Shown here: positions 1 through 64,000 of the stretch, one piece after another
Layout: each line of letters opens with the position of its first letter
How positions within the stretch are numbered: position 1 is the stretch's first letter
Made by a program: the position numbers and the translations under genes
Source: Chlorobiaceae bacterium
Lineage (GTDB): Bacteria; Bacteroidota; Chlorobiia; Chlorobiales; Chlorobiaceae
Assembly: GCA_013335115.1 (NCBI GenBank)
Contig: JAAXWQ010000004.1
Location: forward strand, 45,974 to 109,973
Reading direction: 5' to 3'
DNA: 64,000 nucleotides
The notes under the pieces: model-generated
Seen by the model: the letters and a program-made list of their open reading frames with translations, nothing else
What the model was told of the DNA's origin: nothing
Databases searched by the model: none

Positions 1-1774
1 CGGCAGCGATGTCATCCTTGTTGATATCGCTTTCGGGGGTGTAGGGCGCTTTCGTGGTGGTTGTCCACGGAAGGCTGCTGGTGTAGGTGTCTTCGCCCAC
101 GCTGCCGGAATCAATCATCGAAGGAAGGAGGATGTCCGGGAGTACTCCTATGTGCTGGGTGCTGCCTCCCGAGATGCGATAGAATTTGGCGATCGTCAAC
201 TTGAGCTGTCCGAGGTCGGGTTGCTTGCCGAACATGCTGAACGGACGCTGGAGGCGGACGATGCTCTGCACCGTGCCCTTGCCGAAGGTCCTCTCCCCCA
301 CGATCAGGCCTCGCCCGTAGTCCTGGATGGCCGCGGCGAAGATCTCCGAGGCCGATGCGCTGTAACGGTTCACCAGCACGGCGAGGGGCCCGTCGTACTG
401 CTCGCGGGCGTCTTCGTCGCGAAGTACGGTCTTGCCGCCCCTGGAATCGCTGACCTGGACGACGGGGCCGTCGTGGATGAACAGGCCGGTGACGTTGACC
501 GCTTCTTCCAGCGAGCCTCCGCCGTTTTCCCTGAGGTCGATGATGATCCCTTCGACCTTTTGACGTTTCAGTTCACCAAGTATCCTTGCGACGTCCCGGG
601 AGGTGCTGGCGTAGTTCTTTTTGTGCTGGCGCTCGCCGTCGAAATCAAGGTAGAACGACGGGATGACGATGACGCCGATCTTGTGGCCGTCCTCCGTGAT
701 GATCCTTTTCTGCGCCGCCTGCTCCTGCAGGTCGATCCGGTCCCTTACCAGCCGGATGGTCTTCGATGGTCCCTTGCCTGCCTGGCTTGCCGGGAGGATG
801 TTCAGCCGCACTACGGTGCCTTTCTTGCCCCGGATCTGCTTGACCACGTCGTTGATCCGCCAGCCGATCACGTCCACGATTTCGCCGGTTGCGCCCTGCC
901 CGACGCCGGTGATCCTGTCGCCCTTCTTCAGGAGGTTGCTCTTGAATGCCGGGCCACCCGGGATGATTTCGTTGACTACGGTATACTCGTTCTCTGTCTG
1001 GAGCTTGGCGCCGATTCCTTCGAGCGAACGGCTCATGTCGATCTGGAAGTTCTCGAACTCTTCAGGCGAGAAGTAGCTCGTATGGGGATCGAACGAGGTG
1101 GTCAGCGCGTAGGTGTATGCCAGGAATGCATCTTCCGGCTTCTGGCGGTCGAGCAGCTTGAGGCGGTTGGTATAGCTCTTGATCAGTGCCGACGAGATGT
1201 TCTTGTTGCTGTCCCCGGCATACTTCATGCCCAGGTACTGGTATTTCAGCTCTTTTCGCCAGAGCTCCTGGAGCTGGCTCCGGTCAGTCGGCCACGGCGC
1301 ACTCTTCCGATCGATGCTGAGTGACTCGGGAACCGTGAAATTGAATTTCGCTCCGGCCTTCAGGATCGTGATCATGTAATCCATCTTTTCACGGGCCCGC
1401 TGCAGGAACATGTTGTAGATGGTGAAGCCTGAGGACGGGTTTCCCGAAACGAAGTCGTCGTCGATCCTGGCGCCGACATCCTTCCTGAGGCGCTCGACTT
1501 CGGAAGCCATGAAATAGCTTCGGTTGTTGTCGAGGTTTTCAAGGAAGCGGTTGAATACCTGCTGCGAGAGCGAGTCGTTTGCCGGCACCTTCCGATAGTG
1601 GTTCTGAAGCAGGTACTGGGCGATGTAGCGGGACGCCTCCTCCTCCGACGAGGTAGGCTTCAGGACGGACGACGCCGGCCGGTTGACTACGGCACGGGCG
1701 CCCGATCCCGGCACCAGCAGGGCCAGGGAGAATATCAAAACCGAAAAAACAGGGATACGAAGCTTCTTCATCAT
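1..1774 (-). CDS. prc: Tail-specific / C-terminal processing protease (peptidase S41), 3' end cut by window edge
   Basis: Not in the ORF track, because there is no stop inside the window. Hand translation of the minus strand from ATG at 1774 gives MMKKLRIPVFSVLIFSLALLVPGSGARA (signal peptide). It continues ...GIGAKLQTENEYTVVNEIIPGGPAFKSNLLKKGDRITGV (PDZ-like), ...IIIDLRENGGGSLEEA and ...RYSASASEIFAAAIQDYGRGLIVGERTFGKGTVQ (S41 Ser/Lys catalytic region). The frame stays open to position 1. The + strand ORF 152..1324 is its antisense shadow. Confidence 0.85.
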   Translation of the reverse strand, partial: MMKKLRIPVFSVLIFSLALLVPGSGARAVVNRPASSVLKPTSSEEEASRYIAQYLLQNHYRKVPANDSLSQQVFNRFLENLDNNRSYFMASEVERLRKDVGARIDDDFVSGNPSSGFTIYNMFLQRAREKMDYMITILKAGAKFNFTVPESLSIDRKSAPWPTDRSQLQELWRKELKYQYLGMKYAGDSNKNISSALIKSYTNRLKLLDRQKPEDAFLAYTYALTTSFDPHTSYFSPEEFENFQIDMSRSLEGIGAKLQTENEYTVVNEIIPGGPAFKSNLLKKGDRITGVGQGATGEIVDVIGWRINDVVKQIRGKKGTVVRLNILPASQAGKGPSKTIRLVRDRIDLQEQAAQKRIITEDGHKIGVIVIPSFYLDFDGERQHKKNYASTSRDVARILGELKRQKVEGIIIDLRENGGGSLEEAVNVTGLFIHDGPVVQVSDSRGGKTVLRDEDAREQYDGPLAVLVNRYSASASEIFAAAIQDYGRGLIVGERTFGKGTVQSIVRLQRPFSMFGKQPDLGQLKLTIAKFYRISGGSTQHIGVLPDILLPSMIDSGSVGEDTYTSSLPWTTTTKAPYTPESDINKDDIAA

Positions 1775-1950
1775 CGTCGACGATGCTTGTTAGGAATTCT
1801 GTGGAATGGAACGGATAGCCATGTAACTGATCGCAGAATCCAATATATTACATTACGGATGACTCTTTCAGCTACACCCGTTTTTTTTATGGATCGTATG
1901 AAAAAAATCTGATCCTGCTTACATACAACATCAAAAGGAGAGCCTTGTTT

Positions 1951-2925
1951 ATGGAAAAGAAAACCACCAGTTACAAAGAGCTTGGACTGGTCAACAGCCG
2001 CGATTTATTCGCTCAGGCGGTGAAGGGGGGATATGCGATCCCGGCTTATAACTTCAACAACCTGGAGCAGCTCCAGGCAATCGTCATGGCTTGCGTCGAA
2101 ACCTCGTCGCCGGTCATCCTGCAGGTCTCGAAGGGCGCGCGCAGCTATGCCAACCAGACCCTCCTGCGCCATCTGGCCGCCGGTGCCGTCGAATATGCCG
2201 CCGAACTCGGCAAGCAGGTCCCGATCGTGCTGCACCTCGATCACGGCGACAGCTTCGAGCTTTGCAAGGACTGCATCGAGACCGGGTTCTCCTCGGTGAT
2301 GATCGATGGGTCGCACCTCAGCTATGAGGATAACGTGAAGCTTACCCGCCAGGTCGTCGAATACGCCCACCAGCACGACGTCACGGTCGAAGGCGAGCTT
2401 GGCGTGCTTGCCGGCATCGAGGACGAGGTCCATGCCGCGCACCACACCTACACGGAGCCCGACCAGGTCGAGGACTTCGTCGGCAAGACCGGCGTCGACA
2501 GCCTCGCCATCGCGATCGGCACCTCGCATGGCGCCTTCAAGTTCAAGCCCGGCGAAGATCCCAAGATCAGGCTCGACATCCTCCGCGAGATCGAACAGCG
2601 CATCCCCGGCTTCCCGATCGTGCTTCACGGCGCTTCATCGGTTCCTCAGGAGCTGGTGCAGACCATCAACGCCCACGGCGGTAAGCTCAAGGACGCCATC
2701 GGTATCGGCGAGGACCAGCTCAGGGAGGCAGCCCGCTCGGCCGTTTGCAAGATCAACATCGACTCCGACGGCAGGCTTGCCATGACCGCAGCTATCCGGA
2801 AGGTGTTCGACGAGAAGCCGGAAGAGTTCGACCCCCGCAAATACCTCGGCCCGGCACGTGATTCCCTCAAGCAGCTCTACATGCATAAAATCGTGAATGT
2901 ACTCGGCTCCAACGGCAAGGCGTAA
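1951..2925 (+). CDS. fba: Fructose-bisphosphate aldolase, class II
   Basis: Track ORF 1945..2925. An ATG at 1951 lies 10 nt after AAGGAG (1935-1940). The translation ...GYAIPAYNFNNLEQLQAIVMACVETSSPVILQVSKGARSY...LHLDHGDS...IGTSHGAFKF...LHGASSVP is typical of class II FBA. Confidence 0.93.
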   Translation: MEKKTTSYKELGLVNSRDLFAQAVKGGYAIPAYNFNNLEQLQAIVMACVETSSPVILQVSKGARSYANQTLLRHLAAGAVEYAAELGKQVPIVLHLDHGDSFELCKDCIETGFSSVMIDGSHLSYEDNVKLTRQVVEYAHQHDVTVEGELGVLAGIEDEVHAAHHTYTEPDQVEDFVGKTGVDSLAIAIGTSHGAFKFKPGEDPKIRLDILREIEQRIPGFPIVLHGASSVPQELVQTINAHGGKLKDAIGIGEDQLREAARSAVCKINIDSDGRLAMTAAIRKVFDEKPEEFDPRKYLGPARDSLKQLYMHKIVNVLGSNGKA

Positions 2926-2949
2926 ACCTCTTTTCGGGGAATAGGAAAA

Positions 2950-3050
2950 GGACATAAAGGACCCAAAGGACTCAAAGGACATCAGGGAAAAGAGAAGGAA
3001 GCATCTCTTAAACCCTGTTGTCCTTGCTGTCCCTTCTGTCCTTTAGGTCC
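2950..3050. repeat. Long imperfect inverted repeat built from AAAGGAC / GTCCTT units. Probable bidirectional terminator between convergent fba and the M20D gene
   Basis: Left arm 2950..2987 is ggacataaaggacccaaaggactcaaaggacatcaggg. The reverse complement of right arm 3013..3050 is ggacctaaaggacagaagggacagcaaggacaacaggg, which matches the left arm at most positions. The right arm is followed by a T-run. The arm contains gtccttgctgtccc, which recurs at 45262..45275. Confidence 0.7.
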
Positions 3051-3074
3051 TTTTTTCTTTTCCTTCCTTCCAGC

Positions 3075-4331
3075 TTACGTACAGGATTCCAGGTACCTCA
3101 TCGCCAGGAAGCTCATGAGGCCGACGCCGGTTTCGAGGCTCGATTCGTCGGGGTCGAAGGTCGGCGAGTGGAGGTTATTGCCCGGTTGGGTGTCCGCACT
3201 GCCGGTTCCGATCTGCCAGAAGGTGCCGCGGCACTCCCGGAGGTAGTAGGCGAAGTCTTCGGCTGTCATCAGCGGCTCTGAATGGAGGACTTTTCCCTCG
3301 CCGAGATAGGCTTTTCCGGCCTCCCAGGCAAAATCGGTCGTCTCCGGATCATTGTACAGCACCGGGTACCCGGTACGGATCTCCACCGTGGCTTCCACGC
3401 CGAAGGCGTCCGCCACCTGCCGGACCGTCCGTTCGAGCCGTTCGTGCAGCCTGGACCGCAGTTCCTCGTTCATGGTGCGCATCGTACCCGACATGCTCAC
3501 TTTGCCGGGGATGACGTTCGTAGCGTTTCCTCCATTGATCGAGCAGATCGACAGTACCGCCGGTTCGTGCGGGGGCGAAAGCCTGCTGACCAGATGCTGG
3601 AGCGCCGTGACGATATGGGCGGAGGCAAGGATCGGGTCTCGTGTCCGGTGCGGTGCGGAAGCATGGCCCCCCTGGCCGAGGACGGTGATGTAGAGCTCGT
3701 CGGCGGCAGCCATGAAACTGCCCTTGCAGAGCGCGACGCTTCCTGTCGGAACGCTCGGGAAGCAGTGCTGGGCGAAAATGGCCGAGGGGCGGTACTTGTC
3801 CAGGAGGCCCGCGTCGATCAACGGCTTCGCCCCTCCGGGCGCCTTCTCCTCGGCAGGCTGGAAGATGAGCAGCACATCGCCGGCCATCTTGTCCCTCATG
3901 CCCGCAAGCAGTTTGGCGGTGCCAAGCAGCATCGCCGAATGCATGTCGTGGCCGCAGGCGTGCATGCATCCCGAGGTTTCGGAACAGAAGCCGTGGGCGT
4001 TCTCCTCAAGCACCGGAAGCGCATCGATATCCGCGCGAAGCGCGACGGTCCGTTTCATGCCGGAACCGGGTGTTGCATGGCCCTTGATGAGGGCCACGAC
4101 GCCGGTTTCCATAAGTTGCGGCTCAGGCGTGATGCCGAGCGCTTCGAGGTATTCCCTGATGAACTTCGTCGTGCCGAACTCCTGGTAGGAGAGTTCCGGA
4201 TGCCGGTGGATCTCCCGGCGCAGGTTCACGACTTCCGGATGCATATCCCTTGCCGCCTGTCGGATCGTGGCGGCAAGCGTACTGAATGGTTCGACTTGCA
4301 TAACGTGCTCGAATAATGGGGGTTGTATCAC
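3075..4331 (-). CDS. M20D-family amidohydrolase (N-acyl-L-amino acid amidohydrolase / hippurate hydrolase-like)
   Basis: 418-aa ORF. Motifs: NLRREIHRHPELSYQEFGTTKFI, ALRADIDALPV and MHACGHDMH, which are M20D metal-binding signatures. There is a 4-nt overlap with the upstream CBS gene. Confidence 0.85.
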   Translation of the reverse strand: MIQPPLFEHVMQVEPFSTLAATIRQAARDMHPEVVNLRREIHRHPELSYQEFGTTKFIREYLEALGITPEPQLMETGVVALIKGHATPGSGMKRTVALRADIDALPVLEENAHGFCSETSGCMHACGHDMHSAMLLGTAKLLAGMRDKMAGDVLLIFQPAEEKAPGGAKPLIDAGLLDKYRPSAIFAQHCFPSVPTGSVALCKGSFMAAADELYITVLGQGGHASAPHRTRDPILASAHIVTALQHLVSRLSPPHEPAVLSICSINGGNATNVIPGKVSMSGTMRTMNEELRSRLHERLERTVRQVADAFGVEATVEIRTGYPVLYNDPETTDFAWEAGKAYLGEGKVLHSEPLMTAEDFAYYLRECRGTFWQIGTGSADTQPGNNLHSPTFDPDESSLETGVGLMSFLAMRYLESCT

Positions 4332-5011
4332 ATATCCATATACCGGATGAACTCAAGCGCCTTTTCGCGCATGTCGTCGTAACCGGAATCGGGATACTCG
4401 GTGTTATAGGTGATCAGATAGCCGTATTTCTCAAGGTTCCTGACAAGCCGGAAAAAGTCATGGCTTACCACCCTGAAGGTCAGCAGTTGCCCTTCTCCCA
4501 TCGTGCCATAAGGTTTCGACGAGCAATGCAACACGAACGCGTCGTTTTTCTCGATGGCCGCAATGATCTCGGAAAGCCTGACTCCCGGTGGTGGGACCTC
4601 CATTTCGATTGTCGAGGCTTCTGATTCTGCATGCAGCAAGCTGGCCATCATCATGAATATCGCGCGCTTCGTGACTGCACCGGCGTATTCCCTCTCCTCG
4701 TCGAGCACGGCAATCACTTCGGCATCGACCGTCGAAACAGCCTCAAGGCTCTCGATGATCACGGCGTCCCCCGAGAAGCCTGGCACAGGATCGAGCGTGA
4801 CGGAACGCAGGGTTGTCTGCCGTGCCGGGAACGCCTTCCTTCCGGCGAGCAGGCCAGGAAGGGTTGCCATGCCGACATAACGCTTCCCGTCGAGCACCGG
4901 CGCCGCCGAAATGCCTGCCTCGGCAAGCAGCTTTGCAGCGTCGGCTGCGGCGTCATCGAGGCTGAATGCCGGGTAATCCGCCTCGATCATCGATGCGAAG
5001 GTCGTCGGCAT
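4328..5011 (-). CDS. CBS-domain pair protein with C-terminal ACT-like region (AcuB-like architecture)
   Basis: 227-aa ORF with two CBS-like segments (ISAAPVLDGKRYVGMATLPGLL; EVIAVLDEEREYAGAVTKRAI). It is directly abutted by rpiB (5012) and overlaps the M20D gene by 4 nt. Confidence 0.65.
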   Translation of the reverse strand: MPTTFASMIEADYPAFSLDDAAADAAKLLAEAGISAAPVLDGKRYVGMATLPGLLAGRKAFPARQTTLRSVTLDPVPGFSGDAVIIESLEAVSTVDAEVIAVLDEEREYAGAVTKRAIFMMMASLLHAESEASTIEMEVPPPGVRLSEIIAAIEKNDAFVLHCSSKPYGTMGEGQLLTFRVVSHDFFRLVRNLEKYGYLITYNTEYPDSGYDDMREKALEFIRYMDM

Positions 5012-5446
5012 TCAGCAGCAGGGCTCGATCTTGTCGACCCGGCGCTGGTGGCGGCCACCCTCGAACTCTGATCCAAACCAGCTTTCAAGGATCCGGCCTG
5101 CTGTCTCGAAATCGTTGAACCGTGCCGAGAAACAGAGCACATTCGCATTGTTGTGCTGCCTTGCGAGCGCTGCGAACTCGGGGCTGCAGGCAAGCGCCGC
5201 CCTGACTCCGGGCACCTTGTTGGCCGCGATGGAGACGCCGATACCCGTGCCGCACATCAGGATGCCCTGGTCGAATTTGGCATGGGCGACCGACTCGGCG
5301 ACTTTCCTGGCGTAATCCGGATAATCTACCGACTCTTCAGAATAGGGACCCATGTCCTCGAAATCGTAGCCGTGGCGCTCGAGCCACGAAAGCACGAATT
5401 TCTTCATTTCATAACCGGCATGATCGCTTCCCACTGCAATTTTCAT
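5012..5446 (-). CDS. rpiB: Ribose-5-phosphate isomerase B
   Basis: [18 protein letters not shown]...[26 protein letters not shown]...[13 protein letters not shown] is the canonical RpiB/LacAB family sequence. Confidence 0.93.
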
Positions 5447-7584
5447 ATTCCGTTGACTTTGGTTTTCAGGTGTTTTTTCCTTTTCGAGGACTGTCGCATG
5501 AACAGCTTCTGGCTGTTGACTGGCCGCCCCTCACGCTTTCGGCCATAGGTTCCGTCAGGACGCATCTCCCATGATTTCCTGTTGTCGGCAAGCATGAGGT
5601 CGAGATCCGACCTCACCGAGTCGACCAGACTTTGGTCGACGACCGGGAAGATGGTTTCAACCCGCTTGTCGAGGTTCCTGGGCATGAAATCCGCGCTACC
5701 AAGGAACAGCTCCCCTTTGCCGCCGTTCCCGAAATAGTAGGCCCGGCTGTGCTCGAGGAATCGTCCGATGATGCTGCAGACGCGGATGTTGACGCTTACG
5801 CCGGGTATGCCCGGTTTCAGGCAGCATATCCCCCTGACGAGCAGGTCGATCCGCACCCCTTGGCAGGATGCCCGGTAGAGTGCGCTGATCACCTCTTCGT
5901 CGACCAGGGCGTTCATTTTGAGGATGATATGTCCGTTCCCCTCCCGCTGCTGCCATGCTGTTTCCCGTTCGATCAACGACATGATCCATTTCCGGGTGTT
6001 CACCGGCGAGACGATGAGCGACTGGTAGTTCCTGTTCTTCGAATAACCGGTCAGGGAGTTGAACAGTTCAGACACGTCGTCTGCCAGCGGCCTGTTGGTC
6101 GTGAAGTAGCTGTAGTCGGTGTAGACCTTCGCGGTCGCCGGGTTGTAGTTCCCGGTACCGAGGTGCAGGTAGTGGCAAAGCCTCCCCTGTTCCCTTCGGA
6201 CGATGAGGGTCAGCTTGGCATGGGTCTTGAGGCCCGGCAGGCCGTAGACGACATGGGCCCCGACATCTTCGAGTGCCCTTGCCCAGACGATGTTGTTTTC
6301 TTCGTCGAAGCGCGCCTTCAGTTCGACCAGGACGGCAACCTGCTTCCCCTGTTCGACGGCGAACATCAGCGCCTTGACCATCGGGGAGTTGTTTCCGACA
6401 CGATACAGGGTCTGTTTGATCGACAGGACGTCGGGATCCCTGGCCGCCTGCCAGATCAGCTCCTCCACCGGGGTAAACGAATCATACGGGTGGTGCAGCA
6501 GCAGGTCCCCCGCTTTCATGAGGGTGAAAAGGTTCACCGAACCAGAGGTGCTTTCGAGGGGGCTGTTCGGTACGAATGGCTCGTCCTTGAGCTCCGGCCT
6601 TTCGATTTTCAGCAACTCCATCACCGAGCTGAGGCCGAGCACCCCGCCGATCTCGAAGAGGTTCCGGTCATCGACCTCGAGGTTCTTGACCAGCACCTTC
6701 CTGATGGAGATCGGCATATCGGGGGTGATGTCGAGCCGGACCACCTTCCCGTAGCGGCGGGAACGAAGCCCCTGTTCGATACTCTCGAGAAGGTCGCCCG
6801 CCTCGTCCTCTTCGATCTCGATGTCGGCATCGCGGATGATCCGGAACGGATGGCACTGCATGATCCGCATCTTTGGAAAGAGCTGGTCGAGGTTGTGTTC
6901 GATGAAATTCTCCATCCACACCAGGCGCACCGTATCGTCCCCGAACTCGAGCCCCTTGACCTCGTCCAGTCGCAGGATACGCGGTAGCGTGCCGGGCACC
7001 TTGACCCTGGCGAACCTGACTGTCCCGGTTTCCTGGTCTTCAAGCTCGATGGCCAGGTTCAGCGACAGGTTGGACATGAACGGGAAGGGGTGTCCCGTAT
7101 CGAACGCCAGCGGCGTCAGGACCGGGTAGATCTCCTCCCTGAAATAGCGTCGAAGCACCGCCTGCTGGCGCTCCGGCAGGAGCGAACAGCTCACGAACCC
7201 GATGCCGCGCGTTTCGAGTTCCGGGCAGATATCCTGGAAGAAGCAGTCGTTGCGTACCTGCAACTGTTCGAGCACGCGGTGGCGGATCATGTCGAGCGTC
7301 TCCTGGGGGGTAAGCCCGTCCATCGTGCGATCGATGATGCCCGCTGCACACTGGTCGTCCAGGCCGGCAACCCTGATCATGAAGAACTCGTCGAGGTTGG
7401 AGCTGAAGATCGATACGAACTTGACCCGTTCGAGCAGCGGATGGGCGTCACGGTCCAGGGCCTCCTGCAACACGCGCTGATTGAAGTCCATCCAGCTCAG
7501 CTCACGGTTCACGAAAAGCGACGGGTCGTGCAGGTCCCGTTCGAACCGTTTTGTCGCCGATGTCATTTGTTCGCCGTTCTTCAT
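5443..7584 (-). CDS. ppk: Polyphosphate kinase 1
   Basis: 713 aa. Motifs: [45 protein letters not shown] and the C-terminal PLD-like repeats. There are ATGA overlaps with both flanking genes. Confidence 0.95.
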
Positions 7585-8180
7585 CTGCTGCCGTCGATGC
7601 AGTTGATAATTCCAGTTTCAGTAACCACCATGTCGAGATGCTGGTCCCACGGTTCGCAAGGCACGACATCAAGTACCTGGAACCCGAATGCCAGCCCGAT
7701 CCTCAGGGGATGCTCGCCGAGTGAGGCAAGCCGCTCGAAAAAACGGTCGTACCAACCCTTGCCGTATCCGATCCTCCGCCCCAGTCGATCCGTTCCTGCA
7801 AGCGGCACGATCACCAGGTCGAAACCGGCTTCATCTGAGGTAACGAGGGGGTCGGGAACCGGAGGGGCGTTTCCGGGGAAGGAGAAACGTTGCCCTGGAA
7901 GGTACTTTGCCGCGACCATGCGCCCATGGTCAATATAAGGCATATACACCATTTTCCTTTCCGAAGCGAGCCATTCCAGCAATCCTGTCGTCGATACCTC
8001 CCGTTCAGCTTCCATCGAGACATAGCAATGGACCTTCGATGTCGACCGGAGAACCGGCAGGTCCTTCACGACCGCTTCGATGGCCGAGCTCTTCTGCCGC
8101 CACTCCCCCATGCCGAGGGCGCGACGGCGCCGCAACAATTCCCGACGGATCATCGTCTTTTCTCCGCCAGCTTTCGTCAT
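7581..8180 (-). CDS. 5-formyltetrahydrofolate cyclo-ligase (MTHFS)
   Basis: The ORF is open to 8312, but the family N-terminus ([12 protein letters not shown]) begins near in-frame ATGs at 8180 and 8153. Motifs: [32 protein letters not shown]. The region 8181..8312 overlaps the likely promoter of the divergent chlorosome gene. Start is uncertain (8153, 8180 or 8312). Confidence 0.8.
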
Positions 8181-8291
8181 GGCGTCCCCGTATTGATGTG
8201 TTGCCATAGACGACAAGATACGAAAAGTGCCGTTAACCCCTGGTTGCACGCCTCTGTGGGCTGTGGTGCCTTCCCGGCAAAGGGTTCGGAA

Positions 8292-8299
8292 TATTTTTG
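8292..8299 (+). promoter_or_regulatory. Candidate Bacteroidetes/FCB-type -7 promoter element (TAnnTTTG) upstream of the csmB/F-like gene
   Basis: TATTTTTG lies about 50 nt upstream of ATG 8351. The paralogous gene at 38471 has TATATTTG (38428..38435) in a comparable position. This is motif resemblance only. Confidence 0.3.
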
Positions 8300-8350
8300 T
8301 ATATTCACTCATCGAAGCAATTTTTCCTTAAACCTTCAAATCATACCATT

Positions 8351-8572
8351 ATGGCTAATGAAAACAACCCTGTAGGCGCCGTCAACGAACTGGTTGACGT
8401 GGCATCGAAGACCGCGCAACAGCTTGCCGATACCCTCTGCGGCGGCATAAAGTCTGCTGCCGGGATGGTCGATCCCCTCGGCAAGGCATGTGTCTCCTTC
8501 CTCAGCACCGTGCTTGGTGCTGCCACCCAGCTTTTCGAAGGCGTCGCAGGTTGCTGCGCGCCGAAGAAGTGA
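8351..8572 (+). CDS. Small chlorosome envelope protein, CsmB/CsmF-like (73 aa)
   Basis: ATG at 8351 inside track ORF 8297..8572. The translation is MANENNPVGAVNELVDVASKTAQQLADTLCGGIKSAAGMVDPLGKACVSFLSTVLGAATQLFEGVAGCCAPKK. Size, an Ala/Gly/Val/Leu/Thr/Ser-rich amphipathic character, an internal PLGK and a C-terminal APKK match my recollection of CsmB/CsmF. It is colinear with the paralog at 38471..38695. A strong terminator follows. Confidence 0.6.
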   Translation: MANENNPVGAVNELVDVASKTAQQLADTLCGGIKSAAGMVDPLGKACVSFLSTVLGAATQLFEGVAGCCAPKK

Positions 8573-8593
8573 CGCTGACGACATCGTAAGAAA

Positions 8594-8629
8594 AGACCCG
8601 GGGCCGGAAGGTTCCGGGTCTTTTTTTTT
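8594..8629. terminator. Rho-independent terminator (bidirectional geometry)
   Basis: agacccgg (8594-8601) pairs with ccgggtct (8614-8621) and is followed by a 9-T run. It sits between convergent stops at 8572 (+) and 8656 (-). Confidence 0.85.
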
Positions 8630-8655
8630 CCTCCGCTGAACCGGGCCGTCCCTTT

Positions 8656-10227
8656 TCACTGGTGCTTTTCGGACCTGAAAGAATCGACGAGTCGTTCGAC
8701 CTCGAGGTTGTAATGTTCCGTGTCACCTTCCCATCCGGCGAGGCAGGGCACCAGATGACGCCTTACCTCCATTGCCAGGTCGCATCCGCTCTCTTTGTCT
8801 ACAGCGCGCCACTGTTCGAGCCGTGCCTGCCGGACAAGGCTTACCGGGAAAAGTATCCGCGTCCCCTCATCCTCCTCCCGTCTCCTGGCAATGACGACCT
8901 CCTCCCTGATCCAGGCATTGTTTATGCTGTTTTCCGAAAGGATCAGTACCACCTTCTCGTGATGCCATGCCTGTTGCGTCATATTTCCTTTGCTACCCCC
9001 CCCTTTTGGTCGGTTCCTGACGGAGAGCCAGCAACGCACCCCTTTTGACTGGAGATCTGCATGGAGGCGTTCGGCAAGGGCACGGTCCTTGTGGCTGTAG
9101 ACGATAAAGCAGGAGTAATGGTCGAGGTCTGCCCCGGAAAGCGAGTGCACGTAATGCATGAAGGTTTCCGGCACGCCGCATCCGCGAAGGAATGCATCCG
9201 GTATTTTTCCCCTTGACCTGAAAATGGTGCTGATGCTGATTTCCGAAGGTCCGGTGTATCTCGCCGTCCCGCTACCCCTGATGTTGCTGAGGTCGACATT
9301 GATAAAACCGGCGTTGCTGATCTCGGTACCGGCAATACTGGCCATGCTCAGGTCGGCGCCGGTGAAGATGGCGCCATCAAGACTGGCTCCATCCAGGATG
9401 GCGTCGCAAAGATTCGCTCCACTGAGATTCGCCCGCGTCAGCAGTGCGTCGTTGAGTTCCGATCCGCTCAGGTTCGCCATGGAGAGGTTCGCCCCCGTCA
9501 GGTTGGCGCCATTGAGCTTTGTCCATTTGAGCTTGGCATCCCTGAGGTCCGCCTCCTCGAGATCGGCATCGCCCAGTTCAGCCATGCTCAGGTCGGTGTC
9601 GGAGAGGTTGGCGTCGTGCAGGTCCGCATCGGAGAGGTTCGCATCCCGCAGGTCTGCGTCGCTGAGGTCCGCCATGCTGAGGTTCGTGTCATGAAGGTTG
9701 GCCCCGATGAGGTCGGCCCAGCTCAGTTTCGCGTCGCGAAGGTCGGCATCGCCGAGATCGGCCATGCTCAGTCCCGCGCCGCTGAGGTCGGCACCGTTGA
9801 GGTTCGCATCCCTCAGGTCGGCCTCGCTCAGGTTCGCTCCGTTGAGCTTCGCCTCACTGAGGTTGGCTCCCGTCAGGATCGCGCCGCTGAGGTTTGCATC
9901 CTTCAGGTCGACCTCGCCGAGGTCGGCGCCGCTGAGGTCGGCCCCAGTCAGGACAACCCCACACAGTTTCGCCCTCCGGAGGTTCGCTTCCCGAAGGTTG
10001 GTCGCAGAAAGATTGACGCCATAAAGACGGGCTTCATGGAAATCCGCACCCTCGAGCAGCGCCCTGCTCAGGTTCGCACCATTGAGCTTCGATCCTTCAA
10101 GGTTGACGCCTCGCAGGTCGGCGCCCTTGAGGTCGACTTTGGTAAGCTCCACGGCCGCATCGGGATGCTCCGCCCTCTCCTGGTTCCACTCGGAAACCGA
10201 CCTGAGAAGCAACTCCATGTTCATCAT
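8656..10227 (-). CDS. Pentapeptide-repeat protein fused to a C-terminal TIR domain
   Basis: Track ORF 8656..10293. The likely start is MMNMELL at 10227. Track-ORF residues ~51-340 (nt 9274..10143) are uninterrupted A(D/N)LxG/D-type pentads (ADLRG VNLEG SKLNG ANLSR ...). Residues ~392-535 (nt 8689..9120) read YSCFIVYSHKDRALAERLHADLQSKGVRCWL...KVVLILSENSINNAWIREEVVIA. That is a TIR-like beta-A strand followed by an S..W..E glutamate motif. Confidence 0.8.
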   Translation of the reverse strand: MMNMELLLRSVSEWNQERAEHPDAAVELTKVDLKGADLRGVNLEGSKLNGANLSRALLEGADFHEARLYGVNLSATNLREANLRRAKLCGVVLTGADLSGADLGEVDLKDANLSGAILTGANLSEAKLNGANLSEADLRDANLNGADLSGAGLSMADLGDADLRDAKLSWADLIGANLHDTNLSMADLSDADLRDANLSDADLHDANLSDTDLSMAELGDADLEEADLRDAKLKWTKLNGANLTGANLSMANLSGSELNDALLTRANLSGANLCDAILDGASLDGAIFTGADLSMASIAGTEISNAGFINVDLSNIRGSGTARYTGPSEISISTIFRSRGKIPDAFLRGCGVPETFMHYVHSLSGADLDHYSCFIVYSHKDRALAERLHADLQSKGVRCWLSVRNRPKGGGSKGNMTQQAWHHEKVVLILSENSINNAWIREEVVIARRREEDEGTRILFPVSLVRQARLEQWRAVDKESGCDLAMEVRRHLVPCLAGWEGDTEHYNLEVERLVDSFRSEKHQ

Positions 10228-10439
10228 GGCTACCCCTGTCTTAGAATGTTCACCCTGTCGTTGTGGACGCCACGCGATAGCGCGACGGTTCATCGATACT
10301 GCCCATTACCTTCAACAACTGTTCATCCCGCAATAGTTTGCCTTCCGGATATTTTCCCCGGCTTACCTCGTTCGTAATTTGTCGTATATTTACGGACTTC
10401 GCCGCGCCAACCGTTCTCAGAACCACTTTCAAGGAGACC

Positions 10440-11756
10440 ATGGGTACCATTTTCCAGAACGCCAGACTTATTAACCCCGCAGAAAACCTCGACGCGAAAG
10501 GGTCGTTGAGGATCGATGACGCAGGGATCATCGATCAGCTTTCGATCGGTTCCGTCATCGCGCCACTGGAGGGCGACCTGGTCATCGATCTCGAAGGCAA
10601 AGTGCTTGCCCCGGGCCTGTTCGACATGCACTGCCACTTTCGCGAGCCCGGCCAGGAGTACAAGGAGACCCTCGAATCCGGAGCGGCTGCCGCTGCCAGG
10701 GGGGGCTTTACCGGGGTCGCCCTCATGCCGAACACCCGGCCGGTCATCGACAGTCCGCTCGGCGTGGCATACATCCGGCACCACAGCGCCACCCTGCCGG
10801 TCGACCTCGAGGTCATCGGGGCCATGACCGCCGAAAGCAAGGGCGAGGCACTCGCCCCTTTCGGCAAATACAGCTCCTACGGAGTCAAGGCGGTCTCTGA
10901 CGACGGTACGGCTATCCAGGACACGCAGATCATGCGGCTGGCCATCGAGTATGCGGCGAACTTCGACCTCCTCCTTATCCAGCACGCAGAGGACAGATTC
11001 CTCAGTGCCGGAGGCATCATGAACGAAGGCCCCACCTCCGCCACGCTCGGTTTCAAGGGCATTCCCGAAGTCGCCGAATCGATCATGATCGGAAGGGACA
11101 TCCAGATGCTGAACTGGCTCAAGCGCCACAAACTCAGCGGCTCGATGCACGAGCCGAGATACCATGTCGCCCACATCAGTACCGCCGGATCGGTCGACCT
11201 GGTGCGCAAGGCCAAGGCGGCCGGCCTGAAGGTCTCCTGCGAAGTTACGCCTCACCACTTCACCCTTTGCGACGAGGATATCGTCGATGCGGTCGACAAG
11301 GGCAATTTCATCATGAAGCCGCCGCTCGCCTCGAAAGAGAGCCGTCAGGCCCTCATCGACGGCATCGTCGACGGCACTATCGATGCCATCGCCACCGACC
11401 ATGCCCCCCATGCCAAGCACGAAAAGGAGTGTCCTCCCGACCAGGCTTCGTTCGGCATCATCGGCCTGGAGACTTCGGTGGGACTGACCATCACCGAACT
11501 GGTCGACAAAAAACTGATCACCCTTTCCCGGGCGATCGGGCTTCTTTCGACCAACCCGAGGCGAATCCTCGGCCTTGAAACCATCCTCTTCAAGGCTGGT
11601 GAGAAAGCGAACCTCTGCATCATCGATCCCGAGTGCATCTGGACGGTCAACGAGGAGGATTTCCGGTCGAAATCCGGGAATACTCCGTTCATCGGCCGTT
11701 CCCTCAAGGGGCGCGCCGTGGGCATTTTCCATAAGGGCAGGTATCTCACGGATTAA
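10440..11756 (+). CDS. pyrC: Dihydroorotase
   Basis: ATG at 10440 follows AAGGAG (10431-10436). Motifs: LAPGLFDMHCHFREPGQEYKETLESGAAAAARGGFT, HISTAGSV and ATDHAPH, the amidohydrolase metal ligands of class I DHOase. Confidence 0.92.
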   Translation: MGTIFQNARLINPAENLDAKGSLRIDDAGIIDQLSIGSVIAPLEGDLVIDLEGKVLAPGLFDMHCHFREPGQEYKETLESGAAAAARGGFTGVALMPNTRPVIDSPLGVAYIRHHSATLPVDLEVIGAMTAESKGEALAPFGKYSSYGVKAVSDDGTAIQDTQIMRLAIEYAANFDLLLIQHAEDRFLSAGGIMNEGPTSATLGFKGIPEVAESIMIGRDIQMLNWLKRHKLSGSMHEPRYHVAHISTAGSVDLVRKAKAAGLKVSCEVTPHHFTLCDEDIVDAVDKGNFIMKPPLASKESRQALIDGIVDGTIDAIATDHAPHAKHEKECPPDQASFGIIGLETSVGLTITELVDKKLITLSRAIGLLSTNPRRILGLETILFKAGEKANLCIIDPECIWTVNEEDFRSKSGNTPFIGRSLKGRAVGIFHKGRYLTD

Positions 11757-11945
11757 TCCTCTATCTGCATGAAATTACAGGGCAGGGATGTTGGTTCTTT
11801 GCCCTTTATTTGTTACTTTCGATTTCTTTTACAGCGAAATATGGAGGCATGGAGCTCCACGCGCGGCCAAGTCCGTCCAAAGGCGGATGCTGCGGGTCGG
11901 GTCTTGATGCCGTGAATCAACATCAAGCATTTCCGGATAAGCAAC

Positions 11946-12137
11946 ATGGCCAAGAAACAAACGTTCGGTGACAAGCAGAAAAAAGGCACGGCTGACTTCA
12001 AGGTCGCCAAGCTGGTCTATTCGATGAAGTCCGAAAAAACCAACGCATGGAAATTCGTCGAGAAGAATGTCCGCATTCCCAACGGTGAGAACGACGTGGA
12101 TATCCTCAAGAAGGCCATCTCCTCCACGGGCAAGTAA
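11946..12137 (+). CDS. Small conserved basic protein, DUF4295-like (63 aa)
   Basis: MAKKQTFGDKQKKGTADFKVAKLVYSMKSEKTNAWKFVEKNVRIP... resembles the Bacteroidetes/Chlorobi DUF4295 pattern (MAKK..., V-K-S-x-K-T-G-A-Y-x-F-x-E). Recognised from memory only. Confidence 0.55.
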   Translation: MAKKQTFGDKQKKGTADFKVAKLVYSMKSEKTNAWKFVEKNVRIPNGENDVDILKKAISSTGK

Positions 12138-12188
12138 TCCTTGCGGGGCACCCCTTCCCCGCCGCCGCCTTTCGAGCACAGGAGAAAC

Positions 12189-12974
12189 ATGACCGAACAA
12201 CGACCTCCTTCCCGGGACCACAGCGCCCGGGAATGGTTCGAAGACTGGTTCAACCACCCCCTTTATCTCAAAGTCTACAGCCATCGTGACGATGCCGAGG
12301 CGGACCTCTGCGTCGAGGCGATCCTGCGCCTTACCGGACTCGACCGCAATCCTTCAGCGGCTTCGGTGCTCGATATCGCCTGCGGAGCCGGCCGGCACGC
12401 CATCGCGTTTTCCCGGAAGGGCCACGAGGTCACGGCCAACGACCTCTCGGCATTCCTGCTTGGTACTGCCCGTTCAGAAGCCGAAGCGGCAGGGCTCAAT
12501 ATCACGTTCAGCAACAGCGACATGCGCCATTTCAGGCTCGACCGTAAGTTCGACCTGGTGGTGCAACTCTTTTCCAGCTTCGGCTACTTCGAAACCGAAG
12601 CCGAGGACCGGGCGGTATTGCGTCATGTCCATGCCATGCTCCGGCCGGGCGGCTGGTACGTGCTCGACCTGCTCAACCCCTCCTGGCTCGCCGCCCGTTT
12701 CGTACCGAGGAACGAAAAAAAGGTGGACGGCCTCACCATTATCGAAGAGCGCACATTGACCGGCGAGAAAGTGGTCAAACGCCTCGACATCCGTGATGTG
12801 GAGGGCCACCGGTTTTCGTTTACCGAGTCGGTGATGCTTTTTTCAAGGGAAACGATATCTGCCCTGCTCGAGAGCGAAGGGTTCGATGTGGTACGGATTG
12901 CCGGTGATTACCACGGCTCCGCATACGACGTGGATGCATCCCCAAGGATGCTGCTCTTCTCGAAGATTCGGTAA
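12189..12974 (+). CDS. Class I SAM-dependent methyltransferase
   Basis: ATG at 12189 follows GGAG. Motif I is VLDIACGAGRHAIAFSRKGHEVTANDLS, and post-I/II motifs are FDLVVQLFSSFGY and LRPGGWYVLD. The substrate is unknown. Confidence 0.8.
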   Translation: MTEQRPPSRDHSAREWFEDWFNHPLYLKVYSHRDDAEADLCVEAILRLTGLDRNPSAASVLDIACGAGRHAIAFSRKGHEVTANDLSAFLLGTARSEAEAAGLNITFSNSDMRHFRLDRKFDLVVQLFSSFGYFETEAEDRAVLRHVHAMLRPGGWYVLDLLNPSWLAARFVPRNEKKVDGLTIIEERTLTGEKVVKRLDIRDVEGHRFSFTESVMLFSRETISALLESEGFDVVRIAGDYHGSAYDVDASPRMLLFSKIR

Positions 12975-13024
12975 CAAGTGACGTGTCACTGATTCCTTGT
13001 CACGCGTCCCTCATCACTCGTCAC
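12975..13024. repeat. GTGAC/GTCAC-rich intergenic element containing the palindrome AGTGACGTGTCACT
   Basis: The sequence is caagtgacgtgtcactgattccttgtcacgcgtccctcatcactcgtcac, between convergent stops at 12974 (+) and 13021 (-). It contains ACGTGTCAC, the reverse complement of GTGACACGT, which is also found at 35741..35763 and 45191..45199. Confidence 0.6.
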
Positions 13025-14019
13025 AGCATGTTGTGGTCGCGGTACCACTCGAAGGTGCGGCGGATACTCGCTTCGTATGGTTCCGACCGCATGCCGAGTT
13101 CCCGTTTCGCTTTGGAAGAGTCGAAGTACAGGAACTGTGATGCCACAGTGTAGAGGTTCATGTTGAACAGCTTCGAGACTTTCTTACGCATCCCCATGAC
13201 GCCGATGAAGGAATGGATCACTTTGGCAGCCCAGAGTGGCAATGGAAGCGCGAACTGGTGGACGCCAGTTACCTTCATGATGGTCTTGGTGAGCTCCCTG
13301 TAGGAGACGTTGTCCCCCCCGATGATGTAACGTTCGCCGGTCCGCCCCTGCTTCATGGCGGCAATCAGCGCCTCGGCCACGATGCCGACATCGACCACGC
13401 ACACCCCTCCCAGGGGGAAGAACGGCATCTTGCGGTTGTAGACATCCTTGATGATCCTTCCGGCATTGAAGTTGATGTCTCCGGCACCGAAGACGAACGC
13501 CGGCACGGCAATCACGCAATCGAGGCCGTTGCGGATCTCTTCGGCGACGATCTGTTCGGCGATATGCTTGGTCTTGGGATACTCGAGGTCGATGAAGCGC
13601 TCGAAATTCCACTCGCTCTGTTCGTTGAGCGGATGCGTTTCGCTGCCAATGCCGACAGCCGAGACCGAGCTGACGTGCACTACCCGCCGCACTCCTGCTT
13701 TCCTCGAAGCTGCGAGGACATTCCTGGTGCCGTCGATATTTATTTTCGGGAGCATGGGGTTCGGCCTGCTTCCCATATAGGTGATGCCGGCGCAGTGATA
13801 GACCTCTTCGATGCCGTCGAACCGTCCTTCCAGGCTCCCCGCATCCGTCACGTCGCCGCGGACCAGCACGATTCGGTCGATGCAGTCCTCGAGCGACGTC
13901 AGTTCCGAACTGGCGCGCACCAGGACATGTACCTCGTTGCAGGACTCTTCAGTCAGCTTTGCGGCCAGGCGCGAACCGATGAATCCGGTGCCCCCGGTGA
14001 CCAATATTTTTTTCCTCAT
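13021..14019 (-). CDS. NAD-dependent epimerase/dehydratase family protein (extended SDR)
   Basis: In-frame ATG at 14019 gives MRKKILVTGGTGFIGSRLAAKL (Rossmann GxxGxxG). The longer track ORF (to 14100) would overlap the upstream gene. An extended-SDR-like YPKTK segment (YxxxK) is present. Confidence 0.82.
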   Translation of the reverse strand: MRKKILVTGGTGFIGSRLAAKLTEESCNEVHVLVRASSELTSLEDCIDRIVLVRGDVTDAGSLEGRFDGIEEVYHCAGITYMGSRPNPMLPKINIDGTRNVLAASRKAGVRRVVHVSSVSAVGIGSETHPLNEQSEWNFERFIDLEYPKTKHIAEQIVAEEIRNGLDCVIAVPAFVFGAGDINFNAGRIIKDVYNRKMPFFPLGGVCVVDVGIVAEALIAAMKQGRTGERYIIGGDNVSYRELTKTIMKVTGVHQFALPLPLWAAKVIHSFIGVMGMRKKVSKLFNMNLYTVASQFLYFDSSKAKRELGMRSEPYEASIRRTFEWYRDHNML

Positions 14020-14038
14020 GGCATTCCCGGTAATGATT

Positions 14039-15079
14039 TCACTCAGCAAGCTTGACCTCCCCCGACAATATCCCTTTCCTGATTTTCTCGACGCGGTCAT
14101 GCGAGGCGCTGCCGATCAGTGCGGAGTTCCTGTCGTTGAAGACATAATCGGTATATCGCCCGTCGAGGCCGAACACCCGCTGGCATCCGCCCTGGAACCG
14201 GTTGTCCCTGGCGTCCCGGACCATCGTCAGTACTGCCTTGTCGACCGCCTTGGTCATGCTGGTAAGTACACGGCCGGGGGCGAGGTACTCCTGGTCCATA
14301 TCGGTGCAGATGACGAACTTGCCGGTCTGGCGCGCGGCTTCGATCACCCCGAGCCCGCTGGCGCCGGCTGCCTCGTAGACGACGTCCGCACCGCGGCTGT
14401 ACTGGCCGAGGGCAAGCTCCCTGCCCCTCGACGGGTCGTTGAATGCGCTGCCGGTCATGCCGATGAAGCCGGATATGACCCTGATGTCGGGATTGATGTA
14501 CCTTGCGCCTTCGGCAAAGCCTGACTCAAACTTCCTGATGATGCTTGAATCCATGCCGCCGATGAAGCCGACCGTTCCGGTTTTTGACGCCAATGCGGCG
14601 ATTGCTCCGACGAGGAACGACCCCTTCTTCTCCTCGAACACGATGCCGCCCAGGTTGTCGGGAATCTTCGTGCCGGGCTGCGGCGTGTAGTCGATGCAGA
14701 CGAACTTCTTGTCGGGGAACTCCCTGCCGATGGCCGTGATGTCGTCGGTGAAGAGCAGCCCGACGCCGATGACCATCTTTACGTCGGGATCGGCGGCCAT
14801 CTGGCGGAGGGCGGCCTCACGATCTGCGCCCTCCCCCTGTGGCTCGATGTAATCGAACTCGATGCCGAGCTCTTTTTTTGCCGTTTCGAGCCCCTTGTAG
14901 GCGGCATCGTTGAACGACTTGTCACCCCTGCCGCCGACGTCGAACACCAGGCCGACCTTGTAAGCTCCGGGAGTTGGATTCTTTGGTGATTTATCGGAAC
15001 ATCCGCCAAACAGCAGCATGAGCATCATCATGCAGGCAGATGCCTTGAAGATCGATGGGGAGGAAATCCGAAGGGACAT
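14039..15079 (-). CDS. BMP-family ABC-transporter substrate-binding lipoprotein (PnrA/Med-like)
   Basis: Signal peptide plus lipobox (MMLMLLFGGCS). Family motifs: YKVGLVFDVGGRGDKSFNDAAYKGL, VGFIGGM. Confidence 0.85.
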   Translation of the reverse strand: MSLRISSPSIFKASACMMMLMLLFGGCSDKSPKNPTPGAYKVGLVFDVGGRGDKSFNDAAYKGLETAKKELGIEFDYIEPQGEGADREAALRQMAADPDVKMVIGVGLLFTDDITAIGREFPDKKFVCIDYTPQPGTKIPDNLGGIVFEEKKGSFLVGAIAALASKTGTVGFIGGMDSSIIRKFESGFAEGARYINPDIRVISGFIGMTGSAFNDPSRGRELALGQYSRGADVVYEAAGASGLGVIEAARQTGKFVICTDMDQEYLAPGRVLTSMTKAVDKAVLTMVRDARDNRFQGGCQRVFGLDGRYTDYVFNDRNSALIGSASHDRVEKIRKGILSGEVKLAE

Positions 15080-15277
15080 GAGGACCGGTTGGTTGAGTTA
15101 CGGATTTTACGTTAGGCAAGCTAACAAAAAAGCGGCTCTTTTGACAGCGGAAGCGGACACAAAAGGGCGCGTCGTCATGCATCCGGGCCGGCGGTCGGTT
15201 GTGCGATGGGAATTTGATATATTGAACGACATAAAGATGTCGCCAGTTCCGGTCAAAAGGATTCAACATCCCGTACC

Positions 15278-16720
15278 ATGGCATCCAGCGCCCCCATCCG
15301 TCGATTTCATGAACACCCGCTCTTCCGCCGGGTACTTCCTTTTGCCGTTCTTGTCGCCGCCATTTTGGCCATCTTCAGGATCGGCTACGACAACCGTGAC
15401 CTGATGGTCCCGGTCCGTGACCTCGACGAGATTCGGAAATCCGGGAAACTGCGCGTCCTGCTTGCCTACGACCCCATCAACTATTTCATCTACAAGGGCG
15501 CACCGATGGGCTACAGTTACGAACTGGCCGAACGGTTCGCCAGGCATCTCGGGGTCCAGCTCGAGGTCGTGCCCGTCAGGGACATGGACAGCCAGATCCC
15601 CATGCTCAGGAACGCCAAAGGCGACCTGCTTGCGCACTTCATGACCGTCACGGCGACGCGGTCCAGGGTCATAGACTTTTCGATTCCGCTCGACTCGACG
15701 AGCCAGGTCCTCGTCCAGCGCAAACGGGATGCTGCTGAAAACGGCGGGCTCTTGCGTGATCCCCGGCAGCTTGCCGGCCAGGCGGTCTCTGTGCGTGAGC
15801 AATCCGCCTACTACAACAACCTGCGCGAGATCATGGTCCGCTACGGCATTACCATTGACATCGTTCCGGTTCGCGGTTCGCTCACGACCGGTGAGCTGAT
15901 AAGGGAGGTCAACGACGGCAGGATAAGGTTGACGGTTGCCGACAGCAACATCGCGGTCCCCCACCGCTCGATCTATCCGGACCTCGACATCGGGATGCCG
16001 CTCAGCGCCAGGCAACCTTTGGGCTGGGCCGTCCGCAAGAACTCCCCGAAGCTCCTGAAAGCGCTTGACGCCTGGCTTGAAGACGAGAAGCAATCGGGCA
16101 CCATCCGTTCAATCCACCACAAGTACTACGAGCGCCAGTACCAGTTCAGGAAAGTCGCCGTCGATAACTTTTACTCCGGCAAGCCGGGCGCCATCTCACC
16201 CTACGACAGGATCGTCAGGGCGAACGCCGACAAGGCAGGATGGGACTGGCGCCTGGTCTCTTCGCTGATCTACGAGGAGTCGCAGTTCGACCCTGATGTG
16301 GTGTCGTGGGCCGGCGCCGTCGGCCTGATGCAGCTCATGCCGTCGACGGGGGCGATGCTCGGGGTGTTCAACCTCTCCGACCCGGTAGCAAACATCAGGG
16401 CGGGGACGGCCTACCTCGCATCGCTTGAAAAGGAGTGGACGGAGATAAGGGACGAGGGCACCAGGATAAAGTTCATCCTGGCATCCTACAACGTGGGCCC
16501 GGGCCATGTCCGCGACGCGCAGAAGCTTGCCATCCGTTACGGGGCGGACCCCAACCTCTGGGAAGGAAACGTCGAGAAATACCTTGAACTCAAGTCGGAA
16601 CCGAAGTTCTACAATGACCCCGCCTCGGATCTCGGCTATTGCAACGGCTCCATCCCTGTTCGCTATACCCGGAACATCCTGAGCCGCTACCGCATCTACA
16701 CGCTGGTCATCCCGCGTTGA
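15278..16720 (+). CDS. MltF-like lytic murein transglycosylase (periplasmic-binding domain plus SLT domain)
   Basis: The N-terminal half resembles SBP_bac_3 (GKLRVLLAYDPINYFIYKG). The C-terminal half has the SLT catalytic region LIYEESQFDPDVVSWAGAVGLMQLMPSTG. Confidence 0.85.
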   Translation: MASSAPIRRFHEHPLFRRVLPFAVLVAAILAIFRIGYDNRDLMVPVRDLDEIRKSGKLRVLLAYDPINYFIYKGAPMGYSYELAERFARHLGVQLEVVPVRDMDSQIPMLRNAKGDLLAHFMTVTATRSRVIDFSIPLDSTSQVLVQRKRDAAENGGLLRDPRQLAGQAVSVREQSAYYNNLREIMVRYGITIDIVPVRGSLTTGELIREVNDGRIRLTVADSNIAVPHRSIYPDLDIGMPLSARQPLGWAVRKNSPKLLKALDAWLEDEKQSGTIRSIHHKYYERQYQFRKVAVDNFYSGKPGAISPYDRIVRANADKAGWDWRLVSSLIYEESQFDPDVVSWAGAVGLMQLMPSTGAMLGVFNLSDPVANIRAGTAYLASLEKEWTEIRDEGTRIKFILASYNVGPGHVRDAQKLAIRYGADPNLWEGNVEKYLELKSEPKFYNDPASDLGYCNGSIPVRYTRNILSRYRIYTLVIPR

Positions 16721-16763
16721 GCATGGCTTAACGGCTCTTGCGGATACCGGCGTGCATGGGCAG

Positions 16764-17453
16764 TTACACCTTGCTTCTCAGGTTCATCAGCTCGCTCTCC
16801 CTTTCGGCAAAGAGGTTGCGGAGCCTTTTGAGCTGGAGCGTTGCGACCTGTTCGTTGCCCTGGCGGACCGCTTCGACGACCGTATCGAGGACGCCCGAGA
16901 TGCGTTGGTTTACCTCGCCGGCGGCCATTCCCTGGTCTCGGGCAAGGAACCGGGTCTCCCCAGCAAGCTTGAGCAGGCGGGTCTTGAGCTGGGGCATTGA
17001 GCATCCCCTGGCGAGTTTTTCGAGGCGGTCTGCCCAGACGATATGGCTGCTACGGGTTTCATGCTTCGAGGCGATGCCTGAGATGGACGAAGCCGAGGTG
17101 CTGACGATGACGAACGTGGCGACAAAACCGGCGAGTGTCACGATGTTGAGCGCCATGGCCCCTTTTTCGATCCTGGCTATCGCCAGGGCCACACCTGCGG
17201 ATGCCGTCAGGAGTACCAGCGCCGACATGACGGTCCCGATGCCGATTGAGCCGATCACCCCGGTATCGCCAGTCCTGCCTCCGCCCGAGATCTGGCTGTA
17301 GACGATTGCTCCTGCCGAGAGGGAGACGAGCAGCACGGAGGCCAGCATCGTCCGGTCGCCCATGATGCGCTCCGGGAAGAGCACGTAAAAGACACCGGCC
17401 ACGGCCAGGACGACGGTTACCGGCAACATCATCCACAGGATCGAATTCTTCAT
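16764..17453 (-). CDS. Hypothetical integral membrane protein (about 4 TM helices plus a helical C-terminal tail)
   Basis: 229-aa ORF with hydrophobic segments (ILWMMLPVTVVLAVAGVFYVLF, LASVLLVSLSAGAIVY, GTVMSALVLLTASAGVALAIA, LNIVTLAGFVATFVIV). I recognise no family. Confidence 0.6.
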   Translation of the reverse strand: MKNSILWMMLPVTVVLAVAGVFYVLFPERIMGDRTMLASVLLVSLSAGAIVYSQISGGGRTGDTGVIGSIGIGTVMSALVLLTASAGVALAIARIEKGAMALNIVTLAGFVATFVIVSTSASSISGIASKHETRSSHIVWADRLEKLARGCSMPQLKTRLLKLAGETRFLARDQGMAAGEVNQRISGVLDTVVEAVRQGNEQVATLQLKRLRNLFAERESELMNLRSKV

Positions 17454-17466
17454 GCTTCTTTCATTG

Positions 17467-17637
17467 TTATCGTGACAGGATCTCCTGTTTTTCCGTGGCG
17501 AACTCCGCCGCGGTCAGGATTCCCTGGTTCTTCAGTCCGGCAAGCTCCCTGAGCAGCCCGGGTATCCTCACATGCTCGATCGGAGGCCCCCGGGACGGTT
17601 GGCCCGGTGCGCCGTCAGGCAGGGGCTTCCGTCCCAC
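17467..17637 (-). CDS. Possible small SHOCT-domain protein (56 aa from GTG), or a remnant
   Basis: Hand translation gives VGRKPLPDGAPGQPSRGPPIEHVRIPGLLRELAGLKNQGILTAAEFATEKQEILSR*. The C-terminal 28 aa fit the SHOCT pattern (L..L..L...G.LT..EF...K..IL). It is too short for the track. The only start is a GTG, and the N-terminal half is low-complexity. Confidence 0.3.
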   Translation of the reverse strand: MGRKPLPDGAPGQPSRGPPIEHVRIPGLLRELAGLKNQGILTAAEFATEKQEILSR

Positions 17638-17907
17638 TTGACCAGATCGCTGACTGCCATACGGGGATTCGTTTCCTGTTCGGTCGTGCCGGGTGCCGGT
17701 CCGGCGTGCTGGTTCAAATTGACCCTAAAGATAATAAAAAAGAGTCCCTGTACGTCATGATTCCCTGTCTTGGCCCGTATCGCGATCCCCTCCGCCAGGA
17801 ATGCCGCGACGAGGTGCCCTAAAGGTGCCCTGAAAAATATCCGGCGGCTTTTCGGTATCCACATGCTACATTCCTGCACTTTATTTATTCTTCACCCTCC
17901 CATACCC

Positions 17908-19155
17908 ATGCAATTCACCTCCCTTGATCTTATCGACCCCCTCCTCAAGTCCCTTGCCGAAGAGGGCTATACGACCCCGACGCCGGTCCAGGCCGCTGCG
18001 ATACCGGTGGTACTGGCCGGCGACGACCTTCTTGCCTGCGCCCAGACAGGCACCGGCAAGACCGCCGCATTCGCCTTACCCATCCTGCAGCAGTTGCACT
18101 ACAGCCATGTCCACGGACAGAAACGCCGGATCAGGGCACTCATCCTGACGCCGACCAGGGAGCTTGCCGTCCAGATCGCCGAAAGTTTCGAAGCATACGG
18201 AAGGCATACCGGCCTTTCCGGCACGGTGATCTTCGGCGGCGTGAACCAGAACCCCCAGACCGCGCGCCTCCTTCGCGGCGTGGACATCCTCGTCGCGACG
18301 CCCGGCCGCCTGCTGGACCTCATGGGACAGGGGCACCTGCACCTCCGGGACATTGAACATTTCGTGCTCGACGAAGCCGACCGCATGCTCGACATGGGGT
18401 TCCTGCACGATGTCAGGAAGATTATCGGTGCACTACCGAAGAAGCGCCAGTCGCTTTTCTTTTCGGCCACCATGCCGCCCGAGATCGTCAAGCTCGCGGC
18501 ATCGATCCTGCATAACCCGAAAAAGGTGAGCGTGACGCCCGTCTCCTCGACGGTCGAAATTATCGACCAGTACATACTTTTCGTCGACAAGGAGAACAAG
18601 AACAACCTGCTCGAGCACCTGCTGCAGGACAAGGCGATCAGGCATGCGCTGGTCTTCACCAGGACGAAGCACGGCGCCGACAAGGTCGCCAAATTCCTGC
18701 AGAGACAGGAGATCAGCGCCGAGGCGATCCATGGCAACAAATCCCAGAACGCCCGACAGCGGGCCCTGAACAACTTCAAGTCCCGCGACACGAGGGTGCT
18801 GGTAGCTACCGACATCGCCGCGCGCGGCATCGATGTCGACGAACTCGAATATGTGATCAATATCGACCTGCCCGAAGTCCCGGAAACCTATGTGCACCGC
18901 ATCGGCCGCACCGGCCGCGCGGGAGCCGAAGGCACCGCCTTCTCCTTCTGCAATGCCGAGGAGATACCCCTCCTTCGTGATATCGAAAAACTCATCGCCA
19001 AACCGATCCCGGTCATGGCCAACCACCCGTTCCCCATGACCGGCAAGGCGTCCTCCCAGCCGGCCGCCCCGTCAAAAGGACGTAGCGCTGCAGGGCATCC
19101 CGGGCCGAAGCCCCAGGGCAGGAGCGGGAGCTGGCGGCGTGGCGGCAAGCCGTGA
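17908..19155 (+). CDS. DEAD-box ATP-dependent RNA helicase (RhlE-like)
   Basis: ATG at 17908 gives [28 protein letters not shown] (Q motif). Further motifs: [12 protein letters not shown] ([10 protein letters not shown]), [13 protein letters not shown]. It has a basic Gly/Arg tail. The track ORF start at 17770 is an upstream extension. Confidence 0.92.
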
Positions 19156-19176
19156 CCGCAATGGAAAAGCGGTAAG

Positions 19177-19785
19177 TTACTTCCCGAGTTCGAGCCGCTT
19201 CAGCCTGATGCAATTGCCGAACGGCACGTCGGGCGTGATGCATTTGAATTTGCGGTGGGCGTATTCGGTGTAGTGGTTCAGGCCCGTCAGTGGACGGTTC
19301 GACGAGGTGAACTGGCTCGCCGCGTCGAGGATGGCGTGTTTGTTGAACGGGATATGGATCGCCCTCGCTGTTTCGCTGTTGATCCTCTGCCGCAGGGGGT
19401 CCGGCCAATATCCCGACAGCTCCGAAGGATCGGCAACGGCTTTGTAGTCGATGTAGGCAACGATGAGGGGCAGGTTGAAGTTGTCGACCGCTTCCTCGAT
19501 TTCGAAGCAGAGCAGGCTGCCGCTTTTCCTGGTTTCATTGCCCAGGATCACCAGCATGTTCCGGGATGCCGCAAGGTGCTCCCTGATCCTGGTGGTGAGC
19601 GTCGTCCGAAGGCTCGAGTTCCTGACTGCATAGAGCTTGTTCTGGCGATCGACGTACCTGACGTCGAACGAATCCTTCTCGGCAGCCCAGCGATGGATGG
19701 TGGCGCAGAACCTGAAATCCGATGGGGACTGATCCGTCTGGCAGAGCTCGTCGAATGCGATATACGTACTTTTTCCAGAGTCCAT
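19177..19785 (-). CDS. TIR-like protein of the ThsB / DUF1863 (MTH538) type
   Basis: 202 aa. The pattern STYIAFDE...AVRNSSLRTTLTTRIREHLAASRNMLVILGNETRKSGSLLCFEIEEAV mirrors the ThsB layout: a beta-A strand, then ...S..V.VLIG..T..S.W..(Y/F)EI with the conserved Glu. No SIR2, SLOG or Macro partner is adjacent. Confidence 0.55.
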   Translation of the reverse strand: MDSGKSTYIAFDELCQTDQSPSDFRFCATIHRWAAEKDSFDVRYVDRQNKLYAVRNSSLRTTLTTRIREHLAASRNMLVILGNETRKSGSLLCFEIEEAVDNFNLPLIVAYIDYKAVADPSELSGYWPDPLRQRINSETARAIHIPFNKHAILDAASQFTSSNRPLTGLNHYTEYAHRKFKCITPDVPFGNCIRLKRLELGK

Positions 19786-20191
19786 GGTTCCTGTCCGGGT
19801 TGCGGTTCTGCAATGTCTTGATGAGTGCCGGGAGGAAGTTCCCGTGCGGCAGGCAAACGGCTTGCGCGAGCCTGGGCCTTTTTTGATTATAGATCATAAC
19901 TGCATCAACGCCAAGCGCCTGCAAGAAAAATCTCATTTTTCACGACCTCTCCGACCTGTGCCAAGACCGCACCTGTCCGGCATCCCGGACAGTCCGATAT
20001 ATCCCCATCCTCGTGATTACCGGCTTCCTGCCGGGAATGTTCAGCCGTGCCCCTGCGTTAAGAGGGTTAATGGCAGGCAACGGGTTACCAAGACTTTCAT
20101 TATATTATGTTACCGTATCCGACGGCGTTAAGCGGATTGAACCTTCCGGACGCCGTATGCCACAAGAATCGAGAGTACCCAAACCAGGCTT

Positions 20192-23100
20192 ATGACGACC
20201 AATAAAGCGATTGACCTCATGCGGGCTGTTCCTGCCGCACGGAGGGAGATCCCGTACAATTACACCTCGGCGGACGACCGGCAGGCGATTTCGTTCATCC
20301 TGGGCGAGGAGATCCTCAGGAAAGTCGAGGCACTTCGTGATGTCCGGGTGACCGGCCGATCGGCACGCCTCCTCATGCAGATCCTCGGGGACATCCTGAT
20401 CCACGGTCGCAATCCCTACCTCTTCCAGGAGCTGATTGATTCGGTTCCGCGCCGGACAAGGGTGTTCGACCATGCCCGCAAGGACCTCGAGACCATCGTC
20501 GCCTCGGCCAACGACGAGCCGAGGGTCATGGCTATTGTCGAAACGCTCAGGACGAAGCTCGACAAGTTTCGTGCCGAAATCGAAATGATCCCGGAGTACC
20601 GCCGTAAGGTGCGTCGCGAACTCGCCCCCGTCGTCGGCGCGAAGAACATCCTTTTCGACCCCTTTTCGCTGGTCGCCCACGCCACCGACGCGACCGACTG
20701 GCGTCTTTACCTCCCGGTCGCCGTGGTGACGCCGGACGATGAGGCTCAGGTCGCACCGCTGATCGGGGCCATCGCCAGGCTCGGCCTGCGGGTGATTCCC
20801 CGCGGGGCCGGCACCGGCCTGACCGGAGGCGCCGTGCCGCTCCGCTCGGACTGCGTGATCATCAATACGGAAAAGTTGAACCATGTCAGGGGCATCCATC
20901 AGAGGAAATTCCACCTTCGCGACGGCCAGTCGGTATCGGCCTCGGTCATCGAGGTCGAATCGGGGGTGATCACCGAAGCGGCGATGCACCATGCCGACGA
21001 ACACGGCCTGGTGTTTGCGACCGACCCGACGAGCGAGTGGGCCTGCACGATCGGCGGCAACATCTCCGAGAATGCCGGCGGCAAGATGGCCGTCAGGTGG
21101 GGTACCTGTATCGACAACCTGCTCGAATGGCGCATTGCCATGCCGGGGGCGAAGCTCTGGACCGTGCGACGCACCGACCACCAGCTGCGCAAGATCCTGC
21201 CTGAGGATATCGTGACCTACGAGGTGCTGGACCAGCATGGGGCCCCGTTGAAGCGCATCTCGCTCCGTGGCTCGGAAATCCGCAAGCCGGGGCTATGGAA
21301 GGATATCACCAACAAGGCGCTTGGCGGCGTACCGGGCCTGCAAAAGGAGGGTACCGACGGCGTGATCACTTCGGCGGTCTTCGTGCTCTATCCGAAGTAT
21401 GAACAGAAGCGCACCCTCTGCCTCGAATTCTTCGGTCCCGACATGGACGAGGCGAGCCGCGTTATCGTGGAGCTGTCGAAGGCGTTCCCCTACCAGGAGG
21501 TCGAGCACGAGACCCTGCTCGCGCTGGAGCACTTCGACGACGAATACATCCGGGCGATCGACTACAAGGTGAAGGCGACCAGGCCGCAGACACCAAAGGC
21601 CGTCCTGCTGATCGACATCGCCGGCCACAGTACCGCAGAGGTCGAGGCGGGGCTCGAACGGGTGCGGTCGCTGCTCGGGAAACACCCGAACACCCTGATG
21701 TTCGAGGCGAGGGACAAGGCCGAGGCGACCCTCTTCTGGGCTGACCGCAAGAAGCTCGGGGCAATTGCCCGCCGAACCAACGCGTTCAAGCTGAACGAGG
21801 ATATCGTCATTCCGATCGAGCAGCTCGCCGTGTTCGCCCGTTTCATCGACGAGCTGAACATCGAGGAGGAGCGATACGCCCAGGAGCTCTATGTCGACCG
21901 GGTGGCTTCGGTCCTGCATGCGAGCAGCGAAAAGGAGAGCCTGTCACCGTTCGAATCAAAGATTCCCGCCGGCCTTGGGCTCTGCGACCTGATCCGGAAG
22001 CGCCTGGGCGGAGCGGATCCTCTCTTGTTGCGTTCACTGACGCTCATGCAGGAGTTCCGCGCTGAGCTGAACGAACTGTTCCGCGGCTATCCCAAAACGC
22101 TCGAAACCCTCGAGAAGGCCTACCAGCACGTACGCGACCGGCGCATCGTGCTCGCCACCCACATGCATGCCGGCGACGGCAACGTGCATGTCAACGTGCC
22201 GGTGCTCTCCAACGACCGTCCCATGCTCGAGCGAGCCGACCATGTGATCGATATGGTGATGGAGAAGGTGATCTCGCTCGGCGGCGTGGTTTCGGGCGAG
22301 CACGGCATCGGCGTCACGAAACTGAAGTACATGGACCACGAGCGGATTAAAGAACTTTCGGCGTACCGCCGGGAGGTCGATCCCGACGGCATCATGAACC
22401 CCGGCAAGCTGGAGGACTATGAGGCGCTCAACCACATCTTCACCCCGTCGTTCAACCTCCTCGAGCTGGAGGCGCACATCCTGAAGCGCGGCAAGCTCGA
22501 AGAGCTGTCGAAAAAGGTCGACTACTGCATCCGGTGCGGCAAGTGCAAGCCCGACTGCTGCGTCTACTACCCCGCCAGGGGGATGTTCTACCATCCGAGG
22601 AACAAGAACCTGGCGATCGGCTCGCTCATCGAGGCGCTGCTTTACGACGCGCAGCGTGAGCGTTCAACCGATTTCGAGCTGCTGCAGTGGCTTGAGGAGG
22701 TTTCGGACCACTGCACCATCTGCCACAAGTGCCTGAAGCCCTGCCCGGTCGATATCGATACGGGCGAAGTCTCTATCCTCGAACGCGAGATCCTTGCCGC
22801 ACGCGGCTACAAGAACTCTCCGATAATCACGAAAATAACCCTTGATTACCTCGAGAACCGGTCCCCGTTCTTCAACAAGGTGTTCCGCAATACCGTGGTT
22901 CGGATGGGCGGCGCCGCGCAGCGGGCCGGCACGAAGCTGACCGCTCCGTTCCAGTCGTCGGAAGAGGCACAGGCGTTCCCTCCCCTTCGACTGCTCCGTT
23001 CTTCGGTGCCTCCGGTACCCGAAAAGACCCTTCGTGACCTCTTGCCGGCCTGTGACTCCGACCAGGTACTGGTATTCGAACCTGCTGGAGGAGCGTCGAA

Positions 23101-23854
23101 GTCGACCGCCTTCTATTTCCCCGGTTGCGGATCGGAGCGCCTCCATTCGACCATTTCGATGGCGTCGATACACATCCTCCTCGAATCCGGCACAAGGGTA
23201 ATCCTCCCGCCGCCATTCCTCTGCTGCGGATTCCCGTCGCATGTGAATGCCAAGACCGACCAGCACACTTCGATCGTGCTGCGCAACACGGTGATGTTCA
23301 GCCAGATCAGGGAGATGTTTTCCTACCTTGACATCGATGCCTGCGTCATCTCGTGCGGCACCTGCCGCGAAGGCCTTGAAAGCATGGAGACGGCAAAGCT
23401 GTTCGGTGACAGGATCGTCGACGTCTCCCGTTACGTCTATGAGAAAGGGCTACGGGTCGATGGCGGCGACGGGAAGAGCCTCTACCATGCCCCATGTCAC
23501 GACTCGCTTTCGGGCAAGGCGTGCGACCTTTTGCGGGATATCGGGGGATTCGGAACGGTCGTCGAAGTCCCGCATTGCTGTTCGGAAGCCGGCACACTCT
23601 CGCTGTCGAGGCCGGACATCACCGATTCGATGCTGCAACGCAAGCGTGAAGCGCTGAAGGCGTCGATGGGCAACGCCCCGTCCGCAAGGATCCTGACGAA
23701 CTGCCCGTCGTGCGTCCAGGGACTCGGCCGAAACCGTGACATGGGCGTGGAGGCGCAACATATCGCCATCGCACTGGCCGAAAAGCTTTCCGGGCCGGAC
23801 TGGATGGACCGCTTTATCGCCCAGGCCGCCCGCGCCACGGCCATGATCTACTGA
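20192..23854 (+). CDS. Fused FAD-linked oxidase (GlcD-like) plus Fe-S/CCG-domain oxidoreductase (GlcF-like), YdiJ-like, with a DUF3683-like N-terminal region
   Basis: 1220 aa. FAD_binding_4 region: VVTPDDEAQVAPLIGAIARLGLRVIPRGAGTGLTGGAVP. Ferredoxin-type Cys clusters: CIRCGKCKPDC and CTICHKCLKPCP. Two CCG-type Cys motifs (YFPGCGSE, CCGFP / HAPCHDS, HCCSEAG) are also present. Confidence 0.85.
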   Translation: MTTNKAIDLMRAVPAARREIPYNYTSADDRQAISFILGEEILRKVEALRDVRVTGRSARLLMQILGDILIHGRNPYLFQELIDSVPRRTRVFDHARKDLETIVASANDEPRVMAIVETLRTKLDKFRAEIEMIPEYRRKVRRELAPVVGAKNILFDPFSLVAHATDATDWRLYLPVAVVTPDDEAQVAPLIGAIARLGLRVIPRGAGTGLTGGAVPLRSDCVIINTEKLNHVRGIHQRKFHLRDGQSVSASVIEVESGVITEAAMHHADEHGLVFATDPTSEWACTIGGNISENAGGKMAVRWGTCIDNLLEWRIAMPGAKLWTVRRTDHQLRKILPEDIVTYEVLDQHGAPLKRISLRGSEIRKPGLWKDITNKALGGVPGLQKEGTDGVITSAVFVLYPKYEQKRTLCLEFFGPDMDEASRVIVELSKAFPYQEVEHETLLALEHFDDEYIRAIDYKVKATRPQTPKAVLLIDIAGHSTAEVEAGLERVRSLLGKHPNTLMFEARDKAEATLFWADRKKLGAIARRTNAFKLNEDIVIPIEQLAVFARFIDELNIEEERYAQELYVDRVASVLHASSEKESLSPFESKIPAGLGLCDLIRKRLGGADPLLLRSLTLMQEFRAELNELFRGYPKTLETLEKAYQHVRDRRIVLATHMHAGDGNVHVNVPVLSNDRPMLERADHVIDMVMEKVISLGGVVSGEHGIGVTKLKYMDHERIKELSAYRREVDPDGIMNPGKLEDYEALNHIFTPSFNLLELEAHILKRGKLEELSKKVDYCIRCGKCKPDCCVYYPARGMFYHPRNKNLAIGSLIEALLYDAQRERSTDFELLQWLEEVSDHCTICHKCLKPCPVDIDTGEVSILEREILAARGYKNSPIITKITLDYLENRSPFFNKVFRNTVVRMGGAAQRAGTKLTAPFQSSEEAQAFPPLRLLRSSVPPVPEKTLRDLLPACDSDQVLVFEPAGGASKSTAFYFPGCGSERLHSTISMASIHILLESGTRVILPPPFLCCGFPSHVNAKTDQHTSIVLRNTVMFSQIREMFSYLDIDACVISCGTCREGLESMETAKLFGDRIVDVSRYVYEKGLRVDGGDGKSLYHAPCHDSLSGKACDLLRDIGGFGTVVEVPHCCSEAGTLSLSRPDITDSMLQRKREALKASMGNAPSARILTNCPSCVQGLGRNRDMGVEAQHIAIALAEKLSGPDWMDRFIAQAARATAMIY

Positions 23855-23871
23855 ATCGAAAGCCCGAAAAG

Positions 23872-23917
23872 ATGCAACGAAAAAACCGCCCTTACCGGCG
23901 GTTTTTTTCGTTGCATG
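23872..23917. terminator. Rho-independent bidirectional terminator
   Basis: atgcaacgaaaaaaccgcc - cttac - cggcggtttttttcgttgcat forms a long A/T-flanked hairpin. It sits between convergent stops at 23854 (+) and 23941 (-). Confidence 0.88.
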
Positions 23918-23940
23918 GCCATCACCGGCTGAGGCATGTT

Positions 23941-24408
23941 TCAGTCGATCTGCTCGACAAGGTAGTTTTGCACGCCCATCTGCCCGATCTGGTCTATCTG
24001 GGCTTCGATCCAGTCGATATGTGCCTCCTCCTCCTTCAGGATGCTTTCCAGCAACTCCCTGGTTCCGTTATCGCCAAGTTCCACGGTCAGCCTGATGGCT
24101 TCGTTGTAGGAGGTGATCGCATCGCTCTCGGCCGCATGGTCGTTCCTGTGCTGGGCCTCGACCGATGGGCCGATGCTGATCTTGTTGAGCTGGCTCACCA
24201 CGGGGATCCCTTCGAGGAAGAGGATGCGGGCTATCAGTTTTTCGGCATGCCGCATCTCGTCGACCGCCCGTTTTTCATCTGCCTTGTGAAGTTTCTCGTA
24301 GCCCCAGTTGTCGCACATCTCCGAGTGGACCATATACTGGTTGATCGCGGTCAGTTCCTCGGTGAGCAAGCCGTTGAGTTTGTCGATAATCTTCTGGTTG
24401 CCTTTCAT
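23941..24408 (-). CDS. bfr: Bacterioferritin
   Basis: MKGNQKIIDKLNGLLTEELTAINQYMVHSEMCDNWGYEKL...EMRHAEKLIARILFLEG...EEEAHIDWIEAQ carries the ferroxidase-centre Glu/His ligands and the heme-ligand Met context. Confidence 0.93.
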   Translation of the reverse strand: MKGNQKIIDKLNGLLTEELTAINQYMVHSEMCDNWGYEKLHKADEKRAVDEMRHAEKLIARILFLEGIPVVSQLNKISIGPSVEAQHRNDHAAESDAITSYNEAIRLTVELGDNGTRELLESILKEEEAHIDWIEAQIDQIGQMGVQNYLVEQID

Positions 24409-24493
24409 CTGCTTCTCCTGATAGGTTTACATGTGCCATGGTTGTACAGCAAAAGTGTATTCAAATAACAGGATGGCATGAAATTCTGTTCCC

Positions 24494-25369
24494 CTAATGC
24501 ACCCTCATACCGTCAGCATCGAAGAAACGTCCCCGGCCGTACCCGAAAACGGAGGCGATCGCCCTGGCGACAAGGAGGGGCATCGGCCTGAACCTGAGCG
24601 TCCTGCCGCCACCTTTCGCGGAGCGTATCCGTGGTACGAGTACCGCGGCCACATCTTCAGGCGTCTCGGCCAGTGCGTTGAAAATCCGGCGTTCACGCTT
24701 CCCTGAATCCCTCAGGAGGAGGTCAGTCAGCACCAGTCCCGGGCTGAGCCCATGGATCGATATGGAGTCGATCCCGCCACGCTGCAGCTCCTGCCTGGCG
24801 AAGGTGGTCGTCAGCGCGACGGCAAGCTTTGAGGCCCGATGCGGCAGTGCCGTTGGCGACGAGCGGGCGCCTGCAGCTGAAAACCCCATGTTGTAGATAT
24901 GGTAACGGGGGTCGTTTGTCCCGCAGGGCTGGCTGCGCATGATCCTGACCGCTTCGGCACAGAGCATCATGGTGCCCGAAAGATTTGTCCGGCAGGCCTC
25001 GTCGATGTCGGAAAGTTCGAGCTCCCAGATCGGGCGTTTCAAGCGGCCGGCGGTACCAGCGTTGTTGATCCAGCGGTCCACGATGCCGAGCTTTTCTGCG
25101 GCGAACGCCGCCAGGGCCGCGGCCTCATCGGGCATGGAGACATCGCTGGCCCTGCCATAGAGCGCGCATCCGGGGAGCTGCGACGCAAGCAGCTTCATGG
25201 CGGTGTCGAGCCGGGAGCGGTCGCGGCCGCAGATCACGACACGATCGCCGGAACGCAGGAATTCCCTGGCCATGGCAAGGCCCAGCCCGGAACTTCCGCC
25301 GGTCAGTACGACGCCGAGAGAGTGCTTTCCGGTGCCGATCCGGGTTGTCGCCAAGGGTGTCCTCATCAT
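24494..25369 (-). CDS. Short-chain dehydrogenase/reductase (classical SDR)
   Basis: In-frame ATG at 25369 (MMRTPL...). Cofactor motif: VVLTGGSSGLGLAMAREFLRSGDRVVICGRD. It also has NNAG, and a possible Tyr/Lys pair in ALPHRASK is degenerate. The substrate is unknown. Confidence 0.8.
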   Translation of the reverse strand: MMRTPLATTRIGTGKHSLGVVLTGGSSGLGLAMAREFLRSGDRVVICGRDRSRLDTAMKLLASQLPGCALYGRASDVSMPDEAAALAAFAAEKLGIVDRWINNAGTAGRLKRPIWELELSDIDEACRTNLSGTMMLCAEAVRIMRSQPCGTNDPRYHIYNMGFSAAGARSSPTALPHRASKLAVALTTTFARQELQRGGIDSISIHGLSPGLVLTDLLLRDSGKRERRIFNALAETPEDVAAVLVPRIRSAKGGGRTLRFRPMPLLVARAIASVFGYGRGRFFDADGMRVH

Positions 25370-25631
25370 GAAAAAGCCTGTTGACCCTGCCCGCCTCCAC
25401 ACAGGCAGCCCGTATGCAGGGTAAAACCATAGTACTCCTCATGATATTGAATATCAAATGGTTACGCAAGGCTTCAGTCGATCGACACGGGAATTGCACC
25501 CGTAACGTGAAGGAGTGGTTTTCGGAGCTATCCCAAAATGTGTAACTTGCCTCAAGTTCATCCACGGGAACGCCCCGGCCTTTTCCGGGCTATCCGGGAA
25601 AATGATCACCAGTAGCCTCCATTTCAAGCAT

Positions 25632-27836
25632 ATGGGAACATATTACGAGCAGTTACTCCGGGAATTCCACCTGCCGCTGACCAATCCCGTGCTGGTCTTC
25701 TCGCTCGTCCTGTTCATTATGCTCCTCTCCCCCATCCTCCTCAAGCGAATCAATATCCCCGGCACGGTCGGGCTCATCCTCTCCGGGGTGGTCATCGGCC
25801 CACACAGCCTGAACCTGCTCGAGAAGAGTTCCGCAGTCGAGCTTTTCTCTACCATAGGCCTCCTCTACATCATGTTTATCGCCGGGCTTGAGCTCGATGT
25901 GAACGAGTTCAGGAAACACCGCCACAAAAGCATCCTGTTCGGCTTGTTGACCTTCACCCTTCCCATCAGCATCGGCTACCCTGTCTGCCGCTACCTGCTC
26001 AACTATGACGTCAGCGCGAGTTTCCTGACGGCAAGCATGTTCGCGACCCATACGCTGGTCGCCTATCCGATCGTCAGCCGGATGGGCGTTTCCAAAAACC
26101 AGGCCGTCGCCATCACGGTTGGCGGCACCATCCTCACCGATACGGCCGTCCTGGTCATTCTGGCCGTCATCCTCGGTTACAGCCAGGGTTCGGTCCAGCA
26201 GGATATCCTGATCCGGCTCGGTGTCTCCATCGCCGTCTTCATCGCCGTCATCTTCCTGTTGATTCCAGCGGTTGCACGCTGGTTCTTCAGCAACCTCGAG
26301 AACGAAAAGCATTCGCATTACATTTTCGTGCTGGCCGCGGTCTTCTTCGCCGCATTCCTCGCCAAGCTGGCGGGTATCGAACCGATCGTCGGGGCATTTG
26401 CCGCCGGGCTGGCCCTGAACCCCCTGATCCCTAACTCGTCGGCGTTGATGAACCGGATCGAGTTCATCGGCAACGCCCTGTTCATTCCGTTCTTCCTGAT
26501 CAGCGTCGGCATGCTGGTCGACGTCAGGGTGCTCGTCAACGGCTCCATGGCCATAATGATCGCCGCCACGCTGACCATCGTCGCCCTGCTCGGCAAGTGG
26601 GTCGCCGCATTCTTCACCCAGCAGCTCTGCCGTTACTCGTCCGACCAGCGACAGCTGATCTTCGGCCTGAGCAGTTCGCACGCCGCGGCGACCATCGCGG
26701 TCATCCTGGTTGGATACCAGGCCCGCATCCTCGACCTGAACATCCTGAACGGCACCATCGTGCTGATCCTGGTCACCTGCGTTGTTGCCTCCTTCGTCAC
26801 CGAGCGGGCGGCCAAGCGTATCGTGCAGGAGAGCGCGCCAGAGTTGCCGGCCGATATCGCTGATCGCGAACTTTCGAACGAACGGATCCTCCTTCCCGTT
26901 ACCGAGGCGCAGTCGTCGGAAAAGCTGTTGGAACTGGCGATCATGATCAAAGAGAAGCAGTCGCCCCACCCCCTGACGGTGCTGACGGTCGTGCCGAACG
27001 ACGAAGAGGCTGAGCTGAATGTCCAGAGGGCGCGCATCGAACTGGAGCCGATGGTGCGGCACGCGGCATCGTTCGACGCCACGCTGAACGTGATCGCCAC
27101 GATCGACTACAACATCTGCAGCGGCGTCGGCAGGAGCGCCAAGGAGCTCATGTCTGACATCATCATCTTCGGTTGGCCCCACCGGCGCGGATTCATCGGC
27201 CGGATGATCAACGATACGACCGAAAGCCTCGTCGGCTGCACGAGCAAGACCACCCTGGTCTGCCATTTCAGCCGTCCGCTCGCCATGCACCGGAGGATTG
27301 TCGTGGTCTGTCCGCCGTTCGCCGAAAAGGAGAAAGGGTTCGGCCAATGGGTCGGGAAGGTTTCCCGACTGGCGCAGGAGTTGAGTATCCCCATCGTCTG
27401 CCACTGCGAGAAAAAGAGCCGGACAGCCATCATAGACATGCTGAGGGAGATCCGGTCCGGAGTGGCCATCAGCTTCGAGTCCTACCGGAACTTCAGGGAG
27501 TGGAATGCCATTTCGGCACGGGAGGCGGATGTCAGGGAGGAGGACCTCCTCGTGTTCATCGTATCACGTCCGGAATCGGTCTCCTATAAAGGCTTTTTCG
27601 AGCAGATCCCCGACCGGCTCGAAGCACAGTTCAACAACATCAGCAAGATCATGCTCTATCCTGCCCAGTTCGAATCCCGGGAGCAGGCTGAGGGATATGT
27701 CGATATCGTGGCGATACCGTTTTCGTTCAGCAAGTCGGCCGTGCAGAAAATCGGAAGGGAACTTGGTGGTTTCCTTAAAAAAAGTTCGCTTCCTTTGAAG
27801 AGGCAGATTAAAAAAAGCAGGCGTTCTGGCTCCTGA
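25632..27836 (+). CDS. CPA2-family cation:proton antiporter with a large cytoplasmic C-terminal (tandem USP-like) domain
   Basis: ATG at 25632 (MGTYYEQLL...). About 12 hydrophobic helices follow (LVFSLVLFIMLLSPILL ... IVLILVTCVVASFV). A soluble region of about 330 aa then contains two repeats of a USP-like layout (ILLPVTEAQSSEKLLELA...; RIVVVCPPFAEKEKGF...). Confidence 0.85.
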   Translation: MGTYYEQLLREFHLPLTNPVLVFSLVLFIMLLSPILLKRINIPGTVGLILSGVVIGPHSLNLLEKSSAVELFSTIGLLYIMFIAGLELDVNEFRKHRHKSILFGLLTFTLPISIGYPVCRYLLNYDVSASFLTASMFATHTLVAYPIVSRMGVSKNQAVAITVGGTILTDTAVLVILAVILGYSQGSVQQDILIRLGVSIAVFIAVIFLLIPAVARWFFSNLENEKHSHYIFVLAAVFFAAFLAKLAGIEPIVGAFAAGLALNPLIPNSSALMNRIEFIGNALFIPFFLISVGMLVDVRVLVNGSMAIMIAATLTIVALLGKWVAAFFTQQLCRYSSDQRQLIFGLSSSHAAATIAVILVGYQARILDLNILNGTIVLILVTCVVASFVTERAAKRIVQESAPELPADIADRELSNERILLPVTEAQSSEKLLELAIMIKEKQSPHPLTVLTVVPNDEEAELNVQRARIELEPMVRHAASFDATLNVIATIDYNICSGVGRSAKELMSDIIIFGWPHRRGFIGRMINDTTESLVGCTSKTTLVCHFSRPLAMHRRIVVVCPPFAEKEKGFGQWVGKVSRLAQELSIPIVCHCEKKSRTAIIDMLREIRSGVAISFESYRNFREWNAISAREADVREEDLLVFIVSRPESVSYKGFFEQIPDRLEAQFNNISKIMLYPAQFESREQAEGYVDIVAIPFSFSKSAVQKIGRELGGFLKKSSLPLKRQIKKSRRSGS

Positions 27837-27936
27837 GTTTGGAATTCAGGGTAAAGAGTCGTTACTTTAATTTTATTCCCCGATGCATGACCATCGAGAG
27901 CAATGCTGCACTGAAGCAGACAAACAAAATTTGCCT

Positions 27937-28539
27937 ATGCGACGACAGCACCATTCCCGAGCTGTAATCCGTTTCCTCAAACCGCTCTTCGTTTACGGCG
28001 TACTTTCCGCCTCCCTGCTTTTCACCGACAACTCCGCACTTGCTTCCGAACCATCTTCGGAAACCGGAGACCCCACGGCCGTAACCCTACAGTCGGACGC
28101 ACCGGCAAACAGGATCGGTACGCTCTTTTCGGACGTCAGGCAGTATTTCGGCATCCGCTATCGTTTCGGCGGGACGACTCCGGCAGGCTTCGACTGCTCG
28201 GGATTCGTGCAGTTCATGTTCAGCAAGGTGTTCAACATGCAGCTTCCCCGTTCTTCGAGGGAGATGTCGGCCATCGGCATCAGGGTGGCCCGCAACGAAC
28301 TCAGGCCCGGCGACCTTGTCTTCTTCCAGAACGGGAAGAACCGTATCAACCATGTCGGAATCTTCGTCGGCAACAACACCTTCATCCACTCTTCGCTTTC
28401 CAGGGGCATCACCCGCACCAACCTGAGCGAAAGTTACTACGACAAGCGCTTCGCCACCGGAGTCAGGGTCATTGATTTCGCGGACGGCAAAGCGGTGCAG
28501 ATATTCGAAAGCATGGGCGAGAACGGCAATCCCTCCTGA
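27937..28539 (+). CDS. NlpC/P60 (C40) family cell-wall peptidase
   Basis: ATG at 27937 gives a signal peptide (MRRQHHSRAVIRFLKPLFVYGVLSASLLF). The catalytic region is YRFGGTTPAGFDCSGFVQFMF...INHVGIFVGNNTFIHSS (Cys/His). Confidence 0.88.
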   Translation: MRRQHHSRAVIRFLKPLFVYGVLSASLLFTDNSALASEPSSETGDPTAVTLQSDAPANRIGTLFSDVRQYFGIRYRFGGTTPAGFDCSGFVQFMFSKVFNMQLPRSSREMSAIGIRVARNELRPGDLVFFQNGKNRINHVGIFVGNNTFIHSSLSRGITRTNLSESYYDKRFATGVRVIDFADGKAVQIFESMGENGNPS

Positions 28540-28583
28540 ACCCACCCGTACCGCCAGCGCTCCCCTCAAATAACAGGAAACGT

Positions 28584-28617
28584 AAAAAGCCGATCGAACA
28601 CTTCGATCGGCTTTTTT
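28584..28617. terminator. Rho-independent bidirectional terminator
   Basis: aaaaa-gccgatcgaa-cac-ttcgatcggc-tttttt lies between convergent stops at 28539 (+) and 28647 (-). Confidence 0.88.
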
Positions 28618-28646
28618 ACGTTTCCTGCCCTCACGATGCACTCTTT

Positions 28647-30002
28647 TCAGCGCCGTCCCAACGAATGGAAGGTCTCGCCGTCGATCTGGAACAGGTTGCC
28701 CTCCCCATCGCCCTTTGGCGTTTCGTCAGGTGGCGTCGGACCCTGGGGAGGGTCCGGGTAGAAGCGCCACTCCCTGTTGATGATCCTTGCCGCGTGTCCG
28801 AAGGTGAAGTACGACCAGCCCCATTGCAGAAGGACGAAGAAACGGTGCTTGAAGCCGCTCAGGAAATAGATGTGGACCAGGAGCCAGACGAGCCATGCTG
28901 AAAATCCCGATATCCGCAACCGGCCTTTTTCGACGATGGCCATGTTCTTGCCGATAGTCGCCATCTGCCCCTTGTCGAGGTAGGAGAATGGCTTCTGCGG
29001 CTTGCCGGCGATATCCAGCAGGATGTTCCGGCCGATTGCCTTTCCCTGCTGGAGCGCCACGGATGCGAGGCCTGGCAGGGCGTCACCTCCGGTCGACTCG
29101 AATCGAGCCTGGTCGCCGCCGCAGAAAATTTCGGGATGTCCCTTTACCGAAAGCGTCCCGGTGACCGCTATGCGATTGCTTGCATCGGTCTCGAAACCCA
29201 TCGTCCGGCCAATGCTGGTGGCCCGCACGCCGGCCGCCCAGAGCACCGTTCCGGCCTCAATGTGTTCCGGCCCGATCCTGACTCCGCTATCGTCTATCCC
29301 GGAGACCCGGCTCGATGTCCATATCTGCACGCCGAGGCGCTCGAGGGCGCGCGCGGCACGGCTCGAAAGTTCCGGTGAGAAGGTGTTGAGGATGCGCTTT
29401 CCCGAATGGACGATGAATATCCTGGTTTGACGGGGATCAATGTTCTTGTAATACTTCGACAGGTAGTAACGGCTCATCTCGCCGATCGACCCGGCCAGTT
29501 CGACCCCGGTCGGCCCGCCTCCAACGATGACGAACGAAAGGAGTTTCTTCTGTTCCACCGGATCCTGCGTCCGTTCAGCCCTCTCGTAAGCCTCCATGAC
29601 GCGGCGGCGAATCTCAGACGCCTGCCCGATGGTCTTCAGCCCCGGGGCATAGGTCTCCCACTCGTTATGGTCGAAGTAGTGGTGCTTGGCGCCACAGGCG
29701 AGTACCAGGTAATCGTAGGGGATCTCGCCGAAATCGGTCAGCACCTTCCGGTTGATGACATCGACGTTCTCGACAGCCCCCTTGTAGATGGTGATGTTGC
29801 GATACATTGACAGCATCTTGCGAAGGGGATAGGAGATCTCTCCCCCGTTCAGCGCCGCCATGGCGACCTGGTACAGCAATGGCTGGAACAAATGATAGTT
29901 GTTCCGGTCGATCAGGGTCACCCGGACCCCTTTCCTGTTGCCCAGCGACTTGGCTACATTGATTCCGGCGAAACCCCCGCCGACGATCACGACATGCTTC
30001 AT
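28647..30002 (-). CDS. ndh: Type II NADH dehydrogenase (NDH-2)
   Basis: ATG at 30002 gives MKHVVIVGGGFAGINVAKSL (FAD GxGxxG). Further motifs: NYHLFQPLLYQVA, and a second dinucleotide fold FVIVGGGPTGVELAG. Confidence 0.88.
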   Translation of the reverse strand: MKHVVIVGGGFAGINVAKSLGNRKGVRVTLIDRNNYHLFQPLLYQVAMAALNGGEISYPLRKMLSMYRNITIYKGAVENVDVINRKVLTDFGEIPYDYLVLACGAKHHYFDHNEWETYAPGLKTIGQASEIRRRVMEAYERAERTQDPVEQKKLLSFVIVGGGPTGVELAGSIGEMSRYYLSKYYKNIDPRQTRIFIVHSGKRILNTFSPELSSRAARALERLGVQIWTSSRVSGIDDSGVRIGPEHIEAGTVLWAAGVRATSIGRTMGFETDASNRIAVTGTLSVKGHPEIFCGGDQARFESTGGDALPGLASVALQQGKAIGRNILLDIAGKPQKPFSYLDKGQMATIGKNMAIVEKGRLRISGFSAWLVWLLVHIYFLSGFKHRFFVLLQWGWSYFTFGHAARIINREWRFYPDPPQGPTPPDETPKGDGEGNLFQIDGETFHSLGRR

Positions 30003-30256
30003 ATCAGGGGAGTCTGGCGTACGATGATGATTTGCTGCCTTGCGGCCCATAAGTATAAAAGGGATGACGTGCTCTGGCTTTTTGAACTATATACCGGTTT
30101 TTTGCCACAACTAATTCCGGAAACTGAGCCTGATACTTAATTTATTCAAAATGAGCGATTGAAAGAAACATGATTGATGTTGATTCCGGTTGCATATTTA
30201 ATCGATCGTGTGCATCATAACCAGTGGTTAAACCCTCAAAACCTCCAAGCAGTTCA

Positions 30257-30847
30257 ATGAAAGCCCTGTTCAAACTCCTTCTGTTGTTCATCGTCATCGC
30301 CGTTTCGCTCAGTGCGTCGCTGTACCTCGCCCTCGGGTTAATGGTCTCTTCCCATGCCTCCGATCCGCGAAAATGCGATGTGATCGTGGTGCTCGGTGGT
30401 GACGACGGATTACGGGTTCGCAAAGGTGGCGAGCTGTTCAAGGAAGGTTATGCCCGACAGATCCTCCTTACCGGCATCGACAGCAGGTATTACCGCCCGA
30501 GCCATCCGAACTGGCGCGAGAGGAAGCTCATGGCCCAGGGAATCCCGAGGGATGCCATCACCGTCGACACCTGGTCCGAGACCACCTGGGAAGAGGCTGA
30601 GAATGCCGCCGAGACGATGGACCGGAACGGTTGGAAAAGCGCTATCGTCGTCAGCGATCCCCCGCACATGCTCCGCCTCCACAAAAGCTGGTCGAAAGCC
30701 TTCGAAGGTTCGCGCAAACAGTTTATCCTCGTGCCGACAAACCCCGAATGGTGGACCGCGCTGCTCTGGTGGCAAAACAGGAAAAGCTACCAGTTCGTCA
30801 TCACCGAGGTGAAAAAGAACCTTTTCTATTCAGTGATGTACTACTGA
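30257..30847 (+). CDS. DUF218 / YdcF(ElyC, SanA)-family protein
   Basis: ATG at 30257 gives the TM anchor MKALFKLLLLFIVIAVSL. This is followed by CDVIVVLGGDDGLRVRKGGELFKEGYARQILLTG and VVSDPPHMLR. Confidence 0.8.
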   Translation: MKALFKLLLLFIVIAVSLSASLYLALGLMVSSHASDPRKCDVIVVLGGDDGLRVRKGGELFKEGYARQILLTGIDSRYYRPSHPNWRERKLMAQGIPRDAITVDTWSETTWEEAENAAETMDRNGWKSAIVVSDPPHMLRLHKSWSKAFEGSRKQFILVPTNPEWWTALLWWQNRKSYQFVITEVKKNLFYSVMYY

Positions 30848-30854
30848 TCGTCCG

Positions 30855-33800
30855 TTACCGCATTGCAACCCCTGGACCGGATATGGCGCTTCGGCCACCG
30901 GTCAGCTGCGTCACCTGGATTTGGGTGGAAATCCGTTCCTTGAGCGCCGGTACGTGGGAGATGACGCCGATGAGCTTGCCGGAGTGCTGAAGGCCGGCAA
31001 GTGTCTCCAGGGCGGTTTCCAGCGCCTCTTCGTCCAGCGTCCCGAACCCTTCGTCGAGGAACAGCGAGTCGACCCGGACGTTGCGGCTCGACATCTGCGA
31101 CAGGCCGAGGGCGAGCGAGAGGCTGACGATGAAGCTCTCGCCGCCGGAGAGGTTGCGCGTCGAGCGCACCTGCCCGGCCTGCCAGGTGTCGACGACGTTG
31201 AGTTCAAGCGGTATGGACTCGTCGCGCACCAGCTGGTATCGGTCGGTCATCGAGGCAAGTTGGCGGTTGGCGTGGCCTACCATGATCTCGAAGGTAAGCC
31301 CTTGGGCGAAATTACGGAACTTCTTCCCGTCAGCCGAACCGATGAGTTCGTGCAGGCTATCCCATCGACGGCACTCCGCGGACTGTGCCTCCATGGCTTC
31401 CGCCATCCTCCGGTGCTTCACGGCGATTCGCTCGTTGTCGGCAAGCTGCTGACGGATGGCACCTATCTTTTCCCTGGTTTGCTGAAGGTTTTCCTGAAGC
31501 GGGGGAATCAAGGAGGAGAGTTCATCAGGGGTACGGGGATCGACAATTCCCTCCAGCGTCTCCTGCAACCGGGCATTGCGGTCCAGGCGTCGAGCCTCCA
31601 GCTGCTGGCCCTTCCGGAGCAATTCGTCGGCGATCGCCTCGAGGTGCCGGCTCTCCTCTTCAGGAATGCTGGCTGCCGAAAATGCGGCCTCGTTTTCGAA
31701 CCCTTTGCGTCGTAGCCCTTCGAGGAATGTCGACGCCAGGGTGTCAGTCTCCCCTTTCCGTTTTTCGATGCTTGCCGTGAGGGCTCCCATGGCCGTTTCC
31801 AGGACGCCCGACGACTGCATGGACACAGTAAGGGCTTCGCGTGCTTCGTCGAGTTCCCTGCTTGCCAGGGTGATTGTGCTCGTCATGTTTGCGGCTTCAA
31901 CCACCGGGTCTTTGTCGCCGAACAGCTCCTTGCGCCTGTCGAGAAGCGACTGCAGCTCACCTTCGGCCTTCTCCAGGGTCTTGTGATCGCCCTGTAGCGC
32001 ATTCCCATCCGACACGATCCGCTTCCCGATGCCGGCAATGGCCGCCTCGTATTGCATGATCTCCGCATCGAAAGTTCGTTTTTTCGCTTCGTCGGCAATG
32101 TGGCGTTCCGATCTTGACTCCAGTTCTTCAACGATTGCCGGGCCGTCGTGATCCGGACCAAGCCGGATGCCGTAGGGAAGGATGCGTTGCTGCAACCCGG
32201 CCATCCTCGCGAGATACCCCTGCAAGGCCTGTGCATACACCGCTTTCAGGATATCCTGCTCGATCGTCTCCCCCTTTTCGACCATGGTGGCAAGGCCGGC
32301 GACGGTTCTGGTTGATGCCTCGAGTGCTTCAAGCACGGCTGGTTCGGCTTCGCGCGGCGCCTCTACGATAGCCGCATCACGAAGGAGGGTAAGGCATTTG
32401 CGGCCGTAGTCCTCCCTGTCCCTTTCGAGTTCGGACCTCCTGAGTTTCCGCTGCTCGATGCCGGCACCTGACTCCGCCATGGAAATTTCCAGGGCGCGGA
32501 CGCTCGCAGCATGCAGTTTCACGGCTTTGTCCGACTGCTCGAGGCGGTCCTTGCCGTCGGGATGCGCCGGTTCCCGTCCCGAAACGTACGGGTGGATCGT
32601 CGATCCGCACAGTGGGCAGGGTTCACCTGCAGCAAGGCGCCGGCGCTCATCCTCGTAGCTTTCCAGCCTCGTCGAGAGCCGCAGGTTCTCTTCGATCAGC
32701 GATACTTCGTTTTCAGCCCGGGCAAGGAGCTCCCTTGCATGGACGAGCTGCCCTTCAGTATCGACACGGGCGGCTTCGAGGTTGGCGATTTCAGCTGATA
32801 CCTGCTGGATCTTCGGAACGAACTCCCTGCCGATGGTGTACATCGTCGAGATCTCTTCGAGCAGCTTCTTTCGATCCCTGGCGCTTTGGAGTTCGATGCG
32901 CCACGTATGCAATCCCTTTCCTTCGAGCAGGATGGCGAGGTCGGCCTGGAGCGAAGAGACGAGACCGTCAGCCTCGTCGAGCGCTTCCTTGGCTTTTGCG
33001 GCGTCCAGTTCGAAAGACTCATTCGTTGCAATGCCGGCATCCTCAAGGTTGGCCGAATCGTCAAGAGCACAGCGGGATGAATCCCTACGCCTGGCGGCTG
33101 CCTGGAGTTCACCGAAGGCGAGGCGTATGCCCGAAAGCTCTGAAACAAGCCTCGCGTCGGCGCTGGCTTCGAGGAGCCGGGCTCCGATCAATGCCAGTTC
33201 CTGCTGTTTCTGTTCAAGGGACGCGGCCAGCCGATCACGTTCGGACTTAAGGGTTTCAAAGCCCAGGATTGACTCGTCGAGCGCCAGTTGCTTCGAGTCC
33301 CGCTCCTTGCGCTTGTCCGAAATGCCCTTGTCAAGCATCCTGACCTGCTCGTGGAGCGGGCGAGCGATAGCCTCGGATTCCGTTGACGTCCGGTGCTCCA
33401 CGATCGCCTTGTCGAGCCGCATCCGGTCGCGTTGCACGGTAGCTTCCACTTCCGGACGCTCCCTTTCCCGATCAGCCAGTTTTTCGGATTCTCGCTGCAG
33501 CTCCTGCCGCTGATGCAGCAGCGCGGCATATGGCTTTTCCAACGAGCCGGCAGTCCTGGACTTCTCGAGACGGGCCGCCTCCGGACCGAACGCCTTCTTC
33601 GCCCCGGCCAGCTTCTCCATATCCTGTTCGATGCCGGCCAGCTCTTCATGTAACCTGTCGACCTCTGCGTGACTCCGTATGGCAGCGGTTGCCGCTTCGA
33701 GTCGTCCTGCCGAATCCGACGCCTCCGTCAACAGCCTTTCGACGTCCGATCGAAGTGCGTCCAGTTTTTCTTCGTCGAGCAGCTTGAGGTTGCCGGTATC

Positions 33801-34415
33801 TGCCCTGAGGCGCTCGAGTTTCGTCAGCTCTTCGCGCTGACGCTCATGCACCTTGACCGAGATGCGGGAATAGACCTCCGTGCCGGTGATCTGTTCGAGC
33901 ACGGGGGATCGGCGGTCGGGATCGGCCTGGAGGAACGCGGCGAATCCGCCCTGTGCCAGCAGCATCGAGCGGGTGAAGCGTTCGAAGTCCATGCCGGTGA
34001 CCGCCTCGACGGCCGCGAGGGTGTCCTGGAGCTTCGTGTGGAGCACCTGCCCGGAAGCGGCATCGGAAATCTCGTGCTTCTGGGCCTGCAGCTCACCACC
34101 GGAGCGGCGGCGTGCGCGGTGCTGGCTCCAGTGGCAGCGGAAGCTCCCGTTGATGGTCGAAAAAGTCGCTTCGGCGAAACAGTCGCCAGCATGGCGCGAC
34201 ATGATTTCGTTCCCTCCCTTCGTGACCTTCCCAAGCCTCGGTGTCTGCCCGTACAGGGCCAGGCAAAGGGCGTCGAGGATGGTGCTCTTGCCGGAACCGG
34301 TAGGGCCCGTGATCGCGAAGATCCCGTCCGAAACGAACTCCGGTGAGCTGAAGTCGATCTCCCACTCCCCTTCGAGCGAGTTGAGGTTGGCGAAGCGCAG
34401 GCCGAGGATTTTCAC
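30855..34415 (-). CDS. sbcC: SbcC (Rad50-like) exonuclease ATPase subunit
   Basis: 1186 aa. The Walker A context is FAITGPTGSGKSTILDALCLALYGQTPRL. It has a long coiled coil with a central CPLCGS zinc hook, then the C-terminal signature LSGGESFIVSLSLALGL and Walker B LFLDEGFGTLD. Confidence 0.93.
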   Translation of the reverse strand: MKILGLRFANLNSLEGEWEIDFSSPEFVSDGIFAITGPTGSGKSTILDALCLALYGQTPRLGKVTKGGNEIMSRHAGDCFAEATFSTINGSFRCHWSQHRARRRSGGELQAQKHEISDAASGQVLHTKLQDTLAAVEAVTGMDFERFTRSMLLAQGGFAAFLQADPDRRSPVLEQITGTEVYSRISVKVHERQREELTKLERLRADTGNLKLLDEEKLDALRSDVERLLTEASDSAGRLEAATAAIRSHAEVDRLHEELAGIEQDMEKLAGAKKAFGPEAARLEKSRTAGSLEKPYAALLHQRQELQRESEKLADRERERPEVEATVQRDRMRLDKAIVEHRTSTESEAIARPLHEQVRMLDKGISDKRKERDSKQLALDESILGFETLKSERDRLAASLEQKQQELALIGARLLEASADARLVSELSGIRLAFGELQAAARRRDSSRCALDDSANLEDAGIATNESFELDAAKAKEALDEADGLVSSLQADLAILLEGKGLHTWRIELQSARDRKKLLEEISTMYTIGREFVPKIQQVSAEIANLEAARVDTEGQLVHARELLARAENEVSLIEENLRLSTRLESYEDERRRLAAGEPCPLCGSTIHPYVSGREPAHPDGKDRLEQSDKAVKLHAASVRALEISMAESGAGIEQRKLRRSELERDREDYGRKCLTLLRDAAIVEAPREAEPAVLEALEASTRTVAGLATMVEKGETIEQDILKAVYAQALQGYLARMAGLQQRILPYGIRLGPDHDGPAIVEELESRSERHIADEAKKRTFDAEIMQYEAAIAGIGKRIVSDGNALQGDHKTLEKAEGELQSLLDRRKELFGDKDPVVEAANMTSTITLASRELDEAREALTVSMQSSGVLETAMGALTASIEKRKGETDTLASTFLEGLRRKGFENEAAFSAASIPEEESRHLEAIADELLRKGQQLEARRLDRNARLQETLEGIVDPRTPDELSSLIPPLQENLQQTREKIGAIRQQLADNERIAVKHRRMAEAMEAQSAECRRWDSLHELIGSADGKKFRNFAQGLTFEIMVGHANRQLASMTDRYQLVRDESIPLELNVVDTWQAGQVRSTRNLSGGESFIVSLSLALGLSQMSSRNVRVDSLFLDEGFGTLDEEALETALETLAGLQHSGKLIGVISHVPALKERISTQIQVTQLTGGRSAISGPGVAMR

Positions 34416-35656
34416 GGTGCCCCTCCTTCTCCGGCATGGGCGTCATCCTCGTCCATGGAACGGAGCACTTCCCGGTAACAGTCGAGCAGGGTCGGCCGGA
34501 GCGGCGCATCGACCCCGTGCGCCTCCAAGCAACGACAGAATACCGCTTCGCGGTCGAGCTCCTCAAGCGCCTCCACTTCCCCGGCCGGTTCGAGGATCAC
34601 ACCGGGCCGCCGGCAGCTGCGGACCCGGAGGATTTCGAGCATGCTGCCGGAAACGGCCTGTTTCAGAGACTCCTGTACGGCTGACGCCGGTTCGTCTCCG
34701 CGATAGTCGACCTCGAGCCATGCCGTGCTGCCGGCGGCCCGCAGTTCGAGGATCCTGGCGGAAAGTTCGCCCAGTGTGCCCGCAAGCCGTTCGAGATGCC
34801 GGAAGCAGGGGACGGGAAGGGCGGTGACGGTGGGCTTGCGCCCTTCGAATTCGACCAGCAGCACCAGTTTCTGCTGCGTGGCCTCTCCGAAACCCATAGG
34901 GATCGGCGAGCCGCTGTAGCGAAGGTGATCGGCACCGCCTACCTGCTGGGCGATGTGCAGGTGGCCGAGCGCGAGGTAGTCGATGCTGTCGGGAAATGCC
35001 GACGGGCCGACACGGGCCAGTGAGCCGACATAGATCTCCCGCACCCCGTCGCCGTCGACGACGGCCCCGCCGGCCGTGAAGAGGTGCCCGGTGGCGATGA
35101 GCGGGATATCCGGGGAGATCGCGTTTCGCTGTGCGTCGGCCAGGGCGCATACCCCGGCGTAATGGCGCTCGACACCTTCGATGAGCTTGCGGTTCTTGTC
35201 CCCGGCGCTCTCCCCGGGCTCGACCAAGCGTATATCCCGGTCACGAAGGTACGGGACCGCACAGACGACCGCCTCGGGTGAGCCAGACTGGTCTCGAAGC
35301 ACCAGTACCTCATCCCCGGGTTCGCCGGTCACGGCGCCGAGCACATGGACGTTGAGCGCGCGGAGCAGGGTTTTCGGGGCGTCGAGGAAGGAGGGGGAAT
35401 CGTGGTTGCCTCCCGTGACGATGACATGACGACACGAAGCGTGCGATATGTTGTGCAGGAAGTCGTAATACAGCTCCTGCACCCGGTTGGAGGGTGTCGT
35501 GGTATCGAAGACATCGCCCGAAACGACCAGCAGTTCCACCCCTTCGGAGTCCACGATGCCGGCGAGCCATGCGAGGAAGCCCTCGAACTCCGCTTGGCGG
35601 CTGTGTCCGCAGAGCAGACGGCCAAGGTGCCAGTCAGAGGTGTGGAGAAGCTTCAC
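34412..35656 (-). CDS. sbcD: SbcD (Mre11-like) nuclease subunit
   Basis: A GTG at 35656 gives (M)KLLHTSDWHLGR, the canonical SbcD N-terminus. Further motifs: VSGDVFD, GNHD, GHLH. The track ORF extends to 35740. There is a 4-nt overlap with sbcC. Confidence 0.9.
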   Translation of the reverse strand: MKLLHTSDWHLGRLLCGHSRQAEFEGFLAWLAGIVDSEGVELLVVSGDVFDTTTPSNRVQELYYDFLHNISHASCRHVIVTGGNHDSPSFLDAPKTLLRALNVHVLGAVTGEPGDEVLVLRDQSGSPEAVVCAVPYLRDRDIRLVEPGESAGDKNRKLIEGVERHYAGVCALADAQRNAISPDIPLIATGHLFTAGGAVVDGDGVREIYVGSLARVGPSAFPDSIDYLALGHLHIAQQVGGADHLRYSGSPIPMGFGEATQQKLVLLVEFEGRKPTVTALPVPCFRHLERLAGTLGELSARILELRAAGSTAWLEVDYRGDEPASAVQESLKQAVSGSMLEILRVRSCRRPGVILEPAGEVEALEELDREAVFCRCLEAHGVDAPLRPTLLDCYREVLRSMDEDDAHAGEGGAP

Positions 35657-35743
35657 GGTTCCGGTGTTTAGGGGGAGTGTATCTGATTGGATAATATAGG
35701 CATTATGGATGAAAAGGACAGCCATGCACTCTCCATGCATGCG

Positions 35744-36952
35744 TCACATGTCACGTGTCACGCTCCCCTCCTCCCCCGTCATTTCATTTGGCAACTGGCG
35801 TGAAACCTTGGCGCCGAGCTTTCGAATCTCCTCCGCCCGGCCGGCGAGGTTGCCGCGGCCTTCGGTGAGGCGCTTCATGGCGAGGTCGAAGGCGTCCGAC
35901 ACACCGGAAAGCTTGCGCCGGGCGTCGATCATGGCCTCGGCCACCAGGGCGACCTGGTCGTAGATCTTCCCCGCCCTGTCGGCGATCAGCTCGGCATTGC
36001 GGTTCTCGTTCTCCCGGCGCCAGATCTGGGCGATGAGGCGTAGCGTGATCATGAGCGTCGCCGGCCCGGTCACGACGACATTCCTGCCGGCCAACCGGTA
36101 GAAGAGCTCGGGATCAGCCTGCATGGCCGCCTGGAAGGCCGGTTCGAGCGGAATGCACATGATGACGAAATCGAGTGTGCGGTTGCCTTTCAGCGCAGCG
36201 TAGTCCTTCGACTCAAGTTCGACCACGTGCCGCGACACCGACCGCACATGCTCCTGCAGGGCCTCGGCCTTGCGGCCCGGATCATCCTCTGAACAGGATC
36301 GCTCATAGGCCGTCAGCGACACCTTGGCATCCACGACGACCGTCTTTTCCCCGGGCAGGTGCACCATGAAATCCGGCCGGACGATCCTGCCGTCATCGGT
36401 CCGCGAGCTCTCCTGGACGCTGTATTCACGACCTTTTTCCAGTCCGGACGCCTCGAACATGCGCTCGACGATCAGCTCTCCCCAGTCCCCCTGTGCCTTG
36501 CTCTCCCCCTTGATGGCCCTGGCGAGGTTGTTGGCTTCGTTGCTCACCCGGCTGTTCAGCTCCTGGAGCTGTCGCACCTGTTCCAGCAGCCGGGCCGAGC
36601 GCTCGGTGTCGTTCCTGTGCACGTCGTCCACCCGCTGCCGGAACGAGTCGAGCTGGCGGCGAAAAGGCTCGAGAAGGCCGTCGAGGCGCTCCCGGTGCTG
36701 TTCGGAAAGCGCAGCCCCGCGCTCCTCGACGATCCGGTTGGCGAGGCTCTCGAAGGCGGCCTGCAGGCGAGTTTCGGCCATACGTGCATTCTCCGCGGTC
36801 GCCTTCGAGGACGCACGTTCGTGTTCGAGGTCGGCCTGGAGTCGCGCGTTGTCGAGCGCGAGCTGCCGGGACTCGTCCAGGGCGCGATAGAGCAGGAGCC
36901 CGAGCACGGCGGCAATACAGGCCAACAGGAGCAGGGCGAGGGATTCGGGCAT
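35744..36952 (-). CDS. rmuC: DNA recombination protein RmuC
   Basis: ATG at 36952 gives the TM anchor MPESLALLLLACIAAVLGLLLY. A coiled coil and the RmuC nuclease-like C-terminus follow (VVVDAKVSL...FVIMCIPLEPAF...LIAQIWRRE). The track ORF extension to 37207 overlaps the upstream polymerase gene. Confidence 0.88.
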   Translation of the reverse strand: MPESLALLLLACIAAVLGLLLYRALDESRQLALDNARLQADLEHERASSKATAENARMAETRLQAAFESLANRIVEERGAALSEQHRERLDGLLEPFRRQLDSFRQRVDDVHRNDTERSARLLEQVRQLQELNSRVSNEANNLARAIKGESKAQGDWGELIVERMFEASGLEKGREYSVQESSRTDDGRIVRPDFMVHLPGEKTVVVDAKVSLTAYERSCSEDDPGRKAEALQEHVRSVSRHVVELESKDYAALKGNRTLDFVIMCIPLEPAFQAAMQADPELFYRLAGRNVVVTGPATLMITLRLIAQIWRRENENRNAELIADRAGKIYDQVALVAEAMIDARRKLSGVSDAFDLAMKRLTEGRGNLAGRAEEIRKLGAKVSRQLPNEMTGEEGSVTRDM

Positions 36953-37035
36953 GTCGGCAGCGGTTAGGTTTCTTTCCTGAAGGTAAAGTGCAGGATGTTC
37001 ACGCACAAGGCATCGGGCGGGAATCGGGGGGAGGG

Positions 37036-38307
37036 TCAGGGCCGTATCGGGATGATGTCGTCCCAGTCGGTGGTATAGTGGGGCGACAGGTGTTCCTGCT
37101 GCTGTTTCCAGGATTCCGCGGTATCGGATGCGACCCTGAGGGTGCCCTGCCCGTAACGGGAGTTGACGGCGTCCAGCGCCGCCATAAGCCGAGTCGAGGG
37201 CTCGCAAGGCGCATTTTCCTCCACGAAGAGCGTCAAGGGCGGCGGAGCTTCGACATGCGAGGAGATCCCCGAGAGGATCACCCCTGCTTTTTTATACCGG
37301 AATCCCGGTCGGAAGATCTCCTCCAGTACCGTTTCGGCAGCTTTGACCACGGCCAGCGTATCCTGTGTCGGCAATGGCAAAGACACGGTGCGCGTTGCCC
37401 AGTAGCGCGTTGCCGGCTCCTCGAACGGGCTGGTGCAGGCGAACACCGTGAGGAGGCTGGCCACGCCCTTTTCGCCCCGAAGCTTCAGGGCGCATTTCGT
37501 GGCAAAGTGCGCGACGGCCTGACCGAGCTCTTCGCGGTCGGTGACGGCCGAACCGAAGGACCGTGAGGTGCAGATGCTCTGCTTTCGCGACCTGACCAGT
37601 TCAAGTGGCAGGCATGAGCGCCCGTTCAGTTCGGCCTGCACGCGTGCACCAGTGATGTGCAGATGCCTGCGCACCCATCCCTCCGGGGCGTCGGCGAGGT
37701 CGAGCGCCGTCCTGATACCGTTCCGGTCCAGGAACTCCTTATGGCGCCTGCCGATGCCCCAGACCTCCCCCACCGCCATCGTCGCCATCGCTTCACGTGC
37801 CGCCGCCTCATCCTCGAGTAGGCAGACCCCGTCGAATTCCGGTTTTTTCTTGGCGATGCGGTTGGCAAGCTTCGCGAGCGTCTTGCTCGGGCCTATGCCG
37901 ACGCTGACCGGAATGCCGGTGCTGCGACGCACAGCCTGTCGAACCGCCCGGCAATGCCCCACCAGTCCGATCAGCCGGAATCCCGAAAGGTCAAGGAACG
38001 CCTCGTCGATGGAATAGGCCTCGATGCCTGGTGCCAGTTCGGCAAGGATGTTCATGACACGGGAGGACATGTCCCCGTAGAGTGGGAAGTTTGCCGAGTA
38101 GACGGCTACGCGGTGCTTCCTGAGGATATCCCGGAACCTGAATGCCGGGCCTCCCATCGGCAAGCCGAGGGCCTTGGCTTCGTTCGACCGTGCGATGAAG
38201 CAGCCGTCGTTGTTCGACAGCACGACCACGGGCCTTCCGTTCAGCGAAGGATCGAACACCCGCTCGCACGATACATAGAAATTGTTGCAGTCGACCAGCG
38301 CAAACAT
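37036..38307 (-). CDS. umuC: Y-family translesion DNA polymerase, UmuC-type
   Basis: ATG at 38307 gives [52 protein letters not shown]. This is nearly colinear with my recollection of the E. coli UmuC N-terminus ([52 protein letters not shown]). No umuD-like ORF is upstream. Confidence 0.85.
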
Positions 38308-38415
38308 CTGCTGTTCCCCGGGAAAGCCTGCCTCGAAAGGCAGGTGGATGGTTTCGGATACTCGGGCGTCTCGCCCCGTGCCAGGCACATCGGCAATACC
38401 GGGCCATGTTCCTTC

Positions 38416-38438
38416 GATCAAATGTATTATATTTGATC
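38416..38438. promoter_or_regulatory. Perfect 8-bp-arm palindrome GATCAAAT-N7-ATTTGATC in the divergent umuC / csm promoter region. It overlaps a TAnnTTTG-type element
   Basis: The sequence gatcaaatgtattatatttgatc lies 33 nt upstream of ATG 38471 and 109 nt upstream of the umuC start. It contains TATATTTG (38428..38435) and two GATC sites. Confidence 0.35.
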
Positions 38439-38470
38439 ATCGATTCATCAACCGCTAAACATCACCTACC

Positions 38471-38695
38471 ATGGCAAACAACAACGGCGTTTTCTCGGAC
38501 CTCTTCAATGCTGTCGGCGCCCCTATCCAGAATGTGGCCGACTTTGCAGGCAACACGGCCGCTTCGTTCCTTTCTGTCGCCGAATCGTGCACCAACCTGT
38601 GCGCGACCATTCTTACCAATTCGGTCAACACGGCCACCCAGCTCGTCCAGGGCGTGGCCGATGGTATCTCCAAGGCCGTCGCCCCGAAGCAGTAA
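38471..38695 (+). CDS. Small chlorosome envelope protein, CsmB/CsmF-like (74 aa)
   Basis: MANNNGVFSDLFNAVGAPIQNVADFAGNTAASFLSVAESCTNLCATILTNSVNTATQLVQGVADGISKAVAPKQ has the same length class and the same MAN.N start as the gene at 8351..8572. Its ..APKQ end parallels the ..APKK end there. A strong terminator follows. Confidence 0.6.
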   Translation: MANNNGVFSDLFNAVGAPIQNVADFAGNTAASFLSVAESCTNLCATILTNSVNTATQLVQGVADGISKAVAPKQ

Positions 38696-38719
38696 GCCGA
38701 CGCTTTACCCAAGAAACAC

Positions 38720-38760
38720 AAAAGCCACCCTGGCCATGGTCAAGGGTGGCTTTTGTGTTT
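38720..38760 (+). terminator. Rho-independent terminator
   Basis: aaaagccaccct (38720-38731) pairs with agggtggctttt (38743-38754) and is followed by a T-rich tract. Confidence 0.85.
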
Positions 38761-39109
38761 TATATCGGATTGATAGCTAATAGCCTTCTCGTTAAATATC
38801 GGTATTATTATGAAAATACAGTGCATGGCAGTGCCTGCTGCCATGTCATATTGATGGTATAAATGTATGTATAATGTGGGCGTGAGCAATTATAAGAGGT
38901 GTCATGAATTATGAAGATGAATAAAAAAAGTATGACTTTGACAGAGGTTGTGATGTGGAAAAGAATCGCATGAATTGCCGGTTGTTGGCGGTCGTGTTTT
39001 TATGAGGTAAGTGTGTTTAACTAGTTCAAATAAAAGAAAATAGTATAATTATTATCATGAGTGATGCTCATCGCATTTGGTTAATAATGAATAGGTATAA
39101 CGCTGACGC

Positions 39110-40054
39110 ATGAGGATATTTCGTGGTATGAAAATCAGGATTAAATATGACTTCGACCTTATTTCAACACTCTTCAGCGGGCAGTCTTTCATGTGGTCTG
39201 TGGCTGGTCTTGATGGCAGTTCATTCGCGGCGGTGATTGGTGGTGAGGCCGTTATCCTTAAAAATATACGTCATCAGATAATTGAATTATCGTGCACGGA
39301 AAGCATGTGTGGCGGCCTTGAATCGAATGAGTTTATCCGGCGCTATTTTTCGCTTGATATCGACCGGAACGCCATTTTTCCTGAACAGTTCCGGAGACGC
39401 TACCCTGAATTATGGATGCGGCTTCAGCCGTACATGAAACTGCGGGTCATGCGGCAGGATCCGTTCGAAACCATGGTGACGTTCATGTGCGCCCAGGGAA
39501 TCGGGATGGCCTTGATCCGCCGGCAGGTTTCGATGATCGCCGAGCGTTTCGGCAGGGCGGTCACGGTCGAAACCGATGCCGGCACCTTGAGGCTCCACGC
39601 CTTCCCTGCCCCGTCTGCGCTCGCGGCCGCAGATCCGCACGAACTTGCCCGTTGCACGAACAACAACCGGATACGCGCCGCGAACATCATTTCGATGGCG
39701 CGTGCGTTTGAGTCCGGGGCGCTTGCGCCGGCAACACTTCGCTCTGCGGATCGTCCTCTTGATGCATTAAGGGATGCGTTGTGCCTCCAGGCCGGTATCG
39801 GCATGAAGATCGCCGATTGCATCGCACTTTTCGGTTTTGGCCGGTTCGATGCGTTCCCCATCGACACCCACGTGAAACAGTACCTCCTGGAGTGGTTCGG
39901 CATCGATGAGGCCCGCAAGGGGCTCACGGAAAAGAATTATCGATATCTCCAGGATCAGGCGAAAAACATCCTCGGCGAACGGTATGCCGGTTACGCCGGA
40001 CACATCCTGTTTCATTGCTGGCGAAAGGAGGTCAGGGGGATGACGAGCTACTGA
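39110..40054 (+). CDS. ogg: 8-oxoguanine DNA glycosylase / AP lyase (OGG, HhH-GPD superfamily)
   Basis: 314 aa. Motifs: LFSGQSFMW, DPFETMVTFMCAQGIGMALIRR, and HhH plus catalytic Lys/Asp in LCLQAGIGMKIADCIALFGFGRFDAFPIDTHVKQY. An alternative ATG is at 39128. Confidence 0.82.
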   Translation: MRIFRGMKIRIKYDFDLISTLFSGQSFMWSVAGLDGSSFAAVIGGEAVILKNIRHQIIELSCTESMCGGLESNEFIRRYFSLDIDRNAIFPEQFRRRYPELWMRLQPYMKLRVMRQDPFETMVTFMCAQGIGMALIRRQVSMIAERFGRAVTVETDAGTLRLHAFPAPSALAAADPHELARCTNNNRIRAANIISMARAFESGALAPATLRSADRPLDALRDALCLQAGIGMKIADCIALFGFGRFDAFPIDTHVKQYLLEWFGIDEARKGLTEKNYRYLQDQAKNILGERYAGYAGHILFHCWRKEVRGMTSY

Positions 40055-40137
40055 GCAGGGAACCCCTTCATGCATCAGGGTGTTGCTGTATTCAATGGTA
40101 AAAATGCTGCTCGTGGAAACAATCTCCGGAGATCATT

Positions 40138-41031
40138 GTGAAAACCGTGCTTGTGGCCGGGGCTGCCGGCTATCTCGGAAGGTATGTTGCCGTGGAGTTC
40201 AGGAATCGCGGCTATCGCGTGCGAGCCTTCGTCCGGGATGCCCAAAAGCTGAAATACCCGGGAAACGGGCTTTCGCCGGCGATAGATGATGTCGTGCACG
40301 AATTGTTCGTCGGCGATGCCACCAGGCCGGAAGCGCTTCACGGGCTGTGCGACGGTGTCGATATCGTCTTCTCGTCGATGGGGCTGACCCACCCGGACCG
40401 AAGGCTCACCTGTGAGGATGTCGACCATCTCGGCAACCGCAATATCCTTGACCTCGCCTTGAGGGCAAAAGCAAGGAAGTTCGTGTACGTTTCGGTCTTC
40501 AGGCCCGGGGAGATGACGGGAAGCGATGTGGTCAGGGCACACGAAGGTTTCGTTGATGATCTTCAGGCCTCCGGGATCGATTTTGCCGTGATCCGGCCGA
40601 ATGCCTACTTTTCGGACATGGCGCAGTTCCTGAAGCTGGCCCGTGCCGGCCACATGTTCTGGCTCGGTGACGGCAGCGGCAGGATCAACCCGATCCACGG
40701 CGAGGACCTGGCCATGGTCTGCGTGAACGCGGCAGAGGGTGCCGCACGGGAGATCGAGGTCGGCGGACCCGAGATGTTCACCTACCGGTCGCTGTTCGAG
40801 CTTGCGTTCGAAACGGTCGGCAAAGAGCCCAGGATCACCTTTATACCGCTCTGGATCGGTGAAACCGCCCTGGCCATCCTGCGCATTTTCAGTCCCAAGC
40901 TTGCCGGCTCCGCGGCATTCTTTGTGCAGGTCAACAAGATGGACAATGACGCGCCGCCGTACGGCAGCCATAGATTGAAAGACTATTTCAGGCAGTTCGC
41001 AGATGCGAATTCCGGCAACCCCAAACCGTAA
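40138..41031 (+). CDS. NmrA/DVR-like atypical SDR (plant-type divinyl reductase BciA-like family), paralog 1
   Basis: A GTG start at 40138 lies 6 nt after GGAGA. The sequence MKTVLVAGAAGYLGRYVAVEFRNRGYRVRAFVRD...VDIVFSSMG...KFVYVSVF...FAVIRPNAYFSDM...GDG...NPIHGEDLA...GGPEMFTY is colinear with my recollection of Arabidopsis DVR / Chlorobaculum BciA. Confidence 0.7.
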   Translation: MKTVLVAGAAGYLGRYVAVEFRNRGYRVRAFVRDAQKLKYPGNGLSPAIDDVVHELFVGDATRPEALHGLCDGVDIVFSSMGLTHPDRRLTCEDVDHLGNRNILDLALRAKARKFVYVSVFRPGEMTGSDVVRAHEGFVDDLQASGIDFAVIRPNAYFSDMAQFLKLARAGHMFWLGDGSGRINPIHGEDLAMVCVNAAEGAAREIEVGGPEMFTYRSLFELAFETVGKEPRITFIPLWIGETALAILRIFSPKLAGSAAFFVQVNKMDNDAPPYGSHRLKDYFRQFADANSGNPKP

Positions 41032-41037
41032 CCTTCA

Positions 41038-41919
41038 ATGAAAAAAGTACTTGTCGCAGGTTCGACCGGCTATATCGGGCGCTATGTCGTCCAGGAGCTG
41101 AAACACCGTGGCTATTGGGTCAGGGCCATGGTCCGAGACACGGGTAAGATCAAGCAGGCCGGCCCGCACCTCGAGCCTGCGCTGGCTCCGCTGGTCGACG
41201 AGATCTTCGTCGGCCAGGCTACCCAGCCATCGAGTATCGAAGAGGCCTGTACCGGCATTGATATCGTGTTTTCCTCGCTGGGTATGACCCGCCCCGATTT
41301 CGTCCACTCGTGCTTCGACGTTGACTACAAGGCCAACCTGAACCTGTTGCGCCTCGCCATGAAAGCCGGAGTGAAGAAGTTCGTGTACGTCTCGGTGTTC
41401 AACGCCCACAAGATGATGGAGATCCAGAACATCCAGGCGCACGAGAAGTTCGTGGACGAACTGAGGGCTTCTGGCATCGATTACGCCGTCGTGAGGCCTA
41501 CGGGGTACTATTCCGACATGGCGCAGTTCCTGAACATGGCCCGGAGCGGCATCATGATGACGCTCGGCCAGGGCGACAAACGATCCAACCCGATCCACGG
41601 CGCCGACCTCGCCAGGGTTTGCGTCGACGCCATCGAGGGCAACGATACGGTGATCGAAGCCGGCGGACCCGAGACCTTCAGCTACCGCGAAGTGGCGGAC
41701 CTGGCGGCGGAGGTTGTCGGAAAGCAGCCGTTCGTGGCCTCCGTGCCCATCTGGCTGGCCGACGGCGTGGCCGCCGTGACCGGCTTCATCAACCGCGACA
41801 TCCAGGATATCGCCATGTTCGCTTCCTCGGTCAGCAAGATGGACTCGGTGGCCCCCGCGCACGGCACCCACAAGCTGAGGGACTTTTTCACCGACATGAA
41901 CCGCCAGCAGGGGCATTGA
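41038..41919 (+). CDS. NmrA/DVR-like atypical SDR, paralog 2 (tandem duplicate)
   Basis: MKKVLVAGSTGYIGRYVVQELKHRGYWVRAMVRD...IDIVFSSLG...KFVYVSVF...YAVVRPTGYYSDMAQFL...NPIHGADLA...GGPETFSY. It starts 6 nt after paralog 1 and is colinear with it, with roughly half the positions identical by eye. Confidence 0.7.
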   Translation: MKKVLVAGSTGYIGRYVVQELKHRGYWVRAMVRDTGKIKQAGPHLEPALAPLVDEIFVGQATQPSSIEEACTGIDIVFSSLGMTRPDFVHSCFDVDYKANLNLLRLAMKAGVKKFVYVSVFNAHKMMEIQNIQAHEKFVDELRASGIDYAVVRPTGYYSDMAQFLNMARSGIMMTLGQGDKRSNPIHGADLARVCVDAIEGNDTVIEAGGPETFSYREVADLAAEVVGKQPFVASVPIWLADGVAAVTGFINRDIQDIAMFASSVSKMDSVAPAHGTHKLRDFFTDMNRQQGH

Positions 41920-42099
41920 CCGATGTCCTGGCATCCGGTATTTTTTCGGACATTCGGTTTTTTCAGACGATGTAAAAGTCATACCTTATGAATCACCCGG
42001 GGATAGGGCCGGATAGCTATTGCAGCATCTCGGAACTATCTGTGGAAATATGCCTTACGGCTTTTTTCACGTTACGAACCATCGAGTATACATGCATCA

Positions 42100-45186
<3,087 letters not shown>

Positions 45187-45190
45187 TAGC

Positions 45191-45296
45191 GTGACACGTA
45201 ACGCGTGACAGGTGATGAGTTAAGGGTTGGAAACCAAAATCGTTGCGCTCTTGACTTCTTCGTCCTTGCTGTCCCGGCAGTCCTTGATGTCCTTTT
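45191..45296. repeat. Composite intergenic repeat: a GTGAC-type unit followed by a GTCCTT-type unit
   Basis: gtgacacgtaacgcgtgacaggtgatgag (45191..45219) shares GTGACACGT with 12975..13024 and 35741..35763. cgtccttgctgtcccggcagtccttgatgtcctttt (45261..45296) shares the 14-mer gtccttgctgtccc with 3020..3033. It also resembles gtccctgatgtccctgtc at 49316..49333. Confidence 0.65.
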
Positions 45297-45324
45297 AGTA
45301 AAGTTGAATTATCAAACCAGCACC

Positions 45325-47604
45325 ATGAGTATCGAACCCGAAGTGAACCTCAATCTGGCCAGGGAGCACGGACTGAACGCCGAAGAGTATGACAGGATCG
45401 TCTCCGTACTCGGCCGGATCCCGACCTTCACCGAACTCGGCATTTATTCCGTCATGTGGTCGGAGCACTGCAGCTACAAGAACTCGATTGCCGTGCTCAA
45501 GACCCTGCCGCGCGACGGCGAGTCGCTCTTGACACAGGCCGGCGAGGAGAACGCAGGCCTGGTGGACATCGGGGACGGTCTGGCCGTGGCTTTCAAGATC
45601 GAGTCGCACAACCATCCGTCTGCCGTCGAGCCATACCAGGGTGCTGCGACCGGAGTCGGCGGCATCCACCGCGACATCTTCACCATGGGTGCACGTCCCG
45701 TAGCCTCGCTCAACTCCCTGCGCTTCGGTTCGCCCCGTGACCCGAGGGTCCGTTACCTCGTCGACGGCGTGGTCCGCGGCATCGGCGATTACGGCAACTC
45801 GTTCGGCGTCCCGACCGTCGGCGGTGAGATCTACTTCGAAGAGTGCTACACGGGCAATCCGCTGGTCAACGCCATGTCGGTCGGCCTCGTCGAGCACCAC
45901 ATGACCGTGAGCGCCACGGCCAAAGGCAACGGCAACCCGGTACTGATCGTCGGCTCCTCGACCGGCCGCGACGGCATCCACGGTGCTACCTTCGCCTCCG
46001 AAGACCTCAGCGAAGCCTCCGAAGACAAGCGTCCGAGCGTCCAGGTCGGCGACCCCTTCGCCGAGAAGCTGCTGCTCGAGGCGACCCTGGAAGCGATTGC
46101 AACCGGCGCGGTTTCAGGCTTGCAGGACATGGGTGCGGCGGGACTGACCAGTTCGACCTCCGAAATGAGCGCCCGCGGCATCGAAAAAACCGGTAGCGGC
46201 GGCATCGAAATCGACCTCGACCTCGTACCCGCACGCGAGAACGGCATGACGGCTTACGAGCTCATGCTTTCGGAGTCCCAGGAACGCATGCTCATCGTGG
46301 CCGAGATGGGGCGTGCACAGGAGATCATCGACGTCTACAAGAAATGGGATGTCAGTGCCGTGGTGATCGGGCAGGTGACCGACGACAACCTGTTGCGCGT
46401 CAGCCAGCACGGCAAAGTGGTGGCTGAAATTCCGGCCATGTCGCTCGTGCTCGGTGGTGGTGCCCCGGTCTACACCCGCGAAGCCGTGGAAAGCAAGCCG
46501 GATACTCCCGCAGCCGAAATCATCCCGGACGCATCGCTCGACTTCAGGGCCCTGTCGCTCCAACTGCTCTCCCGACCGAACATCGCGAGCAAACAGTGGG
46601 TTTACCGGCAATACGACTCCATGGTGCAGACCAACACCGTGACCCCGACAGGAAACACCGACTCGGCGGTCATCCGCATCAAGGGTACCCGAAAGGGGCT
46701 CGCCATGAAGACCGACTGCAACTCCCGCTACGTCTACCTGAACCCGAAGGCCGGCGGCTCGATCGCCGTGGCCGAGTGCGCGCGCAACATCGCCTGCTCG
46801 GGCGCCAGGCCGTTGGCCGTGACCAATTGCCTGAATTTCGGTAACCCCTACAAGCCCGAGGTCTACTTCCAGTTCAAATCAGCCGTCCAGGGCATGGGCG
46901 ATGCCTGCCGGATGTTCAGTACCCCGGTGACCGGCGGCAACGTCAGCTTTTACAACGAATCGACCTTCGGCGGCGCTCGCAAGGCCATCTACCCTACCCC
47001 GACCATCGGCATGATCGGCCTGATCGACGACATCGACAACCTGGTGCTTTCGACCTTCCGCCAGGCGGGCGACGCCATCATGCTCCTCGGCGCCCCGGAA
47101 CTGACGCTCGATGGCTCCGAGTACCTGGTGATGCAGTACGGCACCCCCGGCTCCGACTCCCCATCGATCGACCTGCAGCACGAGAAGAACCTGCAGGATC
47201 TCCTCGTTTCGCTCGCCGCCGGCAGGCTCATCAACTCGGCGCACGACATATCGGACGGCGGCTTCTTCGTCGCCGTCGCCGAAAAAGCGATCATGGATCG
47301 CGACAACCTGCTCGGCTTCGACGTCGAGCTGGAGGACGACGGCCGTGGCATGGCGCACATCCAGCACCAGCTCTTTTCCGAGGCGCAGGGTCGCGTCATC
47401 GTCTCCCTCGATCCGGCGAAGGTACAAGCCGTCATCGCCGAGGCAGGACGCCTGGACGTACCGGTTCGTGTGATCGGCAAGGTCCTGGACCAGGGCTGCC
47501 GCATCGCCGTCAACGGACGCACGGTTGCCGAATTCACCACCGGAGAGCTTCTCCATGCCTACGAGCATGCGCTCGAGCACTCCCTGCATCTGGACGAAAT
47601 CTGA
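45325..47604 (+). CDS. purL: Phosphoribosylformylglycinamidine synthase subunit PurL (FGAM synthase II)
   Basis: ATG at 45325 gives [54 protein letters not shown]. It also has [27 protein letters not shown]. The track start at 45205 lies inside the repeat element. Confidence 0.95.
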
Positions 47605-47713
47605 ATCCGGGATATTCTTGCCGGGCACTACCTGGGAGCGCCGAGCTCCAGCTCGGCACTGGTGCCGGAGGCGCCAGCGAGTACATGTCGGTTGATCAAA
47701 CAGGGACACGTTT

Positions 47714-49297
47714 ATGAAACCGGTACTTACCGCACGTGAAATGGCCGTGGCCGACCGGGCAGCCATCGAAGAATTGCGCACTGGAGAAACGCGGCTGATG
47801 GAACTGGCGGGCCGTGCGTGTGCCCGCATCGTCGCGGAGCAGTTCAACGCCGCAGGGAACCTCGATGGGCACTCCTTCCTGGTGGTCTGCGGTAAAGGGA
47901 GCAACGGGGGCGACGGGTTCGTGGCCGCCAGGCACCTCCTGAACCGTGGCGCGGAAGTGGACGTCATCCCCGTTTGGCCAGAATCGGAGCTCTCCGGCGT
48001 CAACCTCGAAGGGTTGAATATCCTGAAAGCGTACCGCCGCTACCATGAAGGGCTGCGGATATTCTCCGGCCTCGACGAAGCCCTTCCCCTGGTTCGCGAA
48101 CACTCCTACGATGCCGTGCTTGACGCCCTGTTCGGCACCGGCTTTCGACCAGTCCCTGAGAGTCGTGGCATTGACGAAGCGGCTCGCAGCGCCATCGAGC
48201 TGATCAACAACATGAATGACGCATCAGACGCCGTCACGATCTCGATTGACCTCCCTTCCGGCCTCGACGCCACCAGCGGCATCGCCTCGGTTCCCTGCGT
48301 CAAGGCCGACCAGACCATCACCATGGCCTTCATGAAGACCGGCTTTTTCCAGAACGACGGCCCGGCCATGTGCGGTGAAATCCAGGTAGCCGAAATCTCC
48401 ATCCCGCAGTTCCTTGTTGAACCTTTCTCCTGCATGCTCGTCGACGAAACCTTCGTCGCGGAGAGCTACCTGCTGCGCGACCCTTCCAGTGCCAAGCACC
48501 TGAACGGCAAGGTGCTCATTGTCGGCGGTTCGGCCGATGGGGGCGGTTCGATGCTCGGCGCCGCCATGCTGTGTGCCCGGGCTGCCGTCAGGAGCGGAGC
48601 CGGCTACGTCTGCGCCTCCCTGCCCCAAGGACACGCCGACGCCATGCACGGCTTTGCGCCTGAAGTGGTGGTTATCGGGCGCGAACGGGAGCTGCTGCTT
48701 GAAAAGGCACGCTGGGCAGACGCCATCGTGATCGGGTGCGGACTCGGGAGGAGCCAGGCTTCACAGGACCTGGTCGAAGAGCTCTTCCGGCATCCCGAAA
48801 TCACCGCCAAAAAGCTGGTGCTCGACGCCGACGCGCTCTTCGCGATTGCCGAACGCGGCCTTTTCGACGAACCGCACAGCCTTGAAGACGCCGTCGTCAC
48901 CCCCCATGCCGGAGAATGCAGTCGCCTGTCGGGCCTCACCGCCGAGGAGGTTGCCGCCTCCCCTATCGCCCTTTCGAGGAACCTCGCCTCGAACTGGAAC
49001 GTGAACCTGCTGCTGAAAGGGCGGCCGACCTTTGTCGCCTCGCCTGCGGGCACGGTGCTCATCTCGGACAGCGGCACCGAGGCGCTCGCGACGGCCGGCA
49101 CCGGGGACGTGCTTTCAGGGATGATCGCCACGCTTGCCTCCAAGGGGCTCGATACTTTTGCCGCCGCCGGTGCCGCAGCATGGCTCCATGGCCGCGCCGG
49201 GGACCTCGCCTGCGACGTCTCCAGCCTGGTCAGTTCGACCGATGTGGTCGAATCGATACGCCATGCCGTAATGGAATTGTTCGAAGAGGAAGAGTAA
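47714..49297 (+). CDS. nnr: Bifunctional NAD(P)H-hydrate repair enzyme (epimerase plus ADP-dependent dehydratase), YjeF family
   Basis: The N-terminal YjeF_N domain has FLVVCGKGSNGGDGFVAARHL. The C-terminal carbohydrate-kinase domain has VLIVGGSADGGGSMLGAAML and GTGDVLSGMIATL. Confidence 0.9.
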   Translation: MKPVLTAREMAVADRAAIEELRTGETRLMELAGRACARIVAEQFNAAGNLDGHSFLVVCGKGSNGGDGFVAARHLLNRGAEVDVIPVWPESELSGVNLEGLNILKAYRRYHEGLRIFSGLDEALPLVREHSYDAVLDALFGTGFRPVPESRGIDEAARSAIELINNMNDASDAVTISIDLPSGLDATSGIASVPCVKADQTITMAFMKTGFFQNDGPAMCGEIQVAEISIPQFLVEPFSCMLVDETFVAESYLLRDPSSAKHLNGKVLIVGGSADGGGSMLGAAMLCARAAVRSGAGYVCASLPQGHADAMHGFAPEVVVIGRERELLLEKARWADAIVIGCGLGRSQASQDLVEELFRHPEITAKKLVLDADALFAIAERGLFDEPHSLEDAVVTPHAGECSRLSGLTAEEVAASPIALSRNLASNWNVNLLLKGRPTFVASPAGTVLISDSGTEALATAGTGDVLSGMIATLASKGLDTFAAAGAAAWLHGRAGDLACDVSSLVSSTDVVESIRHAVMELFEEEE

Positions 49298-49340
49298 GGA
49301 AAAAGGACTGAAAGGTCCCTGATGTCCCTGTCTTTCTTCA
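49297..49340. repeat. AAAGGAC / GTCCCT-type intergenic repeat between convergent nnr and the aminotransferase gene
   Basis: aaggaaaaaggactgaaaggtccctgatgtccctgtctttcttca uses the same motif vocabulary as 2950..3050 and 45261..45296. Confidence 0.55.
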
Positions 49341-50549
49341 GCTGCCGTTTGCTTTCAGGAATTTCTTGATATTCCTTGCAGCCTGACGGATTCGCTCCTC
49401 GTTTTCGATCATGGCTACCCTGACGAACTCGTCGCCGTAAGCGCCGAATCCTATCCCCGGGCTGACGGCGACCTTGCCTTCAACCAGGAGCTTCTTGCTG
49501 AACTCGAGGCTGCCCATTTCGCGCAACGGCTCCGGGATCTTTGCCCACACGAACATCGATGCACGCGGGACCACGATGCCCCAACCGGCGTTGGCAAAGC
49601 TTGAAATAAGCACATCTCGACGCTTGCGGTAGACCTCGCTGATCTCGCGGACGCAGCCCTGGTCTTCGGTCAGCGCGATGGTCGAGGCGACCTGGATCGG
49701 GGTGAACATGCCGTAGTCGAGCCAGCTCTTGATTTTCTCGAGGGCGCCAATCAGCTTCGCGTTGCCGACCATGAAGCCGACACGCCAACCGGCCATGTTG
49801 TAGGTTTTCGAGAGGGTATAGCTCTCGACGGCGACGTCCTTGGCGCCAGGTACCTGCAGGATCGACGGGGTCACGTAGCCGTCGAAGGTAATCTCGGCGT
49901 AGGCGATGTCGCTGATGACGTAGAACCGCTCCTTGCGGGCAAGTTCAACCAGGCGTTCGTAGAACGGAAGTTCGACCGTTGCCGTCGTCGGGTTGTTCGG
50001 GAAGTTCACGACGAGGTACTTCGGCTTCGGCGAAGACTCCCTCAGCGCAGTCTCGATGTTGTTGAAGAACGCCTCCTCGTCGAGCGTGTAGTCGTCGTTC
50101 ATCTCAAGTTTCATGCGGTGCACGTTGCCACCCGCCAGGATGAACGCCTGCGAGTGGATCGGGTAGCACGGGTCGGGCACAATGGCCAGGTCACCCGGAT
50201 TGGTGATCGCCTGCACCAGGTGCGCGTACCCCTCCTTCGAACCCATGGTAACCACCACCTCCCTGTCCAGGTCGAGGTCGACGTTGTACTTGTTCCGGTA
50301 CCAGTTGCCGACGGCCCCGCGAAGCTTGTATATGCCTTTTGAGACCGAATACCCGTGCGTCTTCGGCTTGTTGATGCTCTCTACCAGCTTGTCGATGATA
50401 TGCTGCGGGGTCGGGCCGTCGGGATTGCCCATCGAAAAGTCGATGACATCCTCCCCGGCCCTGCGCTCGGCCATCTTCAGTTCGTTGACAGCGGCGAAAA
50501 CATATTTGGGGAGCCTTTTAATCTTGTCGAACTCGATTTCATCGAACAT
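49338..50549 (-). CDS. PLP-dependent aminotransferase, class I (AlaA/AspC-like)
   Basis: 403 aa. Motifs: KRLPKYVFAAVNELKMAERRAGEDVIDFSMGNPDGPTP, FPNNPTG-like (NFPNNPTTA), and the PLP-Lys context YTLSKTYNMAGWRVGF. Confidence 0.88.
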   Translation of the reverse strand: MFDEIEFDKIKRLPKYVFAAVNELKMAERRAGEDVIDFSMGNPDGPTPQHIIDKLVESINKPKTHGYSVSKGIYKLRGAVGNWYRNKYNVDLDLDREVVVTMGSKEGYAHLVQAITNPGDLAIVPDPCYPIHSQAFILAGGNVHRMKLEMNDDYTLDEEAFFNNIETALRESSPKPKYLVVNFPNNPTTATVELPFYERLVELARKERFYVISDIAYAEITFDGYVTPSILQVPGAKDVAVESYTLSKTYNMAGWRVGFMVGNAKLIGALEKIKSWLDYGMFTPIQVASTIALTEDQGCVREISEVYRKRRDVLISSFANAGWGIVVPRASMFVWAKIPEPLREMGSLEFSKKLLVEGKVAVSPGIGFGAYGDEFVRVAMIENEERIRQAARNIKKFLKANGS

Positions 50550-50695
50550 GGCGGTACTATCCGGGAAAACTGGTTGAAGTGGTTTCTCAGGAAACCATCA
50601 GAAAAAACTTGTAAGGAACATCATAAACAAAAAGAGCCTTATCTCCATGTCATGGGGCTTTTTTTTCATCGTTCGGGGCAAGGAGCCGGCTCCGC

Positions 50696-51148
50696 TCAGA
50701 GCTGCGAAGTGCATGCCGGGCACCTGACGGCGGCTGTCGGCACCATGGTACAGCAGAACGGGCACTCCTTGACAGCCTGTGTTGCCGGCGGGGCAGGCTC
50801 GGGCTTGATGCGGCGCAGGCGGTTGACGGCCTTGACCATCAGGTAGACCGAAAAGCTCACGATGAGGAACCCGATGAGCGCATTGGCGAACAATCCGTAA
50901 TTGAGCGTCACCGCTCCGGCCGCCCTGGCTTCGGCAAGCGTCGCATACGGGGCGCCCTTGGCCCCATCCCGCAGCACGAGGAACAGGTTCGAGAAGTCGA
51001 CGCCGTTCAGCAACAGCCCGATCGGAGGCATCAGCATGTCGGATACCAGCGTGTTGACCACCGAGCCGAAGGCTCCGCCGATGATGATGCCGACCGCCAT
51101 GTCGACGACATTTCCCTTAAGGGCGAACTCCCTGAACTCTTTCATCAT
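50696..51148 (-). CDS. mscL: Large-conductance mechanosensitive channel MscL with a C-terminal Cys4 (zinc-ribbon-like) tail
   Basis: [44 protein letters not shown] is the canonical MscL N-terminus. The C-terminus adds ...[24 protein letters not shown]. Confidence 0.92.
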
Positions 51149-51353
51149 AAGACTTGTTCCTGTTTAGTAATATGGATTAACAAACTGGACGGGTGCCGAG
51201 GTGCAGTAACCTGGAGGGGACAGTCACGCAAACAACAAATAATAAAGGCCCTTAATTGCACTTTAAGGTAATTTTTAGTAAAATGATTCCTCATTCCCAT
51301 GCTTGACGCCCGCACGACCTCATCCAAAATATAATCCGGCAAACATCGTCACG

Positions 51354-52856
51354 ATGGAGCAATATATACGTCCAAATTCATTGAAGCAGCAACTTGAGAA
51401 GGCTACGGGCAACAACTATGCCTGCTGTTACCAGTGCGGCAAGTGCACGGCGGGGTGCCCCGTCGGCGGCCTTATGGACAATCCTCCGGCGAGGATCATG
51501 CGGCTTGTCCAGGCCGGACACGTCGAGGATGCGATGAAAAGTGAAGCACTCTGGTACTGTGTCGGCTGCATGACCTGTACCTCCAGGTGCCCGCAGAACC
51601 TGGAGATAGCCGGCACCATGGATGCCCTGCGGGAGATGGCGATAAAAAGCGGCCAGGATTCCGGGGACCGTTCGAAAATGCTGGTCACGGCATTCCACTC
51701 GGCATTCCTCAAGACGGTGCGTAAAAGCGGTCGCCTCCAGGAACTCGCCCTTGTCAACAGCTACAAGCTCAAGACCAGGACATTCCTTCAGGACGCAGGC
51801 GCCGGTATCAAGATGATCAGGCAGGGGAAGATCAATCCGATGTCGGCGCTGACCTCGAAGGAGAGCGTCCACGCAAAGCACCAGATCGACAAGATTTTTA
51901 CAATCTCCGAACAGGAGAACCACTCCCATACTGAACGCCGCAAGCCGGTGAAGAGGATCTTCCATCCCGATCCGCACGTAAAGATCGAACCGGGCATGAC
52001 CATCGGCTACTACCCCGGCTGCTCGCTTTCGGGCACCGCGAAGGATTATGACATCTCCGTGAAGCGGATGTGCGAACGCATCGGCATCAGGCTCAGGGAG
52101 ATTGAAGACTGGAACTGCTGCGGCGCCAGCTCGGCCCACGCCACGAACCACAAGCTCTCCGTGCTGCTGCCGGCCAGGAACCAGGCGCTTGCCGACTTGC
52201 AGGGGCTTGATTACGTGCTGACCCCGTGCGCAGCATGCCTGAACCGCCAGGTCGCCGCCAAAAAGGCACTCATGGAATCCGAGGAACTCCGCGCAGAACT
52301 GGAGGGCGTCATGGGCAAAGAGACCTCATGTCGGGCGCAGTTCATCGGGGTCATGCAGCTCCTTGAAGGCATCGGTCCGGAACGGCTCGCAAAAAAGGCG
52401 GTCACCCCGCTGAAGGAGCTGCCGCTTGCCTGCTACTACGGCTGCCTGCTGGTCAGGCCGTTCGAAACCATGGGCTACGACGATCCCGAGAACCCGACCA
52501 AGATGGAGGCCATCCTCACGGCGCTCGGGGCAAAGCCGGTCGACTGGGCTTACAAGGTCGAGTGCTGCGGCGCAGGACTGACCATGGCCCGCCAGGAGAT
52601 GATCGAGGATCTGACGCACAAGATCGCAAAGAATGCGGCAGCCAACGGCGCAGGGGCATTCGTGGTCGCCTGCCCGCTCTGCCACACCAACCTCGATATG
52701 CGTCAGGAGGGGATGCGCAAGCGTTACGGCGACACCGGGGCGATGCCGGTCTACTATATTTCCGACCTGGTCGCTATCGCCTGCGGTGCGAGCCCGGAGG
52801 AGGTGGCCCTCGACAAGCACTTCGTCCCGGCTGTCGACCTGGTAAGGAACAGGTAA
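51354..52856 (+). CDS. Fused heterodisulfide-reductase subunits HdrC (2x[4Fe-4S]) plus HdrB (two CCG domains)
   Basis: ATG at 51354. The N-terminus has CYQCGKCTAGCPV and CVGCMTCTSRCPQ. The C-terminal part has YYPGCSL...NCCGAS and CYYGC...VECCGAG, which are CCG motifs. Confidence 0.85.
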   Translation: MEQYIRPNSLKQQLEKATGNNYACCYQCGKCTAGCPVGGLMDNPPARIMRLVQAGHVEDAMKSEALWYCVGCMTCTSRCPQNLEIAGTMDALREMAIKSGQDSGDRSKMLVTAFHSAFLKTVRKSGRLQELALVNSYKLKTRTFLQDAGAGIKMIRQGKINPMSALTSKESVHAKHQIDKIFTISEQENHSHTERRKPVKRIFHPDPHVKIEPGMTIGYYPGCSLSGTAKDYDISVKRMCERIGIRLREIEDWNCCGASSAHATNHKLSVLLPARNQALADLQGLDYVLTPCAACLNRQVAAKKALMESEELRAELEGVMGKETSCRAQFIGVMQLLEGIGPERLAKKAVTPLKELPLACYYGCLLVRPFETMGYDDPENPTKMEAILTALGAKPVDWAYKVECCGAGLTMARQEMIEDLTHKIAKNAAANGAGAFVVACPLCHTNLDMRQEGMRKRYGDTGAMPVYYISDLVAIACGASPEEVALDKHFVPAVDLVRNR

Positions 52857-52943
52857 CCAGGTCCGCGTTGTACCATATTTCGCCGGTATCCGCAGCTACT
52901 TTGGCCCGGGTATCCGAAACACCTTAAACTCGAAGGCATAAGG

Positions 52944-54914
52944 ATGGCAAAAATAGGAGTATTCGTCTGCCATTGCGGCGAGAACATCGCTTCCATGGTC
53001 GACACCTCGAAACTGGTGCACGCCATAGGTGAACATCCTGGGGTCACCGTCGCATCGGAATACAAGTACTTCTGCTCCGATCCCGGGCAGGAGACCGTCA
53101 AGAAAGCCATTCGCGAGAACGGCCTGACCGGCGTCGTGGTTGCGGCCTGCTCGCCGAGGATGCACGAACAGACCTTCCGCAAGGCGTGTGCCGAGGCCGG
53201 GCTGAACCCCTACATGCTGGAATTGGCCAACATCAGGGAGCAGTGCTCCTGGGTCCATACGGACAAGGATGAGGCGACCGGCAAAGCCATCGAGATCACC
53301 CGTTCGCTCGTGGAGAAGGTGAAGCGCAACAACGACCTCAAGCCCATTTCGGTGCCGGTCACCCGGCGCGCCATGGTCATCGGCGGAGGTGTTGCCGGCA
53401 TACAGGCAGCACTCGACATCGCAGCTGCCGGTCGCGAGGTGGTGCTGGTCGAACGCGAGCCCTCCATCGGCGGGCACATGGCGCAGCTTTCGGAAACATT
53501 TCCGACCCTCGACTGCTCGCAGTGCATCCTGACGCCGCGCATGGTCGAGGCCGTCCAGCATCCGAACATCACGGTCATGACCTACTCCGAGGTCGAGGAG
53601 GTCGACGGATACATCGGCAACTTCACGGTCAAGGTCCGCAGGAAGGCCCGGTACGTGAGGATGGAGACCTGTACCGGTTGCGGCGACTGCATCCAGAAGT
53701 GCCCGGTCAAAAAGATCCCCAGCAATTTCGAGTGCGGCCTTGGCAACCGGAAGGCCATCTACACCCCCTTCGCCCAGGCGGTGCCCAACGTGCCGGTGAT
53801 CGACCGTGAGCACTGCCTCTATTTCAAGACCGGCAAGTGCAAGATCTGCGAGAAGAGTTGCCAGATCGACAGCATCGACTTCGACCAGCAGGACAGGATC
53901 GAAACCATCGAGGTCGGGGCAATCGTGGTCGCTACCGGCTTCCAGGTGCAGGACACCGCCATGTACGGCGAGTATGGCTACGGACGCTACAAGGACGTCG
54001 TCACCGGCCTGCACTTCGAGCGCCTCGCCTCGGCCAGCGGTCCGACCTCCGGCAAGATCCTCCGTCCGTCGGACGGCAAGGAGCCAGAGACGGTGGTGTT
54101 TATCCAGTGCGCAGGTTCGCGCGACGCGTCGAAGGGAATGAAGTACTGCTCGAAGATCTGCTGCATGTACACGGCCAAGCACGCCATGCTTTACGCGCAC
54201 AAGGTCCACCACGGAAAATCACAGATTTTCTACATGGACATCCGCGCCGCGGGCAAGGGATATGACGAATTCACCCGCCGCGCTATCGAAGAGGACGAGG
54301 CCGGCTACATCCGGGGCCGCGTGAGCAAGGTCTTCGAAGAGAACGGCAAGTTGATCGTACGCGGTGCAGACACCCTTCTCGGAAGGCCCGTAGAGGTCGT
54401 GGCCGATATGGTGGTGCTCGCAACGGCCATGGTGCCGCAATCAGACGCGAAGGATTTCGCCAAGCGTATCGGCATCGGTTACGACGAGTACGGCTTCTAC
54501 AACGAGGCCCACCTGAAGCTCCGCCCGGTCGAGACGGCTACTGCAGGCATCTACCTCTGTGGCGCATGCCAGTCCCCGAAGGACATCCCGGACTCGGTCG
54601 CCCAGGCTTCGGCCGCCGCGGCCAAGGTGCTCGGCCTGTTCAGCAAGGAGCAGCTCGAACGCGAACCCGTCATCGCCTCGGTCACCGATGCGACCTGCGC
54701 GGGTTGCTGGGGTTGCGTGATCGCCTGCCCGTACAACGCCATCGACCGGAAGGATATCACCGACCGGAACGGGAACGTCGTCAAACGGGTGGCCAGCGTC
54801 AATCCGGGCCTCTGCCAGGGATGCGGGACCTGTGTCACCTTCTGCCGCTCGAACAGCATCGACCTTGCGGGATTCACCGAAAAGCAGATCTTTGCGGAAG
54901 TGATGGCGCTCTGA
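52944..54914 (+). CDS. hdrA: Heterodisulfide reductase subunit A-like flavoprotein (HdrA)
   Basis: MAKIGVFVCHCGENIA. The FAD fold is AMVIGGGVAGIQAALDIA. Several ferredoxin Cys clusters are present (CTGCGDCIQKCP, CKICEKSCQ, CAGCWGCVIACP, CQGCGTCVTFC). Confidence 0.9.
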   Translation: MAKIGVFVCHCGENIASMVDTSKLVHAIGEHPGVTVASEYKYFCSDPGQETVKKAIRENGLTGVVVAACSPRMHEQTFRKACAEAGLNPYMLELANIREQCSWVHTDKDEATGKAIEITRSLVEKVKRNNDLKPISVPVTRRAMVIGGGVAGIQAALDIAAAGREVVLVEREPSIGGHMAQLSETFPTLDCSQCILTPRMVEAVQHPNITVMTYSEVEEVDGYIGNFTVKVRRKARYVRMETCTGCGDCIQKCPVKKIPSNFECGLGNRKAIYTPFAQAVPNVPVIDREHCLYFKTGKCKICEKSCQIDSIDFDQQDRIETIEVGAIVVATGFQVQDTAMYGEYGYGRYKDVVTGLHFERLASASGPTSGKILRPSDGKEPETVVFIQCAGSRDASKGMKYCSKICCMYTAKHAMLYAHKVHHGKSQIFYMDIRAAGKGYDEFTRRAIEEDEAGYIRGRVSKVFEENGKLIVRGADTLLGRPVEVVADMVVLATAMVPQSDAKDFAKRIGIGYDEYGFYNEAHLKLRPVETATAGIYLCGACQSPKDIPDSVAQASAAAAKVLGLFSKEQLEREPVIASVTDATCAGCWGCVIACPYNAIDRKDITDRNGNVVKRVASVNPGLCQGCGTCVTFCRSNSIDLAGFTEKQIFAEVMAL

Positions 54915-54968
54915 GCCGCGACCTCCGCGAAAACAACAGTAACAATACAAGCGAACGAGTAAACGCCG

Positions 54969-55418
54969 ATGAGCGAATCATTCGAACCCAAGATCGTAGC
55001 CTTCGTCTGCACCTACTGCACCTACGCGGGCGCCGACCTTGCCGGCACGAGCCGCATGAAATACGCATCCAACGTCAGGATCGTCCGGCTTCCCTGCACC
55101 GGCCGCATCAGCCCGATGTTCATCCTCAAGGCCCTCCAGAAGGGCGCAGACGGCGTGTTGGTCAGCGGATGCCACCCTGGCGACTGCCACTTCGCCCAGG
55201 GCAATTACCATGCCCGGCGCCGCTGGACGGTGTTCCGCGCGCTGCTCGCTTTTACGGGCATTCCCGAGGAGCGGATCAAGTTCTCCTGGATCAGTGCCGC
55301 AGAAGGAGCCAAATTCACCGAACTGATCAACGGCATCACCGGGCAAATCAGGGCCCTTGGTCCGTTCGAACAGTACCAGGAGCTGCAGACAGTCATCGAA
55401 ACCCAGTCTACGTATTAA
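54969..55418 (+). CDS. MvhD / FlxD-like [2Fe-2S] protein (methyl-viologen-reducing hydrogenase delta subunit family)
   Basis: KIVAFVCTYCTYAGADLAG...VRLPCTGRISPMFILKALQKGADGVLVSGCHPGDCHF is the canonical MvhD pattern. Confidence 0.9.
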   Translation: MSESFEPKIVAFVCTYCTYAGADLAGTSRMKYASNVRIVRLPCTGRISPMFILKALQKGADGVLVSGCHPGDCHFAQGNYHARRRWTVFRALLAFTGIPEERIKFSWISAAEGAKFTELINGITGQIRALGPFEQYQELQTVIETQSTY

Positions 55419-55428
55419 GGAAGCTTTC

Positions 55429-56259
55429 ATGGGAATACAGGAACAATATCGAAAAGAGGCTGCGGAGCTGCTCTCGTCAGGAGCGGTAAAACTGGTTATC
55501 GGCTACGGGGAGGGTACGACCGCCGATCGCCGACGGCCCGTGTTCATCCGTTCGGCCGAATACGTCGGCCGCCTCGTGCTCGACGCAAACTGCGTGGCCA
55601 ACCTCTCCGCGTACCTGGTACAGGAAGGCCTCCTGAGCGACGGGAAGAAGGTCGCCGCCTTCCTGAAGCCCGAAGGCATCAGGAGCATGAACATCCTTGC
55701 CGCCGAGGCGCAGCTCGACCCGGAACAGGTGGTGATCCTCGGCTTCGACATCGAGGCCGGGCAGGCGACTTCCCTTTCTGGCCGCAACGCCTCCGATTTC
55801 ACGGCGCTGATCGGCTCCCTCAAGGCTTCCGGCCTCTCGCCAGAACTGCAGAAGGAGGCGGACCGGCTTGAGCACATGGGCAGTGCCGATCGATTCGAGT
55901 ACTGGAAGGCGCAGTTCTCCAAGTGCATCAAGTGCTACGCCTGCCGTCAGGTTTGCCCGATGTGCTACTGCCGCCGCTGCATCGTCGATGTCAACCAGCC
56001 GCAGTGGATCAACACCTCGTCGCACACCCTCGGCAACTTCGAATGGAACATCATCCGGGCCTTCCACCTTGCCGGCCGCTGCGTGGCCTGCGGAGGTTGT
56101 GACCGCTCCTGCCCGGTGAACATCCCGCTCCGGCTCATCAACCACCGCATGGCCAAAGAGGCGCTCGACACCTTCGGCCATTTCGCCGGTGAAAGCGCCG
56201 ACCAGAAACCCGTGCTTGCTACCTTCAGGCAGGACGATCCCGAGACTTTCATTTTATAA
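55429..56259 (+). CDS. Fe-S protein, FlxC-like (4Fe-4S dicluster, FrhB/HydB-related)
   Basis: ATG at 55429 lies just after the mvhD stop. Cys clusters: CIKCYACRQVCPMCYCRRC and CVACGGCDRSCP. Confidence 0.7.
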   Translation: MGIQEQYRKEAAELLSSGAVKLVIGYGEGTTADRRRPVFIRSAEYVGRLVLDANCVANLSAYLVQEGLLSDGKKVAAFLKPEGIRSMNILAAEAQLDPEQVVILGFDIEAGQATSLSGRNASDFTALIGSLKASGLSPELQKEADRLEHMGSADRFEYWKAQFSKCIKCYACRQVCPMCYCRRCIVDVNQPQWINTSSHTLGNFEWNIIRAFHLAGRCVACGGCDRSCPVNIPLRLINHRMAKEALDTFGHFAGESADQKPVLATFRQDDPETFIL

Positions 56260-56273
56260 GTTTATCGCCCCGT

Positions 56274-57287
56274 ATGACCCGAATACTCCTCAAAAGCAGG
56301 CTCGACGATTGCCTGGGCGCCTGGCGGACAGCCGGTTTTTCGGTGCTCGCACCCGTCAAGCGGAACGAGCTGACCCGATTTGACGAAGTGCAGGCAGCGT
56401 CCGAAATCGCCCTGGACATCGTGATTACGGAACGCACCATCAAAGAGCACTTCTTCCTGCAGACCGAACCCCTGATCAAGTACCAGATCAGCAAAAAGCA
56501 GATCGAAACGGAGGAGATGCTGCCCCCGGAAAGGAAACGGGTCTTTTTCGGCGTGCGCCCCTGCGACGCCGCAGGCCTCGACATCGACGACCCTCTCTTC
56601 GGTTGGGACTACAAGGACGAGTACTGGTTCCGGCGCCGTGAAGGCTCGGTTATCGTCACCATCGCCTGTAGCCAGGCCGACGACTTCTGCATGTGCACTT
56701 CGGTGCACCTCGCGCCCGACAGCACGAAGGGCTCCGATCTCATGCTCCACCCGCTCAGGGACGGCCGGGGATGGCAGGTGGTGCCGCATACCGACCGGGG
56801 CAAGGCCCTGCTCGAACCAGTCGCACCGATGCTTCAGGAGGAGGTCGCCGAAACGGCGCCGGTGCCCGACGTTCCGGTAAAGTTCGACCTGGACAAGGTG
56901 AGCTCCTGGCTCTCCGACCCGGCCAACTTCGAGAGCAACTTCTGGAAGGAGATTTCGCAGCGTTGCATCGGTTGCGGCAGCTGCACCTACCTCTGCCCGA
57001 CCTGTCACTGCTTCGACATCCAGGACGAGGGCGACACCTACAACGGCATCAGGCGCAAGAACTGGGACAGCTGCTCCTTCGCCCTGTTCACCATGCACAC
57101 CTCCGGCCACAACCCGAGGAACACGCAGTCTACGAGGTGGCGTCAGCGCATCATGCACAAGTTCAACTACTACCGCGGAAAATTCGGCGTCAACAGCTGC
57201 AGCGGTTGCGGCCGTTGCACCCGCCAATGCCCGGTCGACATGGGAATTACCGAAACACTGCACGAGATCTCAAATTTACCAAGGTGA
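56274..57287 (+). CDS. Fe-S protein, FlxB / AsrA / HydB-like (4Fe-4S dicluster)
   Basis: 337 aa. Motifs: CIGCGSCTYLCPTCHCFD and CSGCGRCTRQCP, plus the FFGVRPCD motif typical of the AsrA / sulfhydrogenase-beta family. Confidence 0.75.
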   Translation: MTRILLKSRLDDCLGAWRTAGFSVLAPVKRNELTRFDEVQAASEIALDIVITERTIKEHFFLQTEPLIKYQISKKQIETEEMLPPERKRVFFGVRPCDAAGLDIDDPLFGWDYKDEYWFRRREGSVIVTIACSQADDFCMCTSVHLAPDSTKGSDLMLHPLRDGRGWQVVPHTDRGKALLEPVAPMLQEEVAETAPVPDVPVKFDLDKVSSWLSDPANFESNFWKEISQRCIGCGSCTYLCPTCHCFDIQDEGDTYNGIRRKNWDSCSFALFTMHTSGHNPRNTQSTRWRQRIMHKFNYYRGKFGVNSCSGCGRCTRQCPVDMGITETLHEISNLPR

Positions 57288-57316
57288 CACAAGACCGATA
57301 CAACAGCAGCAGCGCC

Positions 57317-58153
57317 ATGATCTACAATCCGTTCCCGATGCGGGTCGTCTCCAAGCGCGAAGAAGCCCCCGGCGTCAGGACCCTCAAGATCGAGTTCCTG
57401 AAGCAGGAGGACCACGATTTCTTCAAGAACCACTACCGGACCGGCATGTTCGGGCTTTACGGCATCTACGGCGAGGGTGAGAGCACCTTCTGCGTCGCCA
57501 GCCCCGAAACCAGGACGGACTACATCGAGTGCACGTTCCGGCAGTCGGGACGCGTGACGAGTACCCTTGCCGATGTGGACTCCGGCGACATCGTCACCTT
57601 CCGCGGCCCGTACGGGAACCGCTTCCCCATCGAGGAGTTCGAGGGCAAGAACCTGCTCTTCATCGCTGGCGGCATCGCCCTGCCTCCCACCAGGAGCGTG
57701 ATCTGGTCATGCCTCGACCAGCGCGAGAAGTACCGCGACGTCACGATCGTCTATGGCGCAAGGACCGTGGCGGACCTCGTCTACAAGCATGAACTGGAGG
57801 AGTGGAAGCAGCGTGGTGACGTGAACCTGGTGCTCACGGTCGATCCGGGAGGCGAAACCCCCGACTGGCAGGACCACGTAGGCTTCGTGCCATCGGTGCT
57901 CGAAAAGGTGGCACCCTCGCCCGACAACACCGTTGCCGTGCTCTGCGGCCCGCCGATCATGATCAAGTTCACCCTGACGGCGCTCGAAAAGCTCGGATTC
58001 AGCGCGAATAACGTCTATACCACGCTCGAAAACCGCATGAAGTGCGGCGTCGGCAAATGCGGCCGCTGCAACGTCGGCTCGACCTACATCTGCAAGGAAG
58101 GCCCGGTCTTTACCGCCGAAGAGGTCCAGGCCATGCCCCAGCACGATCTCTAA
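57317..58153 (+). CDS. FAD/NAD(P)-binding oxidoreductase with C-terminal [2Fe-2S], FlxA / AsrB / HydG / PyrK-like
   Basis: In-frame ATG at 57317 (the track ORF 56693..58153 has a spurious extension overlapping the previous gene). Motifs: RTLKIEF, the FAD-binding-like segment FRQSGRVTS, the NAD fold LLFIAGGIALPP, and the C-terminal CGVGKCGRCNVG...C. Confidence 0.8.
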   Translation: MIYNPFPMRVVSKREEAPGVRTLKIEFLKQEDHDFFKNHYRTGMFGLYGIYGEGESTFCVASPETRTDYIECTFRQSGRVTSTLADVDSGDIVTFRGPYGNRFPIEEFEGKNLLFIAGGIALPPTRSVIWSCLDQREKYRDVTIVYGARTVADLVYKHELEEWKQRGDVNLVLTVDPGGETPDWQDHVGFVPSVLEKVAPSPDNTVAVLCGPPIMIKFTLTALEKLGFSANNVYTTLENRMKCGVGKCGRCNVGSTYICKEGPVFTAEEVQAMPQHDL

Positions 58154-58190
58154 CCCCCTCCCGCCGAGTTCCCCTCGGTATCCCCCTCTT

Positions 58191-59454
58191 GGGGACGTAA
58201 GTGAATAAGGGTATTTATTTCATCAAGAAACAGTTATCTTGATGTTATAAGCAAACGAACAGCGGCACAGGAACTACAATTCACTCCAACCGGAGCACGA
58301 CCATGCCGAGAGGCCCAAGGCTTGACTCACCAGGAGCGCTGCACCATGTAATGGTTCGCGGAATCGAACGAGGCGCGATAGTCATTGAAGACCATGACCG
58401 TCAGGATTTCATCGAAAGGATCGGCAAGGCAGCTTTGTCGACTGGTACGAAGATCGCCGCATGGGCGCTGATGAACAACCACGCCCACCTGCTGCTCAGG
58501 AGTGGCAACCTGGGGCTACCAACGTTCATGCGAAAGGTGCTGACCGGTTATTCTGTGTCGTTCAACAAGCGCCATCAGCGATGCGGGCACCTGTTCCAGA
58601 ACCGCTATAAATCGATCCTCTGCGAAGCGGACGCCTATCTGGCCAGGCTGGTCTCCTATATCCACCTTAACCCATTGCGCGCAGGCCTTGTCGGCTCGAT
58701 CGCCGATCTCGAACGCTATCCATGGAGCGGCCATGCGACGCTGATGGGGTGGATTGAACGCCCTTGGCAGGATATCGACTACGCCCTCAGCAATTTCGGC
58801 AACACGGTCGGTTCAGCGCGAAAGGCTTATCTTGCCTTCATGACGGAGCAGTGCCTGCTTGGTCGGCAGCCCGAACTTACCGGTGGAGGCCTGATACGGT
58901 CGGCCGGAGGATGGTCCGAGGTACTGTCGATGCGGCAGCGCGGAGAGCGCCAGTTCAGCGATGAGCGCATCCTCGGCAGCGGCGAGTTCGCCGAAACGAT
59001 GCTCGGAGATGCGGAATCAGCAGTCAAAGCCATGATCCCGACCACCAACAAGCTGGATTACGCCTCTTCTTTGCTGGATAATTTCTGCGAATCCTCCGGC
59101 ATCTCCCTGACAGCCCTGCAGGGTGGCTGCAGAACCACAGACTACGCAACAGCCAGACGAAAGTTGGCAAAGCAATTCGTGTTGGATCTTGGCCTCAGGC
59201 ATGCGGATGCTGCAAGGCTTCTTGGCGTGTCGAGATCCGCCATCAGCCAGTTATTCCGGGAATAAGGCATGATCCACTGGGCAAATCGCACCACATTCTG
59301 ACTAAATCATGAGGAATCGAAATTAGTTTGTGGATTGCCTTCCCTTCTTCACTTACGTCCCCTAGTCTGGACACCACATTCTGACTAAATCATGAGGAAT
59401 CGAAATTAGTTTGTGGATTGCCTTCCCTTCTTCACTTACGTCCCCTAGTCTGGA
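58191..59454 (+). mobile_element. RayT/IS200-like (HUH Y1 transposase) element bounded by a 21-bp imperfect inverted repeat. The right end is tandemly duplicated
   Basis: The left end is ggggacgtaagtgaataaggg (58191..58211). The reverse complement of ccttcccttcttcacttacgtcccc in each right-hand repeat gives ggggacgtaagtgaagaagggaagg, which matches the left end at 20/21 positions. A perfect 8-bp-stem hairpin, catcaaga-N8-tcttgatg (58221..58244), lies just inside the left end. The element sits between the flx operon and the murB 3' end. Confidence 0.65.
58303..59265 (+). CDS. HUH-superfamily Y1 transposase, COG1943 / REP-associated (RayT-like), with a C-terminal HTH
   Basis: 320 aa. Motifs: LHHVMVRG and the HUH motif NNHAHLLLRS. 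The catalytic-Tyr motif is RLVSYIHLNPLRAGLV. The C-terminal helix-turn-helix is HADAARLLGVSRSAISQLF. Confidence 0.8.
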   Translation: MPRGPRLDSPGALHHVMVRGIERGAIVIEDHDRQDFIERIGKAALSTGTKIAAWALMNNHAHLLLRSGNLGLPTFMRKVLTGYSVSFNKRHQRCGHLFQNRYKSILCEADAYLARLVSYIHLNPLRAGLVGSIADLERYPWSGHATLMGWIERPWQDIDYALSNFGNTVGSARKAYLAFMTEQCLLGRQPELTGGGLIRSAGGWSEVLSMRQRGERQFSDERILGSGEFAETMLGDAESAVKAMIPTTNKLDYASSLLDNFCESSGISLTALQGGCRTTDYATARRKLAKQFVLDLGLRHADAARLLGVSRSAISQLFRE

Positions 59455-59470
59455 CATCCCCTAGTCTGGA
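59289..59470. repeat. Perfect tandem duplication (2 x 83 bp) plus an extra 14-bp unit
   Basis: 59289..59371 and 59372..59454 are identical: caccacattctgactaaatcatgaggaatcgaaattagtttgtggattgccttcccttcttcacttacgtcccctagtctgga. The terminal 14-mer tcccctagtctgga occurs a third time at 59457..59470. Confidence 0.95.
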
Positions 59471-59478
59471 TGAGGTAT

Positions 59479-61065
59479 TTACCACACACTCAATGGGCAG
59501 AACCTTGCCGGCTGGTGGAAGTCGGGCGTTTCTGGGGAGTCCCACCAGGGGAAGAGGCCATAGCGGTTTCCTCCGAGGCTGGCGCAGCACTGCATGCGGA
59601 GTTCCCCATCGTGAATGAACGGCTTCACCAGCGAGTATGAAAGCTCCATGCCGAACGCGTCCCCCTTGATGAACGGCTTCACCGAGTCCCTCCAGGCATC
59701 CTCCGATGGAGCCTCATGCCCGGCAGATCTGCGCCGTGGGGCGTCGAGCCTGATCGCCACCCAGTGTCCTTCGGGAGTCACTTCGAACTCCTCGTAGACG
59801 CCCTCGCCTCCGATGAAAAGCTCGGAAACGCTGAACTTCCAGAGCTGGTCAACGAATGCACCAGATGGTGCATCAGGAAGCAAAGGAAACGCCTTGCCCG
59901 ATTCATCGACGGTACTCCAGCGGATGAACGGACGCCCGGGATCCAGACGTGCTTCGGAAACCGGAATGAGCTGTTCGACCATGACCCGCACTCCGGCCGG
60001 AAATCCGAAGTCCTCGTAAGCATAATCAAACAGCGGCCCTTGCATGAGCGTGCGTGGGAAGTTTTCAGGCTCAGCATCCGGAAAACGCAGGAGTCCGGCC
60101 CAGGCCCTACCGGGATGACGCTCGTCCGGCGTCGAGGGTACGCCGCAGGCCTCAAGCAGTGCGGCGTCGAACGATCCGGCGCACTGCACCTCGAGCTCCA
60201 GGTCGGCGCCGGCCTGCTCCCTGGCGGCCGTCCGCATCGCCGCGGCGAGTCGCAGCACCTCTTCGGCCCTGGCGTTGCCCGTATTGAAGATGAAGTTCGC
60301 ATGGTGTTCGCTGACCATCGCACCACCCTCGCGGCGCCCCTTGAAGCCAAGCGACTCGAAGATCCGTCCGCTTGGCCGTCCGGCGGCATAGCTGTTCTTG
60401 AAGGTGGATCCGCAGCTCGGGAAATCGAACTGGTGCTTTGCCTCTCGGTCGAGCCCGTATTGGTCCATCGTCGCCATGATCTCAGCAGGGCTTTTACGGC
60501 CGGGGAGACGGAGCAGCACCCCGGCCACGACCTCGCTTCCGTTCATCAGGCAGGTTTGCTTGTACCCCTGGAACACCTCATCATTCGTTCGCCAGCGCAC
60601 GGTACCGTCCAGTCCGACCGTCGCCACGCCAGCCGTCACTGCCGAGGCTTCGAGCCCGTAGCAGCGGCCGTTCATGCGCACCGTCGAGCCGATCATGCCG
60701 GGCAGGCGGTAGAGCCACTCCCCTCCTGAGATGCCTTCCTCCATAAGCCTCAGGGCGACCTCGCTGTTCTCGACCCCGGTTTCGCAGAAAAGTTCATCCC
60801 CGGAAACCATGACCATGCGTTTCATGGATGCGGTCGAGACCACCAACCCAGGGAAATCGTCGTCCGAAAAGAGCATATTGCTCCCCTTGCCGGCCACGAT
60901 CATGGGAATTGCATTTCGACGGCACCAGCCGATCAGTTCAGCCAGTTCCCTGACGCTGCCAGGTCGGGCAAGCCAACGGGCAGTGCCGCCGATGCCATAG
61001 TACCCGACCGTTGAGAGCGGAACGTGCTGTTCGAAAGGGCATGGAGGAGTAGGGTCAGCCATCAT
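59479..61065 (-). CDS. murB: UDP-N-acetylenolpyruvoylglucosamine reductase (MurB) fused to a C-terminal domain of about 220 aa with unknown function (CBM9/DOMON-like?)
   Basis: The start is probably MMADPT (61065), because the track start at 61107 overlaps the upstream OMP gene. MurB motifs: YGIGGTARWLA, IVAGKGSNMLF, CGSTFKNS, VSEHHANFIFN. Residues after ~325 (nt 59482..60135) are extra and end in ...DFHQPARFCPLSVW. Confidence 0.85.
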   Translation of the reverse strand: MMADPTPPCPFEQHVPLSTVGYYGIGGTARWLARPGSVRELAELIGWCRRNAIPMIVAGKGSNMLFSDDDFPGLVVSTASMKRMVMVSGDELFCETGVENSEVALRLMEEGISGGEWLYRLPGMIGSTVRMNGRCYGLEASAVTAGVATVGLDGTVRWRTNDEVFQGYKQTCLMNGSEVVAGVLLRLPGRKSPAEIMATMDQYGLDREAKHQFDFPSCGSTFKNSYAAGRPSGRIFESLGFKGRREGGAMVSEHHANFIFNTGNARAEEVLRLAAAMRTAAREQAGADLELEVQCAGSFDAALLEACGVPSTPDERHPGRAWAGLLRFPDAEPENFPRTLMQGPLFDYAYEDFGFPAGVRVMVEQLIPVSEARLDPGRPFIRWSTVDESGKAFPLLPDAPSGAFVDQLWKFSVSELFIGGEGVYEEFEVTPEGHWVAIRLDAPRRRSAGHEAPSEDAWRDSVKPFIKGDAFGMELSYSLVKPFIHDGELRMQCCASLGGNRYGLFPWWDSPETPDFHQPARFCPLSVW

Positions 61066-61082
61066 GTTGTCTGCAGGGTTCT

Positions 61083-61676
61083 TCAGAACCTGTAGAGAAG
61101 TCCGCACATCAGGCTTTGGGAGGCGATATCGAAACTTCCGAGCCTGGTGTCGTGGAGTTTGTCGGTCGCAAAGTAGCGATACCTGAGATCAAGGTCGAAG
61201 TTCGCGACCAAGGGCACCAGTGCACCGACCCCTGCCTCATAGGCGAACACCGTATGGTCGGCCGTATAGGTTTCGTTCGACCAGAGGCTCCAGTTGTGTA
61301 TTCCCACGTTTGCAAGGCCGGCTCCGGCCGTCACATAGGGCCTCAGCCACCCCTCGTCCGGGGAAAAATCGTAATAGCCGTTGAGCATCCAGGATGAGGT
61401 CGTCAGGAGGTTCATTTCCCCGAACATGAAACTGGCCAACCAGTCGATATTGCCTTGTCCTCCATATTCCACCTCTGCGCGATAGTTGCCCGAAGCCAGG
61501 CCGACAGCAGCATTCAGGTTGAGGCCCGCAGCCACCATCTGTGGCGGTGTGCTCTTGATCTCGTTGAACCATGTGGCACCTGCGCCGCCGCTGATGTAGG
61601 GTTGTGCGGCCAAGGCGGAGGTTGTCAATGATCCGATGGTGACGATCGTAAGAAATGTGGCAATGATTTTTTTCAT
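61083..61676 (-). CDS. Small outer-membrane beta-barrel protein (OMP_b-brl / OmpW-Opa-like)
   Basis: The signal peptide is MKKIIATFLTIVTIGSLTTSALA. Alternating aromatic/Gly strands follow, and the C-terminus ...GLLYRF has the terminal Phe typical of BAM substrates. Confidence 0.8.
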   Translation of the reverse strand: MKKIIATFLTIVTIGSLTTSALAAQPYISGGAGATWFNEIKSTPPQMVAAGLNLNAAVGLASGNYRAEVEYGGQGNIDWLASFMFGEMNLLTTSSWMLNGYYDFSPDEGWLRPYVTAGAGLANVGIHNWSLWSNETYTADHTVFAYEAGVGALVPLVANFDLDLRYRYFATDKLHDTRLGSFDIASQSLMCGLLYRF

Positions 61677-61789
61677 GAGGGTTGCCTGGGTGGTTGCGTG
61701 GGATGTTTACCGAACATGATACAATCAGGATAAATATAGAACACATCAGCCAAGAAAAAAACAGGGACCCGGACATGGAACATGGAGGA

Positions 61790-64000
61790 TCAGGACTTGA
61801 ACCAGAGCCTGAAAATCCTGGACTTGACGAAGTCGGGAATGAAGAAGCACACGAGGCAAAGGAAGAGGGCCGGCGGCAACTGGTGCCACTCGGGGGGATC
61901 GAACCTGAAAAGCCCGCGCATGAACGGCACGGCCGTGGACAGGACGAAGAAGAGGATGGCGCCCGCGGTTACCCACCACAGGGCGCTGTTGGGGATCCTG
62001 AGCGAGCGGATCATGGACTGGTCCCACGAACGGTTGGCGAAGATGAGGCCGATATTGCCGGCGACGATGCCTCCGAAGGCGATCATGCGGGCCTCTCCGG
62101 CGCCGTAGCCGTTGGACAGCATCAGGGCGTAGACGCCGAAGACGGCAAGGAAGATGGCAAATCCCTGGAACAGGGACCGCAAGAGCACCTGTCGGCCCAC
62201 GAGAGGTTCGTCGAGGCTGCGAGGCGGCCGGCGCATGATATCCGGTTCGTCGCGTTCCATTTCGAAGACGATGCTACATGAGGGATCGATGAGCAGTTCG
62301 AGGAACAGGATGTGCGCCGGCAAAAGGGCGAGCGGCCAGTTCAGCAGCACCGGAAACAGCGACATCCCGGCGATGGGCAGGTGCACCGAAAGGATGAACA
62401 CCATCGCCTTCCGGAGGTTGTCGTAGATCCTTCGTCCCATCCTGACGGCCCGGACGATCGATTCGAAGTGGTCGTCTACGAGCACGATCGCCGCCGCCTC
62501 GCGGGCTACGTCGGTACCCCGTCCCCCCATGGCGATGCCGATGTGGGCGGCTTTCAGGGCAGGAGCGTCGTTTACCCCATCGCCGGTCATGGCCACGACC
62601 TCGCGGCGCGCCTTGAGCGCCTCCACGATCCCGAGCTTCTGGCCGGGCCGCATTCGTGCGAATATCGCGGTGCGCCCGATGGCCTCATGCAGTTCGTCGC
62701 GGCTCATCAGTTCCAGCTGCCCTCCGGTGACCAGGTGCTCCCTCCCCTGCAGCCCGATCTGTTCCCCGATGCGTCGTGCCGTTGCCGGATAGTCTCCGGT
62801 CATCATGATCATGCGGATACCGGCCTCCCGGCACTCCTTCAATGCCTCCGGGACTCCCTGCCGTACCGGGTCCTCGAGGCCGAGCAGGCCGATGAAGGAA
62901 AATGCGTAATCGTGCCGCTCCTCAGGAAGCGGACCCGGGCCGAACGACGCCTTCGCCACACCGATCACCCGCATGCCGTCCGCAGCGATCGCATCGATGG
63001 ACGCCTGGAGCAGTTCAGTGCGCCCTGCGTCGAAATGGCAGAGGTCGGCGATCGCTTCCGGAGCCCCCTTTGCGGCGATCACATATCCCTCGCCGGCGGT
63101 CGAGCGCCATGCGTGGGAAATGGCGAGCATGCCTTCCGAAAGCGGGTACTCCTTTTCGAGGACCCAATCCCGGTGCAGGTGCTCCGTGTCGGAGAGTGCC
63201 TTCTCCCCGAGTTCGAGCATCGCTTTCTCCATCGGGTCGAACGGGTCGGGAGGGCTGGCGAGGATGCTGTATTCGACCGCCTCGTGCACTGATTCGGGGA
63301 GGCTGTCGCCCATACCGTCCACCTCGTACTCAAGTCCCTCGACGAAGATCCGCCGCACGGTCATACGGTTCTCGGTCAAGGTGCCGGTCTTGTCGACGCA
63401 AAGCACCGAAGCCGCGCCGAGCATCTCTACCGCAGGCATCCGTCTGGTCAAGACCCGGTATCGGGAAAGCCGCCATGCTCCGAGGGCGAGGAAGACGACC
63501 AGCACCATGGGAAACTCCTCGGGAAGGGTCGCCATGGCGAGCGTCAGCCCGGCAAGCAGGCCGTTAAGCCAATCATGGCGGGTCAGGCCGTACGCTACCG
63601 TGACGATAAGGCACAGGATGACGCTGAATATGCCCACGGTTCGGACCAGGAGGCCCATCTGGCGTTGCAGCAGGCTCGATTCGGGGTGCAGGGCACCGAG
63701 GGCTTTGCCGATTTTCCCGATTTCGGTGCGTGGACCAGTACTGGTCACCAGGGCTATGGCCCGCCCGCCGACCACGAGCGAACCCGAATAGATGAACGGC
63801 AGGTCGTCACCCCCAGGGGCTACGGGAAGCCGACGGCCGTCACCACAGGATTTACGCACAGGAAAAGACTCTCCGGTAAGGAGGGATTCGTCCGTGGTGA
63901 GGCCACTGCACGAAAGCAGTTCCGCGTCTGCCGGTACACGGTCGCCTTCGGAAACCAGGATGACGTCGCCTCTGACCACCTCCCTGCCTGCAATGCGCAC
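61790..64000 (-). CDS. P-type cation-transporting ATPase (P2-type, Ca2+/Mg2+-like). N-terminus lies outside the window
   Basis: The frame is open to the window edge. Motifs: CVDKTGTLTENRMTV (phosphorylation site), MMTGDYPATA, VAMTGDGVNDAPALKAAHIGIAMG, and C-terminal TM helices. Confidence 0.92.
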   Translation of the reverse strand: MRIAGREVVRGDVILVSEGDRVPADAELLSCSGLTTDESLLTGESFPVRKSCGDGRRLPVAPGGDDLPFIYSGSLVVGGRAIALVTSTGPRTEIGKIGKALGALHPESSLLQRQMGLLVRTVGIFSVILCLIVTVAYGLTRHDWLNGLLAGLTLAMATLPEEFPMVLVVFLALGAWRLSRYRVLTRRMPAVEMLGAASVLCVDKTGTLTENRMTVRRIFVEGLEYEVDGMGDSLPESVHEAVEYSILASPPDPFDPMEKAMLELGEKALSDTEHLHRDWVLEKEYPLSEGMLAISHAWRSTAGEGYVIAAKGAPEAIADLCHFDAGRTELLQASIDAIAADGMRVIGVAKASFGPGPLPEERHDYAFSFIGLLGLEDPVRQGVPEALKECREAGIRMIMMTGDYPATARRIGEQIGLQGREHLVTGGQLELMSRDELHEAIGRTAIFARMRPGQKLGIVEALKARREVVAMTGDGVNDAPALKAAHIGIAMGGRGTDVAREAAAIVLVDDHFESIVRAVRMGRRIYDNLRKAMVFILSVHLPIAGMSLFPVLLNWPLALLPAHILFLELLIDPSCSIVFEMERDEPDIMRRPPRSLDEPLVGRQVLLRSLFQGFAIFLAVFGVYALMLSNGYGAGEARMIAFGGIVAGNIGLIFANRSWDQSMIRSLRIPNSALWWVTAGAILFFVLSTAVPFMRGLFRFDPPEWHQLPPALFLCLVCFFIPDFVKSRIFRLWFKS

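Follow-up and report, generated by a model that had tools for sequence, protein, structure and literature searches.

A stand-alone gene in the 64,000-nucleotide stretch of Chlorobiaceae DNA analyzed here (hereafter the window) encodes a pentapeptide-repeat tract joined, through a conserved linker, to a TIR domain. Our main finding is that its product, judged by sequence comparison, is a clear homologue but a divergent branch of a very large uncharacterized family with this same architecture, and that within the Chlorobaculum clade the gene is ancestral and vertically inherited, with no recent insertion. An immune role is plausible at the level of the family; NADase-based defence in the genome of the window is uncertain, and a defence role in this lineage is doubtful, given the vertical inheritance of the gene and the erosion of the enzyme site.

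Gene model and domain architecture

The single open reading frame had been annotated initially as a pentapeptide-TIR fusion, and Pfam, AlphaFold and Foldseek all agree with this call, although the domain bounds had to be corrected to those given in Table 1. The coding sequence is probably shorter than the maximal reading frame. Its start was placed at M23-M26 (candidate codons at nucleotides 10227-10218) because the orthologues begin there and because one of them, L010, has a stop codon immediately upstream of the equivalent position; the ATG at 10227 is also preceded, at a distance of a few bases, by the sequence AGGGG.

Table 1. Coordinates of the fusion gene, its domains and its neighbours in the window
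Feature	Position	Strand	Basis
Maximal open reading frame, 545 aa	8656..10293	-	Open-reading-frame call
Probable coding sequence, start M23-M26, about 520-523 aa	8656..10227	-	Orthologue alignment and stop codon in L010
N-terminal capping helices with family W-N motif (SVSEWNQERAEHP)	10150..10218	-	Alignment; model helices 2-17
Predicted pentapeptide-repeat beta-helix, about 58 repeats, about 14 coils	9280..10149	-	Pfam PF00805, AlphaFold model, Foldseek
Conserved three-helix linker (GPSEISISTIFRSRGKIPDAFLRGCGVPETFM...), family signature	9118..9279	-	Invariant alignment columns; profile search
TIR domain (betaA YSCFIVYS ... W-I-R-E-E) and C-terminal helix	8659..9117	-	Pfam TIR_2, Foldseek, profile matches
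Codon of E465 (E440 counted from M26), homologue of the TIR catalytic Glu	8899..8901	-	Alignment
BB-loop/alphaB segment, off family consensus (SVRNRPKGGGSKGNMTQQAWHH versus APHDIKGGRKIHEQIDEAIRLH)	8959..9024	-	Alignment; model pLDDT below 50
GC hairpin with A-run and T-run flanks, terminator-like, between convergent genes	~8591..8630		Sequence
Convergent 72-aa small protein, csm-like	8354..8572	+	Position conserved in related genomes
Divergent neighbour, dihydroorotase-like amidohydrolase (pyrC)	10440..11756	+	Synteny anchor

Housekeeping genes lie on both flanks, and no defence gene was found near the fusion gene in the window. The 72-residue neighbour, initially annotated as a chlorosome protein, has no match in Pfam or NCBIfam. 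The hairpin that separates it from the fusion gene had been taken for a bidirectional terminator: the A-run and T-run are indeed there, but the terminator scanner called the hairpin on the plus strand only, and the two sites that it called in the region are no more than in shuffled sequence.

Tandem A(D/N)LXX repeats score above the Pfam gathering threshold. The Pentapeptide model (PF00805) matches the window protein in 12 stretches (E=2.6e-91, 299 bits against a cut-off of 20.2), Pentapeptide_4 matches it with E=3.8e-54, and the underlying DNA has an internal 45-nucleotide periodicity. In the AlphaFold models (pLDDT 82 and, for the C-terminal part, 83), a right-handed beta-helix is followed by three short helices and then by a flavodoxin-like alpha/beta domain. 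Foldseek searches of the PDB with the N-terminal part returned pentapeptide proteins only (HetL, Np275/276, QnrB1, MfpA, AlbG), the best structural matches of the helix being HetL, Np275/276 and designed solenoids. The repeats are predicted by these models to adopt a right-handed quadrilateral beta-helix. The tracts of the other family members sampled reach only about half this length. The 310-residue N-terminal part that includes the tract of the window protein carries a net charge of -30, more acidic than in all 40 family members sampled.

Such an acidic rod recalls the DNA mimics, and it is conceivable that the protein is a regulator of the Qnr/MfpA type, whose helix would bind a host topoisomerase or DNA-processing enzyme while the TIR domain would only dimerize or oligomerize the rods, in a housekeeping or stress role outside immunity. 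We regard this as quite improbable. The predicted fold does match QnrB1, MfpA and AlbG, and the charge is compatible with mimicry, but many non-mimic pentapeptide proteins are acidic as well. The scores fall far under the NCBIfam cut-offs for Qnr (90.9 against 240) and MfpA (84.5 against 360), the helix has about double the length of a Qnr or MfpA monomer, and its best structural matches are not known DNA mimics. A regulator of this type would agree with the housekeeping flanks and, in the orthologues described below, with the strong constraint and fixed length of the repeats and the dispensability of catalysis, but not with the fact that 5 of 16 related species can do without the gene. The HetL equivalog cut-off of NCBIfam is likewise not reached; the Alr5209 model is passed (183.5 against 125), solely through five separate stretches on a profile of 113 positions.

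With the C-terminal part, Foldseek returned TIR domains only, at probability 1.00 (TIR-1/SARM1, MAL, TLR15, SPARTA, RUN1, AbTir and BtpA). The Pfam scan is in accord: TIR_2 (PF13676) covers residues 396-487 with E=2.9e-16 and 60.5 bits against a cut-off of 28, TIR (PF01582) reaches 23.4 bits against 21.3, and the Pfam scores of the window protein as a whole are far above chance. Sequence searches of the PDB with this region gave weak TLR matches only (E=0.0034), and its placement beside AbTir and BtpA needed profile and family-member searches, not the window sequence alone.

The motifs YSCFIVYSHKD and VVLILSENSINNAWIREEV are both present as initially quoted, and the window protein retains the catalytic-type Glu of W-x-x-x-E that had been claimed for it. 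Alignment with 85 to 100 homologues assigns this residue to the second of the E464/E465 pair; E465 aligns with the Glu of W-T-N-Y-E in AbTir. All TIR enzymes examined depend on the conserved Glu (PMC10022894). The window TIR keeps, besides, betaA, the Asp, GVRCW, LSExS and the Trp. Upstream of it, the linker signature GPSxIxxxT..S.G.IP..FLRGCGVP..F is present (GPSEISISTIFRSRGKIPDAFLRGCGVPETF); the invariant columns of this linker are S, T, S, G, P, F, L, R, G, C, G, P and F.

The exception is the BB-loop/alphaB segment, for which the family and AbTir/BtpA share the signature G-x-x-L-x-x-x-I-D-x-x-I/L. The window protein has GGSKGNMTQQAWHH instead, with the family columns E, Q, I, D, A, I and R all changed. 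The BB loop overlies the catalytic pocket of TIR enzymes; BB loops differ among active TIRs, and an altered BB loop of ThsB even activates the enzyme (PMC10022894). Loss of the signature thus appears to weaken the case for activity of the window TIR rather than to end it, since BB loops vary in this way; because the core motifs and the Glu are also kept, the window protein could have full NADase activity. A run of eight G residues (8996-9003) lies inside the segment, and a frameshift or sequencing error there was considered as the cause of the aberrant loop; it was rejected, as the other two frames hit stops within a few codons.

The pentapeptide-linker-TIR family

The fusion is far from unique, contrary to what the initial annotation implied. 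One homologue search yielded 841 matches, nearly all with Pentapeptide and TIR_2 domains, and a profile of the linker motif alone gathered 3,277 clusters at 50% identity, again nearly all pentapeptide plus TIR; among 98 of these clusters that were scanned, Pentapeptide was present in 92 and TIR_2 in 69. The window protein matches one member, P0001, with E=3.7e-60. In the literature and PADLOC models searched, no description of a pentapeptide-TIR fusion family was found, which bears out the claim that no described defence system pairs these domains; the PADLOC matches obtained (SAVED_TIR and ThsB) are at the level of domains and are discussed below.

Sequence alignments indicate that the family consists of a constant AbTir/BtpA-like TIR and a hypervariable repeat tract. 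Median identity is 0.73 in the C-terminal module against 0.53 in the repeats; where two members agree over at least 85% of the TIR module, their repeats are only about 55% identical. The catalytic Glu is invariant in alignments of 68 to 100 members, and three cysteines, one each in the linker, betaA and betaB, are invariant in the family. Family profile matches include TIR-STING (2.4e-10) and AbTir (9e-10), and the TIR of one member matches AbTir with 5.9e-7 and BtpA with 4.8e-6. Members typically measure 300-360 residues, with 110-152 before the linker, a range outside which the window protein falls (about 520 in total, 310 before the linker). Of the 93 C-terminal-module columns in which conservation reaches 90% or more, the window protein retains only 63, the other members retaining 81-93; these columns may overstate constraint, as the family sample comprises the best 120 matches, largely Acidobacteriota where named.

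In seven genomic contexts, the homologues are stand-alone genes at scattered loci with no conserved neighbour, and they often adjoin transposases, IS elements or integrases. PADLOC analysis of 82 neighbours of five distant homologues revealed isolated matches to DrmC (1e-28), mad2 (1e-16) and REase_II (6e-12) and no complete defence system, in a sample too small to decide the matter. One relative, P0186, carries the effector-associated domain EAD7 in place of TIR. A wider set of alternative effectors behind the linker was considered and rejected: besides this variant and one with a coiled coil, the proteins scored as lacking a TIR seemed to carry one that was truncated or frameshifted. Family loci number four among the 2.9 million contigs of IMG/VR and none among 50,697 GenBank phages, and the one copy among 72,556 plasmids, on a Skermanella plasmid, is disrupted by IS256. 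The family is nearly absent from both the phage and the plasmid collections, and carriage by either as a rule has no support.

Because the Glu is invariant, the TIR constant, the repeats hypervariable and the loci scattered near transposases, the family fits an immune sensor-effector. To this extent the immune-effector reading initially put forward holds; for the window gene itself it is opposed by the low number of family columns retained, by the lack of defence genes nearby and by the loss of the Glu in orthologues.

Evolution of the fusion gene in Chlorobaculum

Presence/absence polymorphism was found at the csm-pyrC locus. The syntenic fusion gene is present in about 11 of 16 species (carriers L009, L010, L012, L015, L017, L018, L021, L023, L024 and L064, with L013 partial) and absent from the locus in the other 5 (L011, L014, L016, L020 and L022), absence being scored within 8 kb of pyrC, so that a copy elsewhere in such genomes is possible. 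No fusion gene was found at any other Chlorobiaceae locus fetched, and a protein search with the window protein gave no close Chlorobaculum orthologue among its matches, the best being at 48%; exact look-ups of the protein with four alternative starts had no match either. An 84-residue reading frame at the same position in L011, L014 and L016 was considered as alternative defence cargo; it was rejected because it encodes a CsmA-family chlorosome protein (Bac_chlorC, 6e-38) and because this gene and the fusion gene are both present in L064.

The 11 Chlorobaculum proteins are monophyletic, all share the expanded repeat tract, and their within-clade p-distance is 0.52 versus 0.29 among 68 other family members; at least 2-3 losses of the gene occurred in the clade. 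The 'singleton inserted between core genes' of the initial annotation is indeed a stand-alone gene with housekeeping flanks, but it is an ancestral syntenic gene and not a recent or mobile insertion.

All 11 copies are intact, at about 520 residues, although dS between them has reached about 1 or more, and the repeat tract has undergone no indels over about 290 residues. Pairwise Nei-Gojobori estimates of dN/dS, which are rough at a dS of about 1, near saturation, and cannot detect positively selected sites, range from 0.05 to 0.16 for the repeats and, for the TIR core, from 0.26 to 0.38 in the subclade of the window and from 0.10 to 0.16 in the Glu-less subclade. These values bear on whether the gene is a relic decaying towards a pseudogene, once immune and now freed from selection in Chlorobaculum. 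The mosaic loss of catalytic motifs and the several independent gene losses would suit such a history, as would a divergence much faster than that of the neighbours (39-63% identity in the TIR region among orthologues versus 73-90% in PyrC and Ppk). With every copy open, omega between 0.05 and 0.38 in each domain and the repeats unbroken, it is already disfavoured and in our view very improbable.

The catalytic Glu is replaced in 6 of 10 intact orthologues (by F, M, T, T, V and T), and these remain under purifying selection. One subclade and L012 have lost the Glu, L018 (C. thiosulfatiphilum DSM 249) being among the Glu-less orthologues, while the subclade of the window has lost the BB-loop/alphaB and betaA motifs. 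The Glu is kept in the window copy, L009, L010, L015 and L064, the last with an almost intact TIR signature. A strictly syntenic core gene devoid of NADase activity, named at the outset as the outcome that would speak against defence, is nearly approached by the constrained Glu-less orthologues.

The protein could nonetheless be an active abortive-infection module, in which the helix would sense a phage protein, the TIR domains would oligomerize and E465-dependent NAD+ depletion would stop growth. The five copies that retain the Glu also retain most core TIR motifs, the family bears the hallmarks of an immune sensor listed above, its EAD7 variant included, and the gene has been lost repeatedly in the clade; the quick evolution of the TIR in the subclade of the window could also be the product of an arms race. 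Conversely, most orthologues are conserved without the Glu, the window copy is without the BB-loop/alphaB signature, and the repeats, which would be the sensor, are the most conserved part of the protein in the clade, the opposite of a sensor arms race. Moreover, the gene descends vertically at one fixed site among housekeeping genes, neither defence nor mobile genes lie close to it, and PADLOC matches no system. On balance, we consider active abortive infection unlikely.

Proposed function and relation to known systems

The explanation that we prefer, to which we grant a little less than an even chance, is that the family is a sensor-effector and that its Chlorobaculum branch now acts mainly as a binder or decoy while its NADase signature erodes. 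The gene encodes a cytoplasmic protein of about 520 residues, in which a cap helix is predicted to be followed by a long acidic pentapeptide-repeat beta-helix (about 14 coils), by the conserved linker with its three helices and by a TIR of the bacterial AbTir/BtpA type. In the family, a single protein would combine both functions: the variable beta-helix would bind a ligand or target, this binding would permit TIR-TIR self-association, and the assembled TIRs would cleave NAD+. In Chlorobaculum, a single acquisition was followed by vertical descent at the csm-pyrC locus; the helix doubled and then froze under strong purifying selection (omega of about 0.1), and the NADase signature is eroding in a mosaic fashion with the reading frame, the linker and the core of the TIR fold maintained. 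The function under selection would now reside mainly in the beta-helix as a binding module, the TIR fold being kept for oligomerization, which would make the protein a stoichiometric binder or decoy for a cellular or invader protein and not an NAD+-depleting enzyme. As the window copy retains the Glu, a residual or conditional NADase is possible, without being required.

A bolder formulation, which seems to us somewhat doubtful, would have the family as undescribed, widespread one-protein immune receptors, in which a hypervariable helix, possibly a DNA mimic, baits invader proteins and, through the conserved cysteine-bearing linker, triggers an AbTir-type NADase; the Chlorobaculum branch would then be a domesticated receptor whose helix was doubled and frozen and whose catalysis became dispensable. 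A virulence-type Tcp role, through interference with animal TLR signalling, was also considered; it was rejected on biological grounds, these green sulfur bacteria being free-living anoxygenic phototrophs in which a virulence role of TIR is inconceivable.

Sensor-fused TIR domains are a recurring immune design from bacteria to plants and animals, yet in the literature searched a pentapeptide beta-helix does not figure as a partner, in spite of the great size of the family. Should the family prove to be an immune receptor, the activators of TIR would gain a new type of sensor, a protein rod possibly imitating DNA, and a simple one-gene system would be at hand for the relay from ligand binding to TIR assembly; if non-immune, it would still be a large uncharacterized family. 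The Chlorobaculum proteins form a natural series, from the near-intact L064, through the subclade of the window with its Glu and altered BB loop, to a third subclade that is Glu-less and constrained. This series shows the fate of a TIR enzyme once catalysis is no longer selected, and parallels how the non-enzymatic TIR adaptors of animals may have arisen.

By sequence, the closest solved TIRs to the family are the NAD+ hydrolases AbTir, BtpA (TcpB), PdTIR and BtTir. The betaA motif (Y/F)xxFISxS, the BB-loop/alphaB motif G-x-x-L-x-x-x-I-D and W-x-x-x-E all align between the family and AbTir/BtpA, and the fold is predicted to be alike. Proteins of the AbTir/BtpA type have a coiled coil or no sensor domain, whereas the fusion protein has a pentapeptide beta-helix and a dedicated linker; unlike them, the window copy is without the BB-loop/alphaB motif and most orthologues are without the Glu.

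Thoeris has a ThsA effector (SIR2/SLOG or transmembrane) in an adjacent gene. A Thoeris-like signal generator, whose TIR would make a cyclic ADPR-type messenger for a separately encoded effector, is hinted at by weak ThsB-type matches (PADLOC ThsB, E=0.0032; precomputed ThsB_TIR Pfam matches on homologues). We find it barely credible, given that no ThsA, SLOG, SIR2 or other conserved partner occurs in the window, at the 10 orthologous loci or in the 7 homologue contexts. With CBASS TIR-SAVED, the likeness is a PADLOC SAVED_TIR match (5.4e-8) that covers the TIR part only (profile positions 13-105 of 404); neither a Pfam SAVED domain nor a cyclase neighbour was found for the window gene.

Pentapeptide repeats and TIR are both listed among the modules of conflict systems (Kaur, Burroughs, Iyer and Aravind 2020/2021; PMC7159879, PMC8195603), although the pentapeptide-linker-TIR family is not described in these two papers. 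Those systems combine 'superstructure-forming repeats' with effector-associated domains, and the relative P0186 shares EAD7 with them; they are multi-gene and NTPase-centred (vWA-MoxR, STAND, GTPase), whereas the family is stand-alone and partnerless. A precedent for pentapeptide repeats in an anti-phage effector is Hailong, which, as summarized in PMC13586616, joins them to an ion-channel domain and is encoded by two genes, one for a nucleotidyltransferase partner; the window gene differs in its TIR output and in having no such partner.

Stand-alone pentapeptide proteins (HetL, Np275/Np276, Rfr, Qnr, MfpA, AlbG) have the same right-handed quadrilateral beta-helix as is modelled here, and many of those from cyanobacteria have the same N-terminal W-N type cap as the window protein. 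They comprise 5-10 coils and no TIR, compared with about 14 coils and a TIR in the window protein. Finally, in TIR-STING, TIR-SAVED (CBASS), TIR-APAZ (SPARTA), CRISPR-associated Cat1 and TIR-NLR/STAND proteins, a sensor is coupled to a TIR within a single polypeptide or complex, and oligomerization is driven by ligand. Although the fusion protein contains no STING, SAVED, APAZ, CARF or NTPase domain, and no pentapeptide beta-helix has been described as a TIR partner in the literature searched, TIR-fusion immune effectors appear among the structural and profile matches of the protein and its family, and the pattern of the family, a variable sensor with a constant TIR, is analogous to their design.

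Architecture of the window protein

The initial annotation had read this gene as a pentapeptide-repeat and TIR fusion, and profile scores, AlphaFold2 models and Foldseek matches all bear this reading out. Within the maximal ORF, Pfam detects pentapeptide repeats in 12 stretches (PF00805, E=2.6e-91) and TIR_2 at residues 396-487 (60.5 bits; gathering score 28), with PF01582 also above its gathering score (23.4 against 21.3). The AlphaFold2 models (pLDDT 82 for the whole protein, 83 for the last 226 residues) predict a helical cap at the N-terminus, followed by a beta-helix (residues ~24-306), three short helices and an alpha/beta domain. Searched against the PDB, the first part matched pentapeptide proteins (HetL, designed solenoids, Np275/276, QnrB1, MfpA, AlbG), and the last part matched TIR domains only (TIR-1/SARM1, MAL, TLR15, SPARTA, RUN1, AbTir, BtpA, L6), with a probability of 1.00 and TM-scores, normalised by target, of up to 0.69. 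The protein is a true member of both superfamilies. Its NCBIfam matches are to generic pentapeptide models only, the Qnr, MfpA and HetL cut-offs being far from reached, and it is no Qnr or MfpA equivalog. Translation probably starts at M23-M26, because the orthologues begin there and one of them, L010, has a stop codon just upstream.

The 'bidirectional terminator' proposed at the end of the gene is a hairpin between A- and T-runs that the scanner called on one strand only; terminator-type sites in the region are no more numerous than in shuffles.

Coordinates of features in the window and at the compared loci
Sequence	Feature	Coordinates	Strand
Window	csm-like ORF, 72 aa	8354-8572	
Window	hairpin between A- and T-runs	~8591-8630	
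Window	maximal ORF of the fusion gene, 545 aa	8656..10293	-
Window	G8 run	8996-9003	-
Window	45-nt periodicity	9605-9803	
Window	region with hydrolase-gene leftover	10228-10439	
Window	20-aa hydrolase match	10352-10411	
L011	CsmA-family paralogue	6803-7054	
L014	CsmA-family paralogue	6538-6789	
L016	CsmA-family paralogue	6806-7057	
L064	CsmA-family paralogue	4895-5146	
L093	split family member	5853-9609	
L003	separate TIR_2 ORF	8952-9278	
L089	putatively viral family member	2204-3517	

The pentapeptide-linker-TIR family

Far from being a one-off, the fusion belongs to a very large family. Window residues 340-545 have 841 homologous proteins at E ≤ 1e-3, nearly all 300-360 aa long with Pentapeptide and TIR_2; named sources include Chlorobiales MAGs, Terriglobales, Bryobacteraceae and Candidatus Korobacteraceae, and the best match reaches only 48% identity. 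Alignments contain three conserved regions, namely the linker (GPSTIGIDTIYKSxGKIPEVFLRGCGVPDEFI), the TIR core (with YSCFISYS, D, LQxxGVRCW, G and LLLILSExSxxSxWVxxE) and a C-terminal tail. A profile of the linker alone (61 residues), searched against 1.84 billion representatives, retrieved 3,277 clusters at 50% identity, 1,784 of them at E ≤ 1e-10; among 98 matches scanned against Pfam, 92 carried Pentapeptide and 69 TIR_2, the remainder being mostly fragments. Variants also occur: an EAD7 effector-associated domain (P0186) or a coiled coil (P0220) takes the place of TIR, and P0122 is a TIR-linker-TIR protein without repeats. Pentapeptide repeats and TIR have separately been described as conflict-system modules, and EAD7 as a recruiter of effectors (Aravind group; PMC7159879, PMC8195603). 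Pentapeptide repeats also occur in a phage anti-defence protein and in a Hailong-type effector (PMC13586616).

By sequence, the family TIR is closest to AbTir (5.9e-7), BtpA/TcpB, BtTir and PdTIR, and the best TIR matches of the family profile are TIR-STING (2.4e-10) and AbTir (9e-10). The W-V-x-T-E of the family aligns with W-T-N-Y-E of AbTir, whose Glu would be E208 by the construct numbering. When 68 C-terminal modules are compared, 93 columns reach 90% identity or more, and this Glu never varies. Median pairwise identity is 0.73 in the C-terminal module against 0.53 in the repeats, the latter close to the minimum that the repeat consensus imposes; even pairs at or above 85% identity in the C-terminal module reach only about 55% in the repeats.

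In the seven genomic contexts examined, the gene is always solitary, each time at another locus, and has no conserved neighbour. IS3, IS1595, IS200 or IS481 transposases, integrases and runs of small unannotated ORFs are frequent nearby, and PADLOC found no complete defence system among 82 neighbours of five distant homologues, only isolated nuclease-type matches. The family is nearly missing from viral contigs (4 loci), and the GenBank phages searched contained no member. Because a constant, enzyme-competent TIR is joined to hypervariable repeats in a mobile, stand-alone gene, the family would fit a one-protein sensor-effector, and we infer that it was ancestrally a ligand-gated, self-associating TIR NADase.

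Three loci show rearranged or extended forms. On Skermanella rosea plasmid pSR-5 (L093), two back-to-back IS256 transposase genes separate the pentapeptide ORF of a split member from its TIR ORF, with another pentapeptide protein and recombinases close by. At L003, a separate TIR_2 ORF of 108 aa lies some 700 bp upstream of P0084, a family protein, in surroundings with an IS3 transposase and many small unannotated ORFs; it may represent a second TIR gene in fragmentary form. One of the four viral-contig matches (L089, IMG/VR UViG 2734482011_000003) is a 437-aa protein with an extra coiled-coil-like C-terminal tail of about 80 aa.

Descent and catalytic erosion in Chlorobaculum

Of the 80 Chlorobiaceae loci fetched with PyrC as anchor, those of L009, L010, L012, L015, L017, L018 (C. 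thiosulfatiphilum DSM 249), L021, L023, L024 (Chlorobaculum sp. 24CR) and L064 have a full-length homologue flanked by the csm-like gene and pyrC and oriented as in the window; L013 has a partial copy. The gene is missing from this locus in L011, L014, L016, L020 and L022 (C. parvum), and in all Chlorobium, Pelodictyon and Prosthecochloris genomes fetched. The 11 Chlorobaculum proteins are monophyletic and their divergence parallels that of PyrC, which points to a single acquisition, vertical inheritance and several losses. Four genomes of the Chlorobaculum clade carry an 84-aa CsmA-family paralogue (Bac_chlorC, 6e-38) beside the csm-like gene; L011, L014 and L016 lost the fusion gene, since L064 has the same paralogue yet keeps the fusion. 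Genes for chlorosome proteins form a small cluster of variable content at this locus, in which the csm-like ORF of the window has no Pfam or NCBIfam match. A fumarylacetoacetate-hydrolase-family gene (about 240-255 aa) separates the fusion gene from pyrC in 10 of 10 orthologous loci, and in most other Chlorobiaceae it immediately precedes pyrC. It is missing from the window, where a leftover match (15/20 residues identical, E=7.6e-4) suggests that it was deleted and that the shared promoter region was reshaped in the process.

In all 11 proteins the repeat tract is roughly double the usual length (310 aa before the linker, compared with 110-152), doubled and then frozen, with no indels. Inside it, a unit of 45 nt (15 aa, three repeats) recurs 3.6-3.7 times with about 71% matches, a remnant of the old internal duplications behind this doubling. 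In the window protein, the part ahead of the linker has a net charge of -30. Such a charge would suit a pure DNA-mimic regulator, which we hold to be distinctly unlikely.

The C-terminal modules have diverged further than elsewhere (within-group p-distance 0.52 against 0.29 for 68 other members), and their identity to the window copy is 39-63%, while PyrC and Ppk reach 73-90%. The window copy keeps 63 of the 93 conserved columns, its orthologues 55-75 and other members 81-93 (median 91). Loss of the NADase motifs is mosaic. The W-x-x-x-E Glu is retained in the window, L009, L010, L015 and L064, whereas F takes its place in L012, M in L017, V in L023 and T in L018, L021 and L024, with at least two independent losses on the tree. 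In the window's subclade, the Glu is kept but the BB-loop/alphaB motif common to the family, AbTir and BtpA (G-x-x-L-x-x-x-I-D-x-x-I-R) is gone, and betaA is changed as well in L009 and L010. The linker and the fold-core residues are kept in all 11 Chlorobaculum proteins. Three cysteines (linker RGCG, betaA SCF, betaB RCW) outlast the Glu, being at least 93% conserved across the family and likewise kept in 11 of 11 Chlorobaculum proteins; they could form a metal or redox site joining linker to TIR.

The window's BB-loop/alphaB region resembles that of no other member. A frameshift artefact was rejected as its cause, the other frames reaching stop codons within a few codons. The G8 run, within BB-loop codons (KGGG) and not conserved in the orthologues, could be a slippage-prone site.

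Purifying selection has continued throughout. Pairwise Nei-Gojobori omega values, which are rough at a dS of about 1, are 0.05-0.16 for the repeats in all subclades; for the TIR core they are 0.26-0.38 among the window, L009 and L010, and 0.10-0.16 among the Glu-less L017, L018, L021 and L024. Chlorobaculum thus reverses the family pattern, the repeats being the conserved part and TIR the fast one. Erosion of the motifs might recall a decaying relic, which we consider very improbable; all Chlorobaculum copies are intact ORFs, and on these substitution patterns the gene is clearly maintained, even in copies where catalysis must be gone.

Because the Glu and most core motifs are kept, some NADase activity may persist in the window copy. 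That the gene works in this genome as an active one-gene NADase defence nevertheless seems unlikely, if worth entertaining, and the window gene is the least convincing candidate of the family for an active defence enzyme. Our tentative preference goes to an ancestral ligand-gated TIR NADase whose selected function, in Chlorobaculum, would have moved to binding by the beta-helix, the TIR fold serving as an oligomerisation module.

Relation to known TIR systems

That no described defence system matches has held up. PADLOC gave domain-level matches only, in the TIR part (SAVED_TIR, 5.4e-8, profile positions 13-105 of 404; ThsB, 0.0032), we found no description of a pentapeptide and TIR fusion in the papers searched, and the family appears to be undescribed. 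Thoeris-like signalling, which the ThsB match might evoke, is barely credible; the fusion has neither a partner gene nor a PADLOC system match. TIR fusions are already a well-populated theme, but a new sensor partner in so large a family merits testing at the bench, and the Chlorobaculum proteins offer a natural experiment on how a TIR domain loses catalysis. The protein would resemble TIR-STING, TIR-SAVED, SPARTA and TIR-NLR in its sensor-TIR mode of action, at least ancestrally, and falls outside them in having no SAVED, STING, APAZ or NTPase domain. It is no categorically new system, but a TIR and sensor fusion of a known type with a sensor partner of its own.
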